A DNA stretch of 64,000 nucleotides from assembly GCF_001194135.2 (NCBI RefSeq), contig NC_068987.1, forward strand, positions 19,026,188 through 19,090,187. The letters run 5' to 3'. Every line of letters begins with the position of its first letter. Position 1 is the first letter of the stretch. A model generated the notes under the pieces. It ran no database searches, was not told the origin of the DNA, and worked only from the letters and a program-made list of their open reading frames with translations. Origin of the DNA: Octopus bimaculoides. Lineage: Eukaryota. The translations under genes and the position numbers were made by a program. Positions 1 to 64,000 of this stretch are shown one piece after another.

Positions 1-12210: not shown

Positions 12211-13494
12211 ATTTGGGAATTAGCACTTTATTTCTCGTAGACTTCATATCTGACTATGTGGAAATCAAACATATTTCATCTTCGGACAACACTTTTGTAT
12301 TATTAATATCCACCAACGTTAACTAATCTTTCTTAAGTTTTACCAATGCCTGTTTCTTTTGATGTTGCATTTCGCAGAGCCAGTCTAAACACACACACAG
12401 AGGAAAAAGTTTACTAACATAATCTGATTTAGTCTAATATATAAAGTATATATGAAAGTGAACTTATCAACAGAAAGAATAAGTATCTTCGCTTTGTAAT
12501 ATATTTCCCTGATTTATAAATCCCTGAATTATAAACGTGTTGTTCTCTTCTGCTGTGGCTTCAACTAATATATTATCAGTCCTGTGGTAATATTGGCGCA
12601 GGTAAATGGGATATTGGGGGGGCGGCGGTTCTTTTTTTTTTCAGGAACCCACTATATCGAGTGCGGAGATTCCGAATCTGCATTTCAAAATTTAAATCCC
12701 CCTTCCCATCAAATTTCTTAAATTTTCACTTTAAAAAATTTTTTTGGCAAAATACGTAGAAAAATATGGAGATTATGATTCTGAAAAAAGATTCTGTAAA
12801 ATTTCAATTTTTCAAAAAAATAAATTAAATAAACACCCCTCCCCTCCGCTCTATGACAAGAAGTGAAATTAAAGTGTTTTCTCTCTTAGTAGCATTATAA
12901 GGGCTCCAGGCAAACCAATGCACCGAGACCTATTGTTTTTATTTATTGGCAACAAGTCACAGCATATATAGATCATAAGTGGACCCTATATCTATGAGGG
13001 CCTCCAAGCAATTTACCTTAATGTCTTGTCTTTTCTTAATGAATATTCTCTCTCATTCTATTTCTAAATTTCATTGTCTCTTTTTTCTGATAATTTTATG
13101 TTGACATTTATAGTATACCATCTTCCATTTCAGAATTTCACAAGTCATTTCAGATGAAATTTCTTATGATACAACAGGAAATTTGTCAGATTTCGAAACT
13201 ACAGACAAGTAATGAGGGAAACATGTGACTGTGTTTGCTTTTCTTTGATTAAAATGTAAAATATTTCTCCTGAATTGCAATTTATAGTAAAGAAAGAAAG
13301 AAAACAAAGAAAAAATTGATGCCATATTCCAATGTCAACTAGATGATTTTGCAAACTTGAAAAATTCAGTAAATAGCTTCAGGTACATTGTATGCTAACT
13401 CTTTCATATCTAAAATTAAATTGATGAGTGGAGCAAGTTTAGCATATCTTTGTGGGAAAAGTGTTGAAAGACCGGAGAAGCAAAAGAGAATATC

Positions 13495-15186
13495 ATGGAA
13501 GAAATATCATATGAGAATCAATTTCTTGGAGAAACACAGCTAGAAAATATTGATTTCTCTCAAGAGAAACAGGAGGAGGTACAGAATAAACCCTACTGCA
13601 GTGAAATTTTTACGACAAAAAGTAATTTAAAGCCAAATAAATTTCCTCACTCTGGATCAAAGTTTTATCAATGTAAAGAATGTGGCAAGAATTTTACAAG
13701 AAACAGTTCTTTATATCGGCACCAACTTATTCATACAGGAGAGAAGCCATACCATTGTGATATCTGTGGTAGAAAGTTTTCACGGGAGAGCAGTTTACGT
13801 ACGCATAAGTATACTCACACAGGTGATAAGCCATTCCACTGTGATGTTTGTGGCAAAAAGTTTACTGGAAGTAGTGATTTAACTTACCATAAACGAACAC
13901 ATACAGGAGAAAGGCCATACCAGTGTGACATCTGTGATAAAAGATTTATTGCAAATAAAGATTTGTCTCGGCATAAATTTATACATACAGGAGAGAGACC
14001 ATATCACTGTGATATCTGTGGTAAATCATTCACTCGCAATAGCAGTCTATATAAACACTTACATATTCATACAGGGGGGAATCCATCATTCCAGTGCAAT
14101 ATTTGTGGTAAAGCATTCTTGGACAATACCCATTTAACTCGCCATACACGTACTCACACAGGAGAAAAACCATACCAGTGTGATATCTGTGATAAAGCAT
14201 TTTCTGGAAGTAGTGGTTTATTTTCTCACAAACGTATTCACACAGGAGATAAACCATATCCTTGTGATATCTGTGGTAAATCATTCTCCACTAGCAGTAA
14301 TTTAAATAGCCATAAACGTAGTCATACAGGAGAGAGGCCATACCACTGTGATTTCTGTGATAAAACATTTTCTATGTGCTCTAGTTTGTCTAATCACAAG
14401 CATATACACACTGGGGAGAGTCCATACTGCTGTGATATATGTGGTAAAACATTCTCTACAAAAAGCCATCTAAATAGACACCTGCATATTCATACTGGAG
14501 ACAGCTCTTCATACCAGTGCAATATTTGTAGTAAAACTTTCTCAGAGAGTACAAATTTAACTCGCCACATACGTATTCACACAGGAGAAAAACCATTCCG
14601 CTGTGGTACCTGTGATAAAACATTTACTAGTAGTGCAAGTTTATCTTACCACAAACGTACTCATACAGGAGAGAAGCCATATCACTGTGATATCTGTGGT
14701 AAATCATTCTCTGTCAGCAGTAATTTATATACCCACAAACGTACTCACATGGAGAATCAGAACCACTGTGATATCTGTGGCAAATCATTTTCTGTAGCTA
14801 ATAGTTTATATGCACATAAGCGTACCCACACAGGTGAGAAACCATACCATTGTGACATATGTGACAAATCTTTTTCTGTGAAGTGCAGTTTAACTAACCA
14901 CAAACGTATTCACACTGGAGAGAAACCATACTCTTGTGGTGTCTGTGGTAGGACATTTTCTAGGAGTAGCTTTTTGTCTACACACAAACGTTTACATACA
15001 GGAGAGAAGCCATATAGCTGTAATATCTGTGGTAAATCATTCTCTGCTGCTAGTGGCTTATATTGCCACAAAGGAACTCATACAGGAGAGAAACCACATC
15101 GCTGCAAAATCTGTGGTAAATCCTTCTCTTCTGCTAGTGGTTTATATTGCCATAAACAGACTCACACTGGAGCGAAGCAACACTGA
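13495..15186 (+). CDS. C2H2 zinc-finger protein ZNF-B (563 aa, 18 canonical fingers plus a degenerate N-terminal finger)
   Basis: Uninterrupted ORF with 18 counted fingers and TGEKPY-type linkers. Short acidic leader; no KRAB, BTB or ZAD-like domain visible. Confidence 0.95.
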   Translation: MEEISYENQFLGETQLENIDFSQEKQEEVQNKPYCSEIFTTKSNLKPNKFPHSGSKFYQCKECGKNFTRNSSLYRHQLIHTGEKPYHCDICGRKFSRESSLRTHKYTHTGDKPFHCDVCGKKFTGSSDLTYHKRTHTGERPYQCDICDKRFIANKDLSRHKFIHTGERPYHCDICGKSFTRNSSLYKHLHIHTGGNPSFQCNICGKAFLDNTHLTRHTRTHTGEKPYQCDICDKAFSGSSGLFSHKRIHTGDKPYPCDICGKSFSTSSNLNSHKRSHTGERPYHCDFCDKTFSMCSSLSNHKHIHTGESPYCCDICGKTFSTKSHLNRHLHIHTGDSSSYQCNICSKTFSESTNLTRHIRIHTGEKPFRCGTCDKTFTSSASLSYHKRTHTGEKPYHCDICGKSFSVSSNLYTHKRTHMENQNHCDICGKSFSVANSLYAHKRTHTGEKPYHCDICDKSFSVKCSLTNHKRIHTGEKPYSCGVCGRTFSRSSFLSTHKRLHTGEKPYSCNICGKSFSAASGLYCHKGTHTGEKPHRCKICGKSFSSASGLYCHKQTHTGAKQH

Positions 15187-15345
<159 letters not shown>

Positions 15346-15738
15346 TAATTGAAATATACAATAAAAACTCTATGGAAACAGGGAACAGAAATACTGCTGT
15401 CTGACTGTAGACATAACCTGTATGTCATTACACACCATAAGCTACATATGGATATGTTTCTATACATTATTTATTGCATTAGTATCATTAACATGTTGCT
15501 ATAATGTACCAATAAATTTTTTACCATTTTGTTTTCAGATTAGTCAACAAAAAAAAAAGAAGAAATCTTGACTTGTAAGTTACAGAATAAATGTACATCT
15601 GGTGTACTACAATAACTATCACCCATTATTTGAATAAAAGAGCTTTGTATGAGAAAAAATAAGAGGAGTCATTAAAATTTACTTTTTATTTCTTTTAATT
15701 GAAATAAAACTTTGACTATCAGTTTGTGTTATCTACAT

Positions 15739-16011
15739 CAGGGGTTTTCAAACTTTTTAACTTGCGGACCCCTTTATATTTCAGGCTTTACCTTAGGGAC
15801 CCCCTTATAAACGCTTATGAAATTTATACATAAATATTTGCTTAAAATAACATATATCTTTACATTTATTTATTTAACAGTATTTAACAAATAGGTTTAT
15901 TGTTAATTAAAAGATTTCGATTAAAAAACATATAAAATCAAATTGCCCATAAAAAGTATTTGCTGTCCACGGACCCCCTGTGGTCCGCGGACCACAGTTT
16001 GAAAACCCCTG
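15739..16011. mobile_element. hAT-type MITE, 273 bp, intact ends
   Basis: Perfect 16-bp TIR CAGGGGTTTTCAAACT/AGTTTGAAAACCCCTG. Perfect 8-bp target site duplication (TSD) ATCTACAT at 15731-15738 and 16012-16019. Confidence 0.95.
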
Positions 16012-17169
16012 ATCTACATCACACATTTTTAATCTGAATATTTTGCTACTATACATGTTGTAGTGGTCAACTGTAAACCTTACTGCAGTTTGTTGCAGCA
16101 AATGGAATAACATTTTGGAACCACAAGTTATGTTTAAATTTACCAACAATGATACTTTTTGTATATATATGTGGTTTTGTTGTATCTGGGGAGAGCCATA
16201 TTGTCTAAATGCCTAATTATCATATGTATGAACTGCTAACTTAACGGTAAATTTACAACTGCTGAGATAATTTTTAACTAGTAATTGAACAGAAAGTATG
16301 CATTTTTATATATCATGGACCTGCCACCTCATTGTTTTTTGTCAAGAGTTTCACCTCCAACCATTTGTTATGTCAGTCAACACACACCATTCCGCTGTCA
16401 TAGCAATAAAGATGGAAAGTTGCCGATGCATAATGCTGTTCACATTAGGATATAATTAGAATTAAAAGTGAAACAATATTATATCACATTACAATATAGA
16501 TGTTATTCTTTCACCTTTGACATGTAATACTGAACCAGTACCAATGTTGTATTGTTTTAATCCAAAGGGAAAAAAATTACATGTTGACACCCATGGTGTC
16601 TGATACTATTACCATGTAAAATCTGATTTGATTTCATTGAACCATTTGAGAATGCATTGGGAACAGACAGACAGAAAGACAAAGAATTTTATATATCTAG
16701 AAGATAAGTAATTTAATTGTTATGTATGATTATAAGACTTTGAGTATAGATATATAAATTACATACTTATTTGTTTAGTGATATTTGTTAATATACTCTG
16801 GCTCAGGGTAGCAATACTTATCAAGGACTCCAGTTATTGGTCTAACAGCAGAAAATGATCCTGTGGCTAAGGTACACAAGATCTGGGAGGAGAGTTGAGT
16901 TATGCCTATCCACCACTGTGGATGAGTACACTTTTATCAATCCCAAAAGACAAAGCTGACCTCAATGGGATTTGAATGTAGAGACTGAGAAGAAATGCTT
17001 CATGGCATTCTACCTGATATTCTTAACACTGCCAATTTGCTACCCTAGGGGACATGTTTCATTTAAATTTGGTAATTTTTCCTTCATACTCAAGTAAAAA
17101 TCGCATTGTTCATCTATTTAATGATTCTCATCACTACAGCAGCAAGTATGTTGAAGTATATGCTTCACT

Positions 17170-17460
17170 CATCATCATCATCGTTTAACGTCTGCTTTCC
17201 ATGCTAGCATGGGTTGGACGATGTGACTGAGGACTGGTGCACCAGGTGGCTACACCAGGCTCCAATCCGATTTGGCAGAGTTTCTACAGCTGGATGCCCT
17301 TCCTAATGCCAACCACTCCGAGAGTGTAGTGGATGCTTTTATGTGCCACCGGCACGAAGGCCAGTCAGGCGGGTACTGGCAACGACCTCGCTCGAATGTC
17401 TTTACAAGTGCCATCATGATTTCACTTTCGCTTGCCTCAACAGGTCTTCGCAAGCCGGAC
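17170..17460 (-). mobile_element. Retroposon 3' end with (GAT)n tail (RTE-LINE 3' UTR or derived SINE)
   Basis: CATCATCATCGTTTAACGTCTGCTTTCCATGCTAGCATGGGTTGGACG... recurs at 9505-9648 (-), 50315-50421 (+) and 54928-55068 (-), and decayed at 42545-42760. Confidence 0.75.
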
Positions 17461-17579
17461 TAAAATAGACCCAAAGTCTCATACTTGTCAAAATGATTAA
17501 AATGATAGTAGCAACTGAGTTACTGTTGTGTTTCTTTACTGCATTAGTATTCCTAATTTGATTTTCAGTGTCCATTCCA

Positions 17580-17690
17580 CTTAAATATGTTAATGTTAAA
17601 TTAACATACATATATGTCAATGTTAAATTAACATACATATATGTATGTCAATGTTAAATTAACATATATTTTATCATTAAATTAACATAT
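17580..17690. repeat. Minisatellite of palindromic units
   Basis: ATGTTAAATTAACAT three times plus a fourth partial unit, with (AT)-rich spacers. Confidence 0.8.
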
Positions 17691-18130
17691 GGGCAGGAGT
17701 GGCTATGTGGTAAGTAGCTTGCTTACCAACCACATGGTTCCGGATTCAGTCCCACTGCGTGGCACCTTGGGCAAGTGTCTTCTACTATAGCCTCGGGCCG
17801 ANNNNNNNNNNTTGGGCAAGTGTCTTCTACTATAGCCTCGGGCCGACCAAAGCCTTGTGAGTGGATTTGGAAGACGGAAACTGAAAGAAGCCTGTCGTGT
17901 ATATGTATATATATATGTATGTATTTGTGTGTGTGTTTGTCCCTCCAACAACGCTTGACAACCGATGCTGGTGTGTTTATGTCCCTGTAACTTAGCGGTT
18001 CGGCAAAAAGAGACCGATAGAATAAGTACTAGGCTTACAAAGAATAAGTCCTGGGGTCAAATTTCTTGACTACAAAAGCGGTGCTCCAGCATGGCCGCAG
18101 TCAAATGACTGAAACAAGTAAAAGAGTAAA
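17691..18130 (+). mobile_element. tRNA-headed CORE-type SINE family 2 (octopus OR-like), full length
   Basis: GGAGTGGCTATGTGGTAAG head, GGTTCCGGATTCAGTCCC B-box-like, CACCTTGGGCAAGTGTCTT CORE-like segment, internal (TA/TG)n, tail TGACTGAAACAAGTAAAAGAG. Confidence 0.88.
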
Positions 18131-18145
18131 TGTATTTTTTTTTTG

Positions 18146-18540
18146 TCTTTTTACTTGTTTCAGTCTCTTGACTGTGGCCATGCTGAAGCACCGCCTTTAG
18201 TCGAGCAAATTGACCCCAGGACTTATTCTTTTAGAAGACTAGTACTTATTCTATCGGTCTCTATTGCCGAACCGCTAAGTTACGGGGACATAAACATACC
18301 AGCATCGGTTGTCAAGCGATGTTGGGGAACAGACACACAAACACATACACACATACATATATATATATACATATATACGATGGACTTCTTTCAGTTTCCG
18401 TCTACCAAATACACTCACAAGGCTTTGGTCGGCCCGAGGCTATAGTAGAAGACACTTGCCCAAGGTGCCACGCAGTGGGACTGAATCCGGGACCATGTGG
18501 TTGGTAAGCAAGCTACTTACCACACAGCCACTCCTTCGTC
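18146..18540 (-). mobile_element. SINE family 2, full length, inverted next to the 17691 copy
   Basis: Reverse complement of 17691-18130 along its length. Confidence 0.88.
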
Positions 18541-18550
18541 TATGATAACA

Positions 18551-18765
18551 TAAACCTTTTTGCATTTAACCCGGTCATGTCCTGCTTAAGTATTCTGTTT
18601 TATGTTAAAACTGACCAGATACAACCTCTCACACCTACTCCTACAATGTCATTATAAAAATATACAAACACACTATTGAAATCTGAAAGCTATGAGATAA
18701 CTCAAAACAAATGTGAATAAATAGGCAATACACTTGACAAAGAAATTTGAATGCTAAAGGGTTAA
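18551..18765. mobile_element. TTAA-type (piggyBac-like) MITE
   Basis: Ends GAATGCTAAAGGGTTAA with a degenerate AACCTTTTTGCATT start. A homologous copy lies at 56870-57100. Confidence 0.65.
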
Positions 18766-19045
18766 ATTAACACACACACACACAAACTTATATCATTTTA
18801 ATGGCCACTTTTCTATGCTCACATGGGTCAGAAAGAAATTCATTGAAGCAGATGTTATATGGCTGGATGCTCTTCCTGTCACCAACTATCATCTCTCCCA
18901 GTTCATAATATCTTGCACACTACTTGAAAATACTGTTATACTTTCCACTTGCAAAACTTAGATAATAAAATATGATATTACATTTTATTTACAATCAGTG
19001 TTCTTCAGGTATTTTTACATTCTTTATTATTGCCTCTTACTTTTC

Positions 19046-19229
19046 TACTCTTTTACTTGTTTCAGTCATTTGACTGCGGCCATGCTGGAGCACCTGGTCG
19101 AGCAAATCGACCCCAGGACTTATTCTTTGTAAGCCTAGTACTTATTCTATCGATCTCTTTTGCTGAACCGCTAAGTTACAGGGACGTGAACACACCAGCA
19201 TCGATTGTCAAGCGATGTTGGAGGGACAA

Positions 19230-19268
<39 letters not shown>

Positions 19269-19441
19269 TATATACGATGGGCTTCTTTCAGTTTCCATCT
19301 ACCAAATCCACTCACAAGGCTTTGGTCGGCCTGAGGCTATAGTAGAAGACACTTGCCCAAGGTGCCACGCAACGCAATGGGAATGAACCCGGAACCATGT
19401 GGTTGGTAAGCAAGCTACTTACCACACAGTCACTCCTGCAC
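19046..19441 (-). mobile_element. SINE family 2, full length
   Basis: Direct repeat of 18146-18540. Confidence 0.88.
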
Positions 19442-20439
19442 CTTGTTTAAATATCTAAAGAATAACTTCAGATTCCTATAGTAACAATTAAGAAAATTAG
19501 CTGTTCCTGCAAAATTTCAGTAATGTAGTAAATATACCATAAGTCTGGTTGACCATTTTCAAATTTCCTTATGTTGTTCAACCCTTTGTCTGTCCTGTGT
19601 ATTACATGTGATACGCAGGACATATTTCCTTGATATCCCTGCATCATATATGATACACATTCCCAATTTTTTTCAATCACCAGAATATTTTGGGATCTAT
19701 GAAGGAAAGCTTTATATCACTCGCAACATGTGAAACAAAGTCTAACCAAAAGTCCTGAAAAACAAGCACAGACATTTAAGACAAACTTATGGAAATTGTT
19801 TGGACAAGCAAAAGGTTAAACTCTCCAGGACAGCCATGATTGAGTAGGCCCATTATCAAAAGTACAAGCAGTAAAGACATAAAAATTAGCAGTTACCTGT
19901 TACAACATCAATAATAGCACATTGAACAATAAAATTTTATTACGGCAAACATAAATTGCTAGTATACAGCTTTATTTAAATATAAAAAAAAAGCAGCTGT
20001 CATTCTGATTTGTTTTTATATTTTATTCAATCAATATTTTATCCAAATACAAGGTGTTAGCTATTGCAGTACACTAAAATTATTTCATAGTGTACAGATG
20101 GAAACGCCCTATTTTGTTCATTAATTTTCTTGATAAAAAAATTGTTTCCCAAATAATAGCCACTTAATAGTAACATGTTAATGATACTGATGTGATAAAA
20201 ACAGCATACAAATATATTCAAATACAACTGTATATAGTTATACCACAGTACATGTGTATTTTCCATATATTGTTTCATGATGTGAGGTTGGTTCATAGAC
20301 ATAAAGTGATGCAGATTGCAAAGCAGCATGGCCAGTAAATCAGAATGCCATTGGTGAAAAATGTGTATAGAACGACAGTGGTGCACTTAACCTCAATGAG
20401 GATAAAGCTGAAAAGAATGATGCATGAAAATGCTTCTAC

Positions 20440-21150
20440 AGAGTTGCTAAATGGAGAAACATGAGAGGATTGCCTGAAATAGATGGAATTGTGAGACAGC
20501 TCTGGATGGAAATGTTACTGAGATATGAAGGAAGGGAAGGCCACCAAGAATAGGCTGCTGAGAGGCTGATATCTGGTGAAATAGGACTCGAGTTAGTGAC
20601 TTGCATAATCAATCAGGTAGTAAAAGGGGATTTATCTCAAATGGTAGATGTAGCAGCAGCCTCATCAACTATTACAAGGGAAAAGAAGAGGCTCTGGAAA
20701 GAAGCAACCATAGGTATCAAATTGATGAACTGAGTAAGAGGCAGAAAGAGTTATAGCACAGCTAATTAGGAAAAGAATGAGCTTAGAGGGATGCAGTTTG
20801 GGTTTGTGTTAAGACAAGAAGTGTCACTGGTGCCCTCAGCCAAGTAAAACAACTACAGGAGAAGTTCTTATCTGAGAGGAAGACACTACACATAGTGTTC
20901 ATACACTAGTATAAAGCCTTTGACAGTATCTTTCTATATAGTCAGACGGTCATTAAGACAACTGGGTGTAGTGAGAATGGCCCCTTGTGAGTAATAAAAA
21001 ATCAAACTGGGTGTAGTGAGAGCCATGCAAACCTTGTACATGGGTGGGGCTGACAGCAAGGCGAGAGTTAGCAACAAGTTTAGGGAGCAATTTACATGTA
21101 CAGCTAGATGTTCATCAGGGCTCAGTTCACAATCACCTTCTGTTTATTTT
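20440..21150 (+). mobile_element. RTE-clade LINE reverse transcriptase remnant
   Basis: MQFGF (20791), QLQEKF, KAFD (20913), RAMQTLY..ADSKARV, HQGSV (~21114), with frameshifts. Confidence 0.8.
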
Positions 21151-21989
21151 TATTCTCTGAGCCATAACAAGAGATCAAGACCGACTGTTCATGGTAACTA
21201 CTCTATCTGGACGACCTCGTTTCATAGCTGAACCAGCCAGAGAATTAAAGAAAAAAATCCTAACCAAAGGAGAATAAGGTTTAAGGGGTTTAAAAGTGAA
21301 TCTTGCAAAATCAAAAATTTTGACAAAAAATCTGTTCTGCACCCTGGAAAGGCCACATTTAATATAGGGAAAAGGAGTCTGTAGGAATTCTATCATGTGT
21401 ACCAAATGTAAGATGGTTATGTATCAGAGATGCTGTAGGACTCTAGGCAGGCTAACAGAGGAGGACTTCATTAATATTATAATAATCATCATTGCTTTAA
21501 TGTTTACTTTTTCATGTTTGCATGGCATAGACAAAATTCATTGGCTGGATGTTCTTCCTGTCATCAACCTTTACCTGTTTCCAAGCAAGGTTCCTCATGG
21601 TTGGACATGTTTTCACAGATGATTGGAAACAAAGGATACAGCTTGTATAATGCTGATGTTTGTCTACAGCCATCAGGCAATGTCAAAACGAGACACAAAC
21701 ACATTTATATATACGAGCTTTGTTGTGTTTCTGTCTATCAGATCAACTCAGGCCAGGGTTTGCAGTAGAAGATACCTGCCAACGTGTCTTCTCTTATAGC
21801 CATGCAGTAAGACTGAATCTGAAATCATGTAGTTAGGAAGTGAACTTCTGAACCATACAGCCATGCCTGCACCTACGTAACAAATGAATAGATATAATTA
21901 GCAGTAAGAGCACCTATGAAATGAATTCTTTTAAATGTTCAGGTTTGACAGTAGCTGACAGTTTCCATTACCTATCAGCAGTAGAAGCA

Positions 21990-22370
21990 TAGTAACCAAC
22001 ATAAGGATGGGGTGAAAAAAGTTCTGGGAGTTACAACCTCTGTTGACAACAAAGGGATTCTTCTATCTCAGAATGAAGGGCAAATCGTATGATGCAGATG
22101 TTTGAAGTGTTTTATTGAACAGGTAGCAAAACATGAGCATGGATATTAGCATACATTATTTTCACTCAGTTTATATTGTGTGAAAAAATAGATATAAGTG
22201 AAATAAGCCAAAATAGAATATGTACAGGAATGGATATGTGATGCATATGAAAAGGACAGTTGGGTGAAGTGTCAAGTAACCCAAATGGAAGGAACTTGAC
22301 CAAAGAAGTGATAAAGGCTGATCTCAGGATGCTGAACCTCATGAAGGAGGAAAAGAGACAGCAGCTAGTG
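21990..22370 (+). mobile_element. RTE LINE C-terminal remnant (likely continuation of 20440-21150)
   Basis: KGFFYLRMKGK.YDA and EVIKADLRMLNLMKE resemble the RTE ORF C-terminus. Confidence 0.65.
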
Positions 22371-22689
22371 ACAAAGTACGGTGCAGGAGATATATTAAAT
22401 GAATATTGGACATCATTCTTCTATGTTCAAGCTATGTCCCAATATGCCATGGGTAATTTTGTTTTCACCCTTCCAAAGATCGTAAAATAAGTACCAGGCA
22501 AAGTAGTAGAAATGTCATCAACTAAAATCCTTAAAGGCAGTACTCCAGTATGGCCACAATCCTATTATTGAAATAATCAGTAAAAGAATAAAATGTATGA
22601 ACATATATGACATTAATACTGTGTCAGACAGTTGTAAATATTTTTGTTCTTTGTTCACAACTTCCATTTAACATTTTACATGCCTCAAT

Positions 22690-22985
22690 AATATTTCTTC
22701 TCTCTGTGAAAACTTTTGGGACAATACAAAAAACTACTTCTAGAAATTGGTTTATCACAGATATCAAAATGGTATGGTTTCTCTCCTGTATGAGTATGTT
22801 TGTGTTTAGACAAAGTACTGTTCATAAAAAATATTCTGCTACATATATCACAGTGGCATGAATTCTCCCCTCTGTGTGTTCATTTGTATTTAAATGGACT
22901 ACTGCACACAAAATGACATATTACAATGGTATGATTCTTGTGGAAAGTTAAACTACTGCTGACAGATGATTTATCACATGTATTT
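22690..22985 (-). pseudogene. Decayed C2H2 finger remnant
   Basis: Reverse complement contains CATACAGGAGAGAAACCATACCATTTTGATATCTGTGATAAA ([13 protein letters not shown]) and further broken fingers; no open frame. Confidence 0.75.
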
Positions 22986-23284
22986 TTATGTTGTTATTTT
23001 TCAAAAAACCAAATATGATTTTAAATCTTTTATTCTTTCTAATTTTATTAGCTCTGATTTCTATTCACTTGAAACCTTATACCACCTGGACATGATTTTC
23101 ATTATTTCATAATATACCTTCATGTATAGGTATGGCTGTGTGAATAGGAAACATACTTGACAATTATGTGGTTTCGAGTTTATACCTGCTGTATGGTAAC
23201 ACGGGCAAGTGTCTTCTACTATAGCCTTCGGATGACTAATGCTTCATAAGTGAAACTGATAGATGGAAATGGTATGGAATCCTG

Positions 23285-23286
<2 letters not shown>

Positions 23287-23334
<48 letters not shown>
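23287..23334. repeat. (TA)n microsatellite
   Basis: Read directly. Other (TA)n tracts flank the gaps near 40480 and 55554-55655. Confidence 0.95.
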
Positions 23335-23338
<4 letters not shown>

Positions 23339-23399
23339 AAAAAAAGGGATTAAAAATCCATGCAAATACTTTGTAGGGATCAAATTTGGAAAACTGAAT

Positions 23400-24676
23400 T
23401 GCTAAATTGTCCACCGAAAGCCATTGTAATTGACATTGGCTGTAAAATTACTTTCGGCTGTCTGTCCAATTTGTAATACAGTAATATGCTTTTTCTCCTG
23501 TGTGAAAATGTTTGTGGGTAGACAAGCTATTTTTAGAAAATATTTTATCACAAAGATCACGATGGAATGGTTTCTCTCCTGTATGAGTACATTTATGGTT
23601 AGATAAATGTTTTGCCACATAAATCAAAATGGTATAGTTTCTTTCTTGTGTGAGTTTGTGTTTAAATAAATTACTATGGACAGAAAATGGTTTACCACTG
23701 ATATTGCAACAACATAGTCTTTTTTCTCTTTTATTGATTACATTAAAATAATCTGCTGTATCACACCAGCACAGTCGTATGGTATATCTCCAATACAAAT
23801 ATGTTTGTGAATTTATAAACCACCCATATAAGAAAACTTTTTACCACAGATATCACATTGGTATGTCTTTTCTCCTGTGAAAATTCTCATGGTTATATAA
23901 GTTACATGCCTGAGAGAGTGTTTTGCCACAGATATCACAACAGTATAGATTTTCTTTTGAGTGAACATGCATATTACTAGTTCAACTACCATTTGTCACA
24001 TACGTTTTATCACATATATCACAGTGGCACAGTTTCTCTCCTGTATGAATGAATACGTGTCAACATAAATGGCTAACTGGAAGGAATGTGTTATCACAGA
24101 TATCAGAGTGATAGGATATTTTTCTTGTATGAATATGTGCATGGCAAAATTAAATTCACTTTGAGTGTGTTTTAACACAGATATTGCTTTCATATAACCA
24201 GTTTTCTTTTGTATGAATGCATATGTGGCTATATAATTTGCTACGTCAAGAGAATGCTTTACCACAAATATCACAGTATTATGGTCTCTTCATATATGTT
24301 TGTGTTGAGTTACATCACTTTTACCAGTAAACCTTTTGCCACAAATATTACAGTAGATAGGTTTATCACCTGTGTAAAAATACTTGCATGTACGTAAACT
24401 GCTCCCTTGTGAAAACTTTCTACCAACGATATCACAATGACATGGTCTTTCTTTTGTGTTAAGTTGGTGATGATATATAGGACTGTTTCTTGTAAAATTT
24501 TTGCCAAATTCTTTACATTGATAAAACTTTGACCCAGAGTGAAGCAATTTATGTTGATTTAAATTATTTTTTTGTTGTAAAAATGCCACTGAATTAGGAT
24601 TTATTTTTTATCCCTTCCTGTCTCCTCAATATTGTTCACCAAGATGCTTTATCTCATATGATTCTTCTTCCATCAT
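23400..24676 (-). pseudogene. ZNF-C, frameshifted pseudogene of the ZNF-A/B subfamily
   Basis: Start MMEEESYEIKHLG, then LLHSGSKFYQCKEFGKNFTRNS, nearly identical to ZNF-A. Many frameshifts and stops. Retains the paralogous splice acceptor (AG at 25055-25056). Confidence 0.88.
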
Positions 24677-26215
24677 GCTCCATTTTATCACAAAAACAAA
24701 ATTATCATATTTTTACTTTCCTGTTCCTTGTGGGCACATTTTCATAGTAATACACTAAAATAGCTCTACACCTCCAAACAACTGATATGAAAGAGCTGAC
24801 ATAAAATCCATCTGAAGCTAATTAGTCAACTTGAAAAGATGACTGACTGACATTTAATTGTAGCTACATGTTTTTTCCTTTTTTTTAAATTTTTACTGTA
24901 AATTCTAATTCAGAAGTCGTATTTTACCTTTTAACCAAGGATCAGCAAATAATATCACAGGTGTTCTTGTACATAATTTATCTGTATTCTTCAAACAACA
25001 ACTTCCATGACATATCTTGGATGGAAAAAATTCTTCAAAATAATTCCTGATGCTCTGAAATAAAAGACAGTATACTATCAATATCAATATAAAACTGTTA
25101 GAGATAAGAGATAATGAAAGTCAAACAATATGAAATAAGAAGAGTATCCAGACACAGCTCTGCAGCTTGTCAAACAGCCCAACCCTTGTCAGAATGGAAA
25201 ATGGATATCAAATGATGATGATGATGATGATCCACAGAGAAAGTACTAAGAAAAAAGATTAAGAATGACAGAATATACTAAACTCCTAATATCGCAATCC
25301 CTCACATCTCATTTAGAAGTATACCAACTACATATTCACCCAAATGCCATACCAGGTTATCAATCATCCCTCATATATCCCAAGAAATTCAGTTCCTAAT
25401 GTCCATGGTCATATCAATCCCTGCCAGAATTTTTTATCATTCTTAAGTTGACAGACATCAGATGGAGAGCTTTGACCAGTAGGATCTGATTTAAGGAAAA
25501 TTTGGCCACTATTCTAAGCAGGTAGAATGTAGACGCTGAAGTTTCATATAACAACCAACTTCCATCTAATAGAAATAGCAGTCAAATCTCTCTTAAATTA
25601 CACTCTATTGTGAGAGGGCTCATTAGAGAAAAAAGACAAGATAGTCACTACTAGGAAGCCTTTCACCATAGGTCTGACCTGAAGCTAAAAAACTGAAGTA
25701 ATGCTATGATATATATTAAAACCCTGTGAACAGATAATGTAAATAAGAATGACAGATACCTTTATTTAGTATTGGAGAATCCAGTCGTTGACAGACATTG
25801 GTATTTGGTTGCATGACCTGTCATAGATGTGGTTCAACTGTTGTTTAGCCCTAGGTCAGCCGTCATGATCATCAATGACATTCCAGCATTGATATCCCAT
25901 TAGTTTTCTTTCTTTCTTTTTTTATAGGATAACATTGTCCAATTTGTCCCTTTCCTTTAAGACAGTGATATGTGATTTGAAGGAGAGTTTCCTGTTCTTT
26001 CCAGCGAGTCCCGATATACTGCACAGATGCTATCGTTGACACTACAGCCATGGGAGATGTATGTCTGACGTGTGACCAGTAGAAATGTCCAGTTCTGTTT
26101 ACATCGAAAGAATGCAGCATGCAAGGCTAACTTAACATTATTACAAATCGTTATTTACATAATTGCACTGCATAAATTAAATGTGACCATTTACATTGAT
26201 TAAACATTACACTTA

Positions 26216-27268
26216 CTAAACCGCATACAATCTACTTATGGCCATTAACAAGTGGCCAAAAGGTTTCTTTTTCACTTTATTTTTCCACAAAAATTCGTGG
26301 AGGTACGAAGAAAATAATGCATCACTGGTGCCGCATTGTTTTTTTAATTTCCTTTTCGCTCGCATCCATGTATTCTCGATAATCTGTGCGTGTACATTTG
26401 GATCGTTTTGGTTCACGATATCCCGTTCGTGCACCACGGAGTCGTTCGAGTACAATCTAAAATCGATATCTTTCAGCAGATCGAAAGATACCCAAGCATC
26501 AGCAATGATGCGGCTACCTGGAAGGATCCATTGTCGGATGATAGGCTCCAACGTTTGCTGTTTTCTGTTGGGGACTTCAACCATACAGCACTTACCACTC
26601 CGGCGTTCGATCGCACCGAACACCCAGTGACCAGCGCGCCATTGGCCCTTGTGGTATCTGCTGTTTAGGAATTTCGATTCACCCAGCTCTACCACAATCG
26701 GTGTACCGTCCTCGCCCACACCTCCAAGTACTGTGGGTGATTTCTGGAGATCCCATTCTACTACTTCTCGCAGAAAATTACACCAGTCCACTATTGTGTT
26801 CTTATTCACATGGAGTTGCTCCATCATTTCTTTCTGCTGGTAGTCCTCAACCCACATGTTAATTAAAAGAAGAAGGTCCAGTAACGACATGCGGCTTCTT
26901 TCAAAAAAAGACCCTTTTCGAATGGATTGGGTAAAATTGTGCCGGCGACAATTCCAAATCTTCTTGTCGAGTTTCTTCGTCAGAGTGATAAGTGTACACG
27001 GTTCGCCACACGTACCACAGTTGACAGAGTTACTTAAGAGTCTCCGTTTTGCCATCCATTCAATCGCTGAATCTACGTCCATTGTCTGAGTGGCTAACTC
27101 CAGCAGTGTACACGATTCTTCTTTGATTTCATCTTCATCCATCACTTTGTCCACAATTCTTTTTCTTCTACAATACGTCATTACGAAAGAGTAAATTGAA
27201 GTGGAGTGAGAACAATAACTTTCCTCCGAACTGTTTTCATTTACTGTGTGAAAGAAAGGATGATACAA
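26216..27268 (-). CDS. Merlin/IS1595 (ISXO2-like) DDE transposase-derived protein; first catalytic Asp replaced by Gly; candidate domesticated gene (probable start M30 at 27181)
   Basis: N-terminal CxxC...C..H zinc-ribbon-like segment, SIRKGSFFERS, helix-turn-helix-like TIVDWCNF, then VELGES (family VEIDES), WVFGAIER, ADAW (family SDxW), HAQIIENTW (family HTQxIExxW) and YLHEFLW. Confidence 0.85.
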   Translation of the reverse strand: MYHPFFHTVNENSSEESYCSHSTSIYSFVMTYCRRKRIVDKVMDEDEIKEESCTLLELATQTMDVDSAIEWMAKRRLLSNSVNCGTCGEPCTLITLTKKLDKKIWNCRRHNFTQSIRKGSFFERSRMSLLDLLLLINMWVEDYQQKEMMEQLHVNKNTIVDWCNFLREVVEWDLQKSPTVLGGVGEDGTPIVVELGESKFLNSRYHKGQWRAGHWVFGAIERRSGKCCMVEVPNRKQQTLEPIIRQWILPGSRIIADAWVSFDLLKDIDFRLYSNDSVVHERDIVNQNDPNVHAQIIENTWMRAKRKLKKQCGTSDALFSSYLHEFLWKNKVKKKPFGHLLMAISRLYAV

Positions 27269-28184
27269 AGCCAGTTACATGAAACATAATAGTTATTGAT
27301 TAGTGATCTAATTTTTTAAAAATGAACAATCAGAAGTTAAAAAATAAAGAAAATACATTTTGAATTATTTTTTATTAAATACGTACGTACAAGAATGTTT
27401 AATTAAATATACAAAATTCGGTGAATGTTTATCAAAGTTCGAAAACTTCCTACCGGAAATAGGATTTCAGATTTCGGAAAACTGAATGAAATCAAAACTA
27501 TACAATCAAAGGAGAAGAAAAAAAAGGATTTACATGGAACTCTAAAGTCAAAGTACAACTTCGTAGTATTATGATATTTAATAATGTTAATAATGTAACG
27601 TGATGAGCTTAAACAAAAATGTTAAACTTGAAGTTGTATAAGTGTTTTTTCCCCCTCCCTTTTGCTAAACACCATACCTTATGGTGAGCCTTTACTCCTT
27701 CAGAATTGTCAATGACCTGACGAAAATGAAATTTCCAAATTTGCAAACGATTTCTCGGGGGCGGGGGGTTTTCCTCTTGAGACAAATTTGAAAGTTTCGA
27801 CAAGTTTCCATAATAGAACTCTTGTAACAAGGGGAGTTAATTCATTTCAATAGTAACAGAAGAGTTTCTTCTCACTCTTAGCAACGGGGGTGAATGGGCA
27901 GAGCTGAGCAATGCTTTAATCGAACATTGTAAATATAATCAAATTATTATTGTATATTTAAAATTGTAAATATTTAATCGATACAGCTACTTCACCCCTT
28001 TTATGTTTGTCTGCCCTTGTTCGTCCCCTCTTTGTAATGCCTTTATGGCAAATATTTATGAAATAAAGTAGCAGCCAAATATCCCCCAAATAACACTACC
28101 TTAAAAAAATTTAGACATATTGAACTATGTTGTCCCTGATGTTAAATGGCAATGACTAGACCATTTGATCATATGTGCTTTGAC

Positions 28185-29390
28185 GAGAAAAAGTCTCCAA
28201 CAATTAAATTGTCTTATCCCGCAGGCGTGTCTGTCGTTTGTCGTTTTCTTCGGGACCAGTGATCCGTTGTTACTAAATGGGCGAATTATTCCGAAGTGTA
28301 GCATGTGTTGGAATTCTTGTTTAGCAGCCTTTAAACGATCTGGAAGGAGACTTAGTGGTCACTTGACAATTAGTGGGCCACAGGTGTTAATGTGGTAGTT
28401 AACATTATTATACTCGACTGCATTGCTTCTAAACACCAGACGAGGAAAGTCTGGGTACTTACGAAGAACAGAGCTGTATCATGACTGCAAAATAACAGGG
28501 CTTGTTGTGGGTGTCCAGGCAGTTATACTGCACACCAAGAAGTTGGTTATACTATCAATAAGCCTTCTGCATTTAACATCTACTGAGATGCTGATATAGT
28601 GAAGGAAATCAGCTCCTAAAATTGGAGTCAGCAAGTTAGCGAAGATGAAAACCCTTGGAAAAGAATGATGAAGGCCTAAATCCAGAATAAGAGACTGTTC
28701 ACTGATTGTTGGAATCAGTGAATGATCACCACTTGCAGAAAAACTGGCGTAGGTTTTCTAATGTATAAGGGAAACAGAAATTATGCTTGCCTCAGTACGG
28801 TACCCATATTGACAAGGAAACATGTACCTGATAGTTTGTCACTACTGAAAAAGAGATGGCTTTGTTTATTGGAATCAGGTATATTTGCTGCCCTTAATCC
28901 CTGGCTGCTTTGTCTCCTGGAATAGAAGTCTTTTCAGAAAAAGAACAGGGTGCCAAATTTGTAGTGACACCAGGAAATCCAATCAGGCTGAAGAGTATAG
29001 CTGGAGCTTTAAGTACACTAATAATTAAAATACCAAGAAGTGATCTAAACTGAAGCAATGTGAAAATTAGTGCTGGGTTGTGTAATCAGAATGGTGGTAC
29101 TTTCAAAATAATAGCTGCCATATCTATGATAGAAAAGGGTACTGATATGTCGTGCTCTGATTAGAGTACTAGTAGGAAGTCCAATTGTTGGCTTCATGTG
29201 GCTTGATTTGTTGTCTCAAATCATAACATGGCTGTGTAGTTTGTTTCTTTATAGAGATCACCAAATGTAACAGATGACTGGTTACTAGCCTTCAACAAAA
29301 ACTTACTATAAAAACACCTGGACCATTAGTAGAAATGATTTATATAAAATCATAGTCAATGGAACTTTAAAGATTGAATTTTTTTCAAGT
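28185..29390 (-). mobile_element. Decayed Gypsy/Ty3 LTR retrotransposon (gag-protease-RT N-terminus)
   Basis: Minus-strand translation gives protease ILDLGLHHSFPRVFIFANLLTPILGADFLHY...VDVKCRRLID (28555-28689) and RT HINTCGP...LPDRLKAAKQEFQHMLHFGIIRP...LVPKK...CG (28190-28400). A Gag-like WCHYKFG lies upstream. Confidence 0.8.
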
Positions 29391-29988
29391 CCTTGTTGAA
29401 CAACGAGGAAATTCAAGTGAAGGGCCCATGGCTTCTTGTTCACTAGACTACTTCCACTCACAGGCTTATTGAGCCTGACTTCTCACTATGCCAAAGTGAC
29501 AATCATCTATGAGAGCATCTAGAACTTGCCGAGTTCAGTTCCTCCAACAAGATGACATCATGCTCACTTCAGTGAAACCAGAGTTAAGTCAATTTCCAGT
29601 AGAGCTCGGTCTTTCAGATGGTGCTGCATCTTCATCTGAAACTATATCAATTCACCCATCTAATTATTTGGAATGAACATAGTGATGAAGAGTGTTGATG
29701 TTAAATAAGATTGACTGTTGGATCATATTTATTGTTAGGATTCGACTGTCTCAGTAAAACTTCACCATATTCAGAAAGCAAGACAGGTAAAGATTGCAGT
29801 GCTTAAATTTAAGTGGCTTGGTTAGTCACTGTGCAAAGAGTGGCCAAATCACAGAGCAATTCCCAGGTTTTTATATAGATCCACACCCGGTGGAAAAATT
29901 GAAAAAAAAATAGTGTAGTAGTTGAAGTGCACCGTATATGAAATAAATATGAAGGAAAAAATGCGCGCTGGCAAACGGGTGGGTGGGG

Positions 29989-30180
29989 AGAGGGCTCAGA
30001 AAATTCACACAACCCGAGCACTAAATCTCAACGTCCAGTCACAGGAGTGAAACAGAAATCATCTAATACCCTAACCCTAACTCTAACCCTCGATTTAGTG
30101 CTCGGGTTGTGTAGAGCTGACCATGTGAATTTTCCGAGCTCTCTAGGGTTAGGGTTAGGGTTGGGGTTATGGTTAGGGTT
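29989..30180. repeat. Foldback element with CCCTAA and TTAGGG runs
   Basis: ACACAACCCGAGCACTAAATC / GATTTAGTGCTCGGGTTGTGT inverted pair, plus an outer GAAAATTCAC/GTGAATTTTC pair and telomeric hexamers in both orientations. Confidence 0.85.
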
Positions 30181-31701
30181 ACATAATTCCTCATCTCTTA
30201 AATATAGAACTGTAAAACATTAGTTTGGGAAAATGACAAGACGAAATTGAGGCTGATCAAGGTGTCTGCCAAACAGACATAAATTCTATATAAATGCAAG
30301 CTGGTTTATCTTTCAGAATTTTTGCAGTTTGCCATAACAGATACCAATGCTGAATGTTCAGAGGAAATGAAAACTCACACTTTAGAAAATACAATTCAAA
30401 ATCATTTGATTTTTTTAAATTTTGATTTTAATTTTATATTTTTCCACACTACTCTATTCTAGCAGTAGAGATATTTTTCAATGTCCACAGTAAAATGTCC
30501 TTTTGGTAATATTTCTCCAAACAGGCAAGATTATTACAAAAGAAAGAACTAATGAAATTAGGCTAGCAACATTATTAATTGTATCAAATAATAACATTTC
30601 AGGAGTAAATGTAAACTGCAAATGTTAACAAAACAATAATATAACTGTCTGATTTGCATCCAGACTGAAGATTTGGTACAAATACAGACTAAAGAATTTA
30701 ATTGAGATTAAATTTGATATATATTTTCAACAAAAAAAAAGTAGAAAAGTGATATATCTTTATATGTAACATTCACAAATTACACCATGATGTTCACACA
30801 AAATTTAGGATAATAAAACTCTCACATATGTCCTATTATTGCCATCATTTGAACATCCACTTTTCTATGCTTGCACAGCTCAGGTGGAATGCATTAAGGC
30901 AGATTTGCTGCAGCTAGATGCTCATCCTGTCACTACCTCTGACCTGTTTCCAAACAAGGTAATATCATCTCAGGCCCTTTGAACATGACCAGTTCAATGG
31001 CTGCATGTCTTTTCAATGTAAGATTGCTGATTGTAACTACATCACTGTTCATAAAAAACTGTTGTTTGTTTGCAAATAATGTCAAGACAAGGAGACACAT
31101 TCACACATATATACACAACAGGTATCTTTCAATTTCTATCCAGCAATTCCGCTCACAAGATTTTAGTTAGCATGAGAATGAATTTGAAACCATGTAATTA
31201 CAAAGTAAACTTCTTAACTATACAGCCATGCCTATGTCAATCAGGTCTTAAAATTTCAGTTGTTGCTTGTGTATTAGTTCATTACAGAATGACAAAACAA
31301 TAATGAAGAACCTCGTTGTGGTATAACATACCTCACCACGTGGTCAAATACATCAAAAATATTCTTTCCTCTTTCTGTAAATACATCTGACAACATACAT
31401 ATTTATTCTGAAAGAATACTTTTATTAAAAATAACTGAGTGGTAAGTGTAATGTAGATAAATTTGTGGTTATATAATAATGCAGTGGGATAAGCCACTAC
31501 TCAGAAAAAATAACTTCCCACTAATAGCTTGGCAATATCAATTCTTTCCCATGTAAGCATTATTATGACATCATTAACAATATTTGTTGGATGTATTTTG
31601 TGACAGATAAAACAATGTTATACTTTCTCTTTAATGTGAAGGTATTGACATTCAGTAAAATTACTTCTTTGATGGAATAATTTAATACAGTTATCACAAT
31701 G

Positions 31702-32223
31702 TTATTGTTTCTCTCCCGTGTGAACACGTTTATGACAAGATAAAATATTACTTCTGGAAAAAGTTTTACCACAAATATCACAGCGATATGGTTTCTCTCC
31801 TGTGTGAATACGTATATGGGTATATAAATTAGTATTATGAGAAAACATTTTACCACAAATATCACAGTGGTATTTTTTCTCTCCTGTGTGAACACGTTTA
31901 TGAGAAGATAAATCACTATTTCTAGAAAAAGTTTTACCACAGATATCACACTGATGTGGTTTCTCTCCTGTGTGAATTCGTTTATGGATAGATAAACTAC
32001 TTCTACGAGATAATGACTTTCCACAAATATCACAATGGTAATATTTCCCACCGGTGTGAATATGTTTGTGGCAAGCTAAATGATCGCTCCGTGAGAAAGA
32101 TTTGCCACAAATATCACAGCAATATGGTTTTTCATCTGTGTGAATACGTTTGTGTTTAGTCAAGTTACTCTTTAAAGAAAATGTTTTATCACAGATATCG
32201 CAGGAATATGGCCTTTTTTCCAT
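31702..32223 (-). CDS. ZNF-D: six intact C2H2 fingers from an internal Met; flanks decayed (truncated gene or young pseudogene)
   Basis: Six canonical fingers. The ancestral start is ATA (32431-32433) where ZNF-E has ATG, with stops in the leader. An in-frame TAA at 31702-31704 is followed by degenerate fingers. Confidence 0.7.
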   Translation of the reverse strand: MEKRPYSCDICDKTFSLKSNLTKHKRIHTDEKPYCCDICGKSFSRSDHLACHKHIHTGGKYYHCDICGKSLSRRSSLSIHKRIHTGEKPHQCDICGKTFSRNSDLSSHKRVHTGEKKYHCDICGKMFSHNTNLYTHIRIHTGEKPYRCDICGKTFSRSNILSCHKRVHTGEKQ

Positions 32224-33589
32224 GTGAATATATTAGTGAGAAATTAGATCATTTTTAATGAATCTTTTAGCACAAATTTTTCACACATAAAATGTTGATC
32301 TTGTGTGAATTAACTTATTGGTTTTCTTCTGTGAACGACTTTTTATAGATCTCACAGAGGGTAGACTTTTCATAAGAAATTTTCACTGTCTCATCAGAAC
32401 ATCAATCTGATTCTCACACAATACTTTCTCTATTACTTTTTTATCTTCCAACATTAAGGTAACTTTTCTTTCTTTTCTCATTTTAATTTACAATATAAAT
32501 ATATTTAGCACCAAGTGATATTTGTCAAAATGACAGACTATTTCAGTTCAAGATTAATCAATCACATAAGGATTAATTTAGCTAAGATAATATTTTATTA
32601 GAAGAAATTAGATATTAAAGGATCACTGAAATAACTCCAGTTATTAAGTAACATCTGTATGACTATCCTTGCAAAGAAAGTGGTTAAATCCTTAGCTGAG
32701 ATTTTTCCCAGCTTAATCTCTCCAGAAAAAATGTATAATACACATTTCCATTCAATAAAGTTCGTAATTAATTTCAATAAGAATAAAATCTTTCTTTAAA
32801 AGTTGCTATATATATATTAATATATTTGAAGTGGAAAGTTCTTTTAATGTCCAAGCCCTGTAATATCCTGAAATAAAAGGAAAAAAAAAGATATAGTTAA
32901 ATATCAATATAATTTTTAAAATTTTGTTAGTGAGAAGAAAGTGAGAAAATCTAGGAAACAATTCCTTGTTATGGAAATGTGCTGGAAATGGTTGATGAAA
33001 ACTTTGCACAAGTGGTGAAGGTATGGATTTATTTAAGAGATTAGCAAACCTAACTTACAATATATAAAGCTGTAACGATAATGTTGCAAGGGGATACCAA
33101 AATTGTAATGATTTATATATACCCAATAAATGAGAGGAAAATATTATTAGTTGAAATGGCTTTTTATTATATCATTACAATGTAAGATACAACTTCCTTG
33201 AGTTGTTGTACACAGAGGAATTTTAGTTCTATAGTGCATCTTGTAGGTAGTTAAATTCGTCTTTTGTTGACTGTTAGAAGACGGATGGAAAAAGAGTAGA
33301 GAGTCTACTTCTCTGGGCTGACAAGTAGAGAGGGTGAAAGTTGTATTGTTGTGCACAAGCCATACCTGATGTGAGAAACAGACAGATGTGCTCTTCTAGT
33401 GATGGACCAAGTGTAGAGGTAGAACCAATTTTGGGTTCCATATTTATAATTTTTCTAACCAAATTAAGTTAGGCTATACAAATGATTTTCCATCTCTTAT
33501 CTGCTTGAATCCTATTTAACCTAAGAATGATAAACAATAGAACTGTGATGTTATGAGCCAGGCTGTGTTGTAGGAACGGTGAATCAAGG

Positions 33590-34860
33590 AAAGCATTCTG
33601 ATCCCTTGGAAGGAGGAAGTGGAGAGTGGAGTGCTACTAGTGATGGCAGTGGTGCAGCAGACGAAGCATAAAGTCAGGATGGTATTAGATTTCCGAGAGC
33701 TGAACAACCACATATTGTGCCATATGGGCAGTGAGCTATGGACATTTGCAGCAAAACCTTGAGAGTGTGGAGGCAGATGATAGGCACCTCCACAATCATC
33801 GATTTGAAGTCAGCATATCTGCAGCTGCATATGGCTGAGGAGACTGTGGAAATATCAGCTAGTTAGGTACAAGGGTCAGACATACTACCTGATCAGGTTA
33901 GGATTTGGGTTGAATTCAGCACTGAAGATTATGGCAACAATTCTCAAAACCATCCTGGGAAAGGCGGACAAAGTGAAAAGAGCCACCAATTTATTACTGA
34001 CAACATCCTGGTGGACAAGAGCAAAGGAAGTCAGAAGTCACCTGAAGAGTTTTGGGCTAATTGGCAAACCACCAGAGGTGATGGAAGGAGGAGCTGCACT
34101 TGGACTCGAGCTAGGGAGAGACAAGGCCAGCGCGTTGGTGTTTCGGAGAGGGAATGAGATCCCAGAACTGGGCACAAAGACAAGTAGGCAAGAACTGTTT
34201 TCTGTGTGTGGGAAGCTGCTGGGACACTACCTGATTGCAAGATGGCTCCGGACAGCATGCAGCTTCATGAAGAGGCGAGCTGAAGGAGTGAGGTGGAGTG
34301 ACAAAATGGGCGAGAAGACAACTACCATGATGCAAAAAGTCTTGGAGAGAGTGATTGCGGAGGACCCAGTAAGAAGAAACTGGTACGTGCCCAAATTGAA
34401 GAATGGGATCATGTAGTGTGATGCTAGCAGCATAGCAACAGGAGTTGTCCTGGAAATTGGAGGTGTTCTGGTGGAGGATGCAGCCTGGCTCAGGAAGAAG
34501 GACGACTGCAACCACATCAACGTAGCAGAGCTGGATGCTGTGTTGAAGGGGCTGAACCTGGCCTTGAGGTGGGGGCTGTGTACCATCAAGATCTGGACCA
34601 ATTCAGCCACTGTACTTAGATGGGTGGGATCAGTGGTCACTGGCGAGTGGAGGGTGTGAACCAAAGGAGGCACAGAGATGCTGATAAGACGCCGTTTAGG
34701 AATTCTGGGCTAGCTAGCTGCCAAGTTTGACCTGAGGCTGAGTGTGGTTTTTGTGCACTCTGAGAAGAATAGAGCAGACGTCCTGACCAGAGTAAAGAAA
34801 GCCTGGTTGCAGGTGCTGGGGTATCTGGAGAAAGGAGTGGCTGTAGTGTGTCGACTGAGT
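33590..34860 (+). mobile_element. Decayed retroelement RT plus RNase H; superfamily uncertain
   Basis: VVQQTKHKVRMVLDFRELNNH, IIDLKSAYLQLH, LWKYQLV..YLIRLGFGLNSA, CDASSIATGVVLE, EDAAWLRKKDDCNHINVAELDAV, NRADVLTR, with frameshifts and stops. Confidence 0.8.
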
Positions 34861-35324
34861 CAGTAAAAACATCTTGGATTTCTTGAAATACAAAGTGTAT
34901 GTATTATGATGCGACAAAAAAATATTTAAGTAACTTTTAAGTATTTAATTAAAAGCTTTAACAAAAACAAATATAAGGCATAATGATGTATAAGAGTCAG
35001 TAGAAATTATGGTCTCCCCATATTTGCGGTCACTGCAATACTTTTTTGGTAAAAAATGCACATTTTATTTACGAAATTTTCCAGATATATTTGAGACGTT
35101 GTAGGTTACGGAGAAAATTGTTTTGTGTGTGTATGTGTGTGTGGTGGGGGAGGTTTCAATTATTCCCCCCAACATCACCCCCTGATTTCCTCATAACTTT
35201 CTTTCAAATTGCATGTCTTTTAATGAAATGCTCTAGATATACATTTCAGTTGTCATAGAATACGATTGTGTGATGGCAAAGTTTAAAATAATGTGCTCCA
35301 CAGACAAGTTTATCTTTTACTTGT

Positions 35325-35755
35325 TTTTGTCATTAGACTGCAGCCGTGCTGGGGAACCGTTCTGGGGTTTTTGGTCGAACAAATCAACCCCAGTACTTTT
35401 TCTTTTTCAAGTCTGCTACTGATTCTTTCGATATGCCTTGCTGGCGGAGGTAAAGAATACGCACACCACCCATTTTCAGCGTAACCTTAACCCTAGCACG
35501 TAACACAGGATGTGCGTATTCTTTACCTTCGCCTGCTTTGGAGGTTGTGAAGCGGTGATGGGGACAGATACACAAACACACACGTACATTTATGATGGGC
35601 TTTTTTCTGTTTCCGTCTAACAAATTGACTCACAAGGATTTGGTCGGGCCGGAGCTATAGTAGAAAACACTTGGCCAAGGTGGCATGCAGTGGGACGGAA
35701 CCCGATATCATTTGGTTGGGAAGCAAACTTCTTACTACATAGCTATGCTTGCACT
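35325..35755 (-). mobile_element. SINE family 2 interrupted by a foldback insert (35440-35536)
   Basis: Aligns to 18146-18540 on both sides of the insert. Confidence 0.8.
35440..35536. repeat. Short foldback inserted in a SINE
   Basis: GCTGGCGGAGGTAAAGAATACGCACA / TGTGCGTATTCTTTACCTTCGCCTGC, 26-bp arms, loop containing TAACCTTAACCCTAG. Confidence 0.85.
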
Positions 35756-36384
35756 TATAAATACAGCCAAGAAATTTTCCAAATTCAATTAAGATAATGG
35801 TAACCTACTCCCTCTCTGGAAAAGTTACTTGAAGATAAGAATTTTAAAGAAATTTACGAGGGAAAGAAAATCGGGTGGGGGCGTACTTTTGAAGTGAGGT
35901 CGTTATTTATACACCCGTCTCTCATTTCTTTGAAATCACGCTGCAATTTTTCACATCTACTTTTTTTCCTTCATAATTCCGATTCTTTAATGCGATTGCT
36001 CACGATATTTTCCAATTTCATTTTGTGATCATAAACAGAAAGAAATGCTGTACAAATTAAATAATACGGCACTGAACAATTAAATAGTGTTTACATATTG
36101 AAGTGAATGTTGTAGGTGTCACCGTGTGGTTGGATTCATCATAACTTCTAACTTTAATTTTTTCCAACGATAAAGTCATAAAGAAGCTAACATCAATATC
36201 TTTATGTTGTTACTTACCGGAGTGAAAACTGAATATATAACAACTACATCAGTAGTGAAATTTTCTATAAAATTGGATGAATATATCAAACCATAACATA
36301 GATTCGAATATTAGAAGAAAATCTACATTAAACTATCAGGGGAACTAACTCGTTCGCAATACAAGGATTTCTAAGTCTAAAACT

Positions 36385-36529
36385 GTCTTGGACAACCTGC
36401 GGGCCACGGAACAGTCTGAGTAGCACGCCTAACGAAAAACTACCTTCTATTTTTTTTAGTAATGCGGCCCACATGATGATGAACCATGTCACATGCGGCC
36501 CGCTTCTCGATAAAGGTTGTCCGTATCTG
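36385..36529. mobile_element. Decayed hAT-type MITE
   Basis: GGACAACCTGCGGGCC...GCGGCCCGC...AAAGGTTGTCC inverted ends; no TSD recognised. Confidence 0.55.
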
Positions 36530-36700
36530 GCCTTGAGCCAACAAGAGATGTTATAGGTGGTTGTACCACCTGCAAGAAATAGGCAGTTGAATCGCCCTCA
36601 AATCACATCCTACAGATGTATTTTTTCCACTTAAATTATGAGCTTTGACGCCTTCCTTTCATTAGACACGAAAAAACATTAAGGAAATAAGAAAATGAAT

Positions 36701-36870
36701 AGGCGCAGGAGTGGCTGTGTGGTAAGAAGTTTGCTCCCCAACCACATGGTTCTGGGTTCAGTTCCACTGCGTGGCACCTTGGACAAGTGTCTTCTTTTAT
36801 AGCCTCGGGCCGACCAAAGCCTTGTGAGTGGATATGGCAGACGGAAACTGAAAGAAGCCCGTCGTATAGG
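36701..36870 (+). mobile_element. SINE family 2, 5' half
   Basis: GGCGCAGGAGTGGCTGTGTGGTAAG...GAAAGAAGCCCGTCGTAT. Further partial or decayed copies lie near 990-1185, 21690-21875, 23125-23290, 31090-31240, 39055-39395, 43150-43270, 45375-45670, 50150-50310 and 58760-58930. Confidence 0.8.
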
Positions 36871-36884
36871 GCTGCTTACCCAGT

Positions 36885-37100
36885 TCCATGACTTATAAGT
36901 GACTGAAATTACAATGTTCCCTCCAAATGGGATGTCAGTACATAGTAGGGTATGTCATTTACAGCTGAGTGGACTGGAGTAATATGAAATGAAGTGCTTT
37001 GCTCAAGAACACCACGTATACTCAGTCCAGGAATTGAAACCATGATCTTGAGATTGGAAGTGCAATACCCTACCTAACCACTAGGCCATGCACCTTCACA
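36885..37100 (-). mobile_element. SINE family 4 (tRNA head, CORE-like), decayed
   Basis: CAGCTGAGTGGACTGGAG...AAGTGCTTTGCTCAAGAACAC...GGAATTGAAACC...AACCACTAGGCCA. Related + strand fragment at ~5735-5790. Confidence 0.6.
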
Positions 37101-37134
37101 GCATGACATTAAAAGTTAAATATTTCCAGAAGGT

Positions 37135-37350
37135 TAAGGTGGTGAGCTGGCAGAAATGTTAGCATGCAGGTGAAATGCTTAGCGGTATTTCATCTGTCTT
37201 TACATTCTGAGTTCAAATTCTGCTGAGGTCGACTTTGCCTTTCATCCTTTCAGGGTCGATAAATTAAGTACCAGTTATGTACTGTGGTCGATCTAATCGA
37301 CTGGCTCCCTCCCCCAAAATTTCAGGCCTTGTGCCTCGAGTAGAAAAGAA
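37135..37350 (+). mobile_element. SINE family 3 with a Meta-domain-like core
   Basis: GAGTTCAAATTC B-box-like, then GCCTTTCATCCTTTCAGGGTCGATAAATTAAGTACCAG. Other copies lie near 5905-6170, 9648-9790, 10745-10930, 11440-11900 (three tandem fragments) and 63880-63980. Confidence 0.8.
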
Positions 37351-38097
37351 TATTTCCAGAAGGTTGATAACATAGAAAACACACAAAAGTTAATATTTAA
37401 AGTTTGTTTTTCATGATGCAATATGTGGGAATTGAGGAAAACTAATTAGTGATGCAGTTCATATTGTGTTACTGCTGTTAGTAGTAAATACAAATATCAA
37501 TTCATATCTTGTGTGTGGAATATTCCACTCCATGTATCAATTCAGGTTTCTATGGCAGTTGTCCAAGTCTCAGCTTATTAGATTTTGAGTCTTTTTTAAA
37601 ATCTAACAGTGGTGCCAAGAGACTGAAAAAACCTCATCTCTATTTAGCATGTATGACTGGTTAGTTAGAATATTAATTTTTAACCAATTGAATCTACCAT
37701 TAAATATGTTAGCATTCCATGCAGATGACAACCCAGGGTATTTTTTTATACTTACTTTTGTGATGATTATTTCATGTTATACCATCATTAAATAGTAGTT
37801 CATGTATTTTTAAAATTTAATTGTATTCTATGCATGAGGTAAGAGACCTTAGGATGATCTAGCAAAGAGCAGCAAATTCATGTTATTTCATAGTCTCCAC
37901 TCAGATCTATTCATATTATAATTACATTTCGGTTGACCAGCATTTAGAACACTGAAATATTCCCACAACCAGAGCCTTGAATTTCTTTCAAATGACAGCA
38001 GCAGATCAATGGGAGCAACTGGTGCAGGTGGCATCATATTGCCAAGATAGGCTAGAAGCAAACAACTAGCATGAAGTTTTATGGCCTGTATGTGTAT

Positions 38098-38477
38098 GTT
38101 GGCACTCCGTCGCTTACGACATCGAGGGTTCCAGTTGATCCAATCAACGGAACAGCCTGCTCGTGAAATTAACGTGCAAGTGGCTGAGCACTCCACAGAC
38201 ACGTGTACCCTTAACATAGTTCTCGGGGATATTCAGCGTGACACAGTGTGACAAGGCCGACCCTTTGAATTACAGGCACAACAGAAACAGGAAGAAAGAG
38301 TGAGAGAAAGTTGTGGTGAAAGAGTACAGCAGGGTTCGCCACCATCCCCTGCCGGAGCCTCGTGGAGCTTTAGGTGTTTCGCTCAATAAACACTCACAAC
38401 GCCCGGTATGGGAATCGAAACCGCAATCCTATGACCACGAGTCTGCTGCCCGAACCACTGGGCCATTGCGCCTCCAC
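38098..38477 (-). mobile_element. SINE family 1, full length
   Basis: Reverse complement begins GTGGAGGCGCAATGGCCCAGTGG (A-box-like) ... GGTTTCGATTCCC (B-box-like). Close match to 41473-41850. Confidence 0.85.
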
Positions 38478-39939
38478 GGCCTGTATACACACCAAGTTAA
38501 ATGGTACTACAAGGTTAGAAACCCTTTCAGCCACATTGACAAAACTCCTGCATTCTCATACAAGTTCAGTTGTTTTGATTTGATTTTGCCACAGAGTGAT
38601 GTCCATGTCGATACCCCCACACCCCAAAAAACTGGCGCTAATTTAGCATCAGTACCTAGCAGATAAGACTATGTGGGTCATATAGTATCATTGTGGAAGT
38701 TAGGATATTCCATCCATCTGCAGCACTGAAAATTGTGACTTCTATAATCTTAAGCACACTGATGTAGTATGGGCAGGAGCAGTTGTGGTCTTCATTGATG
38801 ACTGCTGAAATTTTTGGGGCTACATGTGGTGGAGTTTTCACTGCAGTGGACATGAAATACCACTACTTACATTGCTTCAGGCACACAAATGGAATAGCAA
38901 AAAGTGAAAACAGTTGTGACTCTCTGGGCCCCTGCATGGATGCATCCCTTGTTTTAAGTTTCATGTGGTTGAAATCATTGTCTTCATTAATCACCAAAGA
39001 ACAGACATAACATCTTCCTCTTGTTTCCTTGCTTCTTTATTCATTTGCTTTCTCATCTTTTGTTTTAGTCATTAGGCTGCAGTCCTGTTGAGGTACCACT
39101 TTGAATATTGTAGTCAAACAAATCAACCTTATTTTCACAAGCCTGGTACTTATTCTATTGGTAACTTTTTTGTTGAACCACTAAGTTAAGGTATGTAAGC
39201 AAACTAAAGCCAGTTGCCAAGTGGTTGTGGGGGTCTAAGATACACATACAACAGGCTTCTTTCAATTTCCTCCACCAAATCTGCTCACAAGGCTTTGATC
39301 AGCCTGGGGCTATAGTAGAAAACACTTGCTCAAAGTGCCACTGAACTTGGAATCATGTGACTGAGAAGCAAACTTCTTACCGTACAGCCATACCTGGCAG
39401 CTGCTAGATCATTTTTGAAGTTTGACAGATGTACTATTATCATATTACATAGTAGGCATTCATTGGTTTTGAGAGATCATGGATCTGTACTTGAAGTTGT
39501 ATTAGTTGCTGATGGTGGTGCAGTATCTGCTGTGGTTGCAGAGGTCTACTAATCGAGAGAGGCAGTCACACATACAGCAAGTGCATTTGAAGGTGCTCTC
39601 TACCAGTGCTACTGGTTTCCTCTCAGGTCACCTCAGCAAATGTACAAGCCCAAAACTATTGTGTATCTTCTACATTTACACCTCTATTCTACCCCCTCTC
39701 AAATGCCTACTTCTGGCACTGCTTCTTCTATTCCCCTCCTTAGGCTACCAAGAACTTTAGTATTGGGGCCACAAGAAAATGCACCCAGTATATTCTGTAA
39801 AGTGTGCTTTTTTATGTATGCAAGTGTGTATATATATTTATATATAAATACACACCCACATAATACTTATAAATATATAATGTATGTAATAATGTACATA
39901 TCACAAACAATAGCATATTTATTTATTCTTTTCTGCTCT

Positions 39940-40140
39940 AGGCACAAGGCCCAAAATTTGGGGGGAGGGGGCCAGTCAATTAGATTGACCCCAGTACGCA
40001 ACTGGTACTTAATTTATCGACCCCAAAAGGATGAAAGGCAGAGTCGACCTCCGCGGAATTTGAACTCAGAACATAAAGACAGACGAAATACCACTAAGCA
40101 TTTCGCCTGGCATGCTAACGTTTCTGCCAGCTTACCACCT
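39940..40140 (-). mobile_element. SINE family 3
   Basis: Reverse complement of 37135-37350. Confidence 0.82.
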
Positions 40141-41472
40141 TATATTTATTTATTGGTTACTGAAAAAAAGATGGAAGGTCATGGGTGGAATACTTTTCAT
40201 TATCAGTCTACTGGATCAGAAACAACAGCAATAACTTGCTTCAGGATTGCATACATGATTTTATGCACTAAGGTTACCTAACATGTTAGAAATAACAGCT
40301 AGATTCCTCATAAGTACATACTTGTTGTTAAAAATCTGTAGAAATATTGAAGGTAATCTTTCATTTTCTGATCCAGAAACAGAAAATAAAATAATGTTCA
40401 GCAGTATTCAACTAAAACTTGACAATAAAATGACAAAGGAAGAATATTCTTTGAGACTGAAAGTTTATTTCAACACTGTTTATATATATANNNNNNNNNN
40501 NNNNNNNNNNNNNNNNNNNNNNNNNNNNNNNNNNNNNNNNNNNNNNNNNNNNNNNNNNNNNNNNNNNNNNNNNNNNNNNNNNNNNNNNNNNNNNNNNNNN
40601 NNNNNNNNNNNNATATATAAGAAATGGATGGCTGTTACATGACAAGCACCAGTAAGAGCTGTAGACAACCTTGTAACATGCAGAATATTAACAAATAAAC
40701 ACATTCTAGAAAATATAATACAAAATCATAAGCTATAGATTCATTTTATTTTAATGGTTCTTTTCATTTTATATTTATTTTCCATAAATTAACTGTGGTT
40801 ACATGTATCTATCTATAGCAAATGCATGTATATTTATCAATTTAGTTCCCTGCCAAACCAAATTTCCTGGCCCCTCAATTTACATCCTAGCTCCCTCATC
40901 CCTGTATCTCTTCACACATAAACCTCCATCTCTTAATCACCTTGTCAAACTGCATCATCTATATTTCAACCCTCTCCCCACAAATAAGGAGCTGTATTGA
41001 ACCAAGCTAACCAGTACACTCTAGCTTCAACCTGTTCTAGTACTAGCTAGCACTCTCAATCCTCTGGGTCAGTTTATTGCCACCCAAAATCTATCCTTAC
41101 TTTTATCTCATCATTCACTGTTACCTTTATGTACCTCCACTATTGCAAGTAACCTCCTCTAACTCCCCATACATATCCATTTTTCCCTTCCACCTTCTCT
41201 TCCATTCTTGCCCTCCTTGTCTGCTTCCTTCTAGGGCACCTCAACAAATGTACATGCCCAAAACCATTGTGTATTCTCTACATTTACACCCCTATCCTGC
41301 CCACTCTCAAATGCCTACTTCTGGCATTGCTTCTATTCCCTTCTTTAGATTACCAAAACCTTTAGTGTTGGTGCCACATGAAAATGCACCTAGCATATTC
41401 TGTAAAGTGGTTGGCAATAGGAAGGGCATTCAGATGTAGAAACAATGCTAAATGGCATGTCCAGGCACTACT

Positions 41473-41850
41473 GGCACTCCATTGCTTACGACGTCGAGGG
41501 TTCCAGTTGATCCGATCAACGGAACAGCCTGCTTGTGAAATTAACGAGCAAGTGGCTGAGATACTCCACAGACACGTGTACCCTTAACATAGTTCTTGGG
41601 GATATTTAGCGTGATACAGTGTGACAAGGCTGACCCCTTTGAATTACAGGCACAACAGAAACAGGAAGTAAGAGTGAGAGAAAGTTGTGGTGAAAGAGTA
41701 CAGCAGGGTTCGCCACCATCCTCTGCCGGAGCCTCGTGGAGCTTCAGGTGTTTTCACTCAATAAACTCACAACGCCCAGTCTGGGAATCGCAACCGTGAT
41801 CCTATGACCGCGATTCCGCTGCCCTAACCACTGGGCCATTGTGCTTCCAC
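41473..41850 (-). mobile_element. SINE family 1, full length
   Basis: Aligns along its length with 38098-38477. Confidence 0.85.
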
Positions 41851-42805
41851 CCAGGCACTACTATTTAGGGAGGAAATAGCTTCCAATAAGAAATTACTCA
41901 GATAATGATGACTCGTCCAACATATGCCAGCATAGAAAGCAGACAAATGATGGCAAGGAAATTTGTAGGATTATTGTAGAATTATTTTTAAGTGTTCACA
42001 GCAACATGTTCTTTTGATAATATTTCTCCAAATAGATATAGTTATTACCATAGAAAGAACTAATGAAATTATGCTGACATTTCTAAGGGAAATGTAAAAT
42101 ATCAATGGTAACCAAACAATGATATAATCGTTTTTGTAATCAAACTGGAGGTTATAGTCAACCTAAAGTGAAATTAACCAATATTAAGATACTTGATGCC
42201 AAAAAAATTTCAGTGGAAGCACAATATTTTTCAATAAATAATTTTGACAGCTTACACTACGATATTTACTCAATAAAATAGGTCGTGCATTTGTCCTTTC
42301 ATTGTCATTTAATGTCCAATTTTCCATGTCTGCACAGGTCAGATGGAATTTATTGAAGCAGATTTTCTATGGCCTGATACCCTTCCTGTCTCCAAGCAAA
42401 GTCATATTTTTCTATAGCCAGACGTGTTTTCATAGAAGATTGGAAATAAAAACAACACTGATTTTATGATGGTGACACTCGTTTAAAACTATCCTGCAAT
42501 GTCAAAATAAGGAGACACAAACACACATATATATATATATATGGCATCATTATTTAATGCTTGTTTTCCATGCTGGCATGGGTTGGATGGTTTCGCTAGA
42601 GCTGACAAGCTAGAAAATAGTACTAGGTTTCAATCATGCGTTTTGGCTCGGTTTCTATGGCTGAATGCCCTTCCTAATGTCAACCACTTTATAGAGTGTA
42701 CTGGGTACTTATTACATGGCATCAGCACAGGTGCTTTTTATGTGACACCAGCATCAACACCTTCAACTGGGGCTGGGGTGGGGTGGGGCATTAACCAAGA
42801 TAATT

Positions 42806-42844
<39 letters not shown>

Positions 42845-43034
42845 CTGATCATTTCTGTCAATCAAACTCACTGACAAGGCTCAGGTGTTATAGAAGACAA
42901 AGGTGTCACACAGTGGGAGCAAACCTGAAATTGGGCAGTTGGGAAGCAAACTTCTTAATATTTTCAGTTGTGTCTAATTTGTTTCTTTACTACTGAATAA
43001 GGTCCCTTACTTTGTGATAATATTCCTCAGTTGT

Positions 43035-43035
<1 letters not shown>

Positions 43036-43072
<37 letters not shown>
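43036..43072 (+). repeat. Poly(A) tract, 37 nt
   Basis: Read directly. A poly(T) tract lies at 52674-52701. Confidence 0.95.
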
Positions 43073-43073
<1 letters not shown>

Positions 43074-43777
43074 CAAAAGTATCATTTCTTTATCATCATT
43101 TTTATGTCACATTAGATAAGACTTTTTGAAGAAGTATTCTACAGCTAGATGCCCATCCAAATTTCACTCACAAGGTATGGGTCAACCAATATAAAGGAAG
43201 AGTAGAAGACATTTGCTCAAAGTGCTACCATGTGGTTGTGAGTCAAACTGCTTAGCCATATAGCCATGCCTTAGAAACAATGCATTTATTAAAAATATCA
43301 GAGTATTAAGTTTAATGTGGATGCATTTTCTGTTATTTGGTTGATGAAGCTGACAAGCAAAGTTTGCTGTCCCAGTCAAATTGATCTTCACAATAAATTT
43401 GACTCTTCTCACAGTACAGATTCCGCCAGTAAATGTTCCTTCTATCAATATTCATGAAGTTGCTTTAAAATAACAGCCTTATTTTAACATTTACCTTTGT
43501 GGCTGTATAATATTGCAGTGATATAAGAGAAAGTGAATTTTCCACTTGTAACTCAACCATATTTTCTCTCTTCTGAGCAAACATGTGTATGATATATATC
43601 ATGTGTAGATAATATTTTGCCATCGACGTTGCAATGTCATAAATTTTCATGTGTGAAGATTTTTGCATGCAGTTAAATTATTTCTTTGAGAAAATGATCC
43701 AACACAAATAACACTCTCTATAAATATGTTTGAGTTAATGTAAATTACTCAGCTGGAAAAATATTTTCTTACATATT

Positions 43778-44632
43778 TCAGGGTGGGAGGGATTCTCCTT
43801 CTGAATGAAGAGATTTGTGTCTTGTGAAATTGCTACTTCGAGAAAAAGCCTTTCCACATATATCACATTCATATGGTATCTCTCCTGTGTGAACACGTTC
43901 ATGACTCGATAAAAAACCACGACTGGAAAATGTTTTGTCACAAACATGACACTGGTGTTTCTCTTCAGTGTGAATATGCAGGTGTTTGTGGTAGCTACCA
44001 TTATAAGCAAATTTTTCACCACAAATATCACACTGGTATGGTTTCTCTCCTGTATGAACACGTTGATGCCATGCCAGATAAGAAATTTTAGAAAACTTTC
44101 TACCACAGATTTCACACTTATATGGTTTTTCACCTATATGACGGCGTTTGTGATGGAATAATTTATCTTTGCATATAAACATTTTCCCACAGATATGACA
44201 TTCATATGATTTCTCTCCTGTGCGAATAGGTTTATGGCTAGTTAAATCATTACTTTGAGAGTCTGTCATGTCAGAGTGACATAGTATCTCACCTGTGTGT
44301 GTATCATTGTGTGTAGTTAAGGCACTATTTGGAGACACTGTTTCTTCAGTGATATCACAGTGATATGACCTTTCTCCTGTCTGAACACAATAGTGGGAAT
44401 TTAGTAAACTATATTTAATAAATCTTTTATCACAAATTTGGCACTCATAAAATTTTGATCTTATGTGAAATAACTTATGTTCACTTAATTCACTTTGTAC
44501 TATGAATGCTCTTCCACAGATTTCACAGAGAGAAGGTTTTCCCTGAGATATTTTCAGTGTTTCATTAGAATGTTCTGTTCCTTTAAACTGTGTTATACCT
44601 TGAATCTGACTCTCACATAATTCTTTCTCCAT
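43778..44632 (-). CDS. ZNF-E C2H2 zinc-finger protein (284 aa; about 6 intact and 3 degenerate fingers)
   Basis: Open frame from MEKELCESQ, TGEKPY linkers, upstream acceptor TTTCAG (AG at 45129-45130). Flanks are paralogous to ZNF-D. Confidence 0.85.
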   Translation of the reverse strand: MEKELCESQIQGITQFKGTEHSNETLKISQGKPSLCEICGRAFIVQSELSEHKLFHIRSKFYECQICDKRFIKYSLLNSHYCVQTGERSYHCDITEETVSPNSALTTHNDTHTGEILCHSDMTDSQSNDLTSHKPIRTGEKSYECHICGKMFICKDKLFHHKRRHIGEKPYKCEICGRKFSKISYLAWHQRVHTGEKPYQCDICGEKFAYNGSYHKHLHIHTEEKHQCHVCDKTFSSRGFLSSHERVHTGEIPYECDICGKAFSRSSNFTRHKSLHSEGESLPP

Positions 44633-46867
44633 TGCCTTTTTTAAAAAATTTTATGCCACAACAATAATATATCTTTTCGTCTTTTCTAGCATTAAATTAC
44701 AACATTAATATATCTTCACTAACAGTGATATTTATTGAAGCCAGAGACTATTTCAGATCAGAATTAGTCATTTGCATAAAGACTGGCTTAGGTAAAAACC
44801 CCATTTCAGAAGAAAGCAGAAATTAAAATATTACTGAAACTACTCCAGTTAAAAAGTTATGTCGGTATGAAAATCCTAATAGAGGAAGCAGTTATGTCCT
44901 CACAGTAAGTTTTTCCAAGCTTAATCTAAAAAAAAAAAAAAATCCTTTTACACATACTTCCAGTTAATAAATATGATTCATAATTAATTTCAGGTCAAAA
45001 GAAATATATCTCTTTATATCAATCAAAGAATTTTGTTAAAGTTAGTTTTACTCCTGGTATAGTCCTTTACAGTTATGTTGATATATATTAAGTGTAAATG
45101 TTTTTTTAAGTCCATGCCATGAGGTATCCTGAAATATAGACAAAAATGTATATATGAGATAATTAAATGGTGATGTGATTAAAAAAAAAAAAAATTTATT
45201 AGAGAGAAAAGAGCCAGAAGAAATATGGGGAACTTCTTTCCTGCAATTTTCTATGCCTCTTTACTCAGAGATTCACTCTGCCATATACAACCAAACATTG
45301 ACCCTCATTGAAAATATTGTTGTTTCTACATAGCACCTGGGTAACATTGAGTAACTGATAATCATCAGCAATGTTTTATCTTTTATTTGCTTCTATTGAC
45401 TGTAGTCATGCTGGGGCACCGCCTTGAAGGGTTTTAGTCAAACAAATCAACCCCAGGACTTATGTTTTAAAACCTAGTCCTTATACTACCAAGTCTCTTT
45501 GCTGAACTGCTAAGTTACAGAGACGTAAATACACTAACACAGGTTGTCAAGCAGTAGTGGGGGACACACAGAGATACATTCACATAGATGTGTGATAGGC
45601 TGCTTTCAATTTCAGTATGACAAGCTTATCATCTAGCAAATCCACTCACAAGGCTCTGGTCGGCCCAAGTCTATATGAAGAGTGAATGGTTTTTCTGAGA
45701 CAACACTTTATAGTCAAATGTTCTTCCAGTTGACTCTTATGACATTTCTGACCAAAGTTGTTCCTGTCATGATTATCCTATCTTCTTGTACATCTATGAC
45801 TGTTCTTGGAATATCATTTTTAAGTCAGAAGGATGTGGTTTGGTGTAGAGTTTTGACCACTAATTCTTGCAGGTGGAACGACTTGTTTTAAAACAAAATC
45901 TACCAGATAAAGGAAAAAAAAAAAAAAAAGGAGTGATATAATTAAATGTTTATGTAAACGAAATGGTGGAATACAGAGTAGAATACATAATTAGGAGTAT
46001 TATGTTACTAAAACCAAATGAAATGGCTTCTACAAGAAAGCTAGATCTGCTTAATAAAGACTGACCAACATCAGCTCAATTTTTTGGGCGGGTGTGGTGA
46101 CGTTCGCTCATGTCCGCCACAGACGACAATAGTACAGTCTTGTTCTGTAACAGTCATTACAAGACTAGGGAATTTGACTTGGAATATTTTTCAACGGTGT
46201 GTCAAAAACTAATAAATAACCTCATTTTATTAAAAGTTTTATAAGGGCATCTGCTGGGTAGCATCGAATGAGAAATATAACTGCGAAAAATTAGCTTGTT
46301 TCATTAGAATATTTAACCTCTTTACAGTGGAAATTAGATATACACCCAAAATTTACAAATTTCATTATCCTTAACTGTGGAAAGCAGTTTTATATATATA
46401 CCAAACTATCCTTTGTTGAGGAATATAATACATAAAACTATTTTTTTGTGTGTGTTTATGTGTATTTGTTTGCTTGAAATTACAACCTTCGGTCTGAAAG
46501 AAATATACATTTGACAATGCAGTCTGCAATGTACAAGAATATTGGGGTGGAGTTTCGGAATAGTTGTTTCCCTAATTCTCGTACATCACAGGAAAGGGTA
46601 AAGGTTGAATTTTATTTTCACTTTTTACTATTCCTGTGTTTCGTGCAACGGAAATAATTACGATTCTGAATTTTTTCCCCAAAGATGTTTTAATTTTTCT
46701 TTTCTACAATTGTTTCCACTTCCGCACATTTTGCTGTTTTCTATGAGGAACTTCGTGGGGCAGCTATTCCAAAACTCCGCTTAATACTAGACAGTTGCAG
46801 TTGGAACAACCTTAAACATAGTAAAAAGCAACCAAAACGGATTTAGTTTTAATCTAAAAACAAAAAA

Positions 46868-47165
46868 ACTTACATATCATCCATAAACATCGCAGATTGG
46901 CACAGAACTCTTCGCTCCAACTTTCACTTCTTCAATTTCTTCCCAGCATCAAAATGAATACAGAAGTTCAATATCAATGTGTTTGTGTAGCAATTCACCA
47001 CAAAGCTGGACATCAGTTAACCTCATAAGTCTTCATTGAAAGCAAAATATGCCAAAAATGCTGGCAGGGACAACAAATACGAAATCCCAGAGAAAAGAGC
47101 GACAAAAAACAAACAAATTTTCAAAATGGAAAACAACACGTCCTGATTATCCGCGCATGCGCCGA
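46868..47165 (-). promoter_or_regulatory. Putative promoter and first exon of ZNF-E with an NRF1/Ewg-type GCGCATGCGC site
   Basis: GCGCATGCGC at 47153-47162 in a CpG-richer patch. Minus-strand donor GTAAGT at 46868-46873; acceptor at 45129-45130. Confidence 0.45.
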
Positions 47166-47374
47166 CGACCAAAATCGGATGCGGACGCTCACGAGATACT
47201 TACAACTGAAACGCGCAATGTGCGTCTTTTGCAAATGCCTTTCTTTATTTGAAGACATTCCAACCGTGACTATCTACTTATAAAATTGTTACATCCGTAA
47301 CCATCCCATCATTAAAAAATTTTTTTGAAGTGCATATTTTCCCTCTTTTTCTTTTCTCTCAATATTTTTGCTTT

Positions 47375-47537
47375 GGTAAATTTTCAGATTAACACCCGCA
47401 CGATTTTCACTAGGGTGTTAGGGTTTTAGGTTTAGTTTTAGGGTTAAGGTTACGGACGGAATTCCCTAACCTTAACACTAACCCCCTAACCCCAAAAGCC
47501 CCAGTGAAAATCGTGCGTGTTAATCTGAAAATTTATC
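47375..47537. repeat. Foldback element with degenerate TTAGGG then CCCTAA
   Basis: GGTAAATTTTCAGATTAACACCCGCACGATTTTCACT / AGTGAAAATCGTGCGTGTTAATCTGAAAATTTATC arms. Confidence 0.85.
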
Positions 47538-47647
47538 TTTTCTTCTCTTTGATGAAAGGATGACAGGTGTCACTTGAAATGTTAGATAAATATCGTACCA
47601 TGTAAGACGTTTTCTCAGCTAATCATCCAGTCGTAAATGTATTCACA

Positions 47648-48090
47648 ATGGAGAAAAACTATAACACTTTGATAAGGCATTCTCTAGTGGGTATAATTCA
47701 TCTTCTCAGAAATGTATTCGTACAGAAGAAAAACAATACCATTTTGATGTTTGTGGTAAGACATTTTTCTGGCAATAGTGAGGTCTCACCACAAACGTAT
47801 TCATGCGGACGTGATGCGTGTAGTAAAGGCCTTTATTTGCAAGAATGGGCTTTCTCGTCACAAATATATCTACAGAGAAAGAAAATTCTGTGAGTGCGAC
47901 GTCTGAGATAAAGCATTTTTAAGTAATAGTGAGCTATCTTGCCTCAAAGATAATCACAGAGATAGAGAAACCATACGGCCATGTTATCTGTGATAAAACT
48001 TTATCTCGTTGCAGTAATTTAATTTTCCTATAAACGTATTCCCGTGGAAGAAAAAAAAGATGTGATTGTGAAATTTGTGGTGTCATGTAG
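47648..48090 (+). pseudogene. Highly decayed C2H2 gene ZNF-F
   Basis: Broken finger fragments: MEKNY, CATTTTGATGTTTGTGGTAAGACATTTTCT (HFDVCGKTFS), GAGAAACCATAC (EKPY), TGTGAAATTTGTGGT (CEICG), with frameshifts. Confidence 0.7.
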
Positions 48091-50437
48091 TGGGAATTTG
48101 CTATCTTTGTTGTAGTGGTGACTTGCTAGTGTATGTTTTTAAAGACCATCATTGCGTAGTCGGTGATCTAAGCTGGTTGTGTATATAATAAATGAAGCCA
48201 ACTCACGAACTTTTAACTTATTTATTGATGGAAATGAATTACTGTGTTACTATCTAGAAAAGAAACACGTAGATAATATAACTACTGGCTGGGATGACAG
48301 CACGTTGCGTCTCGTTGAAGGCTAACTCTGGTACACTGTATGTGAAGATTTCACATTGTATCTTGCACGAAGTGGTCTGCTTGAATGAAGTGCCTAATTG
48401 TTTTAATAGGGTGAAAAGGGAGAGAATTTTAGATCATCCGTGAAGCAATATCACACCAAAGCTTCACGCTGATTGGTCGAAATAATAATGATATTAACTA
48501 TGGACTAGCCGAACTCTTATAAAGAGTAGTAGTCGGAGTGAGCATTTTGGTAGTCTCACTGAGTACATTGTATGAACACATTGATTTAACTTCTACTACA
48601 TAATTTATCTATACCAACCTGTGGCAGGATATAAAATATTTTGAAGAAAATATTTACAAGGCAGACAGATGTTCTCTCTAATATATTCTATTTAAAAGGT
48701 CTAATAATATATCACCCAATGAAGTACTGAAACCATGTTCCAAGTTCTTACTTATTGAAACCACCCTTGGCAGTGGTGAGAGACAGACATACTTCATTGA
48801 AACCCATGATCAGAATGCTATTGTAAGGTAATCATTTTGTAAACCTACTGTCACTGGTTCTTTCTCTAGAGAAACAAAAAACAAAACAATGACAGAATTG
48901 TTAGAGTATCATACAAAATGCTTGGCATTTCATTACGTCCTTTACATATTCTGTGTTTAAATTTTTTGAGTTTTTTTTTTTTAAATCCTAAATTAGTAAC
49001 CTACTGAGGAACAATGTTTTGAACCATTCTCAAGTGAGATGACCAAACAACTACAACATTGTTTTCTACAAAGAGAGGTGTTCTTGGCTAAGGTGGCTGT
49101 TGGAGTCATGGATCTGTTCAGTCAGAACTGACCTGCAGTGAAACAGCAAATGTTGCACAAGCCAACTAAACCAAACTGCTACAGTATAGGGCTTTCCTAT
49201 AAGTAGGTTATCTCCCTTGGCTAGGCGGCGCTCCATGTAGACAATTAAACTTCCACAGACTATCCACGCTATTGTTTCGATGATTCAGCTATCGAAGTAC
49301 TTACTGTGCCTAAGTAGCTGTGAAGTGTCCAAGTTATTAGATGAAACGCCTCACTATATTTGTTCCAATCCTCTGAGCTCTGAGTTCAAAGCTCAGCAAT
49401 GTCAACTTTCATCCATTCAGGGATTGATGAAAAAATATTAATCTGGAGCAGTGGGTTGGAGAAACTGTCAGAACTCTAGACCAGATGCCTTGCAGTATTA
49501 GCCCTGGCTCATTGTGTCTGCAGTTCAAATCTTGCCATGGCCTTCTTGTATGGTAGACTTAGTATGTTGACTGGTTTAACTCCACCACCTTGGTTGACTT
49601 TAGCAGGGACTACTCAACTACATTAAGGCTTGGTATCTGATTTGAGGAAACCTTTCTCCCTCCCTACCTCCCACCAGTTCTGAGGAGCCCTGTAAATGGG
49701 GTTATAGGCACTGACTTCTCTCCATAAAAAAAAGGAGCCTTGATGCAGTAACTCAGTTTGCTAGAAAAGACAAATTAAATCCTGCAATAAAGTACATTAA
49801 TAGTGTAGTGTACGATGGCTGAAATAAAGACAGAGTTGGATGATAACAGCTAGAATATTTTCAGTCATTGGTCTGCTTGATAAGTCTAAACAATAACAAC
49901 AAATTCTACAGAAGGAACACAATTTCACCTGTCTGTCTAGTGCTTGACTTACCTCATTATAATTTATTCCATTCACAGAATACATTTCATTATTCACCCT
50001 TTCTCAGTGATACTTTTTAAATTTTTCATTTACCAAAAATGTGAACTTCAATTTCTAATAACTTGTTATTTTAGCCCCAGGTCAGCATTGAGAAAGCAGA
50101 CTTATGATTAAAGGTAATCCAGCTGTGATTATCCAGCCTTTTTATATATAGGCGCAAGTGTGGCAAGAAGCTTGCTTCTCAACAACATGGTTCCAGGTTC
50201 AGTCCCACTGCACAACACCTTGGGCAAGTGTTATCTATTATATCCTCAGGCCAACCCAAGCCTTGTGAGTGAATTTGGTAGACAGAAACTGAAAGAAAAC
50301 CATCATATATATATATGGAGCCTGGTGTTGCCATCCGGTTTCACCAGTCCTCAGTCAAATCGTCCAACCCATGCTAGCATGGAAAGCGGACGTTAAACGA
50401 CGATGATGATGATGATGATGATATATATGTATGTATA

Positions 50438-51271
50438 CAGGGTGTGGTGAATAAACTAGTGTCTAAATGATGCAAAAATGAAAATAACACTGACATCTCA
50501 TTTTAACAAATATATTTACATATTTACCAAAGTTACATAAAAATATCTTGAAACACTAAAGAGTAAATTTATTCAATAAAATAGCCATTGGCTTTAACCA
50601 CAGCCTCGAGACGACTTCGGAACCTCCTGTAACTCTTCTGGACGGTTTCCTTGTTTAAGTTGGTGAATGCTGCCATAATCCTTGCCTTCAGTTTGTCTTT
50701 CGTGTTACAAAGAGTTTTGTTGGTCTCTTGCTCAACTGCACCCCACACATAATGATCAAGAGGGTTGCAGTCTGGGGACTTAGGTGCCCAGATGTTAGGG
50801 GGTGATGTGGTTGCAGAAATTATCTGACAGCCATTACTGAGTTCTCCCGTGTGACATGGTGCAGAAACCTGTTGCCAGACATAGGGTCTTCCAGCAGCCA
50901 TCCTCTTGACCCAGGGTAGCACTACCTCCTCCAGGCACTTTATGTAGACTTCCGTGTTGTGTCTGAGGCCGTGTGGGAAAATGAATGGAGGCATAACGTC
51001 GCCATCACTAGTGATCACTCCCAACACCATGATTGATTTTTATCACTCTCGGTACATGTCCTCAGATTCACATCCAAACACTCTGAAATGTTTGTATTGG
51101 AGCTTCTGGCATAAATGCCAAGCAGTACAGCATGTTGTATTGTGTCATGGTGTAGTTTTCTCACAGATGGTGCCCAACTGACCCTACTATACTGTGTAGT
51201 TGACAAAATCAGAAACAAACAGTGCGCATGCACGAAATAAAAAATGGCGACAATTTATCCATCACACCCTG
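50438..51271 (-). mobile_element. Internally deleted Tc1/mariner-superfamily element (maT/DD37D-like)
   Basis: Imperfect TIRs CAGGGTGTGGTGAATAAA / TTTATCCATCACACCCTG, flanked by TA. ORF 50569-51030 has VMPPFIF, WQQVSAPCH (catalytic D to V) and SPDCNPLDHYVW. Confidence 0.9.
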
Positions 51272-51398
51272 TATATGTATGTATTTATCTGTGTGTGTAT
51301 GTGTCTGTATTTTGCCCCCCCCCCCCCGTCACTGCTTGACAACCAGTATTGATGTGTTTATATCCCCCATAACTCAGTGGTTTAGCAAAACAGACCAA

Positions 51399-51580
51399 TT
51401 TTTGGCTGATAATGATCAGAAATTCTATGAGCACAGAGTCATGAAGATGCCAGAAAGATGGCAAAAGGTCATCAAACAAAATGGAAAATATATAATTGAT
51501 TAAAGTTCGTTCTTTGTATGAAAATAAATGACTTTTATTTCTAACTAAAAAACCAAAATTACTTTCTTGCCAACCCAATA
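51399..51580 (+). mobile_element. Mariner 3' fragment with TIR
   Basis: KFYEHRVMKMPERWQKVIKQNGKYIID* followed by AATTACTTTCTTGCCAACCCAATA, a mariner-type TIR plus TA. Confidence 0.85.
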
Positions 51581-52670
51581 TATATATATATTTGTGTGTA
51601 TGTGTGACAGGCTTCTTTAAGTTTGTCTACCAAATCCTCAAGGNNNNNNNNNNNNNNNNNNNNNNNNNNNNNNNNNNNNNNNNNNNNNNNNNNNNNNNNN
51701 NNNNNNNNNNNNNNNNNNNNNNNNNNNNNNNNNNNNNNNNNNNNNNNNNNNNNNNNNNNNNNNNNNNNNNNNNNNNNNNNNNNNNNNNNNNNNNNNNNNN
51801 NNNNNNNNNNNNNNNNNNNNNNNNNNNNNNNNNNNNNNNNNNNNNNNNNNNNNNNNNNNNNNNNNNNNNNNNNNNNNNNNNNNNNNNNNNNNNNNNNNNN
51901 NNNNNNNNNNNNNNNNNNAAAACCTAAGAGAGAGAGAGAGAGAGAGAGAAATGACAAAGTTACCAATGTCACTAAAATGTTAATTAGAAAGAAATTTAAA
52001 AGGTTTCCAATTATTTATTAAATTCTGTAGTGAGATACTTTGGTAAAATTTATTAAATGTATTTATTGTTTTTCTTTTTTCTTTTTATTCGTTTTTTTTT
52101 TTACCCAAGAAATTGAGAAAAAAAAAATTGTATTAAGACACAACTGGAAATTTCAAACAATTGTTCATATTGCAACTAATTTTTTGAAATTTCAGGCAAT
52201 TGTTAAAATATTTGGCAATTTTTGGAGATGTTCATAATTTCATTGCTGCAATCAAAGTCTGTTTTGTTTCCTTTTAATACAAATTGAAGAAAACCATGTA
52301 AACCATCCAATGAAATTGTTGAATATTAATCACAATTACTCGAGTTATTGGCAAACCATAGAAATTGTTAAAACTGCAAGCAGCTTTTGGGATTCTGGCC
52401 AGTTGTTAGAATCACAGACAATGATATAACAAGGTGGGAAATTGAAGGCAATAATTAGAATTGCAACCAGTTATTGGAATTACAACTGCTACAAACAACT
52501 CATTATTGTAACCATTGTTAATTCAGGATGAAAATGTTAGACAAATTGCTTGTAAGTTACTGGAACTATAGCCAACCATAAGAATCGGTGATAATTACTG
52601 GAAATAGCCTGAACCTGTTCCAATTACTGTTATATTGCAATATTAACAATCTCTGATTATCTAAAAGAGT

Positions 52671-52701
<31 letters not shown>

Positions 52702-53179
52702 GTGCATTTCAAGGCAACTTTTCTTTAAAGCTTGAATATTGTGTAACAAAAGTTTAGCAAAATGCAGAAAGACTTGGTGTTACCCAGGGTAAAAACTGGG
52801 ATTTATATAACAACTGTATATGTATTTAAGAGCATTATATATGTATATAAATGTGTGCGTGCATGTGTGTATGTATGTAAATAATTATATATATATTAAT
52901 TCTTGATAGAATAGGTATCCAAATGTTTAAAAGTACAAATAGTTAACAGTAACTTAGAAACTCAATATGGGAACTATGTGAATTATAAAAAAAAAGTTAT
53001 TTTATTTACTAGTTAATCTCTTCATATTGTAAAAAATTCATAGATTAATAAAATATGTAAGTAAAGGGATTTATTTAGATAACCCTTGTACATATATATT
53101 TCCATAACAAATATTTAGTTTGTGTTCTTCAAATTGTAACAATGAATGATGTATAGTTTATTGATTATCCTTTCTAGGA

Positions 53180-53370
53180 AATTTAAGGGGAGGGGACTAG
53201 TTGATTTCATCGACCCCAGTGTTTCACTGGTACTTAATTTATCGACCCCAAAAGGATGAAAGGCTAAGTCAACCTTGATGAAATTTGAACCCAGAATGTA
53301 GTGGTGGGCGAAATACCACTAAGCATTTTGCCCAGTGGGCTAACAATTCTGCCAGCTTGCTGCCTTATAC
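53180..53370 (-). mobile_element. SINE family 3
   Basis: CTGGTACTTAATTTATCGACCCCAAAAGGATGAAAGGC core. Confidence 0.8.
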
Positions 53371-55553
53371 AGTTTATCGATAATGAGATTGAGAATGCAA
53401 TGTAGGGTCAAGATTTGTTGATGATCTTCTTTGACCACATACCACCTTTACACTGAGAATGGTAACATAACATTCTTCTATTAATAATTTTTTATTGATT
53501 ATATTGAACCTTATTACCTCTNNNNNNNNNNNNNNNNNNNNNNNNNNNNNNNNNNNNNNNNNNNNNNNNNNNNNNNNNNNNNNNNNNNNNNNNNNNNNNN
53601 NNNNNNNNNNNNNNNNNNNNNNNNNNNNNNNNNNNNNNNNNNNNNNNNNNNNNNNNNNNNNNNNNNNNNNNNNNNNNNNNNNNNNNNNNNNNNNNNNNNN
53701 NNNNNNNNNNNNNNNNNNNNNNNNNNNNNNNNNNNNNNNNNNNNNNNNNNNNNNNNNNNNNNNNNNNNNNNNNNNNNNNNNNNNNNNNNNNNNNNNNNNN
53801 NNNNNNNNNNNNNNNNNNNNNNNNNNNNNNNNNNNNNNNNNNNNNNNNNNNNNNNNNNNNNNNNNNNNNNNNNNNNNNNNNNNNNNNNNNNNNNNNNNNN
53901 NNNNNNNNNNNNNNNNNNNNNNNNNNNNNNNNNNNNNNNNNNNNNNNNNNNNNNNNNNNNNNNNNNNNNNNNNNNNNNNNNNNNNNNNNNNNNNNNNNNN
54001 NNNNNNNNNNNNNNNNNNNNNNNNNNNNNNNNNNNNNNNNNNNNNNNNNNNNNNNNNNNNNNGTATCTATGTGTGTAACAATTTTAGAGTTCGGATTCTA
54101 GAGTTAGGGTTAGGGTTAGGGGATTAATACGATATACACCGTTACAGCGCTAACTGTTTTCAACTGAATAGACGTCAGTGATTAGTAGAAATTATCGAAA
54201 TAAGACAATTTTTTACATGAAATAAATTCGAATACAAAAATTTTTTTCTGTTCTATAACACAAAATAGATAAGTATACGAAGTTTGAAAGTCTTTCGGTA
54301 CCAAAAACACTACATAAAACATAAATGAAAACTGGTGCCCCCGTTTTGAAATAGATCCGATGCTTCTACTGAGGCACATTAGAGCCTCATAACCTAACTA
54401 GCTATAATGTAGTTCTAGATATATATCACCATTATTACTATTTACTTATTTACAAATAATTCCGTGGTAAAACAATTATGGAAAATAATTCACAAATTAT
54501 TAGGAAATGTGGAAATGATACCAGTCAACTATTATTTCTTCACTGACATAGAAACCTGAAGACTTAATGTTTGTCAAAACAGCAGTGCTAATTATAAATT
54601 TCATACATTGGTACAAGAAGTTCAGTGAGGTATATTATCGATTTAATTACATTACTGGAGCATGCTTTGTTTTATAAACATCAAAAGAATAAAAACAGTG
54701 CAGAACTACTTTGAAGCGATGTAACTAAGTACTGCACTTGACTGTGTCTGTCTGTAAACGTCACTGCTCAGAATTATAAACATTTACCATTGAACTTGCT
54801 CGTAAACATTGATGAAAGAATTAATTTTAAAAAAAACAAAAAAAAACAACTCCATTTCCAACATCTATTTAGATTTTAATCGATGAGGAAATGGCAGGTA
54901 TTTATTTATTATTTTGAGATATTTTTCATCTATCATCATCGTTTAACGTCTGCTTTCCATGCTAGCATGGGTTGGACGATTTGACTGAGGATTGGTGAAA
55001 CCGGATGGCAACACCAGGCCCCAATCTGATTTGGCAGAGTTTCTACAGCTGGATGCCCTTCCTAACGTCTATTATGGAAATCTATGTACAAGGGTCATCT
55101 AAATAAATCCCTTTATTGATATAATACTATATATATATTTTTNNNNNNNNNNNNNNNNNNNNNNNNNNNNNNNNNNNNNNNNNNNNNNNNNNNNNNNNNN
55201 NNNNNNNNNNNNNNNNNNNNNNNNNNNNNNNNNNNNNNNNNNNNNNNNNNNNNNNNNNNNNNNNNNNNNNNNNNNNNNNNNNNNNNNNNNNNNNNNNNNN
55301 NNNNNNNNNNNNNNNNNNNNNNNNNNNNNNNNNNNNNNNNNNNNNNNNNNNNNNNNNNNNNNNNNNNNNNNNNNNNNNNNNNNNNNNNNNNNNNNNNNNN
55401 NNNNNNNNNNNNNNNNNNNNNNNNNNNNNNNNNNNNNNNNNNNNNNNNNNNNNNNNNNNNNNNNNNNNNNNNNNNNNNNNNNNNNNNNNNNNNNNNNNNN
55501 NNNNNNNNNNNNNNNNNNNNNNNNNNNNNNNNNNNNNNNNNNNNNNNNNNNNN

Positions 55554-55596
<43 letters not shown>

Positions 55597-55618
55597 TTGT
55601 ATCTAGGGAGAGTCATCA

Positions 55619-55657
<39 letters not shown>

Positions 55658-56869
55658 CTTTTGTCTATGTTGGGGTTTAAAAACACAAAGGTAATCAGTA
55701 CAATTTTTATGTTAGAAGTGCTTAGACCAGTGGCTTTCAAATGGCGCAACCCATGGCACACCACGAGGAGTATCTAAGTGTGCTGTGGATTTGAAAAATA
55801 AAATTTAAGGCTTTAGAAAATCCATATGAATGCTTGAGTGTCTTGAAAAATCATGCTATTCGTAATTTTGTTATACACAAGCATGATTAATTAAAAAGAA
55901 ATTAAGCAAAAGGTTTTTATATTATTTTTTCTAGATAATTAACTTTAAAGCAGTTTTTGTTTTTAAGCTTTTCATGCAAAGTAAATAAGTTATTTTTTTC
56001 TTCTATCTTTAGATGAACAGAGAACCATTGGGGTTAAAGCTTTATATAATGTTATTTTATGTGAAACATATGGAGATGTTGATGTTAATCAATTGACCTA
56101 ACAGATTGACAAACCAAAAGTCCAGAAGTAAGGAACATGTAAATTAACATATATATATAAATTAAGACAGATATCACATAAATTAACATATATATGTGTG
56201 TGTGTATATACACACAAGAGTTTGTATTTGCGTGCATATATGTGTGTGTGGGTTTATAGATATGTTGTATATGGCATCTATTTATATATAAAAAAAAGTT
56301 CATGTTCACCATATTGTTTCAATACCAACAATGTGACACACACACACCCACACAAACGTGATCATATAACAGGAGGTAAAGGAAAAGTACCAGAATTTTG
56401 TATAGAAACATGTTCTGTTTTGGAGCTCAATGAACAAAAGTTCCAGGCATTCAATCTGGATTCTTCAAATATTTATAAATAGGGCTTTATGTCTCTAAAT
56501 CCAAGCAGCAACAATAGTAGTAATGACAGTGTGAAGCATTTTACAATACAGTGTTACGAACAGAAGGAAAAATGTGAATCATGTAGGCAATTAGAAAAAA
56601 AACTCTAATTAAAGTTTAAATGAAACATAATTAGTATTTGTTCTGTTAGGCTGAAGGTCAAGACTATTTTTTTCCAGTTGTGCCATTGTGAAAATGCTTG
56701 GATGCAAAAAGAGTGTATCCTTATGTGGCTATCAGATGCAATTTATCTGTTGTAACCAATATCTTATCATTGGGTATTACAGTGATTGTCAGTTTACTAG
56801 ATATGGTGTATATTATTTTCAGAAATAGAGTGTGTTAAAAGCAGAAATATTAGTGTCATATGAAATATA

Positions 56870-57100
56870 TCAACCTTTTAGCATTAAAACTGACCACGTC
56901 TGGCCCAAATTATTCTACCTGTTTATTTTGAAACCAAGTAGATCTGGCCTTTCACATTTAGCCTATAATGTCATTCTAAAAGTAAACCACCATATTATTG
57001 AAATCTCAGAGCTATGAGGTAATGCATGATTAATTCAAGACAATGTGAGTAATGAATAAGCATTACACTCAAGTGAGTAATCTGAATGCTAAAGGATTAA
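56870..57100. mobile_element. TTAA-type (piggyBac-like) MITE, second copy
   Basis: AACCTTTTAGCATT...GAATGCTAAAGGATTAA; internal similarity to 18551-18765. Confidence 0.65.
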
Positions 57101-58999
57101 GCTAGTCATAAAAAAAAAAGCATCAAAGTTAATTGTTTCTTAAACTGTATTTATATAGTTGAAGTGGAGGTGAAGAGAAAATGGTTGTTGCAAGTAAACT
57201 CAATGATAATGAAGTTGCAGTTCATGGCTTTTTTTTTGCTTTTTTTGGTGGTGGGGGTCTCACGTTTTACTCACTAACAAATTGAAAGATCATATGAACA
57301 CTGTAGAGTGGTGGTAAGTTCTTAGCAAGCTGACAAATATTTAGTTCTTGCTTGGAGTCATTCTGCTTCATTTATACTACTTGAGTGTTTGACTAGATTA
57401 GCCAATAACTTGGGAAAAAAACAAGTTCCATACCTTGGCACTGGGACTTTATTTTGGGTCATCTAATTTAACATAATCATTTGCCTCCATAAAGAAGCAG
57501 CCTACAACATAAGACATGTTATGCATTCAACACTAGCAGATTTTCTTTTAGTAGTGGCTCCCATATATGACAAGGTCAGCAGCTTTATTAGAAGTGAATG
57601 ATAACAGATAGATAATTATCATTAACTTGTGAAATGCTTAGCTTTTGTAAATTCTATTATGTTCTTGAAAGCATATAATATCAATCTTCTGAGCACTTGC
57701 TTTTCCTGCCAAAATCAATACTTTGGGTTCAAAGAATAAAACAAGGAAATGTGTGAAAGTGGTAACTAACCATGTGATAATATTGCAACGGCTGTTTCGG
57801 ATAGTTTAAAAAATGCTATACTTGAGGTATTAGATATAGTGTTATTACAATTAACAATTAAAAATGACAAGTCTAACAAAAATGATAATACATTGGGTAT
57901 TGAAACTGAGCACGTTGAACATTAAAATAAGGTTATTGTCAACATAATTTAATAAATAAAATACTGTATGTTTAGACAACAGTGTATTGTAATTAAATTG
58001 CCCAGAGCAGAAAATTCAAAAAAAAAAAAACAGGATAAAAAATTTTTTTTACCCAAAATAGCAAAACATCTTAAACTTTAAGTTTAAAAATTAACAAAAA
58101 AAAGAAAAAGTTATTTCCACATCGACAGAATATGGAGAAACAATAAACAATATTGAATATCTGCTTGGCTTGATTTCATGTGGTAGTGGTAAAAAGCCCT
58201 ACTCCACTTCTGAAACATACCCCTTTTTCTTGGTACTTCTATAAAAAACAAATGGAGGGGGATAACTCAGTCCAGCTCTATATACTAAAAAGTAAAATTT
58301 TTATTTCAAAACGTGTAAAGCCTTAATTTACAGAGAATTTATAAGGAATTATAAAATTACTAACTGGTAATTTATTTATGATTTGATAAACAATTCATAC
58401 TTGTGATAAATACATTGAGTAAATCCTTATTCGGTGTGTGATAAGGTCATGTGTTACACATAAAGTTAAACCCAAAATATACCAGTGTCGTAAAAACCAT
58501 CAGGAGTGATTGACACTGAATACACGAATGATAACTATTTATTGTTATTTATATATTTCCTATCACAAAAAGTTTCTAATGGGCCAATCACAGGTTCACC
58601 ACATTTCTAAAAGTGAGAGTGACAAGGGAGTATCTACAGCTCAAGGTAGAACAAATATCATAAGGGGCTTGGTTTGAAAAGCACTTTAATTGTTCCCTCA
58701 CCAAGGTTTACACATTATGAATGTGTTTGAATATTTCACTGATATGCACCAGCAAAACACACACACACACACATGATAAACTTCCACAGTTTCTCTCTAT
58801 CAAATTTCACTCACAAGATGTTAGTCAACCCAAGGTTATAGTAGAAAATGTACCACTGATGTATCATTTGGTGCAATGAAACCAGGAATCATGTGGTTGT
58901 AAAGTGAACTTTTTAAGTACACACTCAAGCTTGCATTCATAATGGACTAGATGTTTGAAATACAAGTGTTACATCAAATATATAGTAATACTAGTTCCA

Positions 59000-59205
59000 A
59001 ATTTTGGCACAAAGCCAGGAATTTCAAGGGAGGGGGGTAAGTCAATTACATCAACCCCAGTGCTCAACTGGTACTTATTTATCAACCCTGAAAGGATGAA
59101 AGGCAAAGTTGACCTTGGTGGCATTTGAACTCAGAACCTAAACAGACAAAATGCTGCTAAGTATTTTGCCTGGCATGCTATTGGTTCTGTCAGCTTGCTA
59201 CCTTA
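59000..59205 (-). mobile_element. SINE family 3
   Basis: CTGGTACTTATTTATCAACCCTGAAAGGATGAAAGGC core. Confidence 0.8.
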
Positions 59206-62200
59206 AAATATATAGTAATATTATTTTAAAATACCAACAAACACTCTAGTTTTTAAGATAACTAAAGAAGGCAATAAATATTACTATACATTCTTGCTAG
59301 CTGATGGTAATATTAACACAAGTTAACAAGGGAGTTTCTGTGGGAACTCCACCTACTGCAAGTAGCAGCCAAATTTACCTTAAATTACAACCTGCTATTT
59401 TTAAAAAAAGGAGAAGGGTACACATTGGATCATGTCGCTTTAAATTCATCAAAGGCAAAAATCATTCCAATTGGAACACCTTTGATCATAGGGCTCAGCT
59501 GGGGCTCACCTGATGCTAAATAACAAAAAAACAGCAGTAATCAGGTCAGTTGCTTTTAAGTGCTTTAGTCAGTTATGGAAGAAAATATACCTACATCATA
59601 TTATCATCATTTTTATGTGTTTCTTCCACACTGGCATTGGTTTGACAAGAATTTGAGGCCGTATTCTACAGCCTGATGCCTTTTCTGTCAACAAGTATGA
59701 CTTGTTTTATATATATGTATACACACACATTACATATAATGGTTAGTTTTTAAAAAGAATTAGTATCTGAAAAATATTATAGTCCTACAGCTAAATTTTG
59801 GTAATGCAATTCCATCACTACTGCTAGTTCAGAAATAAAGGTCCCTACATTGAATCTAACGAGGTACTATGCACATATCCAAGAATAAGGACACCTGCTG
59901 AGGATCAAAGATCATACCAAGAGTAAAATAGTAATCTTAGACATTTACACATTTAATCAGCATTATTCAACTAGAACTATGAAAACGACTAGTTTAGGTA
60001 AAATACCATCTAACCAGCACCTTGTCCCATTCAGAACTACATATTGCACTTGCCTCTTTTTACATGTTCTTATATATTGTTTCACTTGCCAAGCTCTTGT
60101 ATGTAGTCGTCATCTCCAAAGTCTCAATATTTGAATGAACCACTAGCATCCAACTCTTTAGATTCTGCATTAACCAAATCAATATCACATCTCCATCTGA
60201 TGTCAGTGAACCCTCAAGAAATTGAAGCAATATCACTATTCTTCAAAGACAAAGGTCAAAGAGAAAGAAAACTAAAATCTGCTATGAGTGAGTAAATTAC
60301 TATTATTGTATCTAAAACTATTCTATGTATCTACACCATTACTGCTGAGTAATAAAAGAAACATTTCAATAAGTATTCTTTACAAACTACTTGATGAAGA
60401 AAAATGGAAACCATTGATAAAATGACTATAACTAGTTTATTGATAATGATATCATCATTATCATCATCAGTTTTATATCTATTTTTCCATGTTAGAATGA
60501 GTTGGTTAAGTTTACATTACATTTTTTTAATGCACCTCTATGAGCACGCCTTCTGTGAACAGTACCAATAATAAACATTTGTCAGTTAACAAAATGGGGA
60601 AAGTAACAAGAAAATGAATACCATATAATATCAGATAAAAATGAAGAGAAATGTTGAAATTTTGTACAACTTTGCAGTCAAATTTAATTAAAGATAAATA
60701 TTTTAAAATATTTGCAAACTTGTGAAACTTACCCCTAAGACATTAGTTTGAATCAAATCATATCTGAACAAAATAAAAAACACAAACAGCACTTTGATAA
60801 TATAAGTGTTATAGTTAACCTGTTGTAATAGGACTGTGTTAAAATCTGCTAACAGTGATTATAACCTGTAGGAAATAACAATACTGACTGCTGTACTAAA
60901 TAACCAGTAGTAATTAAAGCAATTAACAATTCGTTTAGAATGTGATGACAACTCGAGTGGTAACTAAAGCTTAATCCATATAAAAAAATATAAAAAGAAA
61001 AAAAAAAAAGAAAATCAATAGTTTCCTTAATACATATACACACAATTTGCAACTTTAGTTAGTAGTGAAACTTCCCTGAAATTGAATGAAAGTGTTGAAT
61101 AAAAATACCTATATTTTTTCAGTAATAATTGAAAAAATATAGGTATTCTTATTTTGGGCAAGTTTAAAACCTCCACCTGGTCTTTCAGTGCCTCTATTAG
61201 AGCTAAGTCTGTTGCAAGCATTAAGACTAGGTCTCCAACCTGAGGATGGCTTTTTTCCTTCTTGCACTCATTTTGTAGGCTCTGAAAAGAGTAGTAGGTA
61301 CTGTCCTTCTGCCTATGACTAAGTTATAAGACAAAAGTTACTTGGTAGTTTTTGTATTTGATTTGCAAGATTCTTTATGTGAATTCGTGTGTTGAAACAA
61401 ATTTGGTTGTATCTAGAGAGAGTCATTCGGCCAATATTAATAACACATGCACTAGTTCAATTCCACTCCTTTATTACTAACCAAAGCTAAAAAAACAAAC
61501 AAACAGAAAACAAAACAAATCACTGACTGTTTAACCAACAAGTTAAACAAATGATTGATTAATTAGTTGGATAGATATTGAACCAATTGACTAATAATAA
61601 AGAAGCAGAATTGAACCAGTGTGTGTATGTGATTAATATTGGTATAATGATTCTCCCTAGACACAGCAAAAATTACTTACATATATCTTTCAAACTGTGA
61701 AATAACATTGATTTATGTCCCTATTTCTTCAGTGATCCTTCAAATACTTCTTTGAAATTCAGTAAATATTAAAACAGCTACCACTTAATAAGGTTTGAAG
61801 TGAATTCTGTAGGGCAGAAAATATAGTTGACTGAGTTAATTTCTTTAAAGGGTGTCTCTCAATAATAGAAATGGAGAAACCTTCTCTTGCTAATGGCATT
61901 ACCAATGTTTGTGAAAAAGGTCCTGATTTGTGATCACATCCAGATTATGTATTTGGTCTGTCAAGAACTTGCCTATTAAGACAAACATCAAAATTGATCC
62001 CTATGAGATTTTACATAGAAACAGTGGGACACAGTAGCAGGTAGAGTAATGTATCAAACCTCGCTTCCAGCAGTCTTTATCAAATCCTTCAACCTTGAAA
62101 TGATAATTTTAAATAAAAATACATAAAATGCAAACAAAATATATATATATAATGTATACATATTTTTACATAAAGTAATATATATATAGCATGGCCCACA

Positions 62201-64000
62201 GCTCATGAGCTGAAACTAGATAAAATGAAAAATTTACTTAATTAACAAAATGTACATATAAACATTTTACAAGCAAAACTAAAGCAAAACACAGAAACCA
62301 TTGATGTACAATAAACGAGGGAGCTTTATAAATTAAGAGGAAGCCGATTAAGTCTGTAAGTGATAAACACTCAAAGGACACTAGGTTAAACCATTTTGGG
62401 CAAACAGATCTTCACATTAAACAGAGTTCTTTTTCAGGTTTATGACAACCACCCTTATAATTAGCTGGATACAATTATTATATTACTAGTACTTATTATA
62501 TCAACCCCAGTTGATTTGAACCTCCATAGCATTTGGGAATAGACCAGTGCAATATGTAACTAAATGGGTTAAACCAAACTTTTAGAGGAAGGGGAGTGAT
62601 GTGTTGTAATATTTATCATTCCCAAAGATATTATGAGTTGCAACTGTGTATCAGAACCATTTCAGATTAATTAGGTAAGAATTCACATGTATACCCATAG
62701 TTATCTATACACACATTCACACAATTGTTTTTGCCTGTTTTTCCTGTATCTATACACACGTTCACACAATTGTTTTTTCCTGTTTTATATTTGTTTATCG
62801 AATTAGTTCATAGATACGTATTCATACACAAATACATTTATAATTACATGTGTAACCTACACTAAGTCACTGACAACTCAGGTATAAAAAAAAAAAAAAA
62901 AAATCATGAAGTTTTGTATACTGATCAACATAAAGTTTTAGATCAGTAAGTATGTACACAAACTCCAACAAGGATGGCTTAAAATGGTTACAACCTATCA
63001 CTGAGTTGCAGGCCAAAAAAACTGATAAAGTAAACTAAGGTTTAAAATCAAAAGCAAATGTGATTCAGTCAAACGTTACATCTAGCATGAGACCAGCAAA
63101 AGAGATTTAATCACAAGAGAAGATGAATTCGACACCTCATAACAAATCTCCTCAGGGAAAAGAGGTCACTGAGCTTTGTTTTGAATCACTGACCTAAGCC
63201 TTTTATACCGACATGATATCAAGATATGTAAGTTTGATCACAAAACAGAATGCAGCCAACTTTTCATAGCAAGCTTTCTGATTTGTGTGGTCTGCCTTAA
63301 GTCACTGGATTTTAACTTCTGAACCAGTGACTTAAGGTCTAAAACCAAATAGGTCTCATGCATTGATGTAACTGAGACTGACAAAACAGGAGAAAGAGTA
63401 GAATGAGATTACCAATTTTTTTTTTTTTTTAATGATAGGAAAATCTCTGTCCAGTCAATGTTACCAACATCACTAACCTTGAACTTAAGTTTGACCACCA
63501 TAAACCAATAGTAGAAAACTTTTATACAAAGTGAAAAAAATATATTAGGAAGAATTCTTCTGTATGTTGTATTTTGTTTCATTTCTTTTTACGCCCATTT
63601 TTCCATACCATTTATTATACAGGTATTTTACTGAGGTATTGTTTTATAGCCTGATGCTCTTCCTGTCACTAACCCTTGTTTTTCAAAACATGTATTTTAT
63701 TTTAATTGCATGATATCAGGGATAAACCAATGATTTCAGCATGAAATCTTTGACTTTATAAAAGACTACCATTATTTTGCTTATTCTATATTTCTTTCAT
63801 GGTTTACATAAACCATTTACAACAAATCAAAAGTCATCATTGCTATCATAATCATCCACATTCTTATTACTATCAATATTAAAGTGGTGAAATGGTGATA
63901 TGAAATGTTAGATCAATTGCCTTTCGGTATCTGGTTCTGTCCATCTACATTACGAGTTCAAATCCTGCCGGAATCAACAAAAACAAATACCAATCATATG

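Follow-up and report, generated by a model that had tools for sequence, protein, structure and literature searches.

The co-option of transposases by host genomes is well documented for the pogo, hAT, piggyBac, P, MULE, Harbinger and Transib groups. Catalytically inactive host genes of transposase origin include CENP-B/Jerky/TIGD, which stem from pogo, ZBED and Daysleeper, which stem from hAT, and FHY3/FAR1, which stem from MULE; cephalopod genomes are known, in addition, for expansions of both transposons and zinc-finger genes. For Merlin elements, PMC8101967 describes putatively domesticated ORFs in the protists Stentor, Symbiodinium and Perkinsela. Within the papers searched, proposals of Merlin co-option are confined to protists and have weaker evidence behind them than that presented below, and no report of a domesticated Merlin element in an animal was found. 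A catalogue of TE-derived transcription factors in Octopus draws on six families without any mention of Merlin (PMC10027918).

How does the locus described here compare? The window, by which we mean the whole 64-kb stretch of Octopus bimaculoides DNA that was analysed, carries on its minus strand an open frame (26216-27268) that amounts to 350 codons if counted from a TTG. The best explanation of the whole, to which we assign a probability of about 0.78, is an octopus gene domesticated from a Merlin (IS1595-like) element, the product of which would now serve as a non-catalytic DNA-binding factor. The first part of this reading, which the first-pass annotation had proposed from the letters alone, is well supported by synteny, by dN/dS values of 0.04-0.08, by the absence of TIRs and by a fixed Gly196; in other words, the locus combines syntenic orthologs, purifying selection on an intact ORF and loss of the features of mobility. 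Its assignment to Merlin/IS1595 is borne out by a match to Pfam DDE_Tnp_IS1595 (PF12762; E=1.2e-16, 61.5 bits against a gathering cut-off of 27) that covers profile positions 3-151 of 153 and aa 181-329 of the 350-aa frame. The NCBIfam IS1595 equivalog-domain model scores 7e-20 and 71.7 bits, below its cut-off of 75; that model was built for bacterial members, and the shortfall says little about eukaryotic Merlin. In a neighbor-joining (NJ) tree, the octopus sequences form a clade with a long stem and a very short crown, which is nested within the Merlin family and adjoins a Pycnogonum litorale element with perfect TIRs and a TSD.

The syntenic orthologs that the first-pass annotation had asked for were found in two further species. 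Octopus vulgaris OX597820.1 shares with the window a collinear stretch that exceeds 20 kb and is 90-94% identical, O. sinensis CM016865.1 is likewise collinear over more than 20 kb, and a neighbouring 173-aa zinc-finger gene is common to all three species. The gene, with its Gly, is also present in a third octopod lineage, which lies outside the pair of O. bimaculoides and O. vulgaris by dS (0.25 vs 0.15) and is represented by short read-assembly contigs; these look genomic because they carry a SINE-like repeat at their ends and are collinear with the genome. With the window, this lineage has in common a flank of ~290 bp upstream and one of 505 bp downstream, and since both may belong to the ancestral element itself, synteny is unproven there. 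In all four species the ORF is open, with no frameshifts and no stops. An Argonauta hians homolog (44% identity) was rejected as an ortholog, being an element whose TIRs measure 93 nt and whose EIDES motif is intact.

Selection on this frame is strong. The syntenic copies differ by 27 synonymous and 5 non-synonymous changes (dN/dS 0.044, binomial p=2e-14), with 27 of the 32 differences at third codon positions; comparison with the third lineage yields 42 synonymous and 14 non-synonymous changes (dN/dS 0.075, range 0.075-0.080), and p for the excess of synonymous changes ranges from 2e-14 to 4e-18 across the ortholog pairs. The dN/dS values come from NG86, which ignores the transition bias present here, so that dS comes out somewhat too high and omega slightly too low; dN/dS is 0.04-0.08 and not the ~1 that would have spoken against domestication. 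The other two reading frames give ratios of ~4. Not a single indel occurs in the 966 bp of the ORF, as opposed to 9 in 1357 bp of flank (~6.4 expected in the ORF, Poisson P=0.0017). Omega is ~0.05 for the N-terminal domain in all pairs and 0.02-0.09 for the core, and constraint is weaker over the final 19 codons of the unspliced ORF (~0.14). Given a split of O. bimaculoides from the O. vulgaris/O. sinensis lineage ~34 Mya (literature), purifying selection has kept the gene for at least ~34 million years.

The residues under this constraint are not those of an ordinary Merlin transposase. Where the family has EIDES, the octopus protein reads ELGES, as the first-pass annotation had noticed, and the Gly in place of the first catalytic Asp is common to all orthologs. 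In a 42-sequence family alignment, in which three distinct octopus proteins stand for four species, 38 of the 39 non-octopus relatives have D in the first catalytic column, where each of the three octopus sequences has G; the second Asp is invariant and the catalytic Glu is kept. Codon positions verify that D257 and E298 are retained here, and the triad is thus G-D-E, an incomplete D-D-E. The same alignment bears out the other motif shifts that had been pointed out, namely HTQ to HAQ, S-D-G-W-x-x-Y to A-D-A-W-x-x-F and H-D-V-V-V-H to N-D-S-V-V-H. Altogether 22 of 101 conserved family columns are altered, where the median for other members is 3; the alterations, which all three octopus sequences have in identical form, are concentrated at residues 195-207, 256-262 and 294. 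This looks like a release of catalytic constraint that was followed by a new constraint, although residual or altered catalysis may persist through Glu194 and Glu197, which stand on either side of the lost Asp.

The ends of the element have gone as well, just as the first-pass annotation had it: nothing above chance was found at the locus, whereas active relatives have long TIRs (93, 52 and 102 nt, with 92-99% match and termini GGTAAT or GGCAAT), and the Pycnogonum relative is flanked by a TSD of 9 bp without mismatch, ACGTCAATA. Around the ORF, the best inverted match extends over 18 nt, a score that 27 of 200 shuffles also reach. A pair at 26132-26154 and 27568-27590 (23 nt, 83%) was rejected as AT-rich, with 27/200 shuffles as good and flanking 9-mers that agree at 5/9 positions. 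The ends are not definable and no TSD was found around the ORF, the weak candidate pair GTTACATTA/GTTAGCCTT matching at 5/9 positions; Merlin elements have TIRs of 24-462 bp beginning 5'-GG, as given in PMC8101967, and their class is further marked by a TSD of 8 or 9 bp, which this locus lacks. The terminal motif of the relatives (GGYAAT...CGG...) has one 1-mismatch match at 27455-27482 (+), which was set aside: it points away from the ORF, and at least one such match occurs in 35 of 100 shuffles. Homology with the third lineage breaks off abruptly at ~27467, and the motif match coincides with this break. As to copy number, a protein database of 5.8 billion sequences holds one 90%-identity cluster, the next match lies at 51%, and the range between 51% and 96% identity to the window protein is empty. 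The claim that all other transposon remnants of the window are broken was checked in part: there is no second Merlin copy within the 64 kb, and those further TE-like ORFs that were noticed are short fragments.

The features of the locus are collected in the table below. The open frame of the first-pass annotation exists, but its length of 350 codons did not stand, as the conserved start is the ATG at 27181 and the protein has 321 aa. EukProt holds an identical entry, the N-terminal 302 aa of the O. bimaculoides UniRef entry A0A0L8FST4 equal those of the window protein, and an exact look-up of the 321-aa protein in the contig collection returned no record. The 29 codons upstream are not part of the conserved gene because their frame is disrupted by indels in the third lineage, where an 11-nt deletion, a 1-nt insertion and a CAG to CAA change mean that neither frame nor acceptor is conserved. 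The O. vulgaris sequence differs from the window at two positions of this extension, both non-synonymous, and the extension is probably 5' UTR. Both strings from which an upstream intron (27454 to 27243) had been built, a polypyrimidine-CAG and CG/GTAGGA (27448-27453), are present as claimed, but the intron itself had to be abandoned: its acceptor is deleted or mutated in the third lineage, the contig of which runs continuous and collinear through the whole interval. By eye, in a four-species alignment, the non-coding block around the supposed donor differs from the third lineage by a handful of positions, fewer than the surrounding flanks (80-88% identity), and may be a candidate promoter or 5' UTR.

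Table. Features of the Merlin-derived locus, in window coordinates, listed in the direction of the gene.
Feature	Position	Strand	Details
Conserved non-coding block	27380..27467	-	~200-290 bp upstream of ATG; contains CG/GTAGGA
Upstream in-frame extension	27182..27268	-	29 codons from TTG; holds polypyrimidine-CAG (AG 27244-27245)
Conserved CDS	26216..27181	-	321 codons + stop (TAG 26216-26218); ATG 27181, MTYCRRKR...; Merlin/IS1595-derived protein
N-terminal region, aa 1-150	26732..27181	-	basic N-terminus (RRKR), three short helices, three-stranded zinc ribbon, three-helix HTH-like bundle
Zinc-ribbon ligands	26939..27019	-	C55-x2-C58 ... C78-x2-H81 (321-aa numbering) = C84, C87, C107, H110 (350-aa numbering)
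RNase H-like (integrase-like) core, aa 151-302	26276..26731	-	remodelled active site; Pfam + AF2
Gly (GGT) at first catalytic Asp	26681..26683	-	G196 (350-aa numbering) = G167 from ATG 27181
Second catalytic Asp (GAT), kept	26498..26500	-	D257/D228; neighbours S-D-G to A-D-A
Catalytic Glu (GAG), kept	26375..26377	-	E298/E269; nearby HTQ to HAQ
GT splice donor after ...LWKNK	26274..26275	-	used by fusion models A0A0L8FST4 (O. bimaculoides) and CAI9725412.1 (O. vulgaris)
Decayed C2H2 zinc-finger array	23780..24620	-	downstream; 3' exons 24293-24526 (O. bimaculoides), 23985-24050 (O. vulgaris)

A Pfam search detected no DNA-binding domain in the protein, and it is the N-terminal region that is presumed to bind DNA. 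Its AF2 model is of high confidence (pLDDT 90.6, pTM 0.81), with strands at aa 63-86. The zinc ribbon is intact, as had been claimed, its CxxC...CxxH motif being complete and C55, C58 and C78 invariant among the 42 family members. Taken by itself, the N-terminal domain gave fold matches to Tc3 transposase, the paired domain, the homeodomain, the DeoR HTH and zinc-ribbon subunits of RNA polymerase, all of them sub-threshold (E >= 0.9). The RNase H-like assignment of the core is based on an AF2 model with pLDDT 85.4 and pTM 0.82, for which the best Foldseek matches in the PDB are the NTD+CCD of retroviral integrases (E ~2e-4, probability 1.0), so that the model predicts an integrase-like fold to be preserved; a PDB sequence search with the family profile gave no meaningful match.

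Could the protein, domesticated as it is, still be an enzyme? DDE transposases can retain their activity after domestication, as RAG1 and ciliate PiggyMac do, and a host nuclease or recombinase might work here with a non-canonical acidic set, e.g. E194 or E197 together with D257 and E298. The second Asp and the Glu are kept, glutamates lie on both sides of the lost Asp, the fold is intact in the model, and the RNase H-like core (omega 0.02-0.09) is constrained as strongly as the DNA-binding part. However, DDE enzymes that lose the beta-1 Asp can no longer bind metal, this residue is conserved in 38/39 relatives, and seven more conserved residues just past it are replaced, as are the neighbours of the second Asp and of the Glu, all of which makes a catalytic host protein improbable. 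We regard as very improbable the proposal that the functional product is a fusion, in which splicing after LWKNK joins the transposase to downstream C2H2 exons. Two independent models, A0A0L8FST4 (380 aa) and CAI9725412.1 (330 aa), diverge from the ORF exactly at the same donor, the last 19 codons of the ORF are under weaker constraint, and the gene lies within a C2H2 cluster; the O. vulgaris annotation, moreover, has two isoforms at the locus and took isoforms only from PASA transcript assemblies (PMC10700109), a practice that also implies, though indirectly, that the gene is expressed. Yet the two models take different acceptor exons (tblastn places their 3' parts at 24526-24293 with 100% and at 24050-23985 with 95% identity), the donor of the window has A, not G, at position -1, and the unspliced C-terminus matches that of the family and is open in four species. 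The array itself has stops and frameshifts throughout all three frames and fingers without zinc ligands, and its conservation is no better than that of neutral DNA (~92% identity to O. vulgaris, 29 gap columns); the fusion was rejected because the array is a pseudogene, which is probably not part of the functional protein. The main product would be the single-exon ORF, left unspliced and ending in the transposase's own C-terminus.

Two further readings deny that there is a host gene at all. If the transposon lineage were still mobile, in trans or by itself, selection among copies might have kept the ORF, and Merlin is indeed abundant and recently active in octopus genomes, with 191 Merlin-related proteins counted for O. 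bimaculoides in PMC8101967 and 2 Merlin families with 11 recent insertions described for O. vulgaris (literature); the break in third-lineage homology, too, adjoins a GG dinucleotide that resembles a Merlin terminus. But the copies compared here are the same locus in collinear DNA, and a copy at a fixed locus is invisible to transposon-level selection, yet its omega is 0.044. Since, in addition, TIRs, TSD and the catalytic Asp are missing and protein databases contain no near-identical paralogs, a mobile lineage is extremely unlikely. A neutral relic, open by chance, has in its favour only that old ORFs occasionally survive; against a synonymous excess with p of ~1e-14 to 1e-18, a lack of indels where ~6.4 were expected and a frame open in four species, this reading is effectively refuted.

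The comparisons show the course of domestication up to the onset of selection. As we reconstruct it, a Merlin element inserted inside a C2H2 zinc-finger gene cluster before the split of O. bimaculoides from O. vulgaris/O. sinensis, and probably before the split from the more distant octopod too; it lost its TIRs, in its transposase the first catalytic Asp gave way to Gly and residues near all three active-site positions changed, and the whole 321-aa protein was then frozen by host-level purifying selection. The function that resulted is probably non-catalytic DNA binding. The protein, which would neither cut nor join DNA, may act in the nucleus by binding specific DNA sequences with its N-terminal zinc ribbon and HTH-like module, while the integrase-like core would be a scaffold for multimerisation or for contacts with partners or DNA. 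Its likeliest targets would be scattered sequences resembling Merlin ends, and its role perhaps to regulate transcription or repress transposons. The boldest version, in which the first Merlin-derived host gene described from an animal, specific to octopods, born in a zinc-finger cluster and with its active site rebuilt and frozen, binds the ends of active octopus Merlin elements and silences or tethers them, seems to us rather unlikely.

What is the significance of a transposase gene preserved in this way? A clean animal case, with synteny, an omega of ~0.05, a dead Asp and lost ends, widens the range of superfamilies that feed host proteomes, and cephalopod biology gains a lineage-restricted and probably DNA-binding gene. 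The integrase-like core, remodelled and constrained, also raises the question of what role a transposase core plays once DNA cutting has ceased.

Among known systems, retroviral integrases, with their zinc-binding N-terminal domain and catalytic core, provide the best structural matches of the predicted model; at 9-14% sequence identity and TM-scores of 0.3-0.47, and with an incomplete triad in the octopus protein, the modelled likeness would be one of fold class and not of membership. Membership lies with the Merlin transposons and the bacterial IS1595-IS1016 insertion sequences (PF12762), with which the protein shares homology over its whole length (45-51% identity to Pycnogonum litorale, Nymphon striatum, Argonauta hians and contig elements), a size of ~320 aa, the zinc-ribbon cysteines and the RNase H-like core. 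It departs from them in having Gly for the first Asp and 22/101 conserved positions replaced, in lacking GG-starting TIRs and an 8-9-bp TSD, and in sitting at a syntenic locus under host-level purifying selection. With CENP-B/Jerky/TIGD, ZBED, Daysleeper and FHY3/FAR1, it has in common the loss of ends and of catalytic residues, retention of a presumed DNA-binding domain, purifying selection and orthologs across species, but it comes from another transposon superfamily. A further comparison is with the Merlin ORFs of protists (ciliates, dinoflagellates and kinetoplastid relatives), which, as described in PMC8101967, are likewise preserved without TIRs or TSDs, some of them lacking the DDE triad and some syntenic; whereas the case for those rests on ORF preservation, the octopus gene is an animal case with dN/dS measured between syntenic orthologs.

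An ORF of Merlin/IS1595 origin, which the first-pass annotation read as a candidate domesticated gene with a dead first catalytic Asp, is in our estimate a host-maintained gene with a probability of about 0.9; synteny, a dN/dS of 0.044, lost element ends and the lost Asp all support the domestication inference. Its 90%-identity protein cluster contains one 321-aa protein common to O. vulgaris (CAI9725413.1) and O. sinensis (XP_029639225.1), and a 309-aa protein from Logan read-assembly contigs (runs SRR11869390, SRR11869391 and SRR11869394). For more than 20 kb, the O. vulgaris (L001, OX597820.1) and O. sinensis (L005, CM016865.1) loci both run collinear with the window (90-94% identity) and include the neighbouring 173-aa zinc-finger gene; by position, the copies there are strict orthologs. 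The Logan contigs (~1.88 kb, ORF identical in three runs) match window positions 27467-25711 at 90% identity with no splicing-type gap, and their 3' end enters a SINE-like repeat that the window also carries; they thus appear to be genomic sequence from another octopod, here called the third lineage. In that lineage the repeat is inserted immediately downstream of the gene, at the contig ends.

Across 321 codons, the window and O. vulgaris show 32 differences (4, 1 and 27 at codon positions 1, 2 and 3), 27 of them synonymous against a neutral expectation of 21% (binomial p=2e-14). The Nei-Gojobori estimates are dN=0.0066, dS=0.150 and dN/dS=0.044, where dS is somewhat inflated because NG86 disregards the transition bias seen in the change list, a point on which the conclusion does not depend. 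The third lineage gives ratios of 0.075 against the window (42 synonymous, 14 non-synonymous) and 0.080 against O. vulgaris, and O. vulgaris differs from O. sinensis by 2 synonymous and 0 non-synonymous changes. In the other two reading frames of the same DNA the ratios are ~4, which ties the signal to the ORF frame. It extends over the N-terminal 150 residues (~0.05), the integrase-like core (residues 151-302; 0.02-0.09) and the final 19 residues (~0.14). Indel events number 9 in 1357 bp of flanks and 0 in the 966-bp ORF (6.4 expected, Poisson P=0.0017). The O. bimaculoides/O. vulgaris-sinensis split dates to ~34 Mya and that of Octopus/Amphioctopus to ~44 Mya (PMC10700109); since the third lineage lies at the same dS, 0.25, from each of the two Octopus branches, the gene is probably more than 34 My old.

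How long is the gene? The frame is uninterrupted for 350 codons counted from TTG (ORF scan), as the first-pass annotation had claimed, but that length does not hold for the gene: the 29 codons upstream of the ATG carry an 11-nt deletion and a 1-nt insertion in the third lineage, are thus not conserved, and leave 321 codons. The 321-aa protein has an exact copy in EukProt, and its first 302 residues are included in UniRef A0A0L8FST4 (O. bimaculoides, 380 aa), an entry whose tail also matches the window at 100% (24526-24293), which identifies the window as O. bimaculoides. The gene's sole annotation is 'uncharacterized protein LOC115214241'. An intron from 27454 to 27243, also proposed initially, found no support, the polypyrimidine-CAG acceptor (27244-27245) being deleted and mutated to CAA in the third lineage, whose contig is collinear straight through. 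The ORF matches Pfam DDE_Tnp_IS1595 (PF12762; E=1.2e-16, 61.5 bits against a gathering score of 27) over profile positions 3-151 of 153, and the NCBIfam IS1595 model at 7e-20, slightly below a cut-off that is bacterial; the protein belongs by descent to the Merlin/IS1595 family.

A database search returned 53 homologs, all with PF12762 and most of ~320 aa, and 42 full-length sequences (39 non-octopus, 3 octopus) were aligned. The catalytic codons lie where the first-pass annotation placed them (residues numbered in its 350-codon frame), and its ELGES in place of EIDES is real: of the 39 non-octopus members, 38 have Asp in the first catalytic column, where the 3 octopus sequences all have Gly; the second Asp never varies, and the Glu is retained. 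Of 101 columns with conservation of 85% or more, the octopus protein deviates at 22 (median of other members, 3), with clusters directly after the lost Asp (EIDESK-FHRKYHRGQWR to ELGESK-LNSRYHKGQWR) and adjoining the second Asp (S-D-G-W-x-x-Y to A-D-A-W-x-x-F) and the Glu (HTQ to HAQ), the last two likewise anticipated. The derived states agree in all three octopus sequences at 21 of the 22 columns; the other has Ser in the third lineage and Asn in the remaining two. The zinc-ribbon ligands, CxxC...CxxH, are all present, as had been said. The catalytic Asp is lost and the active-site neighbourhood remodelled. One other member with Gly at this position (EIGES), the 307-aa P0009 from an ENA contig, also has the HTQ motif deleted and is probably an independently decayed copy.

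The AlphaFold2 model built on these 42 sequences is confident (pLDDT 85.4, pTM 0.82) and predicts a preserved fold: three short helices, a three-stranded ribbon between the Cys pairs, a three-helix bundle and an alpha/beta RNase H-like core. Foldseek against the PDB retrieved retroviral integrase N-terminal plus catalytic-core structures (E ~2e-4, probability 1.0, TM 0.3-0.47); a PDB sequence search found no relative. Modelled separately, the N-terminal 150 residues are again confident (pLDDT 90.6); every match in their fold search fell below significance, those matches being small HTH DNA-binding domains (Tc3 transposase, paired, homeodomain, DeoR) and RNA-polymerase zinc-ribbon subunits, which is consistent with a putative DNA-binding module.

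Ends were examined in three relatives with an intact EIDES motif (see table), and they agree with the published Merlin definition of TIRs beginning GG and TSDs of 8-9 bp (PMC8101967). Around the octopus ORF, where the first-pass annotation saw neither TIRs nor TSD, the best candidate is an AT-rich inverted 18-23-mer equalled by 27 of 200 shuffles, and so within chance. The 64-kb window holds no second Merlin copy, and in the protein database identities to it drop from 96% straight to 51%. The octopus clade of a neighbour-joining tree nests within the family beside the Pycnogonum element; its stem is long and its crown very short, as expected if rapid change had given way to constraint. The gene's closest relatives come from sea spiders and contigs instead of the other octopod, a hint that this Merlin lineage spread horizontally among marine invertebrates; the TIRs and perfect TSD of the sea-spider copy suggest very recent activity. 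Third-lineage homology ends abruptly at ~27467, beside CC|GG, a break that could be an element-end remnant, a second-element remnant or simply a lineage-specific indel. A weak Merlin-terminus-like string there, GGAAATAGGATTTCAGATTTCGGAAAAC (27455-27482, plus strand), is directed away from the gene and is not significant (at least one match in 35 of 100 shuffles).

Features of the window and Merlin elements elsewhere (bare coordinates refer to the window)
Feature	Position	Strand	Remark
Merlin-derived ORF	26216-27268	-	start ATG 27181
G196	26681-26683	-	GGT; first catalytic Asp position
D257	26498-26500	-	GAT; second catalytic Asp
E298	26375-26377	-	GAG; catalytic Glu
C2H2 zinc-finger gene	7143-9031	+	tandem paralog of 13495-15186, N-termini near-identical
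C2H2 zinc-finger gene	13495-15186	+	tandem paralog of 7143-9031
C2H2 zinc-finger gene	31702-32223	-	position conserved in O. vulgaris, O. sinensis
C2H2 zinc-finger gene	43778-44632	-	cluster member
Decayed C2H2 array	23780-24620	-	
SINE-like repeat copies	17695-18130, 18150-18543, 19046-19443, 36699-36868, 39060-39390, 50158-50316		
Interstitial telomere-type repeats, inverted	29989-30181		CCCTAA-like 30068-30090, TTAGGG-like 30146-30181; nested with inverted-repeat pairs 29989-30009/30124-30144 and 30007-30027/30092-30112; compact palindrome
168-aa ORF	33910-34416	+	Pfam DUF7047, E=5.8e-19; probably a retroelement fragment
153-aa ORF	50569-51030	-	by eye like a mariner-type transposase C-terminal part (...DCNPLDHYVWG...); no Pfam match at E<=0.01; likely a truncated remnant
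(TA)n microsatellite	23285-23336		
Assembly gaps (N runs, X in translations)	~8.2 kb, 53.5-54.1 kb, 55.2-55.6 kb		one breaks a zinc-finger gene
Merlin element, apparently intact, Argonauta hians	L006 2698-4598		TIR 93 nt, 92% match; terminus GGTAAT
Merlin relative, metagenomic contig	L007		TIR 52 nt, 98% match; terminus GGCAAT
Merlin element, apparently intact, Pycnogonum litorale (OZ207740.1)	L008 2845-4107		1263 bp; TIR 102 nt, 99% match; terminus GGTAAT/GGCAAT; perfect 9-bp duplication ACGTCAATA

The gene lies within a cluster of C2H2 zinc-finger genes whose finger arrays have an 84-bp period. Two public annotations, A0A0L8FST4 of O. bimaculoides ('C2H2-type domain-containing protein') and CAI9725412.1 of O. 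vulgaris, join the transposase, after LWKNK (donor GT 26274-26275), to C2H2 exons. Could the product be a true transposase-zinc-finger fusion? This seems improbable: the two models take different exons of one downstream array (24293-24526, matched 100% by the A0A0L8FST4 tail, vs 23985-24050), stops and frameshifts abound in that array whichever frame is read, its 'fingers' have no ligands, and the unspliced C-terminus agrees with that of the family and is open in four species. The single-exon ORF is therefore taken as the product, the fusions being probably annotation artefacts or else minor isoforms. The O. vulgaris annotation has two isoforms at the locus, and because its alternative isoforms were added solely from PASA transcript assemblies (PMC10700109), this hints that the locus is transcribed.

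A domesticate that is still catalytic, using a neighbouring Glu, is unlikely, if somewhat less so than a fusion. A transposon lineage maintained by selection among copies is less credible than either, for such selection cannot see a copy fixed at one locus, and a ratio so low between positional orthologs means instead strong host-level purifying selection, which acts on both domains. Survival of the ORF by chance is negligible.

What might the product of such a host-maintained gene do? It would have lost transposition catalysis, may act in the nucleus (its basic RRKR N-terminus is conserved) and could be a sequence-specific DNA-binding factor, with the integrase-like core perhaps serving as a multimerisation or interaction scaffold and Merlin-end-like sequence as a plausible target class. 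That it is a non-catalytic DNA-binding regulator or repressor strikes us as an even bet. O. bimaculoides is rich in Merlin (191 proteins; PMC8101967), and in O. vulgaris Merlin has been active of late, with 2 families and 11 recent insertions (PMC13282606).

Unlike a mobile Merlin element, the octopus gene lacks the defining complete triad, TIRs and TSD. Its Merlin ancestry and fixed syntenic locus are established; it has those properties of a domesticated transposase that could be checked. In Stentor, Symbiodinium and Perkinsela, preserved ORFs that lack ends have led to the suggestion that Merlin was domesticated there (PMC8101967). Merlin goes unmentioned in a catalogue of transcription factors derived from transposons in which Octopus is included (PMC10027918), and our literature search for animal Merlin domestication found no case. 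The octopus gene is solidly supported as a domesticated Merlin transposase.
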